Part shown: piece by piece, positions 1 to 64,000 of the stretch
How the letters are laid out: every line of letters starts with the position of its first letter
Numbering within the stretch: position 1 is the stretch's first letter
Made by a program: the position numbers and the translations under genes
Assembly: GCA_020631905.1 (NCBI GenBank)
Contig: JACKGQ010000001.1
Coordinates: 293,854-357,853, forward strand
Direction of reading: 5' to 3'
Length of the DNA: 64,000 nt
From: Candidatus Nomurabacteria bacterium
GTDB taxonomy: Bacteria > Patescibacteriota > Saccharimonadia > Saccharimonadales > VXPC01
The notes under the pieces: model-generated
Databases searched by the model: none
What the model was told of the DNA's origin: nothing
What the model saw: the letters and a program-made list of their open reading frames with translations, nothing else

Positions 1-1
1 T

Positions 2-502
2 CTAGATAGCGGCGATATAGAGGAGCAGGCTAATTTCTATGAACAATACTCCTTAAATGATTGTCTAGACAGGATGATTCGACTCAGCGATAGCCCTTGT
101 GGTGAGGCCGTCTTGGCGGCTTATGATTACGCTAGTGTTCAAAAACGTTTGCTGGCTCTCGGCATGCCAGATATTAATATGCCTGGATTTCAGGTTTCGG
201 CGGCCGACATGGCGGTGTTGCTTCAACATATTTACGATCATCAGTTAATACCCGAAACTAGCGCTCAGAGCTTACGTCAATCTATGCGTGAACAAATCTA
301 CGATAAAGGCCTTAAATCTGGTTTTAATATGTATCTGGTAGAAGATAAGGTAGGCTTTTCCGAAAACGGTGACTGGCATGATGTGGGTTTGGTGAAGGTA
401 GGTGATGATTACTTAATTGTTGCTGTTCTTAGCAACAAAGCTTATTCTGCTAATCTTGCCGGCTTAGCTACAAGCCTACAGAATACTCTCGAGAGCCTCT
501 AG
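2..502 (+). CDS. class A beta-lactamase-like serine hydrolase, C-terminal part (5' end cut by window edge)
   Basis: Frame of ORF 74..502 stays open back to nt 2. SDS (SDN-loop position) and KVG (KTG position) motifs occur in the expected order. Confidence 0.55.
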   Translation, partial: LDSGDIEEQANFYEQYSLNDCLDRMIRLSDSPCGEAVLAAYDYASVQKRLLALGMPDINMPGFQVSAADMAVLLQHIYDHQLIPETSAQSLRQSMREQIYDKGLKSGFNMYLVEDKVGFSENGDWHDVGLVKVGDDYLIVAVLSNKAYSANLAGLATSLQNTLESL

Positions 503-1141
503 GTCTATAACCACGATTTTGCCATTAATTTGCTTTACGATACCCTTACGTTGTAAGTAAGAAAACTCGCGCGAGACTGTTTCGCGGGTAGCACTTAAGC
601 TACTGGCAATATCTTGACGGGTCAGAGGCGCGTCAATCATGATGCCTTCGGGGCATTCGACCCCAAAACGCCTAACCAATGTCCGCAAAAAATAAGCAAT
701 CCGTTCACGAACGGTTCGATACACTAGGCTGCTAACTCTTTCGGCTTGTGATTGATACATGGTAGTTGTCACTACCAAAATTGCTCGCATTAATTGAGTA
801 TCATTATTCATCGCTGCCTCTAGCTCGGCATGACTACGTCTCAAAACTCTACAATCGGTGTGGGCGACGTAACCAACGTTTCGATTATCACCAGTCACTA
901 CCCAAATAAGTGGAAAGACCTCGCCACTCCGCCGAATTACCAAGATGTTCTCTTCGCCATACTTTGTGGTGCTGATTGCTTTTACAAAGCCAGTTTCGAT
1001 ATAAAAAACACCCGAAGGGTCTTCTTCGGGCCGAATAATATACTCACCTTTGCTAAAGGCTAGGCGCGTGCCTGCGCTAAAAAACTTTTCCAAGGCAGGC
1101 GAGTGGTTTGGGCTCGTTGCCATATAGGTATTATACAGCAA
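476..1141 (-). CDS. Crp/Fnr-family transcriptional regulator
   Basis: N-terminal cNMP-binding-type beta-barrel region plus C-terminal HTH (TRQDIASSLSATRETVSREFSYLQRKGIV). 221 aa, the typical family length. Confidence 0.85.
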   Translation of the reverse strand: MLYNTYMATSPNHSPALEKFFSAGTRLAFSKGEYIIRPEEDPSGVFYIETGFVKAISTTKYGEENILVIRRSGEVFPLIWVVTGDNRNVGYVAHTDCRVLRRSHAELEAAMNNDTQLMRAILVVTTTMYQSQAERVSSLVYRTVRERIAYFLRTLVRRFGVECPEGIMIDAPLTRQDIASSLSATRETVSREFSYLQRKGIVKQINGKIVVIDLEALESIL

Positions 1142-1153
1142 TAACTATTATGG

Positions 1154-1182
1154 TTGTAAATATCGTTAATAAGTTATATAAT
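1154..1182 (+). promoter_or_regulatory. sigma70-type promoter, probably leaderless transcript of 1191 gene
   Basis: TTGTAA (1154-1159), 17-nt spacer, TATAAT (1177-1182). ATG follows 8 nt downstream with no SD. Confidence 0.6.
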
Positions 1183-1190
1183 ATTATGTT

Positions 1191-2126
1191 ATGAGTCGTA
1201 AGCCTCACAGTGTTAAAAGCTTCCAAGATTTGCTTCCGCCAATGGTTGCGATCGATTCTCCGGGCACAAATCGACCGGAGGATATTTTAGGTGGTTATGG
1301 ATCATGCTTGTTTATTGGTTCGGTTGCTGTGCCCAGCTTGTCCGGGGAGGTAATCGAACACATCCTAGAGAAGCCACTATTCTTGCCACCAGAGCTTACC
1401 CGAGCACCACTACCGAACCGCACAGACAATGAGTTCCATTTGCTACAATTTCTTAAACTCGTAAAGCTCGAAGGCAATAACCAAGTTCGTGTTAGCCTTG
1501 GTCTAGGTAAGACTGCGGTTAGTCCATATGTTTTTGGCGAAGCGCATACAGACATTCTTCTAGATGATTTACCAGTTGGAGCCAAACGTGAGCAAGTGAT
1601 TGTTGAGACGCTTAAGTTTCTACAAGTATTTAGAGATCTGTTGCCACGTTTTCATGAGCTCAGCTTTGTCGATGATCAGGGCCAGCCAATAAATATTGAA
1701 CGTCAACTAGAATTTATTTTGTCAGACAAATTTACCGAAAAATATGTAAGCGATAAGGGCTCAGAATTTGGTAGTTTAGTGCCAAGATTTATGGCAATTG
1801 CCAATGCCTTACATAGCCGATTTATGCAACTCCACGCTATACCTCAGGTAGCTTTGGTTTTTGATCGAAGTCACACCCCTCAAAGAGTTGGTATGCCCTC
1901 GTATTCTTTGGTTAATGGCAATATGAACGACATTGTCGGAGGATTTAGCTCACCGTTTCGGAACTGGATGCATACAATCAATAGTGTCAACACTGCGGAA
2001 TGGTATAAGGCAAACCAGGCTGGCAGAAAACCCGTTTACCCATTTACTCCGCCGATGATCGAACGCGCAATTGGTAGTCAGCTGGCCTCACTAGCAGCCC
2101 TACGGACGGCTGGCGTATCTGTTTAA
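1191..2126 (+). CDS. hypothetical protein (311 aa)
   Basis: Long ORF with a promoter directly upstream. No motif recognised. Confidence 0.6.
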   Translation: MSRKPHSVKSFQDLLPPMVAIDSPGTNRPEDILGGYGSCLFIGSVAVPSLSGEVIEHILEKPLFLPPELTRAPLPNRTDNEFHLLQFLKLVKLEGNNQVRVSLGLGKTAVSPYVFGEAHTDILLDDLPVGAKREQVIVETLKFLQVFRDLLPRFHELSFVDDQGQPINIERQLEFILSDKFTEKYVSDKGSEFGSLVPRFMAIANALHSRFMQLHAIPQVALVFDRSHTPQRVGMPSYSLVNGNMNDIVGGFSSPFRNWMHTINSVNTAEWYKANQAGRKPVYPFTPPMIERAIGSQLASLAALRTAGVSV

Positions 2127-3196
2127 ACATTAAAGCGGAACTCGACGACATCGCCGTCGCGCATAATATAGTCCTTACCTTCGGTGCGGGCCTTGCCGGC
2201 AGTACGAGCAGCCACGCGTGAGCCACAGGCGATCATATCGGTATAGTTGACTACCTCTGCAGCAATAAAACCGCGTTCAAAGTCTGTATGGATTACACCG
2301 GCAGCTTGGGGCGCAGTTGCACCAATTGGGATTGTCCAAGCCCTGGACTCTTTTACGCCGGCTGTCAGGTAACTTTGCAGACCGAGTGTTTCGTAGCCCA
2401 CTCGACTCAAAGTTTGTAAGCCAGACTCGCGTAGGCCGTATTCTTCCATAAACATCTGCTGGTCATCGCCTTCGAGTTGAGCGATCTCGGCCTCGATTTT
2501 GGCACAGACAAAAACAATGTGTTCGGTAGGAGCAATTTGGCGAAGTTTTGATTGCAGCTCGGCATCTTTTAGGCCAGCCTCGTCGAGATTGAACACATAA
2601 ATAAATGGCTTGGCAGTTAGGAGGTTTAGCGGTTTGATGATATCTGGGTCGACCTCAACGTTTACCGCCAGTTCGCCAGCTTCGAGACGTTGCTTGAGGG
2701 CTTGCAGTGCCAGCACACTATTCTTAACCTTAGGGTCGGCTTTGAGCTGTTTTTCGAGTTTTGGTAAGTAGTTATCGAGAGTTTGTAGATCTGCCAAGAT
2801 AAGCTCGGTATTAATTACGTCGATATCAAAAACCGGATCTACTTTTTGATGCACATGCTGAATATCGCTGTCTTCAAAAGTTCGGACAACCTGAACAATC
2901 GCGTTGGTTTCTCGGATATGACTAAGGAATGCATTGCCCATGCCTTCGCCTTTGTGCGCTCCAGCTACAATTCCGGCAATGTCAACAAATGTTACGGTGG
3001 CTGGTACAACCTTGGCCGACTTATAAAGTTCGCCTAGTTTATGAACTCGTTCGTCGGGAACTGCCACAATGCCAGTATTAGGTTCTATGGTCGCAAAAGG
3101 GTAGTTGGCTGCTAGTACATTGTTTTTGGTTAGTGCATTAAAAAGTGTCGACTTGCCGACATTTGGTAGACCTACTATCCCGATTGATAAACTCAT
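2123..3196 (-). CDS. ychF: redox-regulated ATPase YchF (Obg-like)
   Basis: N-terminal GLPNVGKSTLFNALT P-loop. Full-length collinear YchF architecture with C-terminal TGS-like end (DGDVVEFRFNV). Confidence 0.95.
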   Translation of the reverse strand: MSLSIGIVGLPNVGKSTLFNALTKNNVLAANYPFATIEPNTGIVAVPDERVHKLGELYKSAKVVPATVTFVDIAGIVAGAHKGEGMGNAFLSHIRETNAIVQVVRTFEDSDIQHVHQKVDPVFDIDVINTELILADLQTLDNYLPKLEKQLKADPKVKNSVLALQALKQRLEAGELAVNVEVDPDIIKPLNLLTAKPFIYVFNLDEAGLKDAELQSKLRQIAPTEHIVFVCAKIEAEIAQLEGDDQQMFMEEYGLRESGLQTLSRVGYETLGLQSYLTAGVKESRAWTIPIGATAPQAAGVIHTDFERGFIAAEVVNYTDMIACGSRVAARTAGKARTEGKDYIMRDGDVVEFRFNV

Positions 3197-3336
3197 GAGC
3201 GACTATTATAACAGAGGCGGACAAAAAACAGCTACTCGGTAATACTGTCAGATAATATGCCGGCACGCACCCGTGCGTAGATTGGCTGGCGTGGCCCAAA
3301 ATCCGGCGATAGTTTTGCTAAAATTATGTTAATGGT

Positions 3337-4113
3337 ATGATGCGATACATGTATATTATTGCGCCGTTAATTTTTTCGTTCGCTCTGAACATGGCGATGT
3401 TCGTGATTGCGTTCAAAAAACAGACAGATAAGCTCACAGACATATCGTATTCGTTAACCTTTGTTGGCTTAGTCGTTTATGGCTATATTACCCGTAACAA
3501 TCAGTGGGATTATGCCTGGCTTGTAGGTATATGTGTGCTGCTTTGGGCTGCTAGGCTTGGTAGCTACTTGCTGATTAGGATAAGGCGGATAGGTAGAGAT
3601 AAAAGATTCGATGAAATGAGAGGCTCGTTTCGAAAGTTTGCAGGTTTCTGGATAATTCAGGCCTTGACGGTGTGGATCGTAAGTTTCAGCGGGCTTATCT
3701 TTTTCGCTCGCGGTCACGCGCCCGAAACCAACACCATGCTAATTGGCATTTTTGCTTGGGCTTTAGGCCTGCTTATCGAATCGGTTGCTGATTATCAGAA
3801 GTATAAGTTTATAAACAACCCCAAGAATAAGGGTAAATGGATAGATTCAGGGCTTTGGCACTACTCGAGACATCCAAACTATTTTGGTGAAATTCTTGTC
3901 TGGTACGGGCTGTGGCTGACTGTTTCGTCGGGACTTAACGACACCCAAAAGTGGATTGCAGCCATAAGCCCAATTTTTATCATGGTATTGATAATCTTTG
4001 TTAGTGGGATTCCGATGCTCGAGAAAGCAGCCGATGCTAAATGGGGCAAAAATCCTCGCTACAAACAATACAAGCAGTCGACAAGTGTCTTGATCCCTCT
4101 GCCAAAGAAGTAA
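3337..4113 (+). CDS. DUF1295 / steroid-5-alpha-reductase-like membrane protein
   Basis: Multi-TM protein with the WxYSRHPNYFGE motif typical of the DUF1295/ICMT-like family. Confidence 0.8.
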   Translation: MMRYMYIIAPLIFSFALNMAMFVIAFKKQTDKLTDISYSLTFVGLVVYGYITRNNQWDYAWLVGICVLLWAARLGSYLLIRIRRIGRDKRFDEMRGSFRKFAGFWIIQALTVWIVSFSGLIFFARGHAPETNTMLIGIFAWALGLLIESVADYQKYKFINNPKNKGKWIDSGLWHYSRHPNYFGEILVWYGLWLTVSSGLNDTQKWIAAISPIFIMVLIIFVSGIPMLEKAADAKWGKNPRYKQYKQSTSVLIPLPKK

Positions 4114-4129
4114 ACAAGTTAGCCTAGTA

Positions 4130-4158
4130 TTGACATACTGTTCCGTATCTGTTATTAT
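4130..4158 (+). promoter_or_regulatory. sigma70-type promoter (leaderless configuration)
   Basis: TTGACA (4130-4135), 17-nt spacer, TATTAT (4153-4158). ATG at 4165 lies 6 nt after the -10 box. Confidence 0.65.
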
Positions 4159-4164
4159 ACAGTA

Positions 4165-4650
4165 ATGGAAATACCAAAACAAAAACATCCTGTCAGTCAA
4201 GCTACACACCGCCGTCTTGTCGAGCAAATGAGAGAGATGGTATGGCTCAATGCAAACACAAGAGGTACACATGATACCGGGCATATTGCTTATTCCGACG
4301 GTAATCCTCATTTAACTGATGGTCAGCCAAACAGTGTTGGCTCTGGCCAGGTTTACGACCCGCAAACAACAAATGAATATGTGGTTTGGCTGGCAGGTGA
4401 GGGTGGGGCTCAAGATGTACAACTCGGGGCAGAAGTTGTTCGGCCACTTGGCTTCGTCCATGAGCTTTCTGCAGATCCTCAAGAAGCTTCTCTCTCTGTT
4501 TCGCGTAGTGTAGTGCCAGTTGGAGATGGTCGGGTATTCGAAGTTTGCGAAGGAACTCTGCCATCACGCCAAGTGGCTGTAAGGCAGCTCGGTGAGACAG
4601 ATGTTGAAAGTCTGGTGGCCAGTATGTCGGCTGCTGCCTCACACATCTAA
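4165..4650 (+). CDS. hypothetical protein (161 aa); strand choice uncertain
   Basis: Near-consensus promoter placed for a leaderless start. Codon choice resembles neighbouring genes. A 131-aa ORF lies on the opposite strand (see rejected list). Confidence 0.4.
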   Translation: MEIPKQKHPVSQATHRRLVEQMREMVWLNANTRGTHDTGHIAYSDGNPHLTDGQPNSVGSGQVYDPQTTNEYVVWLAGEGGAQDVQLGAEVVRPLGFVHELSADPQEASLSVSRSVVPVGDGRVFEVCEGTLPSRQVAVRQLGETDVESLVASMSAAASHI

Positions 4651-4737
4651 CAGTTATCTTGGCTGTGCTTGCAAGCCGGAAGATTGGGTGTATAAAAGTA
4701 TATGAATCACTTTTAAAAAAGTATTATAAGGAGACAT

Positions 4738-5448
4738 ATGCCCAGTAAAAGATCAATAAGACGAGCCGAAACACTTGCACTGACCCAAGAAGCTACCGCA
4801 TTGGCTAGACTGGCAATCGGTGATCTAGAAGATACATCTGAGAGTATGCGCAGATACTCACAGGAATACCGAGAGCTGGCTGACAGATACCAAGACTTAG
4901 CCGATAAGTACTTCGGGCTTGCCGATAAACATACGACCACTCTTACTCAGTTAATTGCAGCCAACCGAAATGTGCTACATATGCTCGATTTGTTAGATGG
5001 CCATGGTGGTGCCGAGGCACTTGGTGCCGAAGCACTTCAGGCTTTTGCCGAGCTCAATACAGGCTGGTCTGTGTCTAGCAGTATTGGCGATGGTCGTGCA
5101 ACTAAAGAGTTTTCACGAGTCTTAGCTCAAGCCGATATGACTCCGCAACGACGTATTGGTGGGGAGCTACATCGAGACACATACCTAGCGTTAGCTGATT
5201 ACGAGAACAGCCATACGGAGCTTGCCCAGATATTTGAAGCTTGGGGATTTGCAGGCGACTTTGTTAATGGAGAATACTTTGTTGTTCGAATTAGTGCGCC
5301 AGCAGGCCCAATTACATACGGCGATCTAAACAAGATACTGCGCGCCGAGGCTCTTCTGGCCGAGCAAGGCTATACTGGGCATGGGCATCTTTCAAGGTTT
5401 GACACTGGTGTGCCAGAACCAGTGACCGCCAAAGACTCGCAGATCTAA
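4738..5448 (+). CDS. hypothetical protein (236 aa), coiled-coil-like N-terminus
   Basis: Strong SD (AAGGAG) 6 nt before the ATG. No recognisable domain. Confidence 0.6.
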   Translation: MPSKRSIRRAETLALTQEATALARLAIGDLEDTSESMRRYSQEYRELADRYQDLADKYFGLADKHTTTLTQLIAANRNVLHMLDLLDGHGGAEALGAEALQAFAELNTGWSVSSSIGDGRATKEFSRVLAQADMTPQRRIGGELHRDTYLALADYENSHTELAQIFEAWGFAGDFVNGEYFVVRISAPAGPITYGDLNKILRAEALLAEQGYTGHGHLSRFDTGVPEPVTAKDSQI

Positions 5449-5475
5449 GTTGCCAATAACCTGGGATGATACAAT

Positions 5476-6189
5476 ATGCGCATGAAGAAGTTTATGTTTT
5501 TGGGGTTTGTATTTTTTGTAATAGCCGGTGGTCTGGGTTACATGGCTTGGCGGGGGGTCGAAGAATCTAAAGATAATCAACCCACTGGTACAGAGCAAGT
5601 AGCCGATACAACACCAAAGCCAGCCAGCCAAACTGCCAAATATAAAGTAGTAGTTGATTTTAGCTGGAGCCAAGCCACTCACCCAGGCAGCTATCCGGAG
5701 GGCGCCCACCTAAGCCCAATAGTCTTAGCGGTACATAACTCTGAACAAGCCTTGTTTACAAACGGTACTCAAGCTAGTCTGGGTATCGAAGACATGGCCG
5801 AAACTGGCGCGACCACTAGCTTGGCAGGTGAGCTAGACGAGGCCAAGATTACCTATGTTCTTGGCAAGCGGGTGGATGCACCAGGGAGCTACGAATTCGA
5901 GATAGAAGTTAATCAAACAGACAGCCTAGTTTCGCTAGTGAGTATGCTGGCACCGAGCCCCGATTGGTTTGTTGGTCTAGATGGCACAAAGCTGTTCGAC
6001 AATGGCACCTGGCTAGAGTCGGTTCAGTACGATCTGCAAGCCTACGATGCGGGTACCGACAATGGCACCGACTGGACCTCTGCCAATGCCGACACCCAGC
6101 CACACGGGTTAATTAGCTCGCCATCTAGCAGCGTATTCGAAACTGCCGCTGCAACTCCATTTGGCACCGCCACATTTACAAAACTTTAA
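5476..6189 (+). CDS. membrane-anchored/secreted spondin_N-domain protein
   Basis: N-terminal hydrophobic anchor. FSWSQATHPGSYPEGAHLSP and APSPDWFVGLDG motifs match the spondin N-terminal domain family. Confidence 0.7.
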   Translation: MRMKKFMFLGFVFFVIAGGLGYMAWRGVEESKDNQPTGTEQVADTTPKPASQTAKYKVVVDFSWSQATHPGSYPEGAHLSPIVLAVHNSEQALFTNGTQASLGIEDMAETGATTSLAGELDEAKITYVLGKRVDAPGSYEFEIEVNQTDSLVSLVSMLAPSPDWFVGLDGTKLFDNGTWLESVQYDLQAYDAGTDNGTDWTSANADTQPHGLISSPSSSVFETAAATPFGTATFTKL

Positions 6190-6227
6190 GTGTGAGCAGA
6201 ATCACGCTCCAGTTTGACAAAAGTCCA

Positions 6228-6256
6228 TTGACATTACCTAAATTTTCAGTTATAGT
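6228..6256 (+). promoter_or_regulatory. sigma70-type promoter for 6373 gene
   Basis: TTGACA (6228-6233), 17-nt spacer, TATAGT (6251-6256). Leaves a leader of about 110 nt. Confidence 0.55.
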
Positions 6257-6372
6257 ATAGCCACAACCTGAAACAGGTTTGTTTAGTGAAATAAAATATA
6301 TAAAGATAGTTTTTATAAGTAAGTCTATCGAAAGCAAGTGGGCGCGGATTAACCAAAGAAAGGTGAACCGAC

Positions 6373-7530
6373 ATGAGTAGAAGTTTGAAAAACCAAGCAG
6401 GCGAAGGCCTTGCAATAGTTGCCGAAACTCCGATTGATGTTAGTGGCACCTTTGGGCCTGAGCGACATGGTCGTTTAGCTGCACGTGCTAAAAAAGCCGC
6501 AGCTGTGGGGCTGACACCACTGGCATTAGTGACTTTTTATGTGGATGAAGCGGTTCGAGGCAACACCGAAGTAGCGGTTGCAGATATACCGCCAGGCAGT
6601 GACGAATATCGATACACATTTGGTGAGTATGTTCAAGGACCGTGTAACCCGGGTTGGGTTGTTGAGCTGGGTTCGTGGAACGACGCTAATCGAGATGAGA
6701 AATTCCAAAAAAACGAAGTGGCATGTATAACTGACCCCACGACACCAACAACTACTCAACACACCGGTGGCGGTGGAGGCGGTGGCGGAACTGGCGGTGG
6801 TGGTGGCACCGGTGGTGGCGGAGGTACGGGCGGTGGCGGCACTTCGGAGACCCTGCCAACCATAACTATCGATGCCGACGGCGATTTGTTCTCACTGCTC
6901 CAAGATCCAAGCACAGGTGAGATTGTTCCTGCAAACGTCTTCGGGATTGCCGAAGTCGACGATAGTAGTAAAGGCTATAACCAGGCAGGCTACAATCTGC
7001 TAGAAGCGATGCTTGCAGCCCGAGACCTTAATGTTGCCGACATGACTCCAGAGGAACAGGCGTTTATAAAGAACGTCGGTTTTACGGTAAACCCTAGTGA
7101 TTTTGCCAAATATTTGCCAGAGCTATTTGCTGTGCCAGTGACACATATCGGGCCGGATGTAACGATTCAGATTGGTGGCACCGCGAACTCTGCAGACTCA
7201 GCAGGCGAGCAACCCACAGATTCTGCTACTGTACCCGCTGCTGGTGGCAACACAGACTCGAGTGGAAGCACCCCTAACGGTGCGGGTGCAAGTGGGACGG
7301 AGTCTGGAAGTAACTCGGGCGATAGCCAAGATGATTCGGCTATTGGACAACTAATTAACTGGGTTACCCAACCAGAAGTTTATGGCACTGGCCTAGGGCT
7401 TAGCACATTTGTCTTACTGGCTCTAACCGCTATGCGCCGCCGCCGACATAACGACGATAAACCACCAAAAGCCAAAAGTGGTCACCGCAGCCAACCACAC
7501 GGCCATTACGGGCCGGTCGCTGGCAACTAA
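6373..7530 (+). CDS. glycine-tract surface/membrane protein with C-terminal TM anchor
   Basis: Poly-Gly linker TGGGGGGGGTGGGGGTGGGGGTGGGGT. C-terminal hydrophobic helix followed by RRRRH. S/T/G-rich low-complexity regions. Confidence 0.65.
   Translation: MSRSLKNQAGEGLAIVAETPIDVSGTFGPERHGRLAARAKKAAAVGLTPLALVTFYVDEAVRGNTEVAVADIPPGSDEYRYTFGEYVQGPCNPGWVVELGSWNDANRDEKFQKNEVACITDPTTPTTTQHTGGGGGGGGTGGGGGTGGGGGTGGGGTSETLPTITIDADGDLFSLLQDPSTGEIVPANVFGIAEVDDSSKGYNQAGYNLLEAMLAARDLNVADMTPEEQAFIKNVGFTVNPSDFAKYLPELFAVPVTHIGPDVTIQIGGTANSADSAGEQPTDSATVPAAGGNTDSSGSTPNGAGASGTESGSNSGDSQDDSAIGQLINWVTQPEVYGTGLGLSTFVLLALTAMRRRRHNDDKPPKAKSGHRSQPHGHYGPVAGN
6766..6840 (+). repeat. imperfect (GGN)n tract encoding the poly-glycine linker
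   Basis: 25 codons, almost all GGT/GGC/GGA with interspersed ACN. In frame with the 6373 ORF. Confidence 0.9.
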
Positions 7531-7555
7531 AGTTTTTAATGGCAGAGTATTCTTT

Positions 7556-7586
7556 CTAGCCGGCCTTGGAGCCGGCTAGTTTATTT
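7556..7586 (+). terminator. intrinsic terminator
   Basis: CTAGCCGGC / GCCGGCTAG 9-bp stem followed by TTTATTT. Confidence 0.8.
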
Positions 7587-7603
7587 GCTAGAATTATCTG
7601 CAA

Positions 7604-8143
7604 ATGAATAAGCGTTACCTTTTTGCTGGTGGGTTGGTATTGCTAGTAGGTTTAGGGGTGTATGGGGTTATCTGGTGGGTTGGCCGGCCAGCCGGCAACA
7701 ACTCGCCAGATGGCTCGGATAATACAGGCCAACAGGTCGACCAATTAACCCAAGCCGAAATCGACGCCCAGCAAGCCGAGGCCGAGGTGGCGCTCGAAAA
7801 GTACGATGCCGAGGTGCAGGCTAAAGCCGATAGCATTGGTGCCATCGACGATTTTGAAGCTCTGAGCGAGGCCGACCAAGCCGGCACAGGTTCGCGGATT
7901 ATGCGCCGGCTGATTGAAGAGGGCAATACCGAGCTAGCCCTGCAGTTTATTGAGCTATTTATGACCCGCACCGACAACCTCGCGCTCGATGCCGCCAAAC
8001 TCTGCTTTCAGTTGGCCGAAACAAGCGAGCGCCAAGCTTACTGCCGCGAGCAGGCCAACCGAATTGGTCTCGAGCAAGGCATAATTGCACCGGGCGAATC
8101 GCTAGACGATGACTATTTAAACGATACATTCAACGGTGGTTAA
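7604..8143 (+). CDS. membrane-anchored protein (179 aa), helical/TPR-like ectodomain
   Basis: Single N-terminal TM helix. Stop lies 3 nt before the next ATG, suggesting coupling with the 906-aa gene. Confidence 0.6.
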   Translation: MNKRYLFAGGLVLLVGLGVYGVIWWVGRPAGNNSPDGSDNTGQQVDQLTQAEIDAQQAEAEVALEKYDAEVQAKADSIGAIDDFEALSEADQAGTGSRIMRRLIEEGNTELALQFIELFMTRTDNLALDAAKLCFQLAETSERQAYCREQANRIGLEQGIIAPGESLDDDYLNDTFNGG

Positions 8144-8146
8144 GCG

Positions 8147-10867
8147 ATGCTAACAAGCTATATATTCAAAAAATCTACCCTAGTAGTCGCTCTATGTCTG
8201 GGCTGCTTGAGCTGGCTCTCTTTGGGGGGCACAACCAGTGCCGTGGCCGGCGATATTGGTAGCACTCTTCCGAACAATGGCAGCAGTTTGCCGTGGTTAG
8301 TCGTGACCAGGCCGGGCGGCAACGGCATGGACGCCAGCAAAAGCAAAGTGATTGCCTATGTACCGGCAAGCCTAACAAGTTTTAGCATGAACATTATCGA
8401 TGCCTGCGACCAAACACTTAACGATAAAAATGGTGGTTTGGCCGACACCTATTTCGATTTTATACCTAATGCTAGTATTAGCGCCTCGCCAGGCACAATA
8501 TTAAATATCGGCGGCAGAGATGTGGTGCGCTGTGATAGCGGGGTTAGCATCACCCCAGTGACTGTGAATATTGATAGCAGTGCTCCAACAGTGACAATTC
8601 ATACACCAAGCACAACAGATTACAAATTAGTAACTGTTCTAGCCAAAACCTCTACCACTAGTACTGGCATATATTATGTAAATCGGTTTCGTTATCAAAC
8701 AGTTACACCAGGGGTTCTGTTTGGCTATAGCCAGTTTACTGGCGCGCTGAATGAGAACACCAACATTTCTGCACTTACACCCGCTCAACATGTCGCTCTA
8801 GCGGCCAACTTTACGGCAATCTCTTACGACCAGACTTCGTCGCGCACATGGGGATGGAACACTAAAATTGCCTTTGCTCAGCCCTGCAGTACTTCGAGCG
8901 TGGAGCGTAAAAAAATCTTCTTCTACGACACCGACCATAACCCAAGTGGCAGCACGCTAAACCCATATTGGCAGACAGCATTGGCTGGGCAAACTATGAG
9001 CTATAAGATAGATGCCTATGCACGAGATACGCGTACATTTATTGGTACAGTAAAGACCGGTACATTAACCGGTGGTAATAATTTTGTTGATGCCAGTTCG
9101 CCAGACCTAAACATGGATCCAAACCAGTTTTATGTTATCGAAGTGCAGAATGTTAATTTGGTAAATAGCATTCAGATAGCCATCCCTTATGATCAAATAT
9201 ATGCCTACGACCAATGTTCGGGACCAGCACCAACCGTAACCGTAACAAGGGCAACCTGTGCCAATGGTTTTCAATTTACAGTTACCGACCGCAATGGCTA
9301 TAATTTTACGGCCGAACTGCAGGTCGATAACGCCAGCCTTTCGCCAGCCAGAACAATACCTGGTATTAATAGCGACGCTACACGAACATTCGATGTTTCT
9401 GACTGGCAAGATTTTACCGGCCATAACTTTAGAATTGCGGTTACGAATGACAGCTATCCAGGCGTATCGGTAACTACTGCAAACACTAGGGTTGGGCCGT
9501 GCTTAGAGCTTGCCTGCGGCGATGCTAGCACTACGCCATCGCCCGTAGAGGTTGGCAAGACATTTGCAGTGAATACCAGCTACGATATTCATATTACTGG
9601 TACGACAACTCCTGCTAGGGTTGGCTCCAAAGGCACATCTGTCAAGGTTGCACCAACAGTGTCTTTTGGTGGTTTAGGTGGATTTACCGAGCCAACTGTA
9701 CTACTTAATGATCCTGGGTATAAGCGGACCATCGACTCAACCTCGGGCACTAATTTTACGATCAACAATATTGGTGACTATACAGCTCCGACCACACCAG
9801 GAGAATTTACAATTAACTATGGTTTGGCTGGTGATTTAACTCTAAGTTGTAACGACAGTAGCGGTAACCGGATTGCCCAGTTGCCGTACTTTAAGGTCTA
9901 CGAAGCCGATGTGGTGACTGGCGCTGCTTTTGGGCTAGGCAATACTTCTAACGCTTGCGATGCTGGCTACATTCGTCGGACTAGTTCGCTAGGAAAGGCA
10001 CTTGGCTTTGCTCGGCTCGATACAGTTACTGGTTATTATTCTGGAGCTTCGGTCGAGTTTGCCTTGCGAGCTCAAGATGCTGTCAACGGAGTTGTGTCTA
10101 ATCTAAATAATGCCACTAATGCCAAAAGCCTAACTTTTGCTAATACCTTGCCAGCAAGTCCGACATGGGGAGGTAGCTTTGGCAGTAGTACATGCGTCGC
10201 CAACTACTGGTATCCTGCAAGTTTGCAGACTAGCTGGAGTAATGTAAACAACTATACGCTTAATAGTGGAGTTGGTAGGTCCGACGCGGCCTATATACGA
10301 CCTGCCAGTGGTACCCTTACGCTGAGGGGTTCGGGTAATATTCGAAACCGCCACGCGCTATATGTTGACGGCAACCTGCTAATTACCGATGGTGGTGGCG
10401 GGGCTCAGATAAACTATGGTGGTTATGACTGGCAGACAGTCGATGATATCCCGACAATTTATATCTACGTGCGTGGAAATATCTATATAGCCCCAGGTGT
10501 TACTAGTATCGATGCCGTCTTAATTGCTCTCCCAGTCGATACGTCTTCGCCAGCCGACAACCTAGCCGATTCTGGAGGCAAAATCTACACCTGCAGTACT
10601 GGTGGCTTAGCTAATCCGGCTACTCATTATGCACGCTGCAATAATCAGCTAGTAATTAACGGAGCCTTGGTGGCAGACGAAGTTCACTTCGGTCGAACAA
10701 ATGGCTCGACTAGTTTGTCGGCCTATAACGAGGGGCCTACGAGTCCAAATATAGCCGAAGTAATTTATATGAGCCCAGAATACTATTTGGCCACACCTCC
10801 TCAGCCAGCTGTCTCGAGTAGTTTGTATCAGACTGACAGTGCTCAGACATTACCACCGACACTTTAG
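8147..10867 (+). CDS. large secreted protein (906 aa), unknown function, candidate adhesin
   Basis: Signal-peptide-like N-terminus (ends AVAGD). T/S/N/G-rich beta-type composition. Lies directly upstream of pilM in the same orientation. Confidence 0.75.
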   Translation: MLTSYIFKKSTLVVALCLGCLSWLSLGGTTSAVAGDIGSTLPNNGSSLPWLVVTRPGGNGMDASKSKVIAYVPASLTSFSMNIIDACDQTLNDKNGGLADTYFDFIPNASISASPGTILNIGGRDVVRCDSGVSITPVTVNIDSSAPTVTIHTPSTTDYKLVTVLAKTSTTSTGIYYVNRFRYQTVTPGVLFGYSQFTGALNENTNISALTPAQHVALAANFTAISYDQTSSRTWGWNTKIAFAQPCSTSSVERKKIFFYDTDHNPSGSTLNPYWQTALAGQTMSYKIDAYARDTRTFIGTVKTGTLTGGNNFVDASSPDLNMDPNQFYVIEVQNVNLVNSIQIAIPYDQIYAYDQCSGPAPTVTVTRATCANGFQFTVTDRNGYNFTAELQVDNASLSPARTIPGINSDATRTFDVSDWQDFTGHNFRIAVTNDSYPGVSVTTANTRVGPCLELACGDASTTPSPVEVGKTFAVNTSYDIHITGTTTPARVGSKGTSVKVAPTVSFGGLGGFTEPTVLLNDPGYKRTIDSTSGTNFTINNIGDYTAPTTPGEFTINYGLAGDLTLSCNDSSGNRIAQLPYFKVYEADVVTGAAFGLGNTSNACDAGYIRRTSSLGKALGFARLDTVTGYYSGASVEFALRAQDAVNGVVSNLNNATNAKSLTFANTLPASPTWGGSFGSSTCVANYWYPASLQTSWSNVNNYTLNSGVGRSDAAYIRPASGTLTLRGSGNIRNRHALYVDGNLLITDGGGGAQINYGGYDWQTVDDIPTIYIYVRGNIYIAPGVTSIDAVLIALPVDTSSPADNLADSGGKIYTCSTGGLANPATHYARCNNQLVINGALVADEVHFGRTNGSTSLSAYNEGPTSPNIAEVIYMSPEYYLATPPQPAVSSSLYQTDSAQTLPPTL

Positions 10868-10916
10868 TCAAAAACTATTGGCATAAGCAGTTAGACTGCT
10901 ATAATACTACCTAACT

Positions 10917-11960
10917 ATGGGTATCTTGAGTGGGATTTCAGACTTCTTCGGCCTAGACATTGGCACTGGAGCGATTCGAGTTGTGCAGCTACATGGTAGC
11001 GGGGCTAGCAAAACACTGGTTCGTTATGGGGCTTCGCCACTTGCGCCGAATCTGTCGCAGAGTGATTCACCAGCCGATCAGCAGCAGCTCGCCGCTGCTC
11101 TCAAAGATGCATTATCTAAGCATCGCATCACGACTCGCAACGTGGCCGTTGGCCTGCCATCGAATCGAGTTTTCTCGACAGTTGTTGATATCGATAAGCT
11201 ACCTCCAGCCGAACTTGGTAAAACGATTATGTTCCAAGCCGATTCGATTATCCCAACGCCTATCCAGGATTCTAAGATAGATTGGGCAGTCATAGGCGAA
11301 TCACCAAAAGATCCTGCCAAGCTCGAACTTCTGGTAAGTAGTGTCGCAAACGAATTTGTTGAACGCCGATTAGACTTGCTCGAAAACATCGGTCTAAATG
11401 TGATTGCTTTCGAGCCGGATAACCTGGCTGTAGCCAGATCGATGGTGGCAGCAGGCGGGTCGACTGGTCCAGTTATGATTATAGACATGGGCATTCGCTC
11501 GACCGAACTGGTAATAGTTATGAATGACACACCAAAACTTAGTAGAAGTATCAACACTGGCTCAGACGCAATCATCAAGTCGGCTATGCAAGGCTTGGCA
11601 ATCGACTATAAACAGGCTGAACAGTTTGTGTATAAATTCGGCATGGTCAAAGACAAGCTCGAAGGTCAGGTGGAACGTGCTATAAATCCAACCATCGATG
11701 TAATTATTAGCGAGATTGAAAAGACAATCCATTTCTTTGAAAACCGCTACCTTGGGGTCAAGATGGGCAAGTTACTGGCAACTGGATCGGCAGCAATCTT
11801 GCCAGAGTTACCACTTCACCTAGCAAATCGCTTTGGGGTTAATGTCGAGATTGGTAATGCCTGGCAGAATGTAGTATACCCAGCCGATCGTCAGAACGAG
11901 CTTATGGCAGTTTCGAACCATTTTGGTGTGGCAAGTGGCTTAGCCCAGAGGAGAGAGTAA
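10917..11960 (+). CDS. pilM: type IV pilus assembly protein PilM (actin-like ATPase fold)
   Basis: N-terminal FFGLDIGTGAIRVVQL. Length and position before pilN/pilO fit PilM. Own TTGGCA-16-TATAAT promoter at 10878-10905. Confidence 0.9.
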   Translation: MGILSGISDFFGLDIGTGAIRVVQLHGSGASKTLVRYGASPLAPNLSQSDSPADQQQLAAALKDALSKHRITTRNVAVGLPSNRVFSTVVDIDKLPPAELGKTIMFQADSIIPTPIQDSKIDWAVIGESPKDPAKLELLVSSVANEFVERRLDLLENIGLNVIAFEPDNLAVARSMVAAGGSTGPVMIIDMGIRSTELVIVMNDTPKLSRSINTGSDAIIKSAMQGLAIDYKQAEQFVYKFGMVKDKLEGQVERAINPTIDVIISEIEKTIHFFENRYLGVKMGKLLATGSAAILPELPLHLANRFGVNVEIGNAWQNVVYPADRQNELMAVSNHFGVASGLAQRRE

Positions 11961-11961
11961 G

Positions 11962-12687
11962 ATGATTCAGCTGAACTTGCTACCAGATGTCAAACAGCAA
12001 TACATAAAGACTAAGCGGACTCGTAGGCTGATTACCATGATTTGCTTAACCGCTTCAGCAGTTTCATTGGCTGCAACAGCCTTATTATTTACTACAACCG
12101 ATGTTTGGCAGCAACATAAGATAAATGGCTTAACTGAAGATATTCAAACACAGCTCAAAGAGCTACAAGACGTGCCTCAACTCAGTAAAATTCTGACAGT
12201 CCAGGAACAACTAAATGGGCTAGATACCCTACATAGCGAAAAGTATGCCTCAACCCGTCTGTTTGGCTACTTGGGGCAAATTTTGCCAGAAGGTGTGTCT
12301 TTGTCTGATATGCAAGTAGACTTCGCCTTGTCGAGTATTGAACTTACTGGTCGGGCTGATAGCTTACAGACAATCAATAAATTTGTCGACACGCTTAAAT
12401 TTACTAACTATGTTGTTTATGAGCTCGATACACAAACCAAAGAGGTTATTAATCAGCAAGACGCCGCTAAAGCGTTTGGAGAAGTAGTTCTGTCTAGCTC
12501 GAACAAAACTGAATCGGCCACGTCGTTTATTATAAATGCTAAATTCGATCCAACGATTTTCGAAACAACAGTTCAAGGAGTCGATACGAATCGGGTTAAG
12601 CTAGTTGTTCCGAAGGTTATTACCACACGGTCCGAAACAGAAAACCCATCGGCTATATTTGATGCCCCAGCAGAGGAGACAAAATGA
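11962..12687 (+). CDS. pilN: PilN-like pilus assembly protein
   Basis: MIQLNLLPD start motif followed by a single TM helix. Sits immediately after pilM. Confidence 0.8.
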   Translation: MIQLNLLPDVKQQYIKTKRTRRLITMICLTASAVSLAATALLFTTTDVWQQHKINGLTEDIQTQLKELQDVPQLSKILTVQEQLNGLDTLHSEKYASTRLFGYLGQILPEGVSLSDMQVDFALSSIELTGRADSLQTINKFVDTLKFTNYVVYELDTQTKEVINQQDAAKAFGEVVLSSSNKTESATSFIINAKFDPTIFETTVQGVDTNRVKLVVPKVITTRSETENPSAIFDAPAEETK

Positions 12688-13337
12688 CCAAAAATAACAC
12701 CCGTCTTTCAGTAAAAAGGCTGATAGTTAGCAGGGATCAGGCTCGAACTGTACTAACGATTGCTTTAACTGCTTCGGTTATTGCATTCTGTGCGGTTGGC
12801 TCGAGGGTTTATTTTGCAAAAATGCGTCACCAGGGCCGGGTAATCGATGCCAAGCAAGACACTCTCCAGCAGCTCAAAGATAATATCGATGTCGCTAATA
12901 AGCTAGAAGCAGCCTACACAACATTTGATAGCGCCAACGAATCGGTGTTGGGTAACCCCGACGAGACAAATTCACGCATCGTTCTAGATGCCTTGCCAAG
13001 TAAATACGACTTTGCGGCCGTACTCACGAGTGTCGAAAAAATCTTATCATATGGGACCTATACAGTTAATCGGATCGAAGGAATCGATCAAGAACTCGAA
13101 GCTCTCCAAGAAAGTGCTACGCCTGAGCCTGTTGAAATTCCGCTAACTATCTCGGTTAGCACAAACTATAAAGGCGCCCAACAGTTATTAAATGATTTAT
13201 ACAGATCGATCAGGCCTATGAACATTCAGAAAGTTGGTTTATCTGGCAGCGATGATAGCTTAAACCTCGAAATCGATCTGTTTACATACTATCAGCCAGA
13301 AAAGAAGCTCGATGTTAGTACAAAGGAGATCAAATAA
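12684..13337 (+). CDS. pilO: PilO-like pilus assembly protein
   Basis: N-terminal TM plus coiled coil plus C-terminal alpha/beta region. 4-nt overlap with pilN. Position is typical of PilO. Confidence 0.65.
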   Translation: MTKNNTRLSVKRLIVSRDQARTVLTIALTASVIAFCAVGSRVYFAKMRHQGRVIDAKQDTLQQLKDNIDVANKLEAAYTTFDSANESVLGNPDETNSRIVLDALPSKYDFAAVLTSVEKILSYGTYTVNRIEGIDQELEALQESATPEPVEIPLTISVSTNYKGAQQLLNDLYRSIRPMNIQKVGLSGSDDSLNLEIDLFTYYQPEKKLDVSTKEIK

Positions 13338-13591
13338 TGCGCCAAAAAGACATTGCACTGATAGTTTTTGCTAGCGGTATGTCGGCATTGATTGCTTTTG
13401 CGCTAGGTAATTATGTGCTTGGTGGTACCAATCGCTCTACCAATGTTGAGACTGTCCAGGCGATAACGGCTGAGTTTCAGCTACCTGACTCTCGGTTCTT
13501 TAATGACAACTCACTTAACCCGACTACAACCATTCAAATTGGAGACAGTAATAACCCAAATCCATTTAAAGATTCTCAAGGTACGCAGTAG
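13337..13591 (+). CDS. small membrane protein (84 aa) in the pilus operon
   Basis: N-terminal TM helix. Start overlaps the pilO stop (ATAATG). Confidence 0.5.
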   Translation: MRQKDIALIVFASGMSALIAFALGNYVLGGTNRSTNVETVQAITAEFQLPDSRFFNDNSLNPTTTIQIGDSNNPNPFKDSQGTQ

Positions 13592-13603
13592 CGAGGCGGC
13601 CTA

Positions 13604-15373
13604 ATGAGCGTAATGGTTGCCGAGAACCAAGCCAAGGTTGAAAGCGAGCTCCTTAGAGAGAAGATATTTAGTGATTTTCAGCTAAAGGAACACAGAGATA
13701 AGGCCAAAGCTGCCGACATACCTTTTTTTAGCTATCTTATTGATAATAGCTTGCTGACAGACGAACAGCTTACCAAGGCGATCGCGGTCGTTTCGAAAGT
13801 ACCATATGTCAATTTGAGCCAAGCAAAAGTAAACCCTCAGACCTTATCTTTGCTCCCCGAAGAAATTGCTCAGACTTACATGGCTGTACCGCTTGGTGAG
13901 ATGCAAAGCCGCTTAGTGGTTGCGATGCTTGATGCCGGTAATGTTCAAGCAGTCGACTTTTTGTCGAATAAAATTGGCCGCGCCTTAAAGGTGTATATGG
14001 CTAGTGAGAGCGGCATTCGGAATGTCTTGAAACAGTATCAGGTGCAGCTCGACAAAGATGTTGCCGACGTAATCGACCAGGACCAATCGAGCCTTGATCG
14101 CACTGAAGATAATATTAAGACGATTGTTCAAGACTCGCCAATAAGTAAAGCTTTGTCGGCGATACTTGAGTATGCCGCCAAGAATCGAGCCAGCGACATA
14201 CACATCGAACCGCTCGAAAAAGAACTTAAAATAAGAGCTCGAGTTGACGGTGTACTGCGAGAAATTATGAAGCTACCAAAAAGTAGTGAGGCACCATTTG
14301 TATCGCGCATAAAAATTTTAAGCAACCTAAAAATAGATGAACACCGAATTCCTCAGGATGGACAGTTTACAATTCGAGTAGCTGATCATCCGATTGATTT
14401 AAGAATTGCGATTTCGCCAGTAGTCTGGGGTGAACAGGTAGTAATTCGTTTACTCGACAAAACAGGCACGAGCTTACGCCTGGAAGACATGGGATACACA
14501 GGTCGGGCTCTACGTACAATTCGCGAAGGTATAAAAAACTCTAATGGCATGATTCTAACATCTGGCCCAACTGGTTCGGGTAAATCTACCTCTTTGTATG
14601 CCTTAATCCAGGAAATAAAAAGTGATGATATTAATATCGTTACCCTCGAAGATCCGGTTGAATACAAAATGGAAGGCATTAATCAGATACAAGTTAATGC
14701 CGAAGTTGGCTTAACATTTGCCTCAGGGTTGCGGTCTATTTTGCGTCAGGACCCTGATGTGGTCATGGTTGGTGAGATTCGTGACAAAGAAACTGCCCAG
14801 TTGGCGGTGCAGGCTGCTCTGACGGGTCACTTAGTATTTAGTACACTTCACACAAATTCGGCGGCTGGTATTTTGCCTCGACTTCTCGATATGGGTATCG
14901 AACCTTTCCTGATTGCTAGCACGGTTCGGACAGTTATCGGCCAGCGCCTAGTCCGGCGTTTGGCTCCCGATGGTCTAGAAACATACGATAGCAACGATAC
15001 CGAGACAGCAGGAATTATCGAAAATATTGGCAGTTTACTACCGCAAACAGATTCGGACATTAATGCCGCCAGTGAAGACTTGGGTTACCAGAGCCTACCA
15101 ACAGCCAAGCAGGCTAGCTATAAACTGTATCATGGCACAGATAGTCGTGAGCACCCCGGTGGTTATAAAGGTCGTTTAGGATTATACGAAGTCTTTAATA
15201 TGAGCGACGAAATTCAGAAGCTAATTTTAGCCCGAGCTACCAGTTCTGAAATTCAGCAAGCGGCTTTAGCCCAGGGAATGATTTCGATGCGTCAAGATGG
15301 CTATCTGAAAGCTTTAGCAGGAATGACCAGTTTAGATGAAGTAAACCGCGTCGCGGCAGCCGATAATGCTTAA
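13604..15373 (+). CDS. pilB: type IV pilus extension ATPase PilB (GspE family)
   Basis: T2SSE N-domain. Walker A GPTGSGKST, Asp box, Walker B VVMVGEIRD, His box TGHLVFSTLHTN. Confidence 0.95.
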   Translation: MSVMVAENQAKVESELLREKIFSDFQLKEHRDKAKAADIPFFSYLIDNSLLTDEQLTKAIAVVSKVPYVNLSQAKVNPQTLSLLPEEIAQTYMAVPLGEMQSRLVVAMLDAGNVQAVDFLSNKIGRALKVYMASESGIRNVLKQYQVQLDKDVADVIDQDQSSLDRTEDNIKTIVQDSPISKALSAILEYAAKNRASDIHIEPLEKELKIRARVDGVLREIMKLPKSSEAPFVSRIKILSNLKIDEHRIPQDGQFTIRVADHPIDLRIAISPVVWGEQVVIRLLDKTGTSLRLEDMGYTGRALRTIREGIKNSNGMILTSGPTGSGKSTSLYALIQEIKSDDINIVTLEDPVEYKMEGINQIQVNAEVGLTFASGLRSILRQDPDVVMVGEIRDKETAQLAVQAALTGHLVFSTLHTNSAAGILPRLLDMGIEPFLIASTVRTVIGQRLVRRLAPDGLETYDSNDTETAGIIENIGSLLPQTDSDINAASEDLGYQSLPTAKQASYKLYHGTDSREHPGGYKGRLGLYEVFNMSDEIQKLILARATSSEIQQAALAQGMISMRQDGYLKALAGMTSLDEVNRVAAADNA

Positions 15374-15452
15374 GCTTATATCTATAAAATTCTTTGAAAT
15401 GCTTAAGCTACATGTATAATGTTAATCAGATAAACAGGGTGGAATAATACAA

Positions 15453-16517
15453 ATGGCCGGACTCAGAATCGAAGCATTACTGGAAGAAGTTGTAAAGCGC
15501 AAAGCTTCTGATTTGCATTTGCAGGTTGGTTTACCACCAATGTTGAGGGTAGATGGAAGCTTGGTGCAGGTTGCTGGAACAGAAAAGCTTTCGGAAGAAG
15601 AGGTCGAAAGGTTAGTATTTGCAATTTTGGACGAAGATCAGAAACAGATACTACTAAAAGACAAAGAGTTTGACTTTAGCTTTGCTTTTGGTGATATGGG
15701 CAGGTTTAGGGTTAACGCTTTTCATGGAAGCGGCAATATTGCAGCAGCTCTCCGCTTGATCCCAAACGAAATCTTATCGATCGATCAGCTGGGCTTACCC
15801 GATATTGTCAAGAAATTTGCCGAGTACCCTAGAGGACTCGTGCTGGTAACTGGCCCAACTGGCTCAGGTAAGTCCACTACTTTGGCGGCAATTATTGGTA
15901 AGATCAATCAAGAAAGAGCTGAGCATATTATTACCATCGAAGACCCAATTGAGTACACTCACAAGTCGCAGAAATCTGTGGTTATCCAGAGGGAAGTTCA
16001 CTACGATACATATTCTTTTAGTGCAGCTCTCCGCTCTAGCTTACGCCAAGATCCAGATGTAGTCTTGATTGGTGAGATGCGTGATCTCGAAACGATTGCA
16101 GCCGCAATTACGATTGCCGAAACCGGCCACTTAGTGTTTGCGACCCTACACACCAACTCAGCAGCTCAAAGTATTGATCGTATGATTGATGTATTCCCAC
16201 CACATCAACAGCCTCAAGTACGCTCTCAGCTGAGCAATATCTTAATGGCAATTTGCTCGCAACGTCTCGTGCCTGCAATCGGAGGTGGTCGAATTGCTGC
16301 TTCGGAAATCATGATTGCTACTCCGGCCGTTAGAAATATTATTCGTGAAGGCAAAACCCACCAGCTAGACGCCGTGATCCAAACCGGAGCAGAGTTTGGT
16401 ATGCAGAGTATGGACAAGACGCTTGTGGAACTAATCCACGCCGGGACCATAAACTACGACGAAGCTCGGAATTTTGCTGTCGACATTGAAGAGTTAGATA
16501 GATTAATGCGGGGCTAG
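15453..16517 (+). CDS. pilT: twitching-motility retraction ATPase PilT
   Basis: ASDLHL motif, GPTGSGKSTT, VVLIGEMRD, TGHLVFATLHTN. 354 aa, PilT size. Confidence 0.95.
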   Translation: MAGLRIEALLEEVVKRKASDLHLQVGLPPMLRVDGSLVQVAGTEKLSEEEVERLVFAILDEDQKQILLKDKEFDFSFAFGDMGRFRVNAFHGSGNIAAALRLIPNEILSIDQLGLPDIVKKFAEYPRGLVLVTGPTGSGKSTTLAAIIGKINQERAEHIITIEDPIEYTHKSQKSVVIQREVHYDTYSFSAALRSSLRQDPDVVLIGEMRDLETIAAAITIAETGHLVFATLHTNSAAQSIDRMIDVFPPHQQPQVRSQLSNILMAICSQRLVPAIGGGRIAASEIMIATPAVRNIIREGKTHQLDAVIQTGAEFGMQSMDKTLVELIHAGTINYDEARNFAVDIEELDRLMRG

Positions 16518-16518
16518 A

Positions 16519-17733
16519 ATGATTACGTTTAAGTATGAGGCCCGCGACCCAAAAACAGGCAATAAAATTACCTCAACAATCCAGGCTGATTCAGAGCAAG
16601 CTGCCGGGAAACTACTAATTACCCAAGGCTTAGCACCAATAAATATTGAGCCAATCAAGGAAAAGGGCGGTGTCCTAAATCGAGGCAATAAGGTAAAAAG
16701 TAAAGACAGGATTGTTTTTGCGCGCGAGTTATCTACTTTAATAAACGCCGGACTTCCACTCGTACAAAGCCTACGTAGCGTTGGCGATCAGACAGATAGT
16801 AAGCCCATGAAACTGGTAATCAATCAGATCATCGGTGATGTTGAGGCAGGAAAGTCGTTTTCAACGGCTTTGAGCCGACACCCAAAAATATTTAACGGTA
16901 TATTCATAAGCATGGTTAGCGCCGGTGAAGCTTCTGGTACGCTCGACAGGGCACTCGAACGACTGGCTATTCAGCAGGAAAAAGATGCCGAGGTAATTAG
17001 CAAAGTCAGGGGTGCGTTAGTTTATCCAGCCATTGTTATGTTGGTTATGGGTGGAGTTGTGACATTTATGATTGTTGGTGTGTTGCCTCAGGTAAAAAGC
17101 ATCTACTCAGGCCTTAAAGGTGCGAGCCTGCCTTGGATAACCAGGCTACTGCTTTGGATCTCGGATACAATCATTGCCTACTGGTGGATTGCCTTAATTG
17201 TTTTGATCTTGCTTGTCTTCTTTGGCATGAAATGGTTCAAAACAGTGTCGGGGCGTCTGTTTGCCGATCGTTTTAAACTCAAGGTGCCACCATTTAATCG
17301 TTTATTCATGAAGTTGTATATGGCCAGGTTCTCTCGTACAGCCCACACTTTAATTGCTAGTGGTGTGCCACTTATCCAGGTGCTTGAAATTGTCTCGAAG
17401 TCTATCAACAACGTGCTGGTTGAAGCGTCGATAAAGAAGGGCACCGAGAAAGTTAAGGGTGGTAAATCTTTGGCCGATTCACTCCAGGGGGATCCTAACT
17501 TCTTGCCCCTAGTTCCAAATATGTTAAGAATTGGTGAGGAATCTGGTTCGGTGGAGCAAATGATGGAGCGGACCGCCGAATACTACGAAAAAGAAGTAGA
17601 TAACGAAATCAAGACAATATCGACGATTATTGAACCAGTTTTGATGGTCATTCTCGGAGTAGTTGCGATTACGATCGTAGCGGCAATATTGCTACCAATC
17701 TACTCACTTGTAGGCAAGAACATACTTGGCTAG
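16519..17733 (+). CDS. pilC: type IV pilus platform protein PilC (GspF family)
   Basis: Duplicated T2SSF domains and three TM segments. 404 aa. Confidence 0.95.
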   Translation: MITFKYEARDPKTGNKITSTIQADSEQAAGKLLITQGLAPINIEPIKEKGGVLNRGNKVKSKDRIVFARELSTLINAGLPLVQSLRSVGDQTDSKPMKLVINQIIGDVEAGKSFSTALSRHPKIFNGIFISMVSAGEASGTLDRALERLAIQQEKDAEVISKVRGALVYPAIVMLVMGGVVTFMIVGVLPQVKSIYSGLKGASLPWITRLLLWISDTIIAYWWIALIVLILLVFFGMKWFKTVSGRLFADRFKLKVPPFNRLFMKLYMARFSRTAHTLIASGVPLIQVLEIVSKSINNVLVEASIKKGTEKVKGGKSLADSLQGDPNFLPLVPNMLRIGEESGSVEQMMERTAEYYEKEVDNEIKTISTIIEPVLMVILGVVAITIVAAILLPIYSLVGKNILG

Positions 17734-17740
17734 TAAAAAC

Positions 17741-17768
17741 TTGCATCATCGGTCTAACTGTGTAGAAT
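17741..17768 (+). promoter_or_regulatory. promoter of the pilin gene
   Basis: TTGCAT (17741-17746), 16-nt spacer, TAGAAT (17763-17768). Confidence 0.6.
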
Positions 17769-17786
17769 TATAAGCATGAGCAAATA

Positions 17787-18287
17787 ATGCTATTTAAGAC
17801 AAGGGGAATGTTAATAATGACACCTAGGGCACTACAAAAAAACAAAGAAGGATTCACTATTATTGAGGTAATGATTGTTCTGGCGATTGCCGGCTTAATC
17901 ATCTTGATTGTATTTTTGGCCGTACCTGCGCTCCAACGCAATAGCCGTAACACTCAGCGTCGTAACGATGCCGCGAGAGTAAGCGGACTTCTGTCTGAGT
18001 ACACAACCAACAACAATGGTCGTTTACCAGCTAACTCGGCTGCACTACAGGCCTTGATCGGCACTCAGTTAAGTATTTACGATGTGACTTCGATCACCTT
18101 GGCCGCCGCAACCGAAGCTACTGGCAACGATGCGGCAGCTGCAGCCAGCAGTAACAGTACCGTAGTTGTTGTGTCCAATGCTACTTGTTCAGATAACAAC
18201 GCAGTTGCTGGTGGCGGGTCTCGAGCTTACACTGTAACCTTTGCAGTTGAAACCAGTGGTGGTGGCAGTACTGCCCAGTGCTTGTAA
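17787..18287 (+). CDS. pilA: type IV major pilin (prepilin); true start may be ATG 17808
   Basis: Class III signal KNKEG|FTIIEVMIVLAIAGLI with Glu at +5. Own promoter and strong terminator. Confidence 0.85.
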   Translation: MLFKTRGMLIMTPRALQKNKEGFTIIEVMIVLAIAGLIILIVFLAVPALQRNSRNTQRRNDAARVSGLLSEYTTNNNGRLPANSAALQALIGTQLSIYDVTSITLAAATEATGNDAAAAASSNSTVVVVSNATCSDNNAVAGGGSRAYTVTFAVETSGGGSTAQCL

Positions 18288-18302
18288 GGATTTCTTGCGG
18301 TA

Positions 18303-18333
18303 ATAAAACGGCCGTTCTGGCCGTTTTATTATG
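18303..18333 (+). terminator. intrinsic terminator after pilin gene
   Basis: ATAAAACGGCC / GGCCGTTTTAT stem followed by a T-run. Confidence 0.85.
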
Positions 18334-18349
18334 ATAAAATGCTAGCCTA

Positions 18350-19138
18350 GTGATTATTGTATTACTTATTTTTGGCTTAGTTTTTGGTAGTTTTCTAACG
18401 GCGTTTGTTGACAGACTACATGATGGTCGGGATTGGATAAATGGTCGTTCGGAGTGTGACTCTTGCCATAAAGAGCTCAAGGCTCAGGATCTCGTGCCGG
18501 TCTTTAGCTGGTTAATTAACTTTGGTAGGTGTCGTCAGTGTCATAAGCACATATCGTGGCGGTACCCCTTGACCGAGTTGGCCGTGGCTGGATTATTTAC
18601 AGCATGCTATTTGTTATGGCCAGTTCCAATAGTAGGCTTTGAGATTGTTAAGTTTGTCTGGCTACTGATAACTATAGTCGGACTGACAGCTATAAGTATT
18701 TATGATTTACGCTGGATGATTATACCGAATACAATAATTTATCCATTGATAGTTCTGGCAGTTGGTGTGGTCGGATATGAGGCTATATTTCTTGACGGAG
18801 GCCCAGAGCTGGTGCGGTCTGCAGTATTAGGCTTACTTGGCTGTGGGGGCATACTCTACGGAATCTTTCAGGTATCAAAAGGCAAATGGATCGGTGGCGG
18901 AGATGTTAAACTGGGGTTTTTACTGGGTATTATGGCTCTAAGTTTTATGCGTGGCCTACTAGTAATCTTGCTTAGCTCATTTGTGGGGCTAGTTGCGATT
19001 GCACCAATGCTGTTCGCCCACAAGTTTAGTCTAAAAGCTAAAATTCCTTTTGGCCCCTTCTTGATCATTGCTGGGTTGATAGTCTATTTCTTTGGACAGC
19101 AGCTACTCGATTGGTATATGAATGTTCTGGTTGTGTAG
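18350..19138 (+). CDS. pilD: prepilin peptidase PilD (A24 family), GTG start
   Basis: N-terminal Cys pairs (CDSC...CRQC), multi-TM, GGGDVKL active-site motif. Confidence 0.9.
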   Translation: MIIVLLIFGLVFGSFLTAFVDRLHDGRDWINGRSECDSCHKELKAQDLVPVFSWLINFGRCRQCHKHISWRYPLTELAVAGLFTACYLLWPVPIVGFEIVKFVWLLITIVGLTAISIYDLRWMIIPNTIIYPLIVLAVGVVGYEAIFLDGGPELVRSAVLGLLGCGGILYGIFQVSKGKWIGGGDVKLGFLLGIMALSFMRGLLVILLSSFVGLVAIAPMLFAHKFSLKAKIPFGPFLIIAGLIVYFFGQQLLDWYMNVLVV

Positions 19139-19178
19139 AATGCTATCTTCGAGGTAGCGCTTATGCTAAGATATTAGC

Positions 19179-20045
19179 ATGAAAGTTAACAGGGGTGGCT
19201 TTACTATTCTAGAGTCGATGATCTTTTTAACTGTTTCTGCCGTGATGTTTGTTGGTGTTGCCACAATGTTTCGAGATACTCAGGGTTCAACCCAGTTTAG
19301 CCAAAGTGTGCGTGAATTCGAGACTAGCTTGAATGGAATTCTAAATGATGCCAACACAGGTGTTTTTCCAGACATAGAAAACAAGTCTTGCGCCTATGAT
19401 GCTTTTCGTAAGCCGTCGTTTTCGAATAACGTTGGTCAACAAACGGGTGACGGTAACGGCTGCGTATTGCTTGGTAAGGCGATTCAGATCGGTACTGATA
19501 CCAGTGACGATAGGTACTATGTCCATACATTAATTGGTGATAATCGGAATGCGTCGTCTGATCTGAATTATCTAGCCGATCAAGCGGGGTTTAACGCCCT
19601 GGCTGTATCAACACTGGCGGACTCGAGTTTCGACAGTGTTGAGGAGCTTAGTCTAAAGTGGGGCACAAAGATAAAATACACTTATTACAAACAGTCACCA
19701 TCACCTCAAGTGTTTGTCTGGGCTATAGGTGCTGTCTATACAAACTTTGGTGGAAGTAGCTCATCGAGCCGTTTTACAAATGGCCAATCACGCATAACCT
19801 TGGCGGCAATCACACCAAATGATGCCTCGGCCAATATTAAGACAAATGCTTTAGTGTCTGTCGCCGATTTTGAAAACTCGATCCGAAGTCTGGCTACTTC
19901 TGATTATGATGAGAATTTTGGCGACGTTATCTCTGTTTGCTTAGTTGGAGGCAATGGCGAACAAGCTGTGATTGACGTCGGGACAAGTGAAGGTGGATTA
20001 AGTGCGGTAGCGAAATTTGAAACGAGGCCAGAATGCAACGTTTAA
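19179..20045 (+). CDS. minor pilin-like protein (288 aa)
   Basis: Prepilin-type N-terminus NRGG|FTILESMIFL. Confidence 0.75.
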   Translation: MKVNRGGFTILESMIFLTVSAVMFVGVATMFRDTQGSTQFSQSVREFETSLNGILNDANTGVFPDIENKSCAYDAFRKPSFSNNVGQQTGDGNGCVLLGKAIQIGTDTSDDRYYVHTLIGDNRNASSDLNYLADQAGFNALAVSTLADSSFDSVEELSLKWGTKIKYTYYKQSPSPQVFVWAIGAVYTNFGGSSSSSRFTNGQSRITLAAITPNDASANIKTNALVSVADFENSIRSLATSDYDENFGDVISVCLVGGNGEQAVIDVGTSEGGLSAVAKFETRPECNV

Positions 20046-20533
20046 ATAACACCGGCGAAACAATTGTCGAAGTCCTGATTAGTATCGCTATGCTTTCAAT
20101 CTCAATTGTAGGCTCGATTGTTGTGGCGCGTGAAAGTATTCTTCTTGGCCAATCTGCCAACGAACGTACTCAGGCACTTAAAATAGTCGAAGCACAGATA
20201 GAGCGATTGAAGGCTAGAGCTCCACAAGATGCCGATAACCAAGGGGCGTCGGATAGTGTGTTTAACGACGGCAGTGAGTATTGCTTAGACGATAGCTTAC
20301 AGATGGTAAGCGCACCATTTCCAACAAATAGCGATGTCGACAGAATTAGCTGCTCGAATGACAAATTTCCGCCCAGCAACCTTCAGGTAAGCATAAAATA
20401 CCTAAAGGATGGACCAACAGTCAGTGATTTTGATGATGATTTATTCGTAGTTACTGCGGAGTGGGATAACGTAAGGGGGGGTCAGCGCGATAAAGTAGTT
20501 ATCGACTACAGGCTGCATCCAATTACACGATGA
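20033..20533 (+). CDS. minor pilin-like protein (166 aa)
   Basis: N-terminus NNTG|ETIVEVLISIAML with Glu at +5. Overlaps the neighbouring genes. Confidence 0.7.
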   Translation: MQRLNNTGETIVEVLISIAMLSISIVGSIVVARESILLGQSANERTQALKIVEAQIERLKARAPQDADNQGASDSVFNDGSEYCLDDSLQMVSAPFPTNSDVDRISCSNDKFPPSNLQVSIKYLKDGPTVSDFDDDLFVVTAEWDNVRGGQRDKVVIDYRLHPITR

Positions 20534-21174
20534 AACATTTAAGCCAAAAAGGTTTTACCATTTTAGAACTTATGATTGCCTCCAGTATATTCTCGGTGAT
20601 GTTGATTGTTTGCTTGGGCGCAATCGTGTACCTAGGCAAGCTTTATTACAAGGGTGTAACTATTAGCAACACAGCCGAGGTGACACGTGCGAGTATCGAT
20701 GAAATAACAGAAGCAATTCAGTATTCTGGTGATGCCTTCGAGGCGGCCCCAGCCGATCCGACACCAAGTGGCTGGACCGGTGCATACTGCATTGGAGTCA
20801 AGAAATACTCCTATAGAATTGGCTATCAACTAGTCATTGGAACGCCAGGCACAAATCAAGCCAACCAAGTGCTGACCGTTAGCAATGACCAGAGCTGTAT
20901 CGGCTATGAACCTTCTGGCGATCAGCAACGAGAATTATTAAAGGAAAATATGAGATTAACCGATTTTGCGATTACACCAGGACCTTCGGGCTTAACGAAC
21001 GTAGAGATCGGAGTTGCCTATGGTGGCGATCCAACTGATCAGAGCGTCGAAGATAATACATTTAATACCGAGGCCGATGGTACAATTATTTCATGCAAAG
21101 ACAGTTCAACTGGTTCGGCGTTTTGCGCAACCAATTTCCTGAAAACGTCTGCTTTACGAAAGGTGGGTCTATAA
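20530..21174 (+). CDS. minor pilin-like protein (214 aa)
   Basis: Prepilin-type N-terminus SQKG|FTILELMIASSIF. Confidence 0.75.
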   Translation: MKHLSQKGFTILELMIASSIFSVMLIVCLGAIVYLGKLYYKGVTISNTAEVTRASIDEITEAIQYSGDAFEAAPADPTPSGWTGAYCIGVKKYSYRIGYQLVIGTPGTNQANQVLTVSNDQSCIGYEPSGDQQRELLKENMRLTDFAITPGPSGLTNVEIGVAYGGDPTDQSVEDNTFNTEADGTIISCKDSSTGSAFCATNFLKTSALRKVGL

Positions 21175-22275
21175 ATGAAAAACCTGCATAAAAATCAGCA
21201 AGGACTAGTTTCGATCATAGTAAGTAGTGTGATCATCACGATTATGGCTCTGATAGTTATATCGTTTGCGCTCATTATGAAAAACGAACAACAGCAAGCG
21301 CTTGATAGGCAACTTAATAGTCAGGCTTTCTATGCTGCTGAAACAGCAGTTAATGATGTTAGGAAGGCGTTATTTAATGGTCAGATTACTGAAGATATCA
21401 GCACATGTGATGCGGGTAAGGCGGGTAGTCAACAGGTAACAGATACCCTAGTTAATTCCGATGCCGACGTGTCTTCTACTGAGATAGGTTGTGTGACGGT
21501 CGATGTTGCGCCTCAACAGTTAACCTTCGACTCTGTAAGTGTGAATCGCTCAAAGATTCTCGAGTTAAAACCAATCGACAGCGCCGGCAACTCGACCAAA
21601 ATCAGATCTCTAGTTATTTCTTTTGACGATCCAGACGGCTATCAGGAGTTTCAGTCGACGGCCGTATATCGTCCAGCCTCAGATCCGTATGGTACCGGTG
21701 CTGCAACCTGGGGCAATGGTCCGGGTATGTTAAGGGCAGAATTGATGGGTGTTCCCGATGTTGCCGCGACACCTCCTGCAGCAACCTTTAGTCGAGATGA
21801 GCTCAGAGCCTTAAACAAAGTAATATTCGTCAGTACGGTTAGGGATGATGCGAATGTACCTGTCAGTCGTAACTGGAATGGCATCAGTGGCGCAATTAAG
21901 ATACCCCAGGGTTGCGACACGACTTTGGCAGAGTTGCCCAGGGTCTGCGGATTTAGACTTAACAATATTGATACCAGCCTGGATAAGTTATACATTCGCC
22001 TGATGTCGATCTATAAACCGGTTTCAGTTACTATTCAAGGTTATGACAGCTTAGGAAATCCTGTAAGTTTTGCTGATGCACAAGTAGTAGTGGATGCTAT
22101 AGGTCGTTCGACAGATGTTGTCTATAGGACCCGTGAAGTAATCGCCCTTAGTGCTGACTATAACTATCCTGATTTTGGGGTTGTTGCTGGCGATTTATGC
22201 AAAGTTTTGATAACTGATCCCTCCAGCACCACAACCGCATCTGTTGGCGCAGCTGTACCTGCTTGTGAACTATAG
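21175..22275 (+). CDS. PilX-like pilus protein (366 aa)
   Basis: N-terminal QQG|LVSIIVSSVIITIMALIV hydrophobic segment without Glu5. Last gene of the minor-pilin block. Confidence 0.6.
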   Translation: MKNLHKNQQGLVSIIVSSVIITIMALIVISFALIMKNEQQQALDRQLNSQAFYAAETAVNDVRKALFNGQITEDISTCDAGKAGSQQVTDTLVNSDADVSSTEIGCVTVDVAPQQLTFDSVSVNRSKILELKPIDSAGNSTKIRSLVISFDDPDGYQEFQSTAVYRPASDPYGTGAATWGNGPGMLRAELMGVPDVAATPPAATFSRDELRALNKVIFVSTVRDDANVPVSRNWNGISGAIKIPQGCDTTLAELPRVCGFRLNNIDTSLDKLYIRLMSIYKPVSVTIQGYDSLGNPVSFADAQVVVDAIGRSTDVVYRTREVIALSADYNYPDFGVVAGDLCKVLITDPSSTTTASVGAAVPACEL

Positions 22276-23184
22276 CTGTCTTTTGTGATACTGCTGGTGA
22301 ACTTTTTTTAACTGCGGGTCAGTAACGTGGGTATAGATTTGGGTGGTACTTATATCGCTGTGACCTAGCATGGCTTGGACACTTCTAAGGTCGGCACCAT
22401 TCTGAAGCAGATTCGTTGCAAAGCTATGACGTAATGAGTGTGGAGATACCTTCTTGGTGATACCGGCTAACAGGGCGTATCTAGCTACCATGCGCTGGAT
22501 ACTTCGGGCAGTAAGTCTTAAGTAGTCGCCACTTGTATCGGCGTGCTTGGAGCCACCTATGCGGATAAATAGTGGCGAGGTATTGTCCTGGCGTAAGTTT
22601 AAGTAATCTGAAATACAGTCGGCTGCTTGCTGGCTGATAAATATAGGCCGGTCTTTCTGGCCTTTACCTCTTACCATAAATTCGAGTCGTTTTAAATTTA
22701 TGTCGCCTCTGTTTAGGCCGACTAGTTCGGATACACGTAAGCCACTACAAAACAACAATTCTAGGATAGCTTTGTCTCGCAAGCCGTCTAATTTATCAGT
22801 TTTTGGTGCCGATAAAAGTCTGTCAATTTCTTCGGAGTTAAGAAAAGTGACTTGTTTACGAGGACTTTTTGCGAGCTCTATCTTATCTGGGGGCATGCAG
22901 GCAATTTCACGTTTACTCATATATTTTAAGAAGTTTCGCAGAGCGATTAAGTGATAGTTCTGAGTATTTTTGGCTAATTCGTCTCCTCGATCTGAGCCAA
23001 GTCGGTTTAACCAGAGTCGCCATCTACGTACTAGTTCTTGATCGATATCTTTTACCGCAATATCTCCGGCAAAGTCGTTGAGCCTAGTCAAATAGTGGTC
23101 ATAGTTGGCAATAGTCTTCTGCGATCGGTTTTGCTCGATCTCCAGATACTCCAGATAGTCTATTTTTGCTTTAGAGAATAGCAT
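22270..23184 (-). CDS. tyrosine recombinase, XerC/XerD family
   Basis: N-terminal SAM-like core-binding domain. C-terminal HSLRHSFATNLLQNGADLRSVQAMLGHSDISTTQIYTHV (R..HxxR..Y catalytic set). Confidence 0.9.
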   Translation of the reverse strand: MLFSKAKIDYLEYLEIEQNRSQKTIANYDHYLTRLNDFAGDIAVKDIDQELVRRWRLWLNRLGSDRGDELAKNTQNYHLIALRNFLKYMSKREIACMPPDKIELAKSPRKQVTFLNSEEIDRLLSAPKTDKLDGLRDKAILELLFCSGLRVSELVGLNRGDINLKRLEFMVRGKGQKDRPIFISQQAADCISDYLNLRQDNTSPLFIRIGGSKHADTSGDYLRLTARSIQRMVARYALLAGITKKVSPHSLRHSFATNLLQNGADLRSVQAMLGHSDISTTQIYTHVTDPQLKKVHQQYHKRQL

Positions 23185-23264
23185 GCCACCATAATAACCA
23201 TAAACAACAGAGGTAGCAAGTGAATAAAATATTTGCTCAATATATATGCTATAATTTATGAGGC

Positions 23265-24050
23265 ATGAGTATATATGTAGCTATCATTTTGGGGATCGTA
23301 CAGGGTATCACTGAGTTTATCCCGATTTCTAGCTCTGGACACTTGGCAATTATCGGTAGTTTCTTTGATTTAGGTAATCATTTTACATTTGACGTCTTGC
23401 TAAACCTGGGTACTTTAACTGCCTTAGTTTGGTACACTCGACTCCAACTTCTGAGCTTAGTCCGAGATTTTCTGCGTGGTAAATATTCGATTGTTATAAA
23501 GTTGATTATAGCCACCATACCTGCTGTTTTGGCAGGTTTTTTGTTTTCTGATTTTTTCGAAAACCTAAATACTAATATTTGGATTGTTGTTACTATGCTT
23601 CTAGTTATCGGCATATTAATGATTACCGTCAAACAAAAAACTTCTGCCTTAAAAAGTTTAAATGACATTAGTCTTAAGACAGCCCTGATAATTGGATTAG
23701 CACAAACACTGGCTTTAATACCGGGTACTTCTAGGTCTGGAGTGACGATATTGGCGGGTTTGTTTATCGGGCTAGGAAGTGGATTGGCTGCCGAATGGAG
23801 TTTCTTGATGGCTGTGCCGATTGTGGCTGGTGCGAGTTTGAAAACGTTGGCTAGTATAGATGGCGTGCAGTTTGTAGCCGATAATTTTTGGCAAGTATTA
23901 GTCGGGAATGTTGCTTCATTTGTAGTTGGTCTTCTAGCAATTGACTATATGATGAAGCTTCTAAAGCATCAAAATTTACGAACATTCGGTCTTTATAGAC
24001 TTTGTCTAGGTGCTATACTGGTTTGTCTATTAATATTTGGAAAAATATAA
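23265..24050 (+). CDS. uppP: undecaprenyl-diphosphate phosphatase
   Basis: GITEFIPISSSGHL and PGTSRSG motifs. 8-TM BacA family. Confidence 0.95.
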   Translation: MSIYVAIILGIVQGITEFIPISSSGHLAIIGSFFDLGNHFTFDVLLNLGTLTALVWYTRLQLLSLVRDFLRGKYSIVIKLIIATIPAVLAGFLFSDFFENLNTNIWIVVTMLLVIGILMITVKQKTSALKSLNDISLKTALIIGLAQTLALIPGTSRSGVTILAGLFIGLGSGLAAEWSFLMAVPIVAGASLKTLASIDGVQFVADNFWQVLVGNVASFVVGLLAIDYMMKLLKHQNLRTFGLYRLCLGAILVCLLIFGKI

Positions 24051-24070
24051 ATACGAAAGTAGAGAACAAT

Positions 24071-24655
24071 ATGGTTGAAAGAACTTTAATATTAATTAAG
24101 CCAGACGCTGTTGCAAGAGGAATCATCGGCGAGATAATTACTCGGTTCGAGAAAGTTGGCTTAAAAATAATCGCTGCCAAAATGCTTGTCGCTGATGAAG
24201 ATACCTTGAGCAAACACTATCCTGTCGAGCGTAAAGAGTTTATTGCTGGTCTGGGCCAAAAGACTCTAGATAATAACCTCGAGCTAGGTGTAGACACAAA
24301 AGAGGTGTTTGGCACGACTGATGCATATAAGTTAGGCCTAGAAATCCAGAGATGGAATGCTGCCTATATGCAGAGCGGGCCTCTGTTTGCAATGGTGCTT
24401 GAAGGTCCTCATGCAATTGAAACTGTGCGCAAGATAAGAGGTTTCACGCTCCCATCCAAAGCTCAGCCGGGTACAATTACTGGAGACTACTCATTCGACT
24501 CTTCGAGCTTAGCTAACGCAAGTAAGCGACCAATCAGGAATTTAGTGCATGCTTCCGGTAATTCTGAAGAAGCTGAATTTGAGGTAGGTCTATGGTTTAC
24601 TCCAGCCGAACTACATGATTACCAGACTATTCACCAGAAATTTATGATGGAATAG
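24071..24655 (+). CDS. ndk: nucleoside-diphosphate kinase (long form with insertion)
   Basis: ERTLILIKPDAV start and catalytic NLVHASGN. The ORF-track start at 24002 overlaps uppP, so ATG 24071 was chosen. Confidence 0.88.
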   Translation: MVERTLILIKPDAVARGIIGEIITRFEKVGLKIIAAKMLVADEDTLSKHYPVERKEFIAGLGQKTLDNNLELGVDTKEVFGTTDAYKLGLEIQRWNAAYMQSGPLFAMVLEGPHAIETVRKIRGFTLPSKAQPGTITGDYSFDSSSLANASKRPIRNLVHASGNSEEAEFEVGLWFTPAELHDYQTIHQKFMME

Positions 24656-24663
24656 TAAGATTG

Positions 24664-24738
24664 TGGTGTCCCCGCCGGGAATCGAACCTGGAGCTACTCT
24701 TTAGGAGAGAGTCGTTTTATCCGTTAAACTACGGGGAC
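24664..24738 (-). tRNA. tRNA-Arg (CCU)
   Basis: Cloverleaf folded by hand. Anticodon loop CUCCUAA, GTTCGATT T-loop, encoded CCA. One A:C mismatch in the T-stem. Confidence 0.8.
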
Positions 24739-24802
24739 AACGAGGCTATTCTAACAGATAGGTAAGGGTGTGTCTTTATTGGTTTTAGGGTAGAATATGC
24801 CT

Positions 24803-25321
24803 ATGGCAAAATCAAAATCGACAAAATCATTCGAAGAGCAGTACGATGACGAAGAAATGCTACTTCTGTTTCGGAAACACCCTGTAGTTATGCGCAAACA
24901 TCTTATCGTTGCCTCTTTTGTCATATTGGCAGGCACGATACCTTCGTTTATCAAACCAGAACCAAAATACTTTTTTTGGGGAGTAGGTGTTGGGTTTGCA
25001 ATGTCGTTTGTTGTGATGTTTTTTGCTTGGGTGAGCTGGCACTACAGCGTGTTTATCGTCACCAGTAAAAGATTCATCCAAATTACCCAAGCGGGTTTAT
25101 TTGATCGTGCGGTTGTTGATATTGCTCTCGACCAGATTCAAATGGTCAACTATCATATACGTGGGCTTCAGGAAACCTTACTTGGATTCGGTACACTCAA
25201 CATTCAGACCATGGTGGGTGAGCTGACAATTCACGAGGTACATAAACCCGCAAAAGTGCAACGGGAGTTGAGCCTGATAATCCGCGAACATGTACATGGG
25301 GAAATCAATGCGAAAGAATAA
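24803..25321 (+). CDS. bacterial PH-domain (YdbT/DUF304-like) membrane protein
   Basis: DEEMLLLFRKHPVV followed by two TM helices, then a PH-like domain. TAGAAT box at 24791-24796 favours ATG 24803 over 24797. Confidence 0.7.
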   Translation: MAKSKSTKSFEEQYDDEEMLLLFRKHPVVMRKHLIVASFVILAGTIPSFIKPEPKYFFWGVGVGFAMSFVVMFFAWVSWHYSVFIVTSKRFIQITQAGLFDRAVVDIALDQIQMVNYHIRGLQETLLGFGTLNIQTMVGELTIHEVHKPAKVQRELSLIIREHVHGEINAKE

Positions 25322-26414
25322 AATTAATCAAGACAAAGCTATGATCCAAAAGGGTAAACGCCGGTTCATACGACCGCGCTTAACAAAGAAGGCCAAGATG
25401 CCCGACGACCCGAGTGTGATCGAAACCGACGTGCCTCGGATCACTAATGAGACTGTCGAGCAGCACCGTAAAGAAGTTATAAAAGGTGGCAAAAAGTACC
25501 GATACCCATTAATTCACACCCCGAAACGGATTATTGGCTTATCTATGCTGGTCGGTCTAGTAATTGTTCTGATGTTCTCGACTTTTACCGTTTATCGACT
25601 TTATCGTTCAAATGTTTACTCTGATTTTTATTACAATGTAACCAAAATTGTCCCGATGCCGATTGCTCGAGTAGGTGGTTCGTTTGTTTACTACGATGAT
25701 TATTTATTCGAACTGCGCCGTTATGTTCACTATTTCGAGTCGCAGCAAAACGTCGACTTTAGTAGCGAAGCAGGTCAAGCTAGTTTGCGGGAACAACAAA
25801 AGAGATCAATCGACAAAGTTATTGAAGATGTCTACATTGCTAAATTGGCCAGACAAAAAAATATAAGTGTTAGCAACGACGAGGTTGACGCAGAAATTGC
25901 TTTGTTGCGCGAGCAGAACAAGCTTGGTAGCGATGAAGAAGCTTTCGAAGAGGTGTTGCTGGACTTTTGGGGTTGGACAATCAACGATTACCGCCAGTAT
26001 GTACGTAAAGAATTACTCAAGCAAAAAGTTACCGAGGCCTATGATGATCAAGCTTGGACCAGAGCTCGAGAAGTTGAGCAGAAACTCGAAGCTGGGGCAG
26101 ATTTTGCCGATCTAGCCGCCGAGTATTCCGATGATTTAGCCTCTGCAGCAAATGGTGGCGAATATGGATTCGACCTAAACCTAGAAGAAAATAATGAAGA
26201 TCCTCAGGTATTGGAGGCAGTTTTTGGTCTAAAAAAAGGCCAAGTTTCAGAGGTAATTAACACTGGCTATAGGCTGGAAATAGTTAAAGTGCTCGATGTC
26301 CAGGAAGATCGGCGCACGGCGGCTCATATAAGTATTTTCTTTACAGACATAAGTGATCGGATCAACGACCTTAAAGAAGAGCAACCGGCAAAGATATATA
26401 TAAGTTTGGACTAG
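25290..26414 (+). CDS. membrane-anchored SurA/PrsA-like peptidyl-prolyl isomerase (start uncertain: 25290/25308/25341)
   Basis: N-terminal TM, SurA-N-like helical region, and parvulin motif ADFADLAAEYSDDLASAANGGEYGF. Confidence 0.7.
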   Translation: MYMGKSMRKNKINQDKAMIQKGKRRFIRPRLTKKAKMPDDPSVIETDVPRITNETVEQHRKEVIKGGKKYRYPLIHTPKRIIGLSMLVGLVIVLMFSTFTVYRLYRSNVYSDFYYNVTKIVPMPIARVGGSFVYYDDYLFELRRYVHYFESQQNVDFSSEAGQASLREQQKRSIDKVIEDVYIAKLARQKNISVSNDEVDAEIALLREQNKLGSDEEAFEEVLLDFWGWTINDYRQYVRKELLKQKVTEAYDDQAWTRAREVEQKLEAGADFADLAAEYSDDLASAANGGEYGFDLNLEENNEDPQVLEAVFGLKKGQVSEVINTGYRLEIVKVLDVQEDRRTAAHISIFFTDISDRINDLKEEQPAKIYISLD

Positions 26415-26437
26415 TTATTTGGTAAACTAGCTTTTGC

Positions 26438-26513
26438 GCCACCTTAGCTCAGTTGGTAGAGCGGCTCATTCGTAACGAGCAGGTCGCCGGTTCAATCCCG
26501 GCAGGTGGCTCCA
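26438..26513 (+). tRNA. tRNA-Thr (CGU)
   Basis: Cloverleaf with anticodon loop UUCGUAA, discriminator U, encoded CCA. Confidence 0.88.
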
Positions 26514-26519
26514 GTTATC

Positions 26520-26594
26520 GCGGGTGTAGTATAACGGCTATTATGTGGCCTTCCCAAGGCTAAGACGCGGGTTCGACTCCCGCCACCCGCACCA
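26520..26594 (+). tRNA. tRNA-Gly (CCC)
   Basis: Cloverleaf with anticodon loop UUCCCAA, GTTCGACT T-loop, encoded CCA. Confidence 0.88.
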
Positions 26595-26618
26595 TCTAGC
26601 AAATTCTGAAAGTTCTTA

Positions 26619-26708
26619 TGGCGGAGAGAGAGGGATTCGAACCCTCGGTACCGTTGCCGGCACACTGCTTTTCGAGAGCAGCACCTTCAACCACTCGGTC
26701 ATCTCTCC
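26619..26708 (-). tRNA. tRNA-Ser (CGA), class II with long variable arm
   Basis: GGAGAGA acceptor, anticodon loop CUCGAAA, long extra arm, GTTCGAAT T-loop, encoded CCA. Confidence 0.9.
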
Positions 26709-26750
26709 TCGAACGCAATAATTTTAACTATCTATCGTCGTTAGTACAAC

Positions 26751-26779
26751 TTGACTAAAGCTTTACAATGTAGTATAAT
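26751..26779 (+). promoter_or_regulatory. near-consensus promoter, leaderless configuration
   Basis: TTGACT (26751-26756), 17-nt spacer, TATAAT (26774-26779). ATG at 26787 lies 7 nt downstream. Confidence 0.7.
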
Positions 26780-26786
26780 AACTACG

Positions 26787-27359
26787 ATGAAGAGGTTTTT
26801 TGGAAGCATTTTGGCGTCGCTTGTATTAACTTACAGTATTTTTGCTGCTAACTGGTTGGTTAACTATAACCAGGGGATCACCGTCGTAGCATCTGTTCAA
26901 GATACTTCTATACAGACGACCAAGCCAATTAGTGAAATTCGTGAAGCAACACTAAACAACTCTCCAGAGGACAAACTATTTAAGCAGGTTAATCAGTATC
27001 GTGCAGAACACGGCCTCAAGCCCTTAGTAAAAGATAGTCGTCTGTGCGCCTCGGCCCAAGCTAAGGCTAAAGATATGCGCCAAACAGACTACTTCGGTCA
27101 CCAGTCTCCGGATGGTACAAATTTTAGTGAATTTATTGATCGGCAATTGAGTTACCAAAGTTCGGCAGAAAACCTAGCCCTGATTAATGGTGAAATAGAT
27201 CAAAGTCTCGGTATGTGGCAATCGAGCCCTAGCCACAATGCAACTATGTTAGGAGATTACGACGTAGCTTGTATAGCAGTTATCGAACTAGCGCCTACTA
27301 CCTACGGCGATCTAACCGTTACACCGGTTGCAGTAGTTGAACACTTTGTGAAATTCTAA
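26787..27359 (+). CDS. secreted CAP/SCP (PR-1-like, YkwD-type) domain protein
   Basis: Signal/anchor MKRFFGSILASLVL. YFGHQSPDG and SPSHNATML motifs of the CAP superfamily. Confidence 0.8.
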   Translation: MKRFFGSILASLVLTYSIFAANWLVNYNQGITVVASVQDTSIQTTKPISEIREATLNNSPEDKLFKQVNQYRAEHGLKPLVKDSRLCASAQAKAKDMRQTDYFGHQSPDGTNFSEFIDRQLSYQSSAENLALINGEIDQSLGMWQSSPSHNATMLGDYDVACIAVIELAPTTYGDLTVTPVAVVEHFVKF

Positions 27360-27370
27360 GAAACAAAATA

Positions 27371-27395
27371 CCCCACGTAAAGTGGGGAACTTTTT
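27371..27395 (+). terminator. intrinsic terminator
   Basis: CCCCAC / GTGGGG stem followed by AACTTTTT. Confidence 0.7.
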
Positions 27396-27396
27396 A

Positions 27397-27472
27397 TGGC
27401 GGACCCGACCGGATTTGAACCGGCGATCTCCTCCGTGACAGGGAGGCATGTTGACCACTACACCACGGGTCC
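27397..27472 (-). tRNA. tRNA-Asp (GUC)
   Basis: GGACCCG acceptor, anticodon loop CUGUCAC, GTTCAAAT T-loop, encoded CCA. Confidence 0.9.
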
Positions 27473-27629
27473 AGATTAACCCTGGTCACAAAAACGTGAA
27501 AGGGTTAACTATCATAATATAAGGTACGATTAGTATTCACTAATGCCGACAGATAATATCAGACTCTATCTGACTGTTCAACAGTTTCAATATGTGGTCT
27601 GTGTCGTAATTCTGCTATAATCGGTGTCG

Positions 27630-27983
27630 ATGTTTAAAAAAGAGTTCTTCAAAGACAAGACGATCTTACTTCTGAGTCTAATACTAGGCTTAATGACACT
27701 ATTCAATATACTTTCGGTTTTACTGCGGACGAGTTTATCTCAGAACACGACTACGCTACGTTTCTGGACGCTCCAAGGATCACCACAAATCGAAAAACAA
27801 GCACCAGCTCAACTATATTCTTTTGCGATATTTGCAGTTTTTGTGGCGGTAATTAGCTTCGTATTAAGCTATAAATTATATGAAATCTATAAGCCATCGG
27901 CCTATGCTTTATTGCTCTTTACTATGTTTGTTATTCTGACCAATACTATAGTTAGCGGAGCTTTGTTAAATCTCCAGCAATGA
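27630..27983 (+). CDS. small 3-4 TM membrane protein, translationally coupled to the GT2 synthase
   Basis: TATAAT at 27616-27621, 8 nt before ATG 27630. Stop overlaps the next start (ATGA). Confidence 0.55.
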   Translation: MFKKEFFKDKTILLLSLILGLMTLFNILSVLLRTSLSQNTTTLRFWTLQGSPQIEKQAPAQLYSFAIFAVFVAVISFVLSYKLYEIYKPSAYALLLFTMFVILTNTIVSGALLNLQQ

Positions 27984-29617
27984 GTCGTAGCGATATCGAG
28001 ATCCCAAGTCCAGAAAATCGTCGTGGGTGGTATCGTTTTTTTGAGATAATGCCTGGAGCTATCACTTATCTTCTGTATGCTCTACCTATATTTCTGAGTA
28101 TCTTTAATCCCACACTAGCTGCAATATTCGTAATTGCCTACGTACTTATCTGGGTATTTAAGTCGAGTGCAATGTCGCTAAGAGTTATTCAGGGCCATCG
28201 ACGAATAAAATATGCCGCCGAACTTGATTGGCCGCAGATGCTCGTCGATCTCAAAGACCCGCGTCGAGCGATCGAACAATATGAGCGACCGATCAACAAA
28301 CTCCAAGAAGCTCACCGACGACACTTGCAAATGCTTTCCGACAAGCGGACATTAGACTTAACTCCAGAAGAAGTCATCCATGTAATCATTATTGCTACCT
28401 ATAATGAAAGCCGAGCAATAATAGAGCCAACGATCCAAGCCATCATTAACAGTAGTGGATATGCAAAGAATCGGGTGGCGTTATTTATTGCCTACGAGCA
28501 GCGTGGTGGCCAGCAAAAAGCTACCGAAACCATGCAGCTCTGCCGTGATTATCGTAAATACTTCATGCACACCGAAGCAGTTGAGCATGTTGATGCTCCT
28601 GGTGAAGTAGTCGGCAAGGGGGCAAACTTGTCGTATTGCGGCTGGCGCCTTAAAGAATGGGCAGAGATGTCTGGCTTAGACCCCTCAAAGGTGCTAGTCA
28701 CCACTTTAGATGCCGACAATCGTCCAGATAAAAATTACCTGGCGGCCTTAACTTATACTTATTGCATTGCCCATGATCGCAAGCACAAGTCCTACCAGCC
28801 AACCGCGGTATACGTGAACAACATTTGGGACGTGCCAGCAATTATGCGCCTAAGTGCCATGGCGAATACTTTCTTCCATACAGCCAACTCAATGCGCCTA
28901 CATGCGTTACGCAATTTTTCGGCACACGCCCAGAGCCTGGACGCTCTCATAGAAACAGATTTCTGGAGTGTCCGCACAGTAGTCGAAGACGGCCACCAAT
29001 TCTGGAGGAGCTATATACAGTTTGAGGGCAACCACGAAACTCTACCCCTATATACTCCCGTTTATCAAGATGCCGTCTACGCTGGTGGCTACTGGAAATC
29101 GATAGTTGCCCAGTTCAAGCAGATTCGGCGTTGGACATATGGTGCTTCAGACATCGCCTACCTTGCAACTCGTGCCTTTCGTCGCGGTAGTAGGGTGCCA
29201 AAAAAAGATGCGATCGCAAAGTTCGGTAGATTGCTCGAAAATCACGTTGGCTGGGCAACATCGGCGCCACTCCTTTTAATCGCAGGCTGGATTCCACTGA
29301 TAGTCGCTCTGACAAACAATGGTGAACGAAATTTTGTTGTCGATCAGTTGCCTAGACTTATCGCTCAGATTAACACCGGTGCATTAGTATTCTTGCTGGT
29401 AGTCTTGTATATCGGTATGGCCACACTACCACAACGGCCCGGACACCGGAGTCGTTGGTACTATGTAAACTTTCTATGGCAATGGATCTTCATACCTATT
29501 ACCGGTATAGTCTTTAATTCTTATGCAGCCCTAACTTCTCAGACAAGGCTGATATTTGGCAAATATGTAGGTGTTTTCGACGTTACCACTAAATCTGTCA
29601 AAAAGGCTAAGCGCTAG
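27980..29617 (+). CDS. processive family-2 glycosyltransferase (cellulose/chitin-synthase-like membrane synthase)
   Basis: TM helices flank a GT-A domain carrying ATYNES, TLDADN (DxD), VVEDGH (ED) and QFKQIRRW (QxxRW) in canonical order. Confidence 0.8.
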   Translation: MSRSDIEIPSPENRRGWYRFFEIMPGAITYLLYALPIFLSIFNPTLAAIFVIAYVLIWVFKSSAMSLRVIQGHRRIKYAAELDWPQMLVDLKDPRRAIEQYERPINKLQEAHRRHLQMLSDKRTLDLTPEEVIHVIIIATYNESRAIIEPTIQAIINSSGYAKNRVALFIAYEQRGGQQKATETMQLCRDYRKYFMHTEAVEHVDAPGEVVGKGANLSYCGWRLKEWAEMSGLDPSKVLVTTLDADNRPDKNYLAALTYTYCIAHDRKHKSYQPTAVYVNNIWDVPAIMRLSAMANTFFHTANSMRLHALRNFSAHAQSLDALIETDFWSVRTVVEDGHQFWRSYIQFEGNHETLPLYTPVYQDAVYAGGYWKSIVAQFKQIRRWTYGASDIAYLATRAFRRGSRVPKKDAIAKFGRLLENHVGWATSAPLLLIAGWIPLIVALTNNGERNFVVDQLPRLIAQINTGALVFLLVVLYIGMATLPQRPGHRSRWYYVNFLWQWIFIPITGIVFNSYAALTSQTRLIFGKYVGVFDVTTKSVKKAKR

Positions 29618-30063
29618 GCGAGATCGAGGTCTTTTATTTTATTTCGTAATTCCGCCTTACTTATGTGGCGACTACGGTCTGTGACGTATTTTAGGGCTGC
29701 TGGTGGCTCAAAGTGGCGCAAGGTGTTAAATACACTATCTTGCAACCTACTGACCGGAATAATCGCTTGATGCGCGCCTAGGAGCATTTTAATGACAGTA
29801 TCTGTAAGCATTTGGGCGTTATAGACCCGATTAGAAGTTGATAAACAGCGGTAAATACTTAAGAACAGTCGATCGCGACTAAAGGGCACTGTTTGCATAT
29901 CCCCGTAATCAACAAGCCAAATCGTCTCGTAGTTTGCAAGTTCTGTAGTCGTAAAAACCGTTTGGCATTTTTTGCAGTGTCGTCTCCGCCAAGTACCGTG
30001 CACGCGTTTTTGAGTACGCGAGTTAGAAACACTAGTTTTGCAATTGCAGTAAGGACATACCAT
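29614..30063 (-). CDS. nrdR: transcriptional repressor NrdR
   Basis: N-terminal zinc ribbon CPYC...RRRHCKKCQTVFTTTE followed by an ATP-cone-like domain. 149 aa. Confidence 0.8.
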   Translation of the reverse strand: MVCPYCNCKTSVSNSRTQKRVHGTWRRRHCKKCQTVFTTTELANYETIWLVDYGDMQTVPFSRDRLFLSIYRCLSTSNRVYNAQMLTDTVIKMLLGAHQAIIPVSRLQDSVFNTLRHFEPPAALKYVTDRSRHISKAELRNKIKDLDLA

Positions 30064-30127
30064 GTCTATATATTGACATTATGCTATACAAAAAGCTAGT
30101 GGATAACTAGACATTAATTGGGGAAAT

Positions 30128-30322
30128 ACAAAAAAACAGCTCTTTTCAGAGCTGTTTTCTGCTATTTACGTGCGCGTCGCACGCGTTTTAATTGATTTGC
30201 AATGATTGTAGATGGCTCTAAGTCTTCATAAAAGAGCTTAAAACCTCCTAAAGTAGTTGCACTCAAAATTTACCTCATTTTTAATGCATAACCATTATAA
30301 CAAAAACGTGCAAATGTGTCAA
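30128..30322 (-). other. orphan transcription unit: consensus promoter + intrinsic terminator, sRNA or 34-aa sORF (30162..30266, TTG start)
   Basis: On the minus strand: TTGACA (30322-30317), 17-nt spacer, TATAAT (30299-30294). Hairpin 30155-30136 is followed by a T7 run. An internal ORF is preceded by GAGG. Confidence 0.5.
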
Positions 30323-30396
30323 TAAAACAGTATTAGATAAAAATGCTTGTGCCTCAAATATTAACGATTTTACTAGTGTTAGAGTAGAATAAGCAT

Positions 30397-30864
30397 ATGC
30401 CAGTAAAAACAGCTAAAAAACTTGTTAAAAAGTTTGATTTTATAAGATTTGCACTTGTTGGGGTATTAAATACTATTCTCGATTTTACGATATTAAACAC
30501 TCTGGTTGCAGGCTTGGGAGCCCCGGTATTAATCGCCAATATTATATCGACATCACTGACGATGATATTTAGTTTTCGGGCTAACCAGAGGTTAGTATTT
30601 AGGTCTTCTAGTGCCGAACGTCGACACCGTCAGATTATTCTGTTTATCTCTGGCACGCTATTTGGTTTGTATGTGATTCAGACACTTGTAATCGCCGCAT
30701 TAGCTCATTGGTGGACTGGTCCGCTTGAAACACTTACCAACCTACTTATTGGCAGATCAAGCGATCTTTTAGTTATTAATTTGGCGAAAGCAGCAGCGAC
30801 TGCAACGACGATGATTTGGAACTATTTCTTCTATAAGTTCGTAGTGTTTGGGAAGTCAAAATGA
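30397..30864 (+). CDS. GtrA-family membrane protein
   Basis: RFALVGVLNTILDFTILN motif and 4 TM helices. TAGAAT lies 6 nt before the ATG. Confidence 0.85.
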   Translation: MPVKTAKKLVKKFDFIRFALVGVLNTILDFTILNTLVAGLGAPVLIANIISTSLTMIFSFRANQRLVFRSSSAERRHRQIILFISGTLFGLYVIQTLVIAALAHWWTGPLETLTNLLIGRSSDLLVINLAKAAATATTMIWNYFFYKFVVFGKSK

Positions 30865-31589
30865 AGTATTCGATCATCATTCCGGCCTATAACGAGGCCA
30901 AATATATCGACCAAACGCTTACTTGCTTAGCCGACTATCTTAGAGATACTAAAATTATAGATAACACAGAAGTAATTGTGGTTGCAGCTAACGGTGGTGA
31001 TGGGACTGCCAGCAGGGCCAAATCGCATAGTAGTATATTTAATAAACTAGTCGTTTTAGAGCTACCTAGTCGGGTTGGCAAAGGACGTGATTTACGCCAT
31101 GGGTTTAAGCATGCAACTGGTGAGTATCAACTATTCATGGATGCCGATATGGCTACGCCACTCCATCATATTGAAGTGGCCCTTAAAACACTTGAAGCTG
31201 GTAAAGATATTGTAATTGGAGTCCGAAATTTGGCTACAATGCATAACACTATACTTCGTAAAGCTAGCTCTAGGCTGAGTAATCTCGCCATTCGTATCTT
31301 AGCTGTTAGAAATGCCCGAGATACCCAATGCGGGTTTAAGGCATTTACGCGTGTGGCTGCGGCAACCATCTTCAGTCGTGCAAAGATTAATGGCTGGGGT
31401 ACAGACATAGAGATTCTAGCAATTGCCCAGATACATAAACTTAGCATTGCTCAACAGTCGATAGCAGACTGGCATGATCCAAAATCTGGGGAAGGCTTAG
31501 CCGGCGACAGTCAATTAAAAGCCATGCGTCAAACTTTAAAAGAACTATATATTATTCGTCGTAATATAAACAAAGGTGAATACAAGTGA
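30861..31589 (+). CDS. GT2 polyprenyl-phosphate glycosyltransferase (GtrB/DPM1-like)
   Basis: YSIIIPAYNEAKYI and MDADMATP (DxD) motifs. 4-nt overlaps with both flanking genes. Confidence 0.85.
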   Translation: MKYSIIIPAYNEAKYIDQTLTCLADYLRDTKIIDNTEVIVVAANGGDGTASRAKSHSSIFNKLVVLELPSRVGKGRDLRHGFKHATGEYQLFMDADMATPLHHIEVALKTLEAGKDIVIGVRNLATMHNTILRKASSRLSNLAIRILAVRNARDTQCGFKAFTRVAAATIFSRAKINGWGTDIEILAIAQIHKLSIAQQSIADWHDPKSGEGLAGDSQLKAMRQTLKELYIIRRNINKGEYK

Positions 31590-33103
31590 AGTGGCTACTT
31601 AGACAAATAAAAAAATATCCGTGGCTAGTGGCAGCTATTATTTTACTTTGCTTCACTTTACCAACACTGGCGCGGTACAGTTTTTGGTTCGACGAAAGTT
31701 ATACATCAGCCATCACCGATCACTCTGCCAGACAAGCTATCGAACTAACTGCAGTCGACGTTCATCCGCCACTTTACTACATAGTCATGTTTTATTGGCG
31801 AGATGTTTTTGGGTCGTCAGACATTGCAATGCGTAGTTTAAGTGTTGTTTTTGGGGTTGCAGCCCTAATATTCTTATACAAATTGCTGGCACGACTCTTT
31901 GAGCGGCGCACTGCAACGGTTGGCACAATCTTTGCCTCACTAGGACCATTTGTAATCAGATACAGTCAAGAGGCGCGGATGTATACATTGGTAGCGACTT
32001 TCATCTTGGCTTCAACTTACGTTCTGGTGGTATTGATGCAACGCCGCCTCGCTGCGCGTAGCCTAAAGCTATGGGTTGTCTACGGTTTATTAATAACTGC
32101 ATGTGTCTATACTCATTATTTTAGTAGCCTAATCCTCGTACCGCATCTAGTTTATATAATCAGAGTTAACCAGAGCCCACAGACAAGTGGTAGGTTAAAG
32201 CGCTGGCTTCAAGCACTTCGACGCGTAAGAAAAGGGCTGCTTGTCGCAGGCGGTATTAGCTTTGGGCTATTCTTGCCATGGCTACCAACATTCATGCGAC
32301 AGATTGGATCTGTAAATAATGGCTTCTGGATACCTCAGATTAACGAACTATCGATCAGTAATCTGTTCGGTAAAATACTTCTTTATCACGATTATGATGT
32401 GCGTCAGATAAGTTCGTATATCACTCTTTTACTACTAGTAATCTTCTTAATAAGCCTGACTCGCTGGGTTCGCAAACAGCCTTCAGTTGATCGCCAGGGC
32501 TATAACTTGCTACTAAATAGTTTCTGGCTACCAGTACTGATTCTGTTTTTAATTTCGGCTGCTCCAGGAACGAGCTCCTACTTCTATGTTCGTTATTTTG
32601 CGCAATACGCGTACTTTTTTTATGGTCTGATAGGAGTGGTTGTTTGGCGGCTTATAACAACAAAACGCACTCAAAAGATTGGCCTAAGTTTAGGAATGGT
32701 AATTATCATAGCTTTTTCTATAGGAATATCGAATGTACTTCGGGGAGTCGACAAACGAGACAACAGCGCTAACCAGACGTTTCAGATTATTAATCAGGGC
32801 TACAAATCCGGTGATGTTATTGTTGCATTAGATTTTGGAGTCTGGTTTGATTTGAACCACTATAATCTGACCAAACAGCCAGTCCATTATCTTTACGAAC
32901 AAAAAGATTATGGTTCTCTCCAGCCGATTTTTCGCCAACCAGGGTTGAGGGTAGAAAGCTTGTCAGAGCTCGAAGGCAGGAGAATTTGGTTAGCTGCCAG
33001 CTATGGCTGGCAAGATTTTAGTCTGCCGGCAGCCTGGGGCCAACCGATTGAAGTCGCAAACGGACGAGGCAGTTTTGTTCGGCTATATGAACTAACAGAT
33101 TAG
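31586..33103 (+). CDS. GT-C fold glycosyltransferase (GT39/GT83, ArnT/PMT-like)
   Basis: More than 10 TM helices. First-loop FDESYT and DVHPPLYY motifs. Confidence 0.8.
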   Translation: MKWLLRQIKKYPWLVAAIILLCFTLPTLARYSFWFDESYTSAITDHSARQAIELTAVDVHPPLYYIVMFYWRDVFGSSDIAMRSLSVVFGVAALIFLYKLLARLFERRTATVGTIFASLGPFVIRYSQEARMYTLVATFILASTYVLVVLMQRRLAARSLKLWVVYGLLITACVYTHYFSSLILVPHLVYIIRVNQSPQTSGRLKRWLQALRRVRKGLLVAGGISFGLFLPWLPTFMRQIGSVNNGFWIPQINELSISNLFGKILLYHDYDVRQISSYITLLLLVIFLISLTRWVRKQPSVDRQGYNLLLNSFWLPVLILFLISAAPGTSSYFYVRYFAQYAYFFYGLIGVVVWRLITTKRTQKIGLSLGMVIIIAFSIGISNVLRGVDKRDNSANQTFQIINQGYKSGDVIVALDFGVWFDLNHYNLTKQPVHYLYEQKDYGSLQPIFRQPGLRVESLSELEGRRIWLAASYGWQDFSLPAAWGQPIEVANGRGSFVRLYELTD

Positions 33104-33139
33104 CTTTCAATCTTAGTCTTTGCTAGAGTAGGTGTCGAT

Positions 33140-34210
33140 ATGACTAAATTCACAGTTCTAAAACAGAACTCTAGGTACGGCCGCAGTGGCTACTTTGAGA
33201 CTCGGGTCGGTAGAGTCTACACGCCCGTATTTATGCCCGATGGGACTCGAGGTGCAGTTAAAAGTGTCTCACCAGATCAACTGCTAGAGGCGGGGGTTGA
33301 GGTTGTATTAGCGAATACCTATCACCTCCATTTGCAGCCTGGAGAGTCAGTAATAGAAGAGTTGGGGGGCTTACATAAATTTATGAATTGGCCGAAGCCG
33401 ATTCTGACCGATTCTGGTGGGTTTCAGGTGTTTTCTCTGGCTCATACGCGTAAAATCACCGAAGAAGGGGTGGAATTTAAAGATCCTAAAACCGGTGATA
33501 AGGTGTTTATATCTCCTGAGAAATCTGTTCAAATCCAGTTGGCTCTAGGATCGGATATTGTCATGGCTTTCGATGATTTAACTGGTTTATCGGAAAATGA
33601 TCGCGCTCGGACTAACGAGGCTTTCGATCGCACTCACCGCTGGCTACTCCGCTCCATAGCAGAATTCAATCGCTTGACCAAAGACATAGAGAAGCGGCCG
33701 CTATTGTTTGGAATAGCCCAAGGTGGCTTAGACGAGAAACTTCGCCTAAAAAGCCTTAAATTTGTGCAAGAAACCGACGTAGATGGTATAGCAGTTGGTG
33801 GCTTATCTGTAGGAGAAAGTAAAACCGAGATGTATAAGATTCTAGAATTGTTGGCACCACACTATGATTCAGGTCGACCACATTTTCTGATGGGGGTAGG
33901 TGATCCTCCAGATCTGCACTTTGCCTACGCGCACGGCATCGATATGGCGGATTGCGTTCTACCTACCAGGAATGCTCGGCATGGCTCAGTCTGGTTAAGT
34001 GGGGATAAGAAAGACAATTTAAAGAGATTGGAAAATGAATCGAGCAAAGAGGTAATTGACCAAGCTTGCAGATGCTACACCTGCAGGAATGGCTTTCAGA
34101 GGGGATGGTTCAGGCATCAATTTAAGCAGACCGAACCGCTTGCCGGAACCTTAGCTTCGATCCACAATATTCACTACCTGCAGCAACTTGCAAAAAGCTA
34201 CCGCAGTTGA
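33140..34210 (+). CDS. tgt: tRNA-guanine transglycosylase
   Basis: TPVFMPDGT, LTDSGGFQVFSL, and zinc site CRCYTC...H. 356 aa. Confidence 0.95.
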   Translation: MTKFTVLKQNSRYGRSGYFETRVGRVYTPVFMPDGTRGAVKSVSPDQLLEAGVEVVLANTYHLHLQPGESVIEELGGLHKFMNWPKPILTDSGGFQVFSLAHTRKITEEGVEFKDPKTGDKVFISPEKSVQIQLALGSDIVMAFDDLTGLSENDRARTNEAFDRTHRWLLRSIAEFNRLTKDIEKRPLLFGIAQGGLDEKLRLKSLKFVQETDVDGIAVGGLSVGESKTEMYKILELLAPHYDSGRPHFLMGVGDPPDLHFAYAHGIDMADCVLPTRNARHGSVWLSGDKKDNLKRLENESSKEVIDQACRCYTCRNGFQRGWFRHQFKQTEPLAGTLASIHNIHYLQQLAKSYRS

Positions 34211-34249
34211 ATAGTCAGATAACCTCTGTTACACTTCTATGTACCGCAT

Positions 34250-34326
34250 GGGTTCGTAGCTCAGTTGGCTAGAGCGCTTCCTTGACGTGGAAGAGGTCGG
34301 GGATTCGAGTTCCTCCGAACCCACCA
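34250..34326 (+). tRNA. tRNA-Val (GAC)
   Basis: GGGTTCG acceptor, anticodon loop UUGACGU, encoded CCA. Confidence 0.9.
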
Positions 34327-34339
34327 ATGTATATGTATG

Positions 34340-34365
34340 TCCACCTAAGAGTAGGTGGATTTTTA
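34340..34365 (+). terminator. intrinsic terminator after tRNA-Val
   Basis: TCCACCTA / TAGGTGGA stem followed by TTTTTA. Confidence 0.8.
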
Positions 34366-34421
34366 TATCAATTATGACACCAACAAAATACAGCTTATAT
34401 CATCCATGATATTTTACACAG

Positions 34422-34577
34422 TATGTGGAAAGGCTAGCCATTTTAGGTTAGATTTAGACTAGCCAAAAATGGCTAGCGGGTGTAGACTATTGGGTAGGTG
34501 AAGTTTTGGGAGAGGTTTTATACCTCTCGGTACCTTCATACATGTCGCCTGCGTGTGCGAGAGCAGGCGACTTTTTT
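34422..34577 (+). ncRNA. candidate small RNA (unclassified, about 155 nt)
   Basis: Extended -10 TGaTATTTT at 34407-34415. 12-bp hairpin GCTAGCCATTTT/AAAATGGCTAGC. Hairpin GAGAGGT/ACCTCTC. Terminator GTCGCCTGC/GCAGGCGAC plus T6. No ORF. Confidence 0.45.
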
Positions 34578-34594
34578 GTTGTAAAATATTTCTA

Positions 34595-35098
34595 ATGAAA
34601 CAAATAATTTGGGTTTATGGTTGTAGTGCGACTGGTAAGGAAACATTTATCCGTGCAGTAGCTCACGATAAAAAACTACAGAAGCTTGTTGGCTTGCCAG
34701 TTGGTAAGGTTAGTTTTTCTAGGGGTAGCATAGAACATAACGTTGGTTTTGATCCCGATGCCCAGACTAAGCGAGAACAGATTGCTGAAGATATAAGATT
34801 GGCTTTTAACCAGGGGTTTGAAGCCATACTGATAAAATGGCAATTTCTGGATTTTGAAGCCGACAGAGTGATTAAATTTAGAACCATGTTTCCAGATGTT
34901 CTCCAGTCTGGAGTTTTGCTGGTAATTCCCCTAGACGAGCACATAAGACGATTAAAGCTCAAAAAATGGTGGGATCCAGCAGATGATGAAAGAGAATATC
35001 TTGATTGGGAGCTACGTACAACAAAATCTATGGTAGCCAAAGATGGACTATCGGTTATCGAGATCGATAGCTCAAATACGAACTATAAACTACTGTAA
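34595..35098 (+). CDS. P-loop NTPase/kinase-like protein (167 aa)
   Basis: GCSATGKET Walker-A-like motif near the N-terminus. TAAAAT box lies 7 nt before ATG 34595. The longer ORF-track start would run through the upstream terminator. Confidence 0.65.
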   Translation: MKQIIWVYGCSATGKETFIRAVAHDKKLQKLVGLPVGKVSFSRGSIEHNVGFDPDAQTKREQIAEDIRLAFNQGFEAILIKWQFLDFEADRVIKFRTMFPDVLQSGVLLVIPLDEHIRRLKLKKWWDPADDEREYLDWELRTTKSMVAKDGLSVIEIDSSNTNYKLL

Positions 35099-35137
35099 AC
35101 ATTGACCAATAAGTTAGATTATTGCTAGTATTTAGGT

Positions 35138-35310
35138 ATTAAGTATTGAAGTGGACTAACCAACCATGGAGCTTCGCCGGGGTGACTACGAAGAGCGTTA
35201 TCTAAAGTAGTAAGAGCAAAAGTCGAGGTGGAACCTCCGGGCTAGTCCTGGACCGAGACGCTAAGGTGTGACCTGTTTACAGATAATACCTTAGCGTCTT
35301 TTATCTTTTA
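35138..35310 (+). promoter_or_regulatory. T-box-like transcription-attenuation leader of thrS
   Basis: Promoter TTGACC-18-TAGTAT (35102-35131). GGTGGAACC (35227-35235) resembles the T-box core. 12-bp terminator 35257-35268/35288-35299 plus U-run. ACC/ACG Thr codons occur in the 5' half. Confidence 0.5.
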
Positions 35311-35323
35311 TAAGGAGTAAATT

Positions 35324-37168
35324 ATGAGCAATCAAGACCAACTATATGCAATGCGCCACAGTCTAGCCCATATCATGGCGACTGCGGTTCAACACTTGTG
35401 GCCAGAAGCTAAGTTTGGCGTTGGCCCAGTAGTCGAAAACGGTTTTTACTATGATATCGACCTAGGAAACACCAAGATAAGTGAAGAAGATTTTAAAAAA
35501 ATTGAGAAAGAAATGCATTCGGTAATTGCCGCAAATCAGTCTTTTGAAAAGAGTATGATGCCGATTAACGAGGCAATCTCCTGGGCCAAAGCGCACAATC
35601 AGCCATATAAGGAAGAATTACTTAACGATTTAAAACGTGCCGGTACCACTGTCGCCAAAGATCTAGATATTGCTGAACTTGGCTTACCAAGTGATGACAC
35701 AAAAGTACACGAAGTTAGTTTTTATACGAATGGTGATTTCTGTGATTTATGTCGAGGACCTCATCTTGAATCAACCAGTAAAGTGGGAGCTTTTAAATTG
35801 ATGCGTGTGGCTGGGGCTTACTGGCGAGGCAAAGAGAATAACCCGCAGATGCAGCGTCTGTATGGGGTGGCCTTTGCTACCAAAGAGGAGCTTAAACAAC
35901 ATCTGCAGATGCTCGAAGAAGCCAAAAAACGTGATCATCGAAAACTTGGTAAAGAGATGGATCTATTTACGTTCTCCGATTTAGTGGGTCCGGGCTTACC
36001 GCTCTGGACTCCAAGAGGAACAGTGCTAAGGATGCAGGTAGATAAGCTCGTTCAAGAACTGCGCTCAGAATATGGTTATCAACCAGTCGAGATACCACAT
36101 ATCACCAAAAAAGACCTCTACGAAAAAAGTGGTCATTGGACAAAATTTAGTGAAGAGCTGTTCAAGATAACTACTCGAGACGGACATGAGTTTGTGATGA
36201 AGCCGATGAATTGCCCTCACCACACACAGATTTATGCATCGCAAAAGCGCAGTTATAAAGATTTGCCGATAAGATACAGCAACACGACTATGGTATATCG
36301 AGATGAGCAGACCGGTGAACTGGGTGGCTTGAGTAGGGTCCGCTCGATAACTCAAGACGATGCGCATGTGTTTTGTCGAGCAAGCCAAATTCGTGATGAA
36401 GCGAATAAGATATGGGATATCATCGAAAACTTCTACGCAGCATATGGCATGGAAGTAAGACCAGAATTGTCATTTATGGATCCAGAAGAGCCAGATAAAT
36501 ACTCCGGCGAACAAAGCAAATGGGATGAAGCCCAGGCAACACTTCAAGACTTAGTGAACGAACGAGTTGGTGAAGTAGCAATTGGAATCGGAGAAGCAGC
36601 ATTTTATGGTCCTAAGATCGACTTTAAGGCCAAAGATGCAATCGGTCGGGAACACCAGGTCGCAACAATCCAGCTAGACTTTAACCAGCCAGAAGGTTTT
36701 GATTTAACTTGTACTAATGAACAGAGCGAGAATGAACGAGTTGTAATGATCCACGCTGCGATTGCCGGCTCGCTAGAAAGATTCTTATCGGTGCTAATCG
36801 AGCATACTGCGGGTAAGTTTCCAGTTTGGCTGGCGCCTGAGCAGTTGCGAATAATTACTGTTAGCGGTGAAGATCAGACGATGCTCGACTATGCAAAAGA
36901 GCTTGCGAGTAAAGCTAACGACTTAGGGATTCGTGTTAGTGTAGATGATAGTGCCGAATCGGTAGGTAAAAAGATCCGATCAAGTGTTACCGATCGAGTT
37001 CCATATACCATAGTAGTTGGTGAGCAAGAAGTTAGCAGCGGGGTATTAAAGCCTCGTATTCGGGATGATCTGCGGGTAGTTGAGGCTGATACAGAGTTGC
37101 CAGCCGAAAATTTCCTGCAATCGCTTGCTAATGAAAGCAAGTCCCGTGTTCTAAAATCATCGATGTAG
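35324..37168 (+). CDS. thrS: threonyl-tRNA synthetase (no N-terminal TGS domain)
   Basis: Starts at the editing-domain motif HSLAHIMATAVQHLWP. Class II motifs (FRDEQ-type, GLSRV) and a C-terminal anticodon-binding domain. SD AAGGAG. Confidence 0.95.
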   Translation: MSNQDQLYAMRHSLAHIMATAVQHLWPEAKFGVGPVVENGFYYDIDLGNTKISEEDFKKIEKEMHSVIAANQSFEKSMMPINEAISWAKAHNQPYKEELLNDLKRAGTTVAKDLDIAELGLPSDDTKVHEVSFYTNGDFCDLCRGPHLESTSKVGAFKLMRVAGAYWRGKENNPQMQRLYGVAFATKEELKQHLQMLEEAKKRDHRKLGKEMDLFTFSDLVGPGLPLWTPRGTVLRMQVDKLVQELRSEYGYQPVEIPHITKKDLYEKSGHWTKFSEELFKITTRDGHEFVMKPMNCPHHTQIYASQKRSYKDLPIRYSNTTMVYRDEQTGELGGLSRVRSITQDDAHVFCRASQIRDEANKIWDIIENFYAAYGMEVRPELSFMDPEEPDKYSGEQSKWDEAQATLQDLVNERVGEVAIGIGEAAFYGPKIDFKAKDAIGREHQVATIQLDFNQPEGFDLTCTNEQSENERVVMIHAAIAGSLERFLSVLIEHTAGKFPVWLAPEQLRIITVSGEDQTMLDYAKELASKANDLGIRVSVDDSAESVGKKIRSSVTDRVPYTIVVGEQEVSSGVLKPRIRDDLRVVEADTELPAENFLQSLANESKSRVLKSSM

Positions 37169-37169
37169 C

Positions 37170-37493
37170 ATGATGAATGTAAGTAAGTTTGGAAAGTCTG
37201 TAGAGTCTGTAGTTGCGAGTGTACCTTTTGGCAAAGTAGTGACATATGGTCAGGTTGCTGCAATGATTGGTCATCCCCGAGCCGCTCGACAAGTTGGCGG
37301 AGTAGCTCACTATGGCAATTTAGATATACCTTGGCACAGACTCGTTAATCGTTTTGGTGGCTTAGCAAGTGGATATCATGGTGGACGAGAGGCTCAACAG
37401 CAACACCTAGAAGCCGAAGGGGTGCAATTCACTGAAACCGATAAAGGCTGGGTCTTGGATATTGATAAGTACATTTGGGTCCCAGATAACTAA
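37170..37493 (+). CDS. alkyltransferase-like (ATL) protein, MGMT DNA-binding-domain family
   Basis: VPFGKVVTYGQVA and PWHRLVN. Trp replaces the PCHR acceptor cysteine. Confidence 0.8.
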   Translation: MMNVSKFGKSVESVVASVPFGKVVTYGQVAAMIGHPRAARQVGGVAHYGNLDIPWHRLVNRFGGLASGYHGGREAQQQHLEAEGVQFTETDKGWVLDIDKYIWVPDN

Positions 37494-37494
37494 C

Positions 37495-38367
37495 ATGAAG
37501 ATAGACACCTTATTTATAGTTGGCCAAACAGCCAGTGGCAAAAGTAGTTTAGCAATGCGATTAGCCAAAGTGCTAGATGGTGAGATAATTGCTGCTGACT
37601 CGCTAACAGTTTACAAGGGCCTAGATATTGGTACGGCTAAGCCAACGCAACAAGATATGCGGGCAGTTAAACATCATATGATTGATGTAGCTGATCAGAG
37701 CAAGCCATTTACTGTCTCAGATTTTCAAACTCAAGCCAAACAGGCAATCACAAATGTACACGCCAAGGGTAAACTAGCGATAGTAGTTGGAGGTAGCGGG
37801 CTATACGTCAATAGTCTCCTCTATGATTATAAGTTAGGCCCCGCTGCCAACACTGCCGAACGCGCAGAATATGAATCGAAAACGATCGAACAGCTGCAAT
37901 CAATAATCCTAAATGCTGGCTATGACTTGCCGGAAAACAGCCAAAACAAGCGATATCTTATTCGGGCCATTGAGCAAGGTGGAGTTAGGTCAGGTGATAT
38001 TAAAATGATCAACGGAGCCTTGGTTATTGGCATAAGACTCGATAAGGATGTTTTAGGGGAGCGGATACGCCTGCGGCTCAAACGAATGCTCGATGATGGG
38101 GTGCTTAAAGAAGTCCAGCTGGCTTACGAACGTTATGATTCGGACTCTGAAGCCTTAAAGGGAAATATTTATCAGAGTTTAAGGCCGTATTTTTATCAAC
38201 AAATTAGTATAAATGATGCGCTGGAAAACTCTGTAAGGTCTGATTTAAAGCTCGCCAAAAAACAATATGCTTGGTTTAAGCGGAATCAGGCGATATATTG
38301 GTTCTCTGACACGAACAAAGCCTTCAAGTTTGTTGTAGATCGGTTGTCGCAGCCCAAAGTAGGGTGA
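37495..38367 (+). CDS. miaA: tRNA dimethylallyltransferase
   Basis: IVGQTASGKSS P-loop. AADSLTVYKGLDIGTAKP motif. Confidence 0.9.
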   Translation: MKIDTLFIVGQTASGKSSLAMRLAKVLDGEIIAADSLTVYKGLDIGTAKPTQQDMRAVKHHMIDVADQSKPFTVSDFQTQAKQAITNVHAKGKLAIVVGGSGLYVNSLLYDYKLGPAANTAERAEYESKTIEQLQSIILNAGYDLPENSQNKRYLIRAIEQGGVRSGDIKMINGALVIGIRLDKDVLGERIRLRLKRMLDDGVLKEVQLAYERYDSDSEALKGNIYQSLRPYFYQQISINDALENSVRSDLKLAKKQYAWFKRNQAIYWFSDTNKAFKFVVDRLSQPKVG

Positions 38368-38374
38368 TATACTC

Positions 38375-39334
38375 ATGTCCATGCCAAAAAAACCTAAAGC
38401 TAAATCAGTTAGCGAACCATATGTAGTCCAGTACGAAACCAAGAACGCAGAGTTTGAATATGCTAGGTTTTGGGATGGGCGCTCATATGAGGATCGGGCT
38501 GAAAGGATGCTGCTTAAACAACTCATTGGGTACTACCACAGTAAGTCTAAATGGCTAGTCGATATCGGTGGCTCATATGGCCGACTTCTAAATCTATATG
38601 CAAAACGCTTCAAACAGGTAGTAATTGTCGATTATGCTACGAATGAGTTCTACTTAAGCCTGAAACCAGCAAAAGACAAGAAGCTTGCCTTAAGCCACAT
38701 TGCTGCAAACGCATACCATCTTCCATTTGCCGACGACACCCAGTCGGCTATCATTTCGATTCGAGTAATTCATCATCTAACCGACCCCGATCTATTTTTT
38801 AAAGAGATATCGAGAGTTCTCAAACCGGGCGGAACAGCAATTATAGAGGCAGCCAATAAAAATAGCCTGAAGCGCTTACTAAAGTGCATATTGCGAGCAG
38901 ATTTTAGTGATTGGCGTAATGACTGGGTAGATATTGGGGCGAGTGGCTTGCAGAACGACGGTAGTTTTCAGCTAATACGTAACTATCATCCAAAGTATCT
39001 GATGAGATTGTTAAGCGAAGCTGGCCTAGTGGTTGTGAAACGACGCTCAGTATCTTGGTTTAGACGTACCCCTGTAGCTAAATTACCCAAAGTAATTATT
39101 GATTCGCTAGAGAAGATCATGCAAATATTCAGTGGCTGGTTGTTTTTTGGCCCTAGCGGCTGGTACGTAGTGCGTAAGCCAGGCGTATATCAGCCAGATA
39201 AAGCATCTTTCGGAGATTGCATAGTCGACCCGGCCACAAAAAAATATATCGGTACAACAGCTCAGAAGAAGATCCAGAAGACAAACAAGCAAGTACGTTA
39301 TCTCGATCTTAGGTATCCCAAACCACGACGCTAA
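38375..39334 (+). CDS. class I SAM-dependent methyltransferase
   Basis: LVDIGGSYGRL (motif I), then FADDTQSAI, then LKPGGTAII. Confidence 0.75.
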   Translation: MSMPKKPKAKSVSEPYVVQYETKNAEFEYARFWDGRSYEDRAERMLLKQLIGYYHSKSKWLVDIGGSYGRLLNLYAKRFKQVVIVDYATNEFYLSLKPAKDKKLALSHIAANAYHLPFADDTQSAIISIRVIHHLTDPDLFFKEISRVLKPGGTAIIEAANKNSLKRLLKCILRADFSDWRNDWVDIGASGLQNDGSFQLIRNYHPKYLMRLLSEAGLVVVKRRSVSWFRRTPVAKLPKVIIDSLEKIMQIFSGWLFFGPSGWYVVRKPGVYQPDKASFGDCIVDPATKKYIGTTAQKKIQKTNKQVRYLDLRYPKPRR

Positions 39335-39381
39335 TCAAGTAGTTGTTTGAACAGATTATTTTTTGAGTTACAATAAAAGAT

Positions 39382-40017
39382 ATGATCGAGCAACTATTTG
39401 GATCTAAAACCAGGGTTAAGTTACTTAGATTGTTCATGTCTAACCCAAATCGCTCATTTTATGTGCGCGAAATTACTCGCAAAGTCGAGGAACAAATTAA
39501 CTCAGTTCGTCGTGAGCTATCAAATTTATTGTCAATCGGGATAATCAAGTCAGACAGCTCTAATAATCGCTTGTATTACGAGGTTAATCAGAAGTACGAG
39601 CACTATTTAGCACTTTCTAGTATGTTTGGTGGGCGAGCCTACGCAACTACCCCTAAGAAAGAAAAGCCAACTAAAGACAAACAGGCAACCGTCGAAGATA
39701 AGAAGTCGAACGTTGCTGAGATCCCTGAAGAAGAGAGAGCACTAGGGAATGTTGAGTTAGTGATTCTTGGAGGGGTATTCACTAGAGATAAGACTGCCCC
39801 GGTTGATTTATTGATTGTCGGTGATGTAAATCAGGCAGCGCTCGATAAATATGTAACAGAACTTGAATCATCGACAGGAGCAGAAATACGATTCGCGACT
39901 TTTGCGAAACACGAATTTGACTATCGACGCCAAATAAAAGACAGATTTGTGGTGACAATGCTTGAGGGCAAGCTGTCTATAAAAGTTGATAAAAACGGTA
40001 TACTAACAGATAAATAA
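39382..40017 (+). CDS. winged-helix (ArsR-like) DNA-binding protein with C-terminal alpha/beta domain
   Basis: LFGSKTRVKLLRLFMSNPNRSFYVREITRKV wHTH. TACAAT box lies 7 nt before the ATG. Confidence 0.65.
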   Translation: MIEQLFGSKTRVKLLRLFMSNPNRSFYVREITRKVEEQINSVRRELSNLLSIGIIKSDSSNNRLYYEVNQKYEHYLALSSMFGGRAYATTPKKEKPTKDKQATVEDKKSNVAEIPEEERALGNVELVILGGVFTRDKTAPVDLLIVGDVNQAALDKYVTELESSTGAEIRFATFAKHEFDYRRQIKDRFVVTMLEGKLSIKVDKNGILTDK

Positions 40018-40029
40018 CAGGAGATATTC

Positions 40030-40656
40030 ATGCAAGTAGATTTTTTTGGTGCGAACTGTATTCGCTTAAAGACTAAGCTAACAACGATTGTTTTTGATGA
40101 TAACCTGGCTCGACTAGGGGCTAAATCAGTTACAACTAGCGACGATATCGCTGCATCAACTAATGAAGCAATTTTAGGACTACCTAGTAAGTACTCAATA
40201 AGCTTTAGCTTGCCTGGGAATTACGAAGTGGGCGACGTGATGTTAACCGGAATTGCAGCCAGGTCTCATATAGAAGAAGACGAAAACAAGATGTTAGCCA
40301 CCATCTTTAGAGGTGTTGCCGAGGATATAAAGTTTGCAGTTATCGGACATATTCACCCAGATTTAAGCGACGAGCAACTAGAGGACATAGGTATAATCGA
40401 CCTGTTATTTATACCGGTCGGCGGCTCTGGCTATACACTGGATGCGATTGCAGCAGCAAAGATCGTTAAACAATTAGAACCAAAGGTGGTTATACCCACT
40501 CATTACGCCGACAAATCACTTAACTTTGATATGCCACAGGCTGCTTGCGATGAGTTTGTTAAAGTTATGGGAGTAGAGGCTCAGAAAATAGGCAGGAGCT
40601 TAAAGCTTAAAAGAGCTGATCTATCCGACAAAACCCAGATTTATATACTAGACTGA
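40030..40656 (+). CDS. MBL-fold metallo-hydrolase family protein
   Basis: SD CAGGAG. Beta-lactamase-fold pattern ending VVIPTHY. Confidence 0.6.
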   Translation: MQVDFFGANCIRLKTKLTTIVFDDNLARLGAKSVTTSDDIAASTNEAILGLPSKYSISFSLPGNYEVGDVMLTGIAARSHIEEDENKMLATIFRGVAEDIKFAVIGHIHPDLSDEQLEDIGIIDLLFIPVGGSGYTLDAIAAAKIVKQLEPKVVIPTHYADKSLNFDMPQAACDEFVKVMGVEAQKIGRSLKLKRADLSDKTQIYILD

Positions 40657-40675
40657 GACCCTCTGGTCGGGTTGT

Positions 40676-40710
40676 AAAAAAAATAGTCTCTCAGTGAGAG
40701 ACTATTTTGT
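40676..40710. terminator. bidirectional intrinsic terminator (MBL gene / rpmB)
   Basis: 12-bp perfect stem AAATAGTCTCTC/GAGAGACTATTT flanked by an A-run and a T-run. Confidence 0.8.
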
Positions 40711-40902
40711 TGAGGCAATGGCGCCTTTCTTCTTAAGCGTGCGCAAGGCGGATGTACTGATTTTTACACGTACCTTTTTTCCGTCTACGAAAAGTGTTTT
40801 TGTTTGTAGGTTTGGTTTCCAGACCTTTTTTGTACGGCGTAGTGAAAAACTAACATTGTGACCATGTTGTTTGCCTTTGCCGCTAATTTCACATTTCTGC
40901 AT
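40702..40902 (-). CDS. rpmB: 50S ribosomal protein L28
   Basis: MQKCEISGKGKQHGHNVSFSLRRTKKVWKPNLQ is the canonical L28 N-terminus. Confidence 0.95.
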   Translation of the reverse strand: MQKCEISGKGKQHGHNVSFSLRRTKKVWKPNLQTKTLFVDGKKVRVKISTSALRTLKKKGAIASTK

Positions 40903-41032
40903 TTGAATTACCTATAATTTGCTTAAAATTCAGTTGATTATTCTATAGTAATTGATCTGATTAGTCAATCAATAGTTTAGATAAAGGTTTTTACATGGAT
41001 CTGTAATGTTGTAAACTGTATAATGAAATTTT

Positions 41033-41656
41033 ATGAGTAGTATTAGTGGGATAGAAATAGTTTTTGCAATAATTTCGATTGTAACGGCAATATCGTTACA
41101 CGAAATGATGCATGCTGTCGCTGGTTATTTCTTGGGTGATGATACCGCAAAAAGCCAGGGAAGAATCAGCTTTAATCCCTTAGTGCATGTTGATATGTTC
41201 ACAACAATACTACTACCATTAATACTGTTAATCGCAGGCGCACCACCAATTGGGGCAGCTAAACCAGTCCCATTTAACCCCACTAGATTAAAGTTTGACG
41301 AATACGGTGCAGCCCTCTTAGCTCTGGCTGGACCAGCCACAAACTTTTTACTAGCTGTTGTAGGTGCTACATCATATAAAATAGCTTTTAATTATGGCTG
41401 GGAGCTTGCTGCCAGCGGTTTTGCCATCTTTACTGTTGTTAACATAGGTTTTTTTGTATTTAACATGCTACCAGTTCCACCGCTAGATGGTTCTAGGGTG
41501 CTGTATGCATTCGCACCTGATAGTGTACGTCGCTTGATGGACAACTTAGAGAGAATGGGTATCTTGATTATCATGTTTGTATTTGTGTTTGCTTATCCGC
41601 TGGTTAGACCGTTACTAGTTTGGGCAAATAGGGCACTATTAAACTTGATTGTTTAG
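41033..41656 (+). CDS. site-2 protease family (M50) membrane metalloprotease
   Basis: HEMMH zinc motif in TM1 and multi-TM topology. PPLDGSRV (NPDG-like) motif. Confidence 0.8.
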   Translation: MSSISGIEIVFAIISIVTAISLHEMMHAVAGYFLGDDTAKSQGRISFNPLVHVDMFTTILLPLILLIAGAPPIGAAKPVPFNPTRLKFDEYGAALLALAGPATNFLLAVVGATSYKIAFNYGWELAASGFAIFTVVNIGFFVFNMLPVPPLDGSRVLYAFAPDSVRRLMDNLERMGILIIMFVFVFAYPLVRPLLVWANRALLNLIV

Positions 41657-41670
41657 GATTATAATTATTA

Positions 41671-41828
41671 CTGGCTGATGGCCTATATGATTATCTGTTA
41701 CTTCATATATGGGAGCCTAATATTCAATCTACTTGCGGGTAGGTTATGAGGGCACCCACGTGGGTTATCTATTCCAGATACTCATACCATCAGCCATAAA
41801 AATGCACCAAGTAGTTGGTGCATTTTTA
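41671..41828 (+). ncRNA. candidate small RNA (unclassified) with long terminal helix
   Basis: TATAAT at 41660-41665 puts the TSS at the first base of the closing helix (CTGGCTGATGG...TATGATTATCTG pairs with CAGATACTCATA...CCATCAGCC). Terminator 41802-41823 plus T-run. No ORF. Confidence 0.45.
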
Positions 41829-41837
41829 TATACTAAT

Positions 41838-41914
41838 TGGTCGGGATGACAGGACTTGAACCTGCGACCTCACGGCCCCCAGCCGTACGCGCTAGCCAAC
41901 TGCGCCACATCCCG
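41838..41914 (-). tRNA. tRNA-Pro (GGG)
   Basis: CGGGATG acceptor, anticodon loop CUGGGGG, GTTCAAGT T-loop, encoded CCA. Confidence 0.88.
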
Positions 41915-41960
41915 TGTATTCAAAGTATAAAATATCCATGCATGCGTGTACAATGTAGTT

Positions 41961-42626
41961 ATGGACTGGAAACAAACAGAAGCTTCAACACTCCTGCTAA
42001 AAAAAGACTTTGAAAGCTTTGATCAAGCATGGGCATTCATGACCTTTTTAGCTAAACTTAGCCGTTCTTGTAAGGTACAGCCAAGACTCGCAAATTTTGG
42101 TGAGCAGGTAGAGGTAGAAATATATAATGATCAAGCCGCTATACCATTCATCGACGGAGTGAATAACTTTTTAACATATAAGAAATCAGAAAGTGTTGAT
42201 GTTCTAACAACACAGAATGATAGCTCATGTTTATACTGTGATGGTGGTTCTAGGGGAAATCCTGGTCCGTCTGCAAGCGGTTTTGTGATATTCGATAGCC
42301 ACAATAACGAGTTAGCTAGGGGCGGTGAATTCTTGGGAGTAACTACAAATAACCAAGCTGAGTATCACTCACTAAAAGCTGGGTTAGCAAAAGCTCACGA
42401 GCTTGGTATACATAAAATAAAAGTCTATATGGATAGTATGTTAGTTGTTAATCAGATTAGTGGCATTTATAAAGTGCGTAATCGCGATCTTTGGCCGGTA
42501 TACGAACATATTAAGTCGGAGTCCAGTAAATTTAGAGAGTTCAATATTTCGCATGTTCCGCGAGAACTCAATAAAGTGGCCGATGGAATAGTCAATAAAA
42601 TTCTCGACGATCACATCAAAGATTAA
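41961..42626 (+). CDS. RNase HI-family protein with about 90-aa N-terminal PCD/DCoH-like extension
   Basis: CDGGSRGNPG (D), NNQAEY (E), YMDSMLVV (D) and NKVADGIV (D). TACAAT lies 6 nt before ATG 41961. Confidence 0.75.
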   Translation: MDWKQTEASTLLLKKDFESFDQAWAFMTFLAKLSRSCKVQPRLANFGEQVEVEIYNDQAAIPFIDGVNNFLTYKKSESVDVLTTQNDSSCLYCDGGSRGNPGPSASGFVIFDSHNNELARGGEFLGVTTNNQAEYHSLKAGLAKAHELGIHKIKVYMDSMLVVNQISGIYKVRNRDLWPVYEHIKSESSKFREFNISHVPRELNKVADGIVNKILDDHIKD

Positions 42627-42647
42627 TCATTCTGTTACAATATCTAT

Positions 42648-42998
42648 GTCAGCTAACCGATCGATCGCCGCTCGCAATATGCGAGGGGAGGAAAGTCCGG
42701 GCTACATAAAGGCAACGACAGTCGCTAACGGCGACCAAGGGTGACCTTAGGGAAAGTGCCACAGAAACGTGTACCGCCTCGTTTTACGAGGTAAGGGTGA
42801 AACGAGTGGGGTAAGAGCCCACAACATCTGTAGGTGACTATGGAATGTTGGTAAACCCTGTCTGTAGCAAGGAGTGACTCAAGCTTCTTTTCTAGGAGCC
42901 GGCGCCTACCGCGAGTTACAAAGACACCGCTTGATCAGGGTATACCTGACTAGATAGATGATCGATCTCGACAAAACCCGGCTTATAGGTTAACTGAC
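42648..42998 (+). ncRNA. rnpB: RNase P RNA (bacterial type A)
   Basis: GAGGAAAGTCCGGGCT (CR-I) and ACAAAACCCGGCTTA (CR-V). P1 pairing GTCAGCTAACC/GGTTAACTGAC. Confidence 0.92.
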
Positions 42999-43039
42999 AA
43001 ATTAAAATGACCCGTGTAGGGGTCATTTTAATTTGTCAG
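42994..43039. terminator. 20-bp hairpin between rnpB and rplT (convergent), likely bidirectional terminator
   Basis: CTGACAAATTAAAATGACCC / GGGTCATTTTAATTTGTCAG perfect stem. Confidence 0.65.
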
Positions 43040-43051
43040 AGGCCTCAGACC

Positions 43052-43393
43052 TTACTTAGTGGCTTTGACTAACTGGGCAAAGGCTTTTGGTTCTCGGGCA
43101 GCTAGTTCTGCAAGGATTTTGCGATCTAGACTAATGTTTGCATTCTTTAGGTCGTTGATCAGCTTTGAGTAAGTGGTTCCATTCTCGCGAGCAGCGGCAT
43201 TAATTCGAGTTGCCCATAGACCACGTAATTCTCGTTTGCGGTTTCTACGATCACGATATGCATATTGTAATGAGCGAACAGCAGCTTGCTTGCCTAGACG
43301 CACGCTAGAGCGTCGAGCGCGCTGCATACCTTTGGTCGCTTTACGGATATTATTATGGCGTCGACGTGCAGTAACGCCTCGTTTAACTCTCAT
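43052..43393 (-). CDS. rplT: 50S ribosomal protein L20
   Basis: MRVKRGVTARRRHNNI...YAYRDRRNRKR is canonical L20. Confidence 0.95.
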   Translation of the reverse strand: MRVKRGVTARRRHNNIRKATKGMQRARRSSVRLGKQAAVRSLQYAYRDRRNRKRELRGLWATRINAAARENGTTYSKLINDLKNANISLDRKILAELAAREPKAFAQLVKATK

Positions 43394-43590
43394 TACTTAA
43401 CTCCTAGGTTCTTCTTAATGTTTTTGGCAATCGTTCCGCCGATTAGTTTTGGCGAAACTAAAGTACGCTTGCGTGAGTGGCTCTTTTTGCTCATATTGTG
43501 GTTACCGTTTGCTTTACGGCGGATGACTTTACCATTTCGGGTAACTCGGATCTTATCCTTTGTTCCGCTATGGGTTTTTAACTTAGGCAT
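43393..43590 (-). CDS. rpmI: 50S ribosomal protein L35
   Basis: MPKLKTHSGTKDKIRVT is canonical L35. Confidence 0.95.
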   Translation of the reverse strand: MPKLKTHSGTKDKIRVTRNGKVIRRKANGNHNMSKKSHSRKRTLVSPKLIGGTIAKNIKKNLGVK

Positions 43591-44098
43591 TCTTTGTACT
43601 CCTTATGACCATTGTTAACTGTTTACCGGCAAACTGAGGTTGCTGGTCGACGGCGATATCTTGACCCAGCTTATCGAGTAATTTGTCGGCTAGCTCAAAA
43701 GCCAATTCTTTGTGAGCTAGCTCGCGACCTCTTAAAACGATACTGAGCTTTACCTTACTGCCGTTATCCAGGAATTTACAGATTTTACTGAGCTTTACAT
43801 CGATGTCGTGACCACCTATCTTTAGGCCAAAACGCATTTCCTTCAGCTCGTTTGATTTCGCATTGCGGCGATTCTTTTGCAACTGCTTTTCGCGCTGATA
43901 GTTGTATTTGCCCCAATCGACGATCTTGGCAACTGGTGGGTTAGCACTTGATGACACTTCTACGAGGTCAAGTCCGGCTTCCTGAGCCGCTCGAATTGCT
44001 TCAGCCTTACTCAAGACACCTAGTTGTGATCCGTCCTCACCAATTACCCGCAACTCAGTTGCTCGAATGGCGTGATTGACGCGGGTCTGCTTGTTTAT
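43583..44098 (-). CDS. infC: translation initiation factor IF-3, predicted ATA start
   Basis: The frame is open upstream of the ORF-track TTG. INKQTRVNHAIRATELRVIG matches the IF3 N-terminus. ATA at 44098-44096 lies 7 nt after AGGAG (44110-44106). Confidence 0.88.
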   Translation of the reverse strand: MNKQTRVNHAIRATELRVIGEDGSQLGVLSKAEAIRAAQEAGLDLVEVSSSANPPVAKIVDWGKYNYQREKQLQKNRRNAKSNELKEMRFGLKIGGHDIDVKLSKICKFLDNGSKVKLSIVLRGRELAHKELAFELADKLLDKLGQDIAVDQQPQFAGKQLTMVIRSTKNA

Positions 44099-44165
44099 TC
44101 TGTAACTCCTTTCAAGTCGGACGCTAGTTTACCAGATTAACTTCTTAAAGACAAGTGTTAAATGC

Positions 44166-45650
44166 TCATAATATTGAATCACGCTGTCGGTATTGGAGGG
44201 CTTCGCCTATATGATTCTTGCTTATTTCTTCTGAATGCTCTAAATCTGCAATAGTTCTAGCTACTCTAACGATTCTTATGTAGGCTCGGCTAGAGAATTT
44301 TAGGCTATGTGCCGCTTGGTCTAAGAAATGCTTAGCCTCAGTCGAAAGTTGGCCAAACTTATTGAGCTGTTTTGCCGATAATAAGCAGTTTAGCTTACCG
44401 GAATTGCGATTTCGTTGAGACTCATGTGCACCTGCTACTATTTTCTTGTAATCAACGGTCTTCTGTTTTTGGGCCACGTTTTCGAGGAGCTTTTCCGGAT
44501 CGATAGCGTTTACTTGGATGTGCATATCTATTCTATCCATAATCGGGCCAGATAATCGTTTCTGATAGCGGATAATCTCATATGGGCTACAACTACAAGG
44601 CTTATCAGAGCCGTAGAAACCACAAGGGCAGGGGTTACTAGTCGCGATGAGCATAAAATCTGCGGGATAGGTTGTGCTAACGCGTGCACGACTAACGGTA
44701 ACTCGTTTATCTTCTAATGGCTGACGGAGTGCCTCGAGAGTCGATTTACTATATTCTGGAAGCTCGTCTAGCATCAGAATACCCAAATGAGCCAAACTTA
44801 TCTCTCCTGGCCGAGCATGACTCCCACCGCCAATAATTGATATATCGCTTGCTGTGTGATGAGGCGCTCGAAAGGGCGCCTGATCGATAATTGCATCACT
44901 CTCGTGTGTGGCAAGTGAGTGTATATGGGTGACCACCAATGACTCTTCTCTCGATAGATTTGGCAGGAGTTCGCTTGCGGCTTTCGCCAACATGGTCTTG
45001 CCAGTGCCTGGGGGACCATACATGTGCAAATTATGTCTACCAGCAGCTGCCACCAGCAAAGCTCTTTTTGCATGCGCCTGACCCACAATATCATCTAGTA
45101 GGTACTCTCTCTTAGGTGCATTTTTTGATGAGCTTGATCTGACTAATTGGATCTCTTCTCCTTGGATAATCGATACGAACTGCCTTAGGTTCTTTATGGG
45201 GTAAATCTTAATACCGGGTACCAGCGCAGCTTGTTCGGACATAACCTCAGGTACATAAACTGAGTCTACACCTTGACTACGAGCTTCGAGCAGTTTACCA
45301 ACTAGCCCGCGGACCGGTTTAAGAATTCCATCAAGCCCGAGCTCGCCGATATAGGCTGAGTTTCCAAGGCCTTTGGCCATATCTTTGCCAATGATCGCCG
45401 CAGCAATCGCAAAATCAAGACCACTATCATCTTTTGCTATATCTGCTGGTGCAAGGTTAATCAATATTTTCCGTCGCGGCAGCTCAAGTCCACTTGCAGA
45501 AAACGCTGCTCGGATTCTTTCTCTCGACTCATCAACCGAACGTGTCGCAAGCCCAACTATAGTGATACCAGGTAGGTTATTGGAAATATGGCATTCCACA
45601 TCAATCAGAACGCATTCATACCCTAAGCTAATTGCTCCACGTGACTTCAT
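44166..45650 (-). CDS. comM: YifB/ComM Mg-chelatase-like AAA+ ATPase
   Basis: N-terminal Lon-protease-like domain, GPPGTGKTMLA Walker A, ILMLDELPE Walker B, C-terminal ChlI_C-like region. Confidence 0.92.
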   Translation of the reverse strand: MKSRGAISLGYECVLIDVECHISNNLPGITIVGLATRSVDESRERIRAAFSASGLELPRRKILINLAPADIAKDDSGLDFAIAAAIIGKDMAKGLGNSAYIGELGLDGILKPVRGLVGKLLEARSQGVDSVYVPEVMSEQAALVPGIKIYPIKNLRQFVSIIQGEEIQLVRSSSSKNAPKREYLLDDIVGQAHAKRALLVAAAGRHNLHMYGPPGTGKTMLAKAASELLPNLSREESLVVTHIHSLATHESDAIIDQAPFRAPHHTASDISIIGGGSHARPGEISLAHLGILMLDELPEYSKSTLEALRQPLEDKRVTVSRARVSTTYPADFMLIATSNPCPCGFYGSDKPCSCSPYEIIRYQKRLSGPIMDRIDMHIQVNAIDPEKLLENVAQKQKTVDYKKIVAGAHESQRNRNSGKLNCLLSAKQLNKFGQLSTEAKHFLDQAAHSLKFSSRAYIRIVRVARTIADLEHSEEISKNHIGEALQYRQRDSIL

Positions 45651-45682
45651 CTACTAACAGTATAGACTATTTAGATATTTCC

Positions 45683-45802
45683 AAACAAAAAAGAAACAAC
45701 GGTCTGCGAGTAACCGTTGTTTACTGTAGTTCTTTTTGTTTTTGAGCACTTTTTTTATTCAAGTGCTGCGTCAATAATAGAAGTCTTATATTCTATTGTC
45801 AA
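45683..45802 (-). other. mini transcription unit (promoter, two hairpins, terminator), about 85-nt candidate sRNA upstream of comM
   Basis: On the minus strand: TTGACA (45802-45797), 17-nt spacer, TATTAT (45779-45774). Hairpins 45767-45745 and 45722-45694, followed by CTTTTTTG. Confidence 0.4.
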
Positions 45803-46279
45803 CAACATTCTTGTGGAAAATCGATATGACTTTCATAACTAAATTCATGCATGTAGAAAGCCATGATTCATATTTCAAGACGATCCGTAGATTCTCTTGC
45901 ACGGTATAGTTTTATAAAGCTGATTAATCCATACACTACTCAAAGCCGACTTAGACGAATTAGACACAGGTCTGTTCGTAGCATAGCCAAACAACACACG
46001 ATGCAACTTTTATTCGACACGCATTGATTTTAGTAATCAGGAGAGGGAATGTATCTAAGCTCTCTAGCCGAGTTAAGTTGGTGCATTTGGGCTATATAGT
46101 TTGTCTCTTGGCCATAAAAATAAGCACCTCATTTAACATATTCGCATACTAGCAATACGTCATAAGTAAACTTTTTATACATTCATAATTTTAACAAGCC
46201 ATAATTAAAGTTGTAACAAACACAACTAATATAATTTAAATTTTACAGATAGTAGTTGTACTAATAACTACAAATATGA

Positions 46280-46308
46280 TTGACATCAGAGGCTAAATTT
46301 GCTAGTAT
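46280..46308 (+). promoter_or_regulatory. sigma70-type promoter driving a 227-nt structured leader
   Basis: TTGACA (46280-46285), 17-nt spacer, TAGTAT (46303-46308). Confidence 0.6.
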
Positions 46309-46541
46309 TTTGGCATGGTTTTAAAACAAAAAGCCACAAATGAATATCAACCAACAGACCCTAAAACTTAGTGTCTGATAACGCTCCTATTTTTAGGAGC
46401 GGTCAGTCAAGCTCGGGTAGGTAAGCGCCACATAAGTCATTTATATTGGGCGGATTTACCACCGAGCTCTCTAGAAGCTTTTAGGCTTCACACAGAAACC
46501 CCTTAAGTGCGAGAAGGGGTTTCTGTGTTAGGCTTATACGC

Positions 46542-46904
46542 ATGAAAAATTATAAAGTCTCGACGAATTATCTAAACATCGCAGTATCCATCGGCTTAAT
46601 AATAGTTACTTTGATATTCTTTGCTTACGTATCGCCATTTTCCGAACAGGGTACCGTGATAAAAGAGAACATATTGATTGGTGCTAGTTTATTGATGTCT
46701 AGTTGTTTTACTATATCGTTAGTTTTTCTAAGGGGTATATTAAAACAAAAGCACCCCAGGCTCCTTGCTGGCATAATTGCTTACACAGTTGTTGAATTAT
46801 TGCTTCTGAGTTCCTTATCTTTGGTTAATCCATGGTCTATCTTATCTGCGGGCATCTTCAATACCCTAATATACTGGTATATATTGCGACGTTTTAATCC
46901 TTAG
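46542..46904 (+). CDS. small 4-TM membrane protein (120 aa)
   Basis: Four hydrophobic helices. First ORF after the structured leader. No SD seen. Confidence 0.55.
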   Translation: MKNYKVSTNYLNIAVSIGLIIVTLIFFAYVSPFSEQGTVIKENILIGASLLMSSCFTISLVFLRGILKQKHPRLLAGIIAYTVVELLLLSSLSLVNPWSILSAGIFNTLIYWYILRRFNP

Positions 46905-46930
46905 CTTTCTCATATATAATCTAGTTAAAC

Positions 46931-47320
46931 ATGAACGAAAATGCTCAAGGACAGTCTAATAACTTTGAATTACCCACACCGATCGATGGTGAGCGCGACT
47001 CTGTAAATCGCCCAAATATGCTAGAGGCTGCACCTACCTCCGTTCCCGTAGTGCCGGCTCTTCCTGTGACAGATCCGTCGCAGTATGCTCAACCAATATC
47101 ACCAGCCCATGCCCAGAACGATGGCATAGGCAATACAGGAGCTCAAGATGACTTGCAGGCAGGTGACTTTAGCGTGATTGAGAAAGCTTGGGTGCGTAAG
47201 GCTAAACAAATCATCGCTGGAACAGCCGAGGATCCGAAAAGACAGAAAGAGGAACTATCTACCTTTTCGGCAGAATATATCAAAAAACGATACGGTAAAG
47301 ATATAAAAGTAGATAACTAA
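46931..47320 (+). CDS. hypothetical soluble protein (129 aa), P/A-rich N-half
   Basis: The stop abuts the next ATG (TAAATG), indicating translational coupling with the ATPase gene. Confidence 0.6.
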   Translation: MNENAQGQSNNFELPTPIDGERDSVNRPNMLEAAPTSVPVVPALPVTDPSQYAQPISPAHAQNDGIGNTGAQDDLQAGDFSVIEKAWVRKAKQIIAGTAEDPKRQKEELSTFSAEYIKKRYGKDIKVDN

Positions 47321-50215
47321 ATGACTAAAGCATTAACCGCTCTACTGGTCTTAACTCCTATTCTATTCGGCCTAGTGTTATATGCTGTTCTGCACGCTCG
47401 GAAATTGATGCGTGAGGCTAAAGGATACGAGCGTGGTCTCAAAATGGTACCGTTACTCATACATCTCCCACCAGTTAGTGACGATATCGATTCTGGATCA
47501 CGCGACTCCAGAGATGTAGTAGACGAAAACGTTTCAAAAGCTCAAGTACTATACAACATTATCTCGACGACAGCCGTTAAACAGGGCTTTATGAATAATG
47601 TGTACGGTCAGAGGCATCTTGCCTTTGAGATAGTTGCTCAGAATGGTTTTGTGTATTTCTATGCTGCAGTTCCAGTAGCCTTAGTCTCGGTAGTTCAACA
47701 GGCAATAGTCAGCGCATATCCGTCCGCAAGAGTTGAGGAGACTTCAGATAAGAACATTTTCAACTCCGTAGGAAAAATAACCGGCACCATTGGTGGAGAA
47801 TTGGTGCTAAAAGAGAACTATGCTTACCCGATTGCCACCTATCAAGAGGTTAAGCGTGACTCGATGCAGTCGTTACTTAGCGCTATGGCTACACTAGAAA
47901 AAGAGGACGGGGCGGCTGTTCAGATACTGATCAGGCCGGCCAACAAGACGTGGACAAAGAATGCGATGTCGATTGCCAGCAAAAAACGTAAAGGAGAAGA
48001 CAAAAAGAAGTCTGCCGGAAGTCATATCGCCAGCTGGTCAAAACAAGCACTTATGGCACCAGTTAAGCCACCAGAAGAAAGTAAGGGCGGCTCATCCCCC
48101 GACAAGCCCAAAGAATTAAGCAGTGTTGATCAGGCGGTTATCGATGCTATAGAGTCGAAGACTCAATATCCTGGGTTCGAAGTACTTATCCGGGTAATCG
48201 TATCATCAAATGTGGCGCAGCGTGCACAAGCGATACATAGCAATATAGTTGCTTCATTTGCGCTGTTTGAAGCACCAGGTCGAAATGGTTTTAAGCATGT
48301 TGAGGCCAGAAACATCGAGAGTTTTGTAACTGCATATATTATGCGTTTCTTCCCACCAGAAAATAACAAAAACATTTTAAATGCTATTGAGCTGGCAACG
48401 CTGTTTCATTTTCCGAATCAAGACAATATTCCGACTTCGCAGCTCCAGAGACAGATATCAAAACAGGTCGATGGTCCTCGAAATATGCCTGACGACGGCC
48501 TGGTACTCGGCTATAACGTTTTTCGAGGCACAAAGAAGAAGATTGTGCTTACAAATGAAGATCGTATGCGACACGTATATATCGTCGGACAAACAGGTGT
48601 AGGTAAATCTGTACTACTAGAGAACATTGCTTTGCAAGATATGATCAACGGGAATGGATTCGCATTTGTTGATCCTCATGGTGACACAGCCGAGAAGCTA
48701 TTGTCGATGGTGCCAAAAGAGCGCACCGAAGACGTAGTTTATTTTAATCCAGCCGATATGGAATACCCACTCGGTTTGAATATGTTTGAATTTGACCACC
48801 CAGATCAAAAAGACTTTTTGGTACAAGAGGGTCTAAACATGCTCTACAAACTGTATGATCCAGAAAAACAGGGAATTATTGGACCGCGATACGAACACCT
48901 ATTCAGAAACGCTGCTCTGGCGGTAATGGCGGGACCGAATGGTGGAACCTTTATAGATATTCCGAAACTATTTAACGATCAAGAATTTTTAAACGATAAG
49001 CTTAAATATGTTACAGATCAGACCGTTTTAGATTTTTGGCAAAAAGAGATGCCTGATTCGAGGCGATCAAATGAATTCGGTGAAGTTAAAAGCTGGTTCG
49101 TAAGTAAGTTTAGCGCCTTCTTAGGTAATGAGATGATGCGCAATATTATTGGTCAGCCCAAGAGCTCGATAAACTTCCGAGACATCATGGACACTAAAAA
49201 AATTCTTATAGTAAACCTGAGTAAAGGAAAAACTGGTGAGCTTAACTCAAAGCTTCTGGGCATGATATTCGTAATTAAGTTCCAGATGGCAGCTATGAGT
49301 CGTGCGAATCTAGATCCCGAAGATAGGGTTGACTTCACCTTATATGTTGATGAGTTTCAGAATTTTGCTACCGACTCATTTGCATCAATATTATCTGAAG
49401 CTCGTAAGTTTCGCCTTAGCCTAATAGTAGCCAATCAGTTTACTACACAGCTAAATGATGAGGTCCGTGAAGCTATCTTTGGAAACGTTGGTTCGGCAAT
49501 ATCATTTCGACTCAGCGCCCAAGATGCCGAAAACATGGTTAGGCAGTTTTATAGTCCAATCTTTGAGATTGATGACTTAACTCGCTTGCCTGTGGGCAAT
49601 ACGGCGGTCAGGATGCTATTGAGTGGTGTACCGACTCAGCCATTCAGTATGGCGACTTTGCCACCACTTGGTCATCAGAACTCTGAGCTTAAAGATGCCC
49701 TAATTCAGCTTTCGGCTGCCAAGTTTGGGCGACCGCGCACAGTTGTAGATGCGGAAATAAAAAAGCGGCTAACACCTGCGCCAGCACCGCCATCGTTGGC
49801 TCAACCCGGTCTACCTGCCGCCGGCAACCAATCACTTGCGCAACCTAAACCATCAACTGGATCTGCGTTTCTTGATGACTGGCTAAACAAACGCAATCAA
49901 GGAGCACCGATGACTCAACCTCAGCCAAGGCCATTCAGCCCACCGCCTAGCATGCCTGCGACCCAGATACCACCCCAAACGCCCGCTTTGCCACCGACGC
50001 AACAATTCCCCATAAATACATCAAACACGCAGCCAGCAGCCTCTACGACCCCGCAGCCAGCCCCGTCGAGCATAAATAGACCCAATATGAATAATCGAAC
50101 TGCGCCAACTCAGCCACTTGCACCTGCAACTGAGCCAATTCAAAAAACCCAAACCGACTCGATTAGTAGTGATGGCAGCATTCACCTAGGTGATGATCAC
50201 GAGATAAAGATGTAG
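47321..50215 (+). CDS. membrane-anchored TraD/VirD4-like (HerA/FtsK-superfamily) P-loop ATPase with P/Q-rich tail (964 aa)
   Basis: N-terminal TM. Walker A GQTGVGKS, FVDPHGD, Walker B LYVDEFQNF, EARKFRLSLIVANQ. The C-terminal 170 aa or so is low-complexity P/Q/A. Confidence 0.8.
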   Translation: MTKALTALLVLTPILFGLVLYAVLHARKLMREAKGYERGLKMVPLLIHLPPVSDDIDSGSRDSRDVVDENVSKAQVLYNIISTTAVKQGFMNNVYGQRHLAFEIVAQNGFVYFYAAVPVALVSVVQQAIVSAYPSARVEETSDKNIFNSVGKITGTIGGELVLKENYAYPIATYQEVKRDSMQSLLSAMATLEKEDGAAVQILIRPANKTWTKNAMSIASKKRKGEDKKKSAGSHIASWSKQALMAPVKPPEESKGGSSPDKPKELSSVDQAVIDAIESKTQYPGFEVLIRVIVSSNVAQRAQAIHSNIVASFALFEAPGRNGFKHVEARNIESFVTAYIMRFFPPENNKNILNAIELATLFHFPNQDNIPTSQLQRQISKQVDGPRNMPDDGLVLGYNVFRGTKKKIVLTNEDRMRHVYIVGQTGVGKSVLLENIALQDMINGNGFAFVDPHGDTAEKLLSMVPKERTEDVVYFNPADMEYPLGLNMFEFDHPDQKDFLVQEGLNMLYKLYDPEKQGIIGPRYEHLFRNAALAVMAGPNGGTFIDIPKLFNDQEFLNDKLKYVTDQTVLDFWQKEMPDSRRSNEFGEVKSWFVSKFSAFLGNEMMRNIIGQPKSSINFRDIMDTKKILIVNLSKGKTGELNSKLLGMIFVIKFQMAAMSRANLDPEDRVDFTLYVDEFQNFATDSFASILSEARKFRLSLIVANQFTTQLNDEVREAIFGNVGSAISFRLSAQDAENMVRQFYSPIFEIDDLTRLPVGNTAVRMLLSGVPTQPFSMATLPPLGHQNSELKDALIQLSAAKFGRPRTVVDAEIKKRLTPAPAPPSLAQPGLPAAGNQSLAQPKPSTGSAFLDDWLNKRNQGAPMTQPQPRPFSPPPSMPATQIPPQTPALPPTQQFPINTSNTQPAASTTPQPAPSSINRPNMNNRTAPTQPLAPATEPIQKTQTDSISSDGSIHLGDDHEIKM

Positions 50216-50224
50216 TCTTTTTAG

Positions 50225-50782
50225 CTAATTTCTCGAGAGCTTAGAGTAAGTTTTAATAATAAGCTCGATCAGTAGACCGATTAAGTACCCGCCCGCAAAC
50301 AGAATGATAAACAGACTTAGTCCTACCGAAAAACCACTCCGCTTTGCATAATATAAAACGATAATACTCCCAACGAAAGCACTTACGCCGCCAGTTAAGA
50401 TTGCGGTCGGTCTGGCGATTGTTTTGGCCGCAGTCTCACTTGTTCGCTCGACCAGGGGACGGTGAATAATTTTACTCATACCACGGTCCAACTTATTGAG
50501 TTTGCGCTGTGTGCTACGAAGGATGTTGCGGTATGTATGACTACGTAAAGCCGAGTTTGACCATGTTGGGGTTGGCTCAGATGATTCTGCAGAATGGGAC
50601 ATGTGTTCTTGGCTACTCTCGGCCAGTCTTGCAACTTCTCCTGAAAGATTGGCGACAGTTTCTTGGCTAGCTGGTAAGCTATTTTCACTCTCGTGTGTTT
50701 TTGGATTGTCGGCTTCGTGCCTTTCGGGTGATTTATGTTGTTCGCCCCGACTCTCTGGGCTGATAGGTGCTTTTTCCGACAT
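50225..50782 (-). CDS. membrane protein (185 aa): disordered acidic/His-rich N-half, two C-terminal TM helices
   Basis: Begins 2 nt after the stop of the LPXTG gene, so an operon is likely. Confidence 0.6.
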   Translation of the reverse strand: MSEKAPISPESRGEQHKSPERHEADNPKTHESENSLPASQETVANLSGEVARLAESSQEHMSHSAESSEPTPTWSNSALRSHTYRNILRSTQRKLNKLDRGMSKIIHRPLVERTSETAAKTIARPTAILTGGVSAFVGSIIVLYYAKRSGFSVGLSLFIILFAGGYLIGLLIELIIKTYSKLSRN

Positions 50783-50784
50783 TA

Positions 50785-52797
50785 CTACATTCCTCCTGAT
50801 ATATACTCAGTTTTTATAATATCGAGTTCTTTTGCCATTAATCTCGTTCTGTAATAGAAGTAGCCGATTACCATAAAGCCAGCGACGCTTAACACGACAA
50901 CTGTACCTGGTCCGGTACGCGGCAGATTACCAACAACGTTTTCGATCTGTTTGTCGACAGATTTAGGCAACCTAACGCGGACTGTCGTTCCAAATTGATT
51001 ATCTATCAGATTGTCGTAGCTGAGCGGATCGGATGCGGCAACAGGAGTTGAAGGGATAGGGTTTTTAACTCGCACCTTGAACGTCTTGCTTACGGATTCA
51101 CCCGGCTCTATATCTACAGGATCCCAGGTAAGTGTTAAGGCGATGCTATCGTACGCGGCACCACCATTATCGGTAATATCGGCATACTCTAAGATATCGG
51201 CAATATCGTCTCTAAAAACTTCGTTGGGGGCAGTTGCAGTACCATCATTTGCAGCCGTTAATGTAAACGCTAGTTCGTCGCCTGCGTGAGCAGTTTGACC
51301 ATTAGCGTTAGCGCCCGTACTGGTAAAGATAACAGATTTTCTTCTAGTAAGTATTGGGCTTAATTCCTCTGGCTTCTCGATGTCGAACACGACTTTACAT
51401 GTTGAGCTCTCGCGTACCTCACCTTTTTTGGCACTAATCTGAGCAGAAACTTCATGCTCGCCTTCGCTAAATGAATAACTTAGTTCGTCGGTGATTGCGT
51501 TCGCGGTAGTCTTGTGAGTAGCGATTTTTGATCCATCCGAGTAGTAGCTGACTGAGTTGAGTTCGGCACCTGGTTCTGCGGAAATAACTACTTGGAACAC
51601 ACGCGTATCCCAACCCTTTACTTCAGTAATCTTCAGCTCAGTACAAGCAATGTAGGCGACCGGTTCTGGTGGTGGAGGAGGGCAATCTTCATCGTAATCT
51701 ATAAATGAATCATTGCATGGTTTTGTACAATCATCGATTCCACCAGGGGGTATTGGTTTGCCCGACACAGGACAGACTGGTTCTTTTATTGTTATGCAGC
51801 GCTCGGTACTCGAATTATCTGATTTTATGCTGGCGTGGTTGTTGGCATTAAGCGTGGCAGAGTTGCAGGCTTCGATCGGGCCACTTATATCTTTAATTTT
51901 GATCTTTAAGACAATATAAGAGTAATCGGTTGCAGGAGCTAAGTTGGCAAATGTCCAAGTTAAAGTTTGATTGCTTTGAGTAAAAGTAGGCTGAGTCCGG
52001 GCAACAACAGATTGTGATACAAATTCGAATTGAGTTGGCAGTGAGTCGGTAATTGTTACATTTTCGGCAACAGCTGAGCCAGTGTTCCGGAAGTAAATTT
52101 TATAATCTGCAGTATCACCAGGTTCGAGTTCGCCGGCAGTTAATTTCTCTTTCTTTATTTCTAGCTTTGGTTTACGGTCAAACTGAACAAAAGTAATATT
52201 GCCACAACCATCAGCTGAAGAAGTCCAGGTGTTATCGATTAGAACCCAAAATTGTCGACCCTTCAATAAGCCGTTACCAGTTGCGATGCCTGTGATTGCC
52301 TTGTAGGGGTTATAGGCACTTTTAATGTCCCAGACCGTCAATGGTCTTTCATAGAAACTCGTAATAGCTCCTGGTATGGCCACTCTAACATTTTCTGATT
52401 GTCTTTGAGTTGATAGTTCACGACCAGTAGTAATAAAGTTTTTATCGGTAGACTTTATGTTTGCAATTGTCCCATTATTTATGTCGCTCTGAGTAATCCC
52501 ATAATAACCAAATATATTTTGAATATCTGTTCGTCCGAAGTCGTCGCGGTTATTGCTGTATGCGGACTGGATCTTTTGCTTAGAGGTGCCACCGGCAACC
52601 ACATTACTCGCGTGAGCAGCCAAAGTAGTTTTTGGTGGTGAAACAATTGCCAACATCTGCACCAACATCGCCAATGCAACCATTACAAATCCGATTCTGC
52701 GTATTGACTCCTCTTGGTGCAATCGTTTTGCGTAATAGCCAATTTCTGGCAGCAAACTAGGATTGAGAGGCAAGCTCGACACCAGTTTCTTAAACAT
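50785..52797 (-). CDS. LPXTG-anchored surface protein with DUF11-type repeat domain (670 aa)
   Basis: N-terminal signal/anchor. DUF11-like TADYKIYFRNTGSAVAENVTITDSLP. CPPPPPEP linker. C-terminal LPRTG plus hydrophobic helix plus RTR. Confidence 0.8.
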   Translation of the reverse strand: MFKKLVSSLPLNPSLLPEIGYYAKRLHQEESIRRIGFVMVALAMLVQMLAIVSPPKTTLAAHASNVVAGGTSKQKIQSAYSNNRDDFGRTDIQNIFGYYGITQSDINNGTIANIKSTDKNFITTGRELSTQRQSENVRVAIPGAITSFYERPLTVWDIKSAYNPYKAITGIATGNGLLKGRQFWVLIDNTWTSSADGCGNITFVQFDRKPKLEIKKEKLTAGELEPGDTADYKIYFRNTGSAVAENVTITDSLPTQFEFVSQSVVARTQPTFTQSNQTLTWTFANLAPATDYSYIVLKIKIKDISGPIEACNSATLNANNHASIKSDNSSTERCITIKEPVCPVSGKPIPPGGIDDCTKPCNDSFIDYDEDCPPPPPEPVAYIACTELKITEVKGWDTRVFQVVISAEPGAELNSVSYYSDGSKIATHKTTANAITDELSYSFSEGEHEVSAQISAKKGEVRESSTCKVVFDIEKPEELSPILTRRKSVIFTSTGANANGQTAHAGDELAFTLTAANDGTATAPNEVFRDDIADILEYADITDNGGAAYDSIALTLTWDPVDIEPGESVSKTFKVRVKNPIPSTPVAASDPLSYDNLIDNQFGTTVRVRLPKSVDKQIENVVGNLPRTGPGTVVVLSVAGFMVIGYFYYRTRLMAKELDIIKTEYISGGM

Positions 52798-52911
52798 ATG
52801 TTTCCCCCGTAATTTTCATGCTTATTTAAGCACGCATAAGCGTTATTGACAAGCATTAGGCTTGATTGGATAGCCTTTCGTGACGTATAATCTGCTAAAG
52901 TCAAAAATTAA

Positions 52912-54891
<1,980 letters not shown>

Positions 54892-54892
54892 A

Positions 54893-57436
54893 ATGGCAGA
54901 TATTGATGATCAACAACTAGACAACACGACTCCAGAACCAGAGGTAATCGAGGCAACCACCATTAACGGTGTCCGTCGTAGCAATATTACCGAGGTAATG
55001 GAAAGTAACTTTTTGCGCTATTCGATGAGCGTGATTATCGCACGGGCTTTGCCAGACGTACGCGATGGACTTAAGCCAGTACATCGTCGAATTCTATTCT
55101 CGATGAACCAAAACGGCATTCGCAGTAACGGTAAAACCATGAAATCGGCACGTATTGTTGGAGATGTCATGGGTAAATACCACCCACACGGCAATATGGC
55201 TATCTATGATGCTATGGCGCGTTTGGCTGTCGATTGGTCGACTCGCTATTTACTGATCACTGGGCAAGGAAACTTCGGAACAATGGATGGCGACCCGCCA
55301 GCAGCCGATAGGTACACCGAGGCCAAGCTAAACCGACATGCCGAAGAGTTGTTAGCAGACTTAGATAAAGAGACAGTTCCGTTTAGGGCAAACTACGATG
55401 GGACCGAACAAGAACCAGAAGTCTTACCAGCACGCCTACCAAACTTACTGCTTAATGGTCAAACGGGTATTGCTGTTGGTATGGCTACTAGTATTCCGCC
55501 ACATCACTTGGGCGAAGTTGTCGATGCAGTTGTCGAGATGATCGACAACCCAGATTACGAGCTGAGCGACTTGCTCAAACATATCAAGGGACCGGATTTT
55601 CCGACTGGAGGTATCGTTTATGGTGGTTCCAGCATGCAGGAAGCTTATGCAAGCGGTAAGGGTAGTGTAACTATCCGTGGCCGGGCCGTGATTGAGGAAC
55701 GCAACAAACAAGGAGCTCACCGTATTGTAATTACGGAGATTCCATACATGTTAAACATGAGTGCACTCGTCGAAAAGATGGCAGAGCTGGTCAATGACAA
55801 AAAGATTAATGGCGTTAGCGATATCCGTGACGAAAGCTCGCGAGGTGCGGTTAGAATAGTCGTCGATTTAAAGAAAGATGCCTATCCTAAAAAGATTTTA
55901 AATCAGCTATACAAACTTACGCCCCTACAATCTGCTTTTCATTACAACATGTTGGCCCTTGTCGATGGTATTCAACCAAGGGTGCTTGGCTTAACAGATA
56001 TACTTCATGAATATCTCAAGCATCGCCAGGCAGTTGTTCGCAGACGTACAGAGTTTGAGCTCAAGAAGGCCAAAGCTCGTGAACATATCCTCGAAGGTCT
56101 AAAGATCGCCCTCGATAATATCGACGAAGTAGTTAGGATTATTAGAGCAAGCGCAACGACTGATGAGGCTCGTGATAGTTTAATCAAGAAATTTAAGCTA
56201 AGCGAGATTCAAGCTAATTCAATCTTGGCTATGCCGTTACGCAGTCTGGTTGGCCTTGAACGCCAAAAAATCGAAGATGAACTAGCTCAGCTAAAAAAAT
56301 TAATTGCCGACTTAGAAGCTTTACTCGCCGACGAGAAAAAGATAACTCAGGTTGTGCGAAAAGAATTAATAGAACTCAAAGATAAATATAACGACGAACG
56401 CCGATCAGAAATTATCAACCAGGAGCTAGGTAAGTTTAGCGATGAAGAGCTGATTCCTAATGAACAGGTAGTTGTAACGCTTACAACATCTAATTACATT
56501 AAACGAAGCCCAGTTTCCGATTACAAACGCCAGGGTCGGGGTGGTAAAGGACGTCGTGGTATTGCCACTCGCGAAGAAGACTATGTAGACCAGATGTTGT
56601 TTGTCAGCACTCACGATTACATATTATTCTTCACCAACCGAGGTCGTGTATTTAGGATTAAAGCTTACGAAATACCAAACGCCAGCCTAAATGCCAAAGG
56701 CGTCGCAATTGTTAACCTATTGCAGCTTCAACCAGAGGAGACAATCAGTTCGATGTTTAAGATCGAAGCTGGCGGAAAACCTGAAGGCCATCTATTCATG
56801 TGCACCAAGAATGGTGTTGTCAAGAAGACAGCATATGACAAGTTCGAAAACGTACGTACGAGTGGTCTAATTGCGATTACTTTGGACGACGGGGATGAGC
56901 TCAAATGGATTCGCTTAAGTAGCGGAGACGAAGAGGTGGTAATCTCGACTGCTATGGGTCAAGCCATGCGCTTCCATGAAAGCCATGTACGCAGTATGGG
57001 ACGTAGTGCACGTGGCGTAAGAGGTATGAGACTTAGAAAAGATGACTATGTGATTGGAATGGATATTGTTCACGAAGATGCCTCGATATTTGTAATCAGT
57101 CGTAATGGTTACGGTAAGCGCACAAAGATTTCCCAGTTTACACCACACGCAAGAGGTGGGGTTGGCATTCGTTCGGCTGTAGTCAATAGTAAAACAGGCG
57201 AGCTGGTAGCTGTCCGAAGCCTCCGACCAGATGCAAACGAACTGATAGTAATCTCCGAGTCGGGGCAAACAATCCGGCTTGGCCTAAAAGATATTCCTGA
57301 GCTTAGTCGAGCTACCCAGGGTGTGCGAATCATGCGATTAAATGATGGTGACTATGTGGCCTCGGTTGTCACTGTCATGGAACCGCAAGAAGGCGACATC
57401 GACGATTCTGACTCAGGAGAAGCCAATGCTAGCTAA
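54893..57436 (+). CDS. gyrA: DNA gyrase subunit A
   Basis: DGLKPVHRRIL and YHPHGNMAIYDAM (QRDR). Catalytic-Tyr region AADRYTEA. GyrA-box QGRGGKG. Confidence 0.97.
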   Translation: MADIDDQQLDNTTPEPEVIEATTINGVRRSNITEVMESNFLRYSMSVIIARALPDVRDGLKPVHRRILFSMNQNGIRSNGKTMKSARIVGDVMGKYHPHGNMAIYDAMARLAVDWSTRYLLITGQGNFGTMDGDPPAADRYTEAKLNRHAEELLADLDKETVPFRANYDGTEQEPEVLPARLPNLLLNGQTGIAVGMATSIPPHHLGEVVDAVVEMIDNPDYELSDLLKHIKGPDFPTGGIVYGGSSMQEAYASGKGSVTIRGRAVIEERNKQGAHRIVITEIPYMLNMSALVEKMAELVNDKKINGVSDIRDESSRGAVRIVVDLKKDAYPKKILNQLYKLTPLQSAFHYNMLALVDGIQPRVLGLTDILHEYLKHRQAVVRRRTEFELKKAKAREHILEGLKIALDNIDEVVRIIRASATTDEARDSLIKKFKLSEIQANSILAMPLRSLVGLERQKIEDELAQLKKLIADLEALLADEKKITQVVRKELIELKDKYNDERRSEIINQELGKFSDEELIPNEQVVVTLTTSNYIKRSPVSDYKRQGRGGKGRRGIATREEDYVDQMLFVSTHDYILFFTNRGRVFRIKAYEIPNASLNAKGVAIVNLLQLQPEETISSMFKIEAGGKPEGHLFMCTKNGVVKKTAYDKFENVRTSGLIAITLDDGDELKWIRLSSGDEEVVISTAMGQAMRFHESHVRSMGRSARGVRGMRLRKDDYVIGMDIVHEDASIFVISRNGYGKRTKISQFTPHARGGVGIRSAVVNSKTGELVAVRSLRPDANELIVISESGQTIRLGLKDIPELSRATQGVRIMRLNDGDYVASVVTVMEPQEGDIDDSDSGEANAS

Positions 57437-57866
57437 TTCTTTAAGCCTAATCATTGTGGCAGCACTTGGTTATGGGGTTGCCCAGCTGATTAAGTTCGGT
57501 ATTTCGCTCCGCAAAGATGGCCTAGATATAGCTGATCTATTTGCATCGGGCGGGTGGCCCAGTTCGCATTCGGCAGTCATGGCGGCAACCTGTCTGCATA
57601 TAGGGTATATCGAAGGCTATTCGTCTACAGTATTTGGCTTGGCATTAGTTGTTACCCTGGTAGTTGTGTACGATTCAATTGGGGTTAGGCGGTCAACAGG
57701 CCTTAACACGCTTGCAATTATCAAGCTATCCAAAAAAGCAGGCATCAAGGATATTGAGCATGGTAATATCTTGGGGCGCGGACATACTCCATTTGAAGTA
57801 ATTGTCGGTCTACTGGTTGGCGTGGTTGTCGCACTTTTGTACCAAACACTCGTATCACAGGCGTAG
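57426..57866 (+). CDS. DUF212 (divergent PAP2 / acid-phosphatase-like) membrane protein
   Basis: GGWPSSHSA and YDSIGVRRSTG motifs. ATG 57426 chosen because the ORF-track start lies inside gyrA. Confidence 0.75.
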   Translation: MLANSLSLIIVAALGYGVAQLIKFGISLRKDGLDIADLFASGGWPSSHSAVMAATCLHIGYIEGYSSTVFGLALVVTLVVVYDSIGVRRSTGLNTLAIIKLSKKAGIKDIEHGNILGRGHTPFEVIVGLLVGVVVALLYQTLVSQA

Positions 57867-57883
57867 TAATATTATCTACGTTC

Positions 57884-57912
57884 TTGACAAGAATAACACT
57901 TTAGCGTAGTCT
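57884..57912 (+). promoter_or_regulatory. possible 16S rRNA promoter
   Basis: TTGACA (57884-57889), 17-nt spacer, TAGTCT (57907-57912). The -10 box is weak. Confidence 0.4.
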
Positions 57913-58108
57913 ACTTTAGTTCACGGGATGGTCAAAAAGTCTTCTTAACGAGCCACCAAATCGTTACGAGCCCGACTTTTGGTCTGAAAGTGAAACGAAC
58001 ATTGAAAACTTGGTTGTGTAATGTCAACGTTTAATTACTTTATTGTTTTGGTCTTGTACCAAATAAAGTTTTACAATTTGTAAATATTTTGAGTACGGAC
58101 CAAAACTT

Positions 58109-59579
<1,471 letters not shown>

Positions 59580-59840
59580 CTAGGGAGAAGATAACAATCC
59601 CGCTATCTCACTCTAGTGTTTCTCTGCGAGAGAACATTAGATAAGCGAGGATGGTCGATCCGATTTATGTATTAGTGGTTAACCAATACATAAACGTAGC
59701 ATTCGCTACAACGGATAGGTAACCAACTGCATGAACGAGCAGTATAATAAACGACATTACACAACCAAGAGTTCAATATGAGGGGAGGTGATTCCTCCTC
59801 TAGTCGGCATAAATGTCTGCTCTCCTCCCAAAGAGGAATA

Positions 59841-59871
59841 AAAATACCCGGATTCACTCCGGGTATTTTTA
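59841..59871 (+). terminator. intrinsic terminator downstream of 16S
   Basis: AAAAATACCCGG / CCGGGTATTTTT 12-bp stem with a U-run. Confidence 0.75.
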
Positions 59872-59927
59872 TGCACAAACAGATACTCATAATAATTAAC
59901 CATCTGTGTTCGTGTTAGCATATTATT

Positions 59928-60383
59928 ATGAAAAAGGAAGGATATGAGGACTTGAAGCGACCAAATATAGAAATAGGTGAATCACCAATACAGGGCAAAG
60001 GTCTTTTTGCTAAAGAGTTTATCCCGGCGGGTAGTGAAATTATATTCCCTCCGGCACTACCAGATGATACTATCCGGGCTTTAGGCACAGAAGAATTCCA
60101 TAAATATTTGGATGAGCTTCGTGCGAAGGGTATTGAATGGAACTCTATTTCTAATGGTGACGGAACTCATACTGTGAGCACTGCACCGAGAGAAAACGAC
60201 CCAAGTAATTATGGCAATCACAGTTGCGACCCTAACAATGATGGCAAAGGACATGCTCTTCGCGATATTGAAGCTGGTGAAGAGATAACGGTTGATTATG
60301 CACAGTTTAGTGATAAGAGTTGGTCCATGCCTTGTAATTGTGGAGCCGCTAATTGCACCGGTATAGTACGTGGGACTGTTTAA
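59928..60383 (+). CDS. SET-domain protein lysine methyltransferase (151 aa)
   Basis: GKGLFA, NHSCDPN, GEEITVDY and post-SET CNCGAANC motifs, all in canonical order. TAGCAT lies 6 nt before the ATG. Confidence 0.85.
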   Translation: MKKEGYEDLKRPNIEIGESPIQGKGLFAKEFIPAGSEIIFPPALPDDTIRALGTEEFHKYLDELRAKGIEWNSISNGDGTHTVSTAPRENDPSNYGNHSCDPNNDGKGHALRDIEAGEEITVDYAQFSDKSWSMPCNCGAANCTGIVRGTV

Positions 60384-60445
60384 TTTTTTGCCAAAGTAAC
60401 GATTAACAGGTAAAATACTTCGGTCTTCGTAAGTTTTTAGCTTAC

Positions 60446-60572
60446 CCAAATTCAAACCTGTTTGAATTTGATAGGAACAACAATGACCTGCCAGACTAGT
60501 ACTTTTGCCACTTGTTTGCAAAAGTAGTGATCTGGCAGTCGTCATTGACTGAGACGAGGGGCTGTAGCTCAG
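60446..60572 (+). repeat. 127-nt structured repeat, copy 1 (runs into the first 15 nt of tRNA-Ala)
   Basis: Identical to 60718..60844 except for 2 substitutions. Contains hairpin TTCAAACCTGTTTGAA and a long imperfect hairpin TGCCAGA..TACTTTTGC/GCAAAAGTA..TCTGGCA. Confidence 0.95.
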
Positions 60573-60634
60573 TTGGCTAGAGCACCTGCTTTGCAAGCAG
60601 GGGGTCCGGGGTTCGAGTCCCCGCAGCTCCACCA
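60558..60634 (+). tRNA. tRNA-Ala (UGC)
   Basis: G3:U70 identity pair, anticodon loop UUUGCAA, encoded CCA. Confidence 0.93.
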
Positions 60635-60717
60635 GATGTACATAAATATTTTGTGTACTGAATGGGGCCGGATAACCTTCGGGTTAACCGGTTCCACCAA
60701 GAGACTTAAAAATACAA

Positions 60718-60844
60718 CCAAATTCAAACCTGTTTGAATTTGAGAGGAACAGCAATGACCTGCCAGACTAGTACTTTTGCCACTTGTTTGCAAAAGTAGT
60801 GATCTGGCAGTCGTCATTGACTGAGACGAGGGGCTGTAGCTCAG
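60718..60844 (+). repeat. 127-nt structured repeat, copy 2 (runs into the first 15 nt of tRNA-Ile)
   Basis: Direct repeat of 60446..60572 at a 272-nt period. Confidence 0.95.
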
Positions 60845-60906
60845 CTGGTTAGAGCGCGTCACTGATAATGACGAGGTCGGTGGTTCAAGTCCTCCCAGCC
60901 CCACCA
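60830..60906 (+). tRNA. tRNA-Ile (GAU)
   Basis: Anticodon loop CUGAUAA, GTTCAAGT T-loop, encoded CCA. Confidence 0.93.
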
Positions 60907-61794
60907 CCGTTGAATCACAAAAAAAGTTGACAGTTAATCGTCGTTATTATTACATCGTCTAGTCTTTACAAACAGTAGTAATTTTGTTAGGATTTGTTGG
61001 TGTCTACAGAGTACAGACATTAATTCACTGAGGTAGGGTGAAGACATGCTTGTACTTTGGCTAGTTAATCCTTTGCGAGGACCTATTGCTAAAGTCGTAA
61101 ATTAACAATTTATTATTGTGTGACAAACGGTTGTTCCTGACCTGTTTTGATTTATAAAAACACCAGAAACAAACCATTTGCACATTCACAAAAAGTTACA
61201 CAAGCGCACATAAAGAATGCCTTGACGCAAAATACCGAAGAAGGACGTAGCAGGCTGCGATAAGCTGCGGGGAGCTGCCAAACAAGCTTTGAACCGTAGA
61301 TTTCCGAATGGGGAAACCCAGCTAGAGTCATGTCTAGTTACCACTGTATGAACTTTTGATAGTACAGTAGGCGGTAAGTTCCCGAACTGAAACATCTTAG
61401 TAGGGAGAGGAATAGAAAGTAACCAACGATTCTCGGAGTAGTGGCGAGCGAAACGGGAATAGCCCAAACTTTTTAAGTTTTTGCCTGTTAATTCAGGCGA
61501 ATAAGTTGACAGACGAATGCTTAAAAGGGGTTGTGAGATATAAATACCCATGTCTGGGTGCTCGATTTAGAGCGACCAGATATGGAGACAAGAGCTGTTA
61601 ATCTTGTATAAAGTTACAAATTGCAATGCGAGTAGAATCAGCTGGAAAGCTGAGCCATAGACAGTGATAGCCTGGTATACAAAGTTATTGCAACTTTATC
61701 ATTTATATCTCGAGTAAGGCGGGGCACGAGAAACCCTGTTTGAATCTGGGACGACCACGTTCCAAGGCTAAATATATTTTGCGATCGATAGCGT

Positions 61795-61828
<34 letters not shown>

Positions 61829-63035
61829 GGAAGGGGAGTGAAATAGAGTCTGAAATTGTGTGCGTACAAGGAGTCGGAGCCTTCGGGTGACGGCGTGCTT
61901 TTTGTAGAACGATCCAGCGAGTTACTGTATCTTGGCAAGCTTAATCCATTTTGGAGTAGGCATAGTGAAAGCGAGCCTTAAGTGGGCGTTTAGTCGGATG
62001 CAGTAGACCCGAAACCGGGTGACCTAGCCATGAGCAGGTTGAAGCGCAGGTAAGACTGCGTGGAGGACCGAACCATTGTATGTTGCAATATACTTGGATG
62101 ACTTGTGGTTAGCGGAGAAATTCCAATCGAACTCGGAGATAGCTGGTTCTCCTCGAAATAGCTTTAGGGCTAGCGTCGTGTAGTAGCATATAGGGGTAGA
62201 GCTCTGTTTCGGACTGGGGCCTTCATCGGTACCCACCCTTGATAAACTACGAATACTATATGTGTAATCACGGCAGTCAGAACATCGGTGCTAAGGTCGA
62301 TGCTCAAAAGGGAAACAGCCCAGACCTTCGTCTAAGGTCCCTAAATAAACACTCAGTGGGAAACGAGGTGAGATTTCATAAACAGCGAGGATGTTGGCTT
62401 AGAAGCAGCCATTCATTTAAAGAGTGCGTAACAGCTCACTCGTCAAGAGATCTTGCGCGGAAAATTTAACGGGGCTTAAGTGTTTTACCGAAGACAAGGA
62501 TTAATATTTTAATATTAGTGGTAGAGGAGCGTTCCTATCTGCGTTGAAGGTGTGTCGTGAGGCATGCTGGAGCGTTAGGAAGTGAGAATGCTGGAATGAG
62601 TAACTTTAAGATATGTGAGAATCATATCCGCCGAAAGAGCGAGGTTTCCTGGGCAACGATAATCGTCCCAGGGTTAGTCGGTCCTAAGTCGAGGCGAGTA
62701 GCGTAGACGATGGACATCAGGTTAATATTCCTGAACTAGTAGTGGTGTTGTGAGTAAGTGCGCGGCATGGTAGCGAGAGCAGATTAATGGTATATCTGTC
62801 TAAGTGCGTAGTCCTTCGGGGTGAAACACGAATGCAACTGTCCTTTTAGGACGGGAGTCCCGTGAGCCAAGCTGACTAGAAAAGCATATTCACTTATAAC
62901 CACTTCTATCCGTACCGCAAACCGACACAGGTGCTCAGGTCGAGTAGACCAAGGCGTACGAGAGAACCTTTGCTAAGGAACTCGGCAATACAGCGACCGT
63001 AACTTCGGGATAAGGTCTGCCCTGTGGGGTGCGCT

Positions 63036-63376
63036 AAGCGCAAGTATTGCACAACGAGTACCTCACATCTGTTCACTAGCCTAGATCACATCTGAAAGGC
63101 TGCAAAAATATTTTTCTTTTTCAATATAACTACAGTTATGTTTCAAAAGCAGAAATATCTTTTCGCACATTCATATGCAATCTAGGGTTAGCAACCAGAT
63201 GCGAGGTACTCGTTAGAGTAAATAGCAGTAACAATTTGTGAATGTCTTCGTAAGAAGACTACAATCGAGAAATCAACTATCTAGTAATAGATAGCTTGAG
63301 ACAGAAATAACATATTCTATGAACCAACAGGTTTTATGGATAGTTGCTATTTGCGTATGCAAATATTACTTGAGTT
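63036..63376 (+). other. about 340-nt AT-rich insertion at the tip of the helix-63-equivalent of 23S
   Basis: GGGGTGCGCTA (63025-63035) pairs with TAGCGTGCCCC (63377-63387). E. coli has about 30 nt between the equivalent strands. The insert forms long internal hairpins and has no ORF. Confidence 0.8.
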
Positions 63377-63530
63377 TAGCGTGCCCCGTGGGGCCGCAGC
63401 TAAAGAGCCCATGCAACTGTTTACTAAAAACATAGGTCTCTGCAAACACGAAAGTGGAAGTATAGGGGCTGACGCCTGCCCGGTGCTGGAAGGTTAAGGG
63501 GAGAACTTTACGGTTTGAACTGAAGCCCCA

Positions 63531-63616
<86 letters not shown>

Positions 63617-63842
63617 GTGGGCACTGTCTCAGCAAAGGACTCGGTGAAAGTGCATTGGCGGTAAAGATGCCGTCTGTCCGCACCAGGACGAAAAGACCCC
63701 GTGGAGCTTTACTACAGCTTGGCATTGAGCCGAGCGTATACATGTGTAGCATAGGTGGGAGACTTTGAAGCAGATGCGCTAGCGTTTGTGGAGTCATCAG
63801 TGAAATACCACCCTTGTGTACGCTTTGTTCTTGACCTGGCCC

Positions 63843-64000
63843 TCAAAGTGTAGAAAATACTTTGAAAGCCAAGTTTTAAGACCAAGGTAGCCTAAACAAT
63901 TAGGCAGTATTGTGAAACAGCTATAACATCCATGTCCTAATCACATCGATGACATCGAGAGTGGTGGTTATAGCAAAAATACTTTTTAAGTATTTGTTAG
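63843..64000 (+). other. second interruption of 23S conservation (insertion or intron, incomplete)
   Basis: After GTTCTTGACCTGGCCC the expected ...GACAGTGTCTGGTGGGTAGTTTGACTGGGGCGG does not appear before the window ends. The sequence is AT-rich with local hairpins. Confidence 0.65.

Follow-up and report, generated by a model that had tools for sequence, protein, structure and literature searches.

A SET-domain methyltransferase gene in the 16S-23S interval of a Saccharibacteria rRNA locus, probable cargo between two candidate transcription units

Genes and assembly of the rRNA locus

The window analysed here is a stretch of 64,000 nucleotides from a Saccharibacteria contig (JACKGQ010000001.1, assembly GCA_020631905.1), whose right end carries a 16S rRNA gene followed on the same strand by a gene for a SET-domain protein, two tRNA genes and the beginning of a 23S rRNA gene (Table 1). 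The original prediction had placed an ORF of 151 residues on the rRNA strand between the 3′-end of the 16S gene (59579) and tRNA-Ala (60558), and ORF analysis, Rfam and ARAGORN all confirm this position. By the Rfam boundaries the 16S and 23S genes are 1,609 nt apart (59579 to 61189), beyond the distance of more than 1,500 bp at which rRNA genes are counted as 'unlinked' (Brewer et al. 2020, as cited in PMC10402275 and PMC8172020). The SET gene and the tRNA genes sit between the processing stem of the 16S rRNA and that of the 23S rRNA. Because the 3′ strand of the 16S stem lies upstream of both a post-16S hairpin and the SET gene, the SET gene is outside the 16S precursor stem. The sequence leading to tRNA-Ala (60417-60557) folds strongly (dG −51.8 kcal/mol, z = −6.3). 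An rRNA intron or homing-endonuclease insertion was considered and rejected, as the SET gene is outside both rRNA genes and both processing stems and has no endonuclease domain. A 17-nt repeat (59831/60699, 82% identical) was considered as a target-site duplication and is most likely a chance match.

A gene in such a position might be produced by an assembly that joins a 16S flank and a SET-tRNA-23S flank from different loci or organisms. Short-read assemblies do end within the 16S gene, the left contig of a metagenome-assembled genome (L222) corresponding to positions 50278-58281 of the window, and a contig from such a genome that covers the right side (L001; NCBI, GCA_020428525.1) has 27 mismatches with the window in one 16S helix (59460-59521). 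Against an artefact, L001 spans 59334-64000 with no other differences, matches the window base for base beginning at 59522, and runs on to include the whole 23S gene and the 5S gene. The 16S 3′-end is joined to the SET gene and tRNA-Ala in L001 and also in two Logan contigs assembled independently. The two strands of the 16S processing stem, complementary to each other, lie on opposite contigs and so bridge the two flanks, and the hairpin after the 16S gene closely resembles that of the closest relative (L052). The independent assemblies and the flank-bridging stem together rule out the chimera that the original prediction had asked to be checked; it is effectively excluded, and the probability that we attach to an artefact is negligible.

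Table 1. Features of the rRNA locus at the right end of the window
Feature	Coordinates	Strand	Description
16S processing stem, 5′ (leader) strand	58001-58025	+	25 nt, 92% complementary to 59753-59777; on left contig L222, partner on right contig L001
16S rRNA gene	58109-59579	+	Rfam SSU_rRNA_bacteria, 1483.5 bits, full length
16S processing stem, 3′ strand	59753-59777	+	Inverted repeat with 58001-58025; upstream of hairpin and SET gene
Post-16S hairpin, candidate bidirectional intrinsic terminator	59838-59872	.	ATAAAAATACCCGGA-loop-TCCGGGTATTTTTAT; perfect 15-bp stem
5′ flank of SET gene	59873-59927	+	55 nt; possible weak own promoter (extended −10-like TGTTAGCAT, 59913-59921), read by eye
Predicted SET/post-SET protein-lysine methyltransferase gene	59928-60383	+	151 aa, ATG; 456-nt ORF; Pfam SET
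Sigma-70-type promoter-like site, TTGCCA-17-TAAAAT	60388-60416	+	Candidate promoter of tRNA-23S-5S unit; 10/12 matches
Structured leader copy 1, before tRNA-Ala	60446-60557	+	Direct repeat D1; 98% identical to copy 2
tRNA-Ala (TGC)	60558-60634	+	ARAGORN, Rfam
Structured leader copy 2, before tRNA-Ile	60718-60829	+	Direct repeat D1
tRNA-Ile (GAT)	60830-60906	+	ARAGORN, Rfam
23S processing stem, 5′ strand	61107-61179	+	61107-61121 and 61156-61179 (L001 1774-1788 and 1823-1846) pair with L001 5563-5609, just past the 23S 3′-end
23S rRNA gene	61189-64000	+	Rfam; cut by window end; complete on L001, then 5S

The SET protein and its family

The translated ORF contains QGKGLFA, GNHSCDPN, GEEITVDY and CNCGAANC in this order, so that all four hallmarks of SET proteins originally read from the sequence are present, and the Pfam SET profile (PF00856) matches residues 23-124 over profile positions 1-104 of 105 with a score of 46.4 bits (cut-off 22.4, E = 5.8e-12). 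The match is far beyond chance, with 204 homologues (E ≤ 1e-3) in the protein database. When 36 homologues are aligned, the columns of the SAM-binding G23-K-G25, of N97-H-S-C100-D-P102-N and of E119-I-T-V-D123-Y124, which ends in the catalytic Tyr124, are invariant or nearly so. The cysteines of the post-SET motif CxCxxxxC (C136-N-C138-GAAN-C143) and C100 are invariant in all 36, and this cluster aligns to the post-SET region of MLL1. The zinc site of SET/post-SET proteins is made of CxCxxxxC and the cysteine of NHSC, and the residues required for it are present here.

The closest solved structure by sequence is the SET domain of MLL1 (E = 2.9e-14, about 30% identity). An AlphaFold2 model of the protein has a mean pLDDT of 79.9 and, when compared with the PDB by Foldseek, gives best 50 matches that are all SET domains, MLL1 with a probability of 1.0 and a TM score of 0.62. 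The motifs NHSCxPN, ExxxDY and post-SET CxCxxxxC are shared with MLL1/KMT2A (PDB 2w5z and 7u5v). MLL1, however, is a eukaryotic enzyme acting on histone H3K4 and depends on the WRAD partners, whereas the domain of the window protein extends from about residue 13 through the C-terminus without flanking domains, and no additional Pfam domain is found in the 151 residues. We know of no histone substrate in the Saccharibacteria system. Motifs and model thus point to a stand-alone, SAM-dependent protein-lysine methyltransferase of the SET/post-SET type, with predicted activity. By description it resembles the small prokaryotic enzymes Go1-SET of Methanosarcina mazei and BaSET of Bacillus anthracis, which have a single domain of about 150 residues, canonical SAM-binding and catalytic motifs and a patchy distribution (PMC3980110), but differs from them in that its family has no NCBIfam model.

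All family-invariant residues are kept in the protein although its nearest homologue is only 54% identical. In a ranking of 56 genes by how well their codon usage fits that of the genome it takes place 55, among the best in the window; the GC content of the gene is 0.43 (mean 0.444), and no foreign signature is seen in either measure. Taken together, these features indicate that the gene is intact, without sign of recent foreign DNA, and that its product is probably functional as an enzyme. The start codon may lie further downstream than the ATG in Table 1. The alignments of homologues begin at about residue 9-12, and an in-frame TTG at 59952, preceded by AAGGAAGGA, a good ribosome-binding site, is plausible as an alternative start and would give a protein of 143 residues. 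A Shine-Dalgarno survey in which only 14 of 56 ORFs were positive was set aside, as mechanically assigned ORF starts are probably unreliable. The features of the gene bear on the suggestion that it has no function in this genome and is a passenger, silent or in decay, in a gap that is not transcribed. Its position between a candidate terminator and a candidate promoter, the lack of a clear promoter and of a canonical ribosome-binding site in front of the ATG, and its occurrence in one strain-level lineage only would suit such a passenger. The intact reading frame, the retention of every invariant residue at only about 50% identity to the nearest homologues, codon usage among the best adapted in the window and the well-served TTG start make a passenger very doubtful.

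The SET family behaves as a mobile, stand-alone accessory gene, as judged from its genomic neighbourhoods. None of about 100 other loci (80 metagenomic, 11 viral and 7 further) has rRNA next to a SET-family gene, and no recurrent neighbour is seen across the loci outside one Saccharibacteria sub-lineage. In two of the loci (L134 and L141) tRNA genes are directly followed by the SET gene. In that sub-lineage (L004-L010 only) the gene is part of an overlapping-gene operon, GNAT-(NUDIX)-SET-172 aa, which is convergent with genes for an AAA_33/zeta-like kinase and an ABC-F protein and lies beside a serine recombinase and BREX genes. Since this cassette occurs in L004-L010 only and none of the partner genes is present in the window, reading a function from these neighbours was rejected, and they are at most a lead. 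The family has no matches in NCBIfam, PADLOC or PHROGs, and the SET proteins of viral contigs are distant, with at most 36% identity, so that neither a phage nor a defence origin is indicated. A literature search found no paper on SET proteins in Saccharibacteria.

The original prediction had drawn an analogy with the bacterial SET effectors of Chlamydia and Legionella, and a secreted protein that methylates proteins of the host cell, like Chlamydia NUE or Legionella RomA/LegAS4, would be in keeping with the life of Saccharibacteria, which are host-dependent epibionts, and with the character of the gene as strain-specific cargo. Most characterised bacterial SET proteins are host-directed effectors (PMC3980110). 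The likeness to these effectors, including Burkholderia BtSET, consists in a SET catalytic domain in a host-associated bacterium. The window protein, in contrast, is a bare domain of 151 residues. With the SET domain starting at about residue 13, too little is left to accommodate a signal or targeting sequence; neither such a sequence nor a further domain was found in it, and no secretion genes were found among its neighbours in the window. Members of the family occur in records named Ktedonobacteraceae and Dormibacteraeota, groups taken to be free-living, and the hosts of Saccharibacteria are not eukaryotes but bacteria, which have no histones. The effector analogy is therefore weak, and a secreted effector seems quite unlikely.

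The post-16S hairpin and the promoter-like site

The hairpin between the 16S processing stem and the SET gene has a perfect 15-bp stem with a 5′ A-tract and a 3′ T-tract (dG −26.5 kcal/mol, z = −7.1). It is one of six perfect hairpins of this type in the window. The other five are all intergenic and four of them stand at the 3′-ends of genes: two follow genes ending at 18287 and 40656, and two lie between convergent pairs (41656/tRNA-Pro and 42626/43052). The remaining one, at 30133, is between divergent ORFs.

Relatives were collected by scanning species-representative genomes with a 16S 3′-end pattern, which yielded 120 loci; of these, 64 are Saccharibacteria-like and extend at least 600 nt downstream. 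By a centre-out inverted-repeat scan, validated on the window, a terminator-type hairpin starts 143-246 nt (median 171) after the 16S gene in 41 of the 64, and the hairpin counts per 100-nt bin over the 1200 nt after the gene run 0, 39, 5, 0, 3, 1, 2, 0 and so on. Of the loci that include 600 nt or more of the 16S gene, L052 is the closest to the window in this gene, and its hairpin has nearly the same sequence as the one in the window. In L052 and L021 the 16S gene on the plus strand and tRNA genes on the minus strand converge on the hairpin. The shared position and the convergent units imply that the hairpin is ancestral, that it behaves as a terminator and that it did not arrive with the SET gene. 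In sequence form, position and conservation it is the ordinary bidirectional intrinsic terminator of this genome, and it may be expected to act as one. On the other side of the SET gene, a terminator scan found no terminator-like site on the plus strand between the stop codon (60383) and the tRNA genes and 23S, as had been noted originally.

The best promoter-like site in 57500-61400 by consensus scan starts 5 nt past the SET stop codon. Among the 41 hairpin-bearing loci of relatives, 16 have TTGNNN-16..18-TANNNT within 100 nt after the hairpin, compared with 5.2 ± 1.9 in shuffles and 7.5% of other sequence windows; the motif is thus detectable in only 39% of these loci. In four relatives (L088, L121, L113 and L045) TTGNNN-17-TACAAT stands 7-14 nt after the hairpin, with a −35 element of TTGC in the first three and TTGAAA in L045. 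The site in the window is accordingly placed and formed as a candidate promoter of a unit of tRNA-Ala, tRNA-Ile, 23S and 5S, an activity that we infer from its sequence form, position and conservation. Compared with the 7-14 nt of the closer relatives, the gap between terminator and promoter here is 515 nt, and it is made up of the SET ORF, the 55 nt before it and the 4 nt after it. Within the 55-nt flank (59873-59927) a consensus scan of the plus strand found no promoter for the SET gene, though TGTTAGCAT, 6 nt before the ATG, is possible as a weak promoter of its own.

Cargo in the rRNA loci of Saccharibacteria

The original prediction had considered protein genes in rRNA spacers to be rare, which may hold for bacteria at large but not for this lineage. 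Of 51 informative species-level loci, 4 have a 23S gene that starts less than 1 kb after the 16S gene, 5 have it at 1-1.5 kb and 27 at 1.5-5 kb; in the other 15 no 23S gene follows for at least 3 kb. Gene-sized intervals are therefore found in about 80% of the sampled Saccharibacteria species loci, and most ORFs in the long spacers share the strand of the rRNA genes and follow the tRNAs. They encode a PyrD-like dihydroorotate dehydrogenase (7 loci), a trio of a 265-aa protein, an AAA_14/DUF4143 protein (AAA ATPase) and a 409-aa protein (6 loci), an S8 subtilase, a HopA1-like protein and several products without assignment. By spacer lengths and ORF content, genes in the 16S-23S interval are the rule in Saccharibacteria. 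The relatives available are distant: over 600 nt or more, no 16S sequence matches better than 93%, no homologue of the flanking DUF212 gene with more than 45% identity was found in the collections, and alignment of the window to about 110 loci gave no match for its non-coding spacer, only the tRNAs and the start of 23S being alignable. For this reason there is no empty site at the nucleotide level, and it is the architecture that suggests an insertion.

Candidate phyla radiation (CPR) rRNA loci with a protein gene in the 16S-23S spacer have been described before (Lui et al. 2021, class C; PMC8172020), and the present locus is like them in having 16S, a protein gene, tRNAs, 23S and 5S on one strand and a spacer above 1,500 bp in a small-genome CPR bacterium. 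The kind of locus is thus already known, and the SET gene is a new cargo gene in it. The cargo typically noted in those loci is a homing endonuclease, whereas here it is a SET methyltransferase gene, which also lies before the tRNAs, while the cargo in the Saccharibacteria loci compared here is mostly after them. A conserved terminator hairpin before the SET gene and a promoter motif after it suggest that the locus may not be read as one transcript from one promoter, as a true operon of class C would be. A terminator/promoter pair flanking spacer cargo was not found described in the searchable literature.

We consider it reasonably probable that a functional SET methyltransferase gene is carried as cargo in the gap between a 16S unit ended by a terminator and a tRNA-23S-5S unit started by a promoter. 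The ancestral order would have been 16S, processing stem, terminator, promoter, tRNAs, 23S and 5S, that is, two transcription units a few nucleotides apart, the post-16S hairpin ending the first and the site after the SET gene starting the second. Two such units and a widened gap filled by the SET gene alone argue that the gene is single-gene accessory cargo, inserted where one separately transcribed half of the rRNA locus ends and the other begins. Lying downstream of the hairpin and upstream of the second promoter, it would be cut off from the first promoter and would not be transcribed from the second. Its transcripts would most likely arise by read-through of the 16S terminator, from a weak promoter in the 55-nt flank, or from both; with no terminator of their own they would run into tRNA-Ala, and a cut by RNase P would set the 3′-end of the mRNA. 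Points against this reading are that rRNA antitermination could carry RNA polymerase through the hairpin and make the SET gene part of one long pre-rRNA, that the consensus scan gives no convincing SET promoter, and that the promoter motif is detectable in only 39% of the loci of relatives.

The alternative that these points raise is a single operon, in which the SET gene is transcribed from the rRNA promoter together with 16S, tRNAs and 23S, its mRNA is freed by RNase III and RNase P, its level is tied to rRNA synthesis, and the hairpin either serves RNA processing or stability or is overcome by rRNA antitermination. Co-transcription had been suggested in the original prediction from the lack of a terminator towards the tRNAs and 23S. 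That part stands, but the strong terminator-type hairpin upstream of the gene and the promoter-like site after its stop codon had both been overlooked. A single operon agrees with the orientation of all genes on one strand, with a position between the 16S and 23S processing stems from which processing could free the SET message, with the lack of a clear promoter for the gene and with its codon usage, which leans strongly towards the preferred codons of the genome. It agrees poorly with a hairpin whose form is exactly that of the gene-end terminators of the genome and which serves convergent units in L052 and L021, with the promoter motif that follows the hairpin in relatives, and with the 15 of 51 relatives where 23S is not nearby, since 16S must be transcribed and terminated alone in this lineage. 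A single operon is consequently unlikely, and the earlier expectation that the gene is expressed from the most active locus of the cell fits poorly with a place after the post-16S terminator hairpin and before the promoter of the tRNA-23S-5S unit. A position 'inside' an rRNA locus is not the same as high expression.

A broader proposal builds on the same architecture. The rRNA locus of Saccharibacteria would be split systematically by the conserved post-16S terminator and the downstream promoter, the gaps would serve as a landing site for accessory genes across the lineage, expression would come by read-through from the strongest promoter and so be coupled to growth rate, and the SET protein here would methylate part of the translation apparatus or a protein of the host cell. 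As a whole this chain is highly improbable.

With cargo-rich spacers so common in Saccharibacteria, the SET gene is one more accessory gene and matters little by itself; the split architecture matters more. The hairpins and promoter motifs suggest that 16S and 23S-5S may be transcribed separately in Saccharibacteria even where the genes look linked. Separate transcription would explain why the spacer tolerates cargo and rearrangement and why 16S-ITS-23S typing will often fail for Saccharibacteria. It would also explain the long full-operon amplicons that they give; in a long-read amplicon survey the largest ITS came from Saccharibacteria (PMC10402275).

Proposed transcription units and rearrangement around the post-16S hairpin

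Within the first 1.2 kb beyond the 16S 3' end of loci L011-L130, a terminator-type hairpin lies 143-246 nt past 16S in 41 of the 64 Saccharibacteria loci, its position being conserved, and a sigma-70-like promoter is often found downstream of it in the same loci. The conserved hairpin and the frequent promoter that follows it suggest that, throughout the lineage, 16S would form one transcription unit and the tRNA-23S-5S genes another.

The surroundings of this hairpin are often rearranged. In two relatives (179-399 nt past 16S in L052 and 162-455 nt in L021) the spacer tRNA genes run in the opposite direction to 16S and are convergent on the hairpin, and in a third, L053, the 23S gene is on the + strand despite three inverted tRNAs. 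The order of the spacer tRNAs among relatives is either Ala-Ile or Ile-Ala; tRNA-Val is added in many of their spacers and some have no spacer tRNA.

In the window, tRNA-Ala and tRNA-Ile are each preceded by a copy of a leader with a highly stable fold of several hairpins (dG -51.8 kcal/mol, z = -6.3), the two copies being 98% identical and the only ones there. The leader is duplicated in none of the relatives' loci searched for a second copy, and the sequence comparison thus points to a probable recent local duplication or gene conversion. Two ORFs antisense to the SET methyltransferase gene and the tRNA genes are almost certainly spurious.

Coordinates of features in and around the rRNA spacer of the window
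Feature	Position	Strand	Size
16S helix with mismatches to L001	59460-59521
ORF antisense to SET and tRNA genes	60081-60632	-	183 aa
Leader of tRNA-Ala	60446-60557		112 nt
ORF antisense to SET and tRNA genes	60569-60907	-	112 aa
Leader of tRNA-Ile	60718-60829		112 nt
23S insertion, first	63026-63387
23S insertion, second	63833-64000 (to ~64085 on L001)

SET homologues, and the spacer cargo of relatives

Homologues of the SET protein with ~51% identity are encoded in L004-L010 inside an operon of overlapping genes, GNAT-(NUDIX)-SET-172 aa, which is convergent with genes for an AAA_33/zeta-like kinase and an ABC-F ATPase and adjoins a serine recombinase in L004-L006 and BREX genes in L007. The region looks like a mobile island for resistance or defence. 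Two further lineages have tRNA genes 43-78 nt upstream of the start of the homologue, which may hint that the SET gene is prone to landing beside such genes. The gene order is tRNA-Phe, tRNA-Gly, SET in L134 and tRNA-Arg, SET in L141.

Relatives carry other genes in the 16S-23S spacer. Seven species-level spacers (L014, L023, L065, L090, L116, L124 and L129) contain a gene for a PyrD-like dihydroorotate dehydrogenase (379-398 aa; Pfam DHO_dh, E = 1e-55); in each, the gene follows the spacer tRNAs and precedes 23S. Six spacers of ~4.0-4.6 kb without tRNAs (L037, L077, L081, L087, L122 and L126) share a three-gene cargo encoding a 256-265-aa protein of unknown type, a 418-aa AAA_14/DUF4143 ATPase and a 406-409-aa repeat-rich protein (225 aa, truncated, in L037) for which a Pfam search gave no match.

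Peculiarities of the 23S and 16S genes

At 3,589 nt the 23S gene exceeds its model of 2,925 positions because of two insertions that are variable or missing in relatives; they hold no long ORF and have no Rfam intron match at gathering score. All 27 mismatches between the window and L001, a MAG contig (GCA_020428525.1), fall in one 16S helix, with full identity from there on. The explanation is either microheterogeneity between strains or the joining of different strains' sequences at the edge of the contig.
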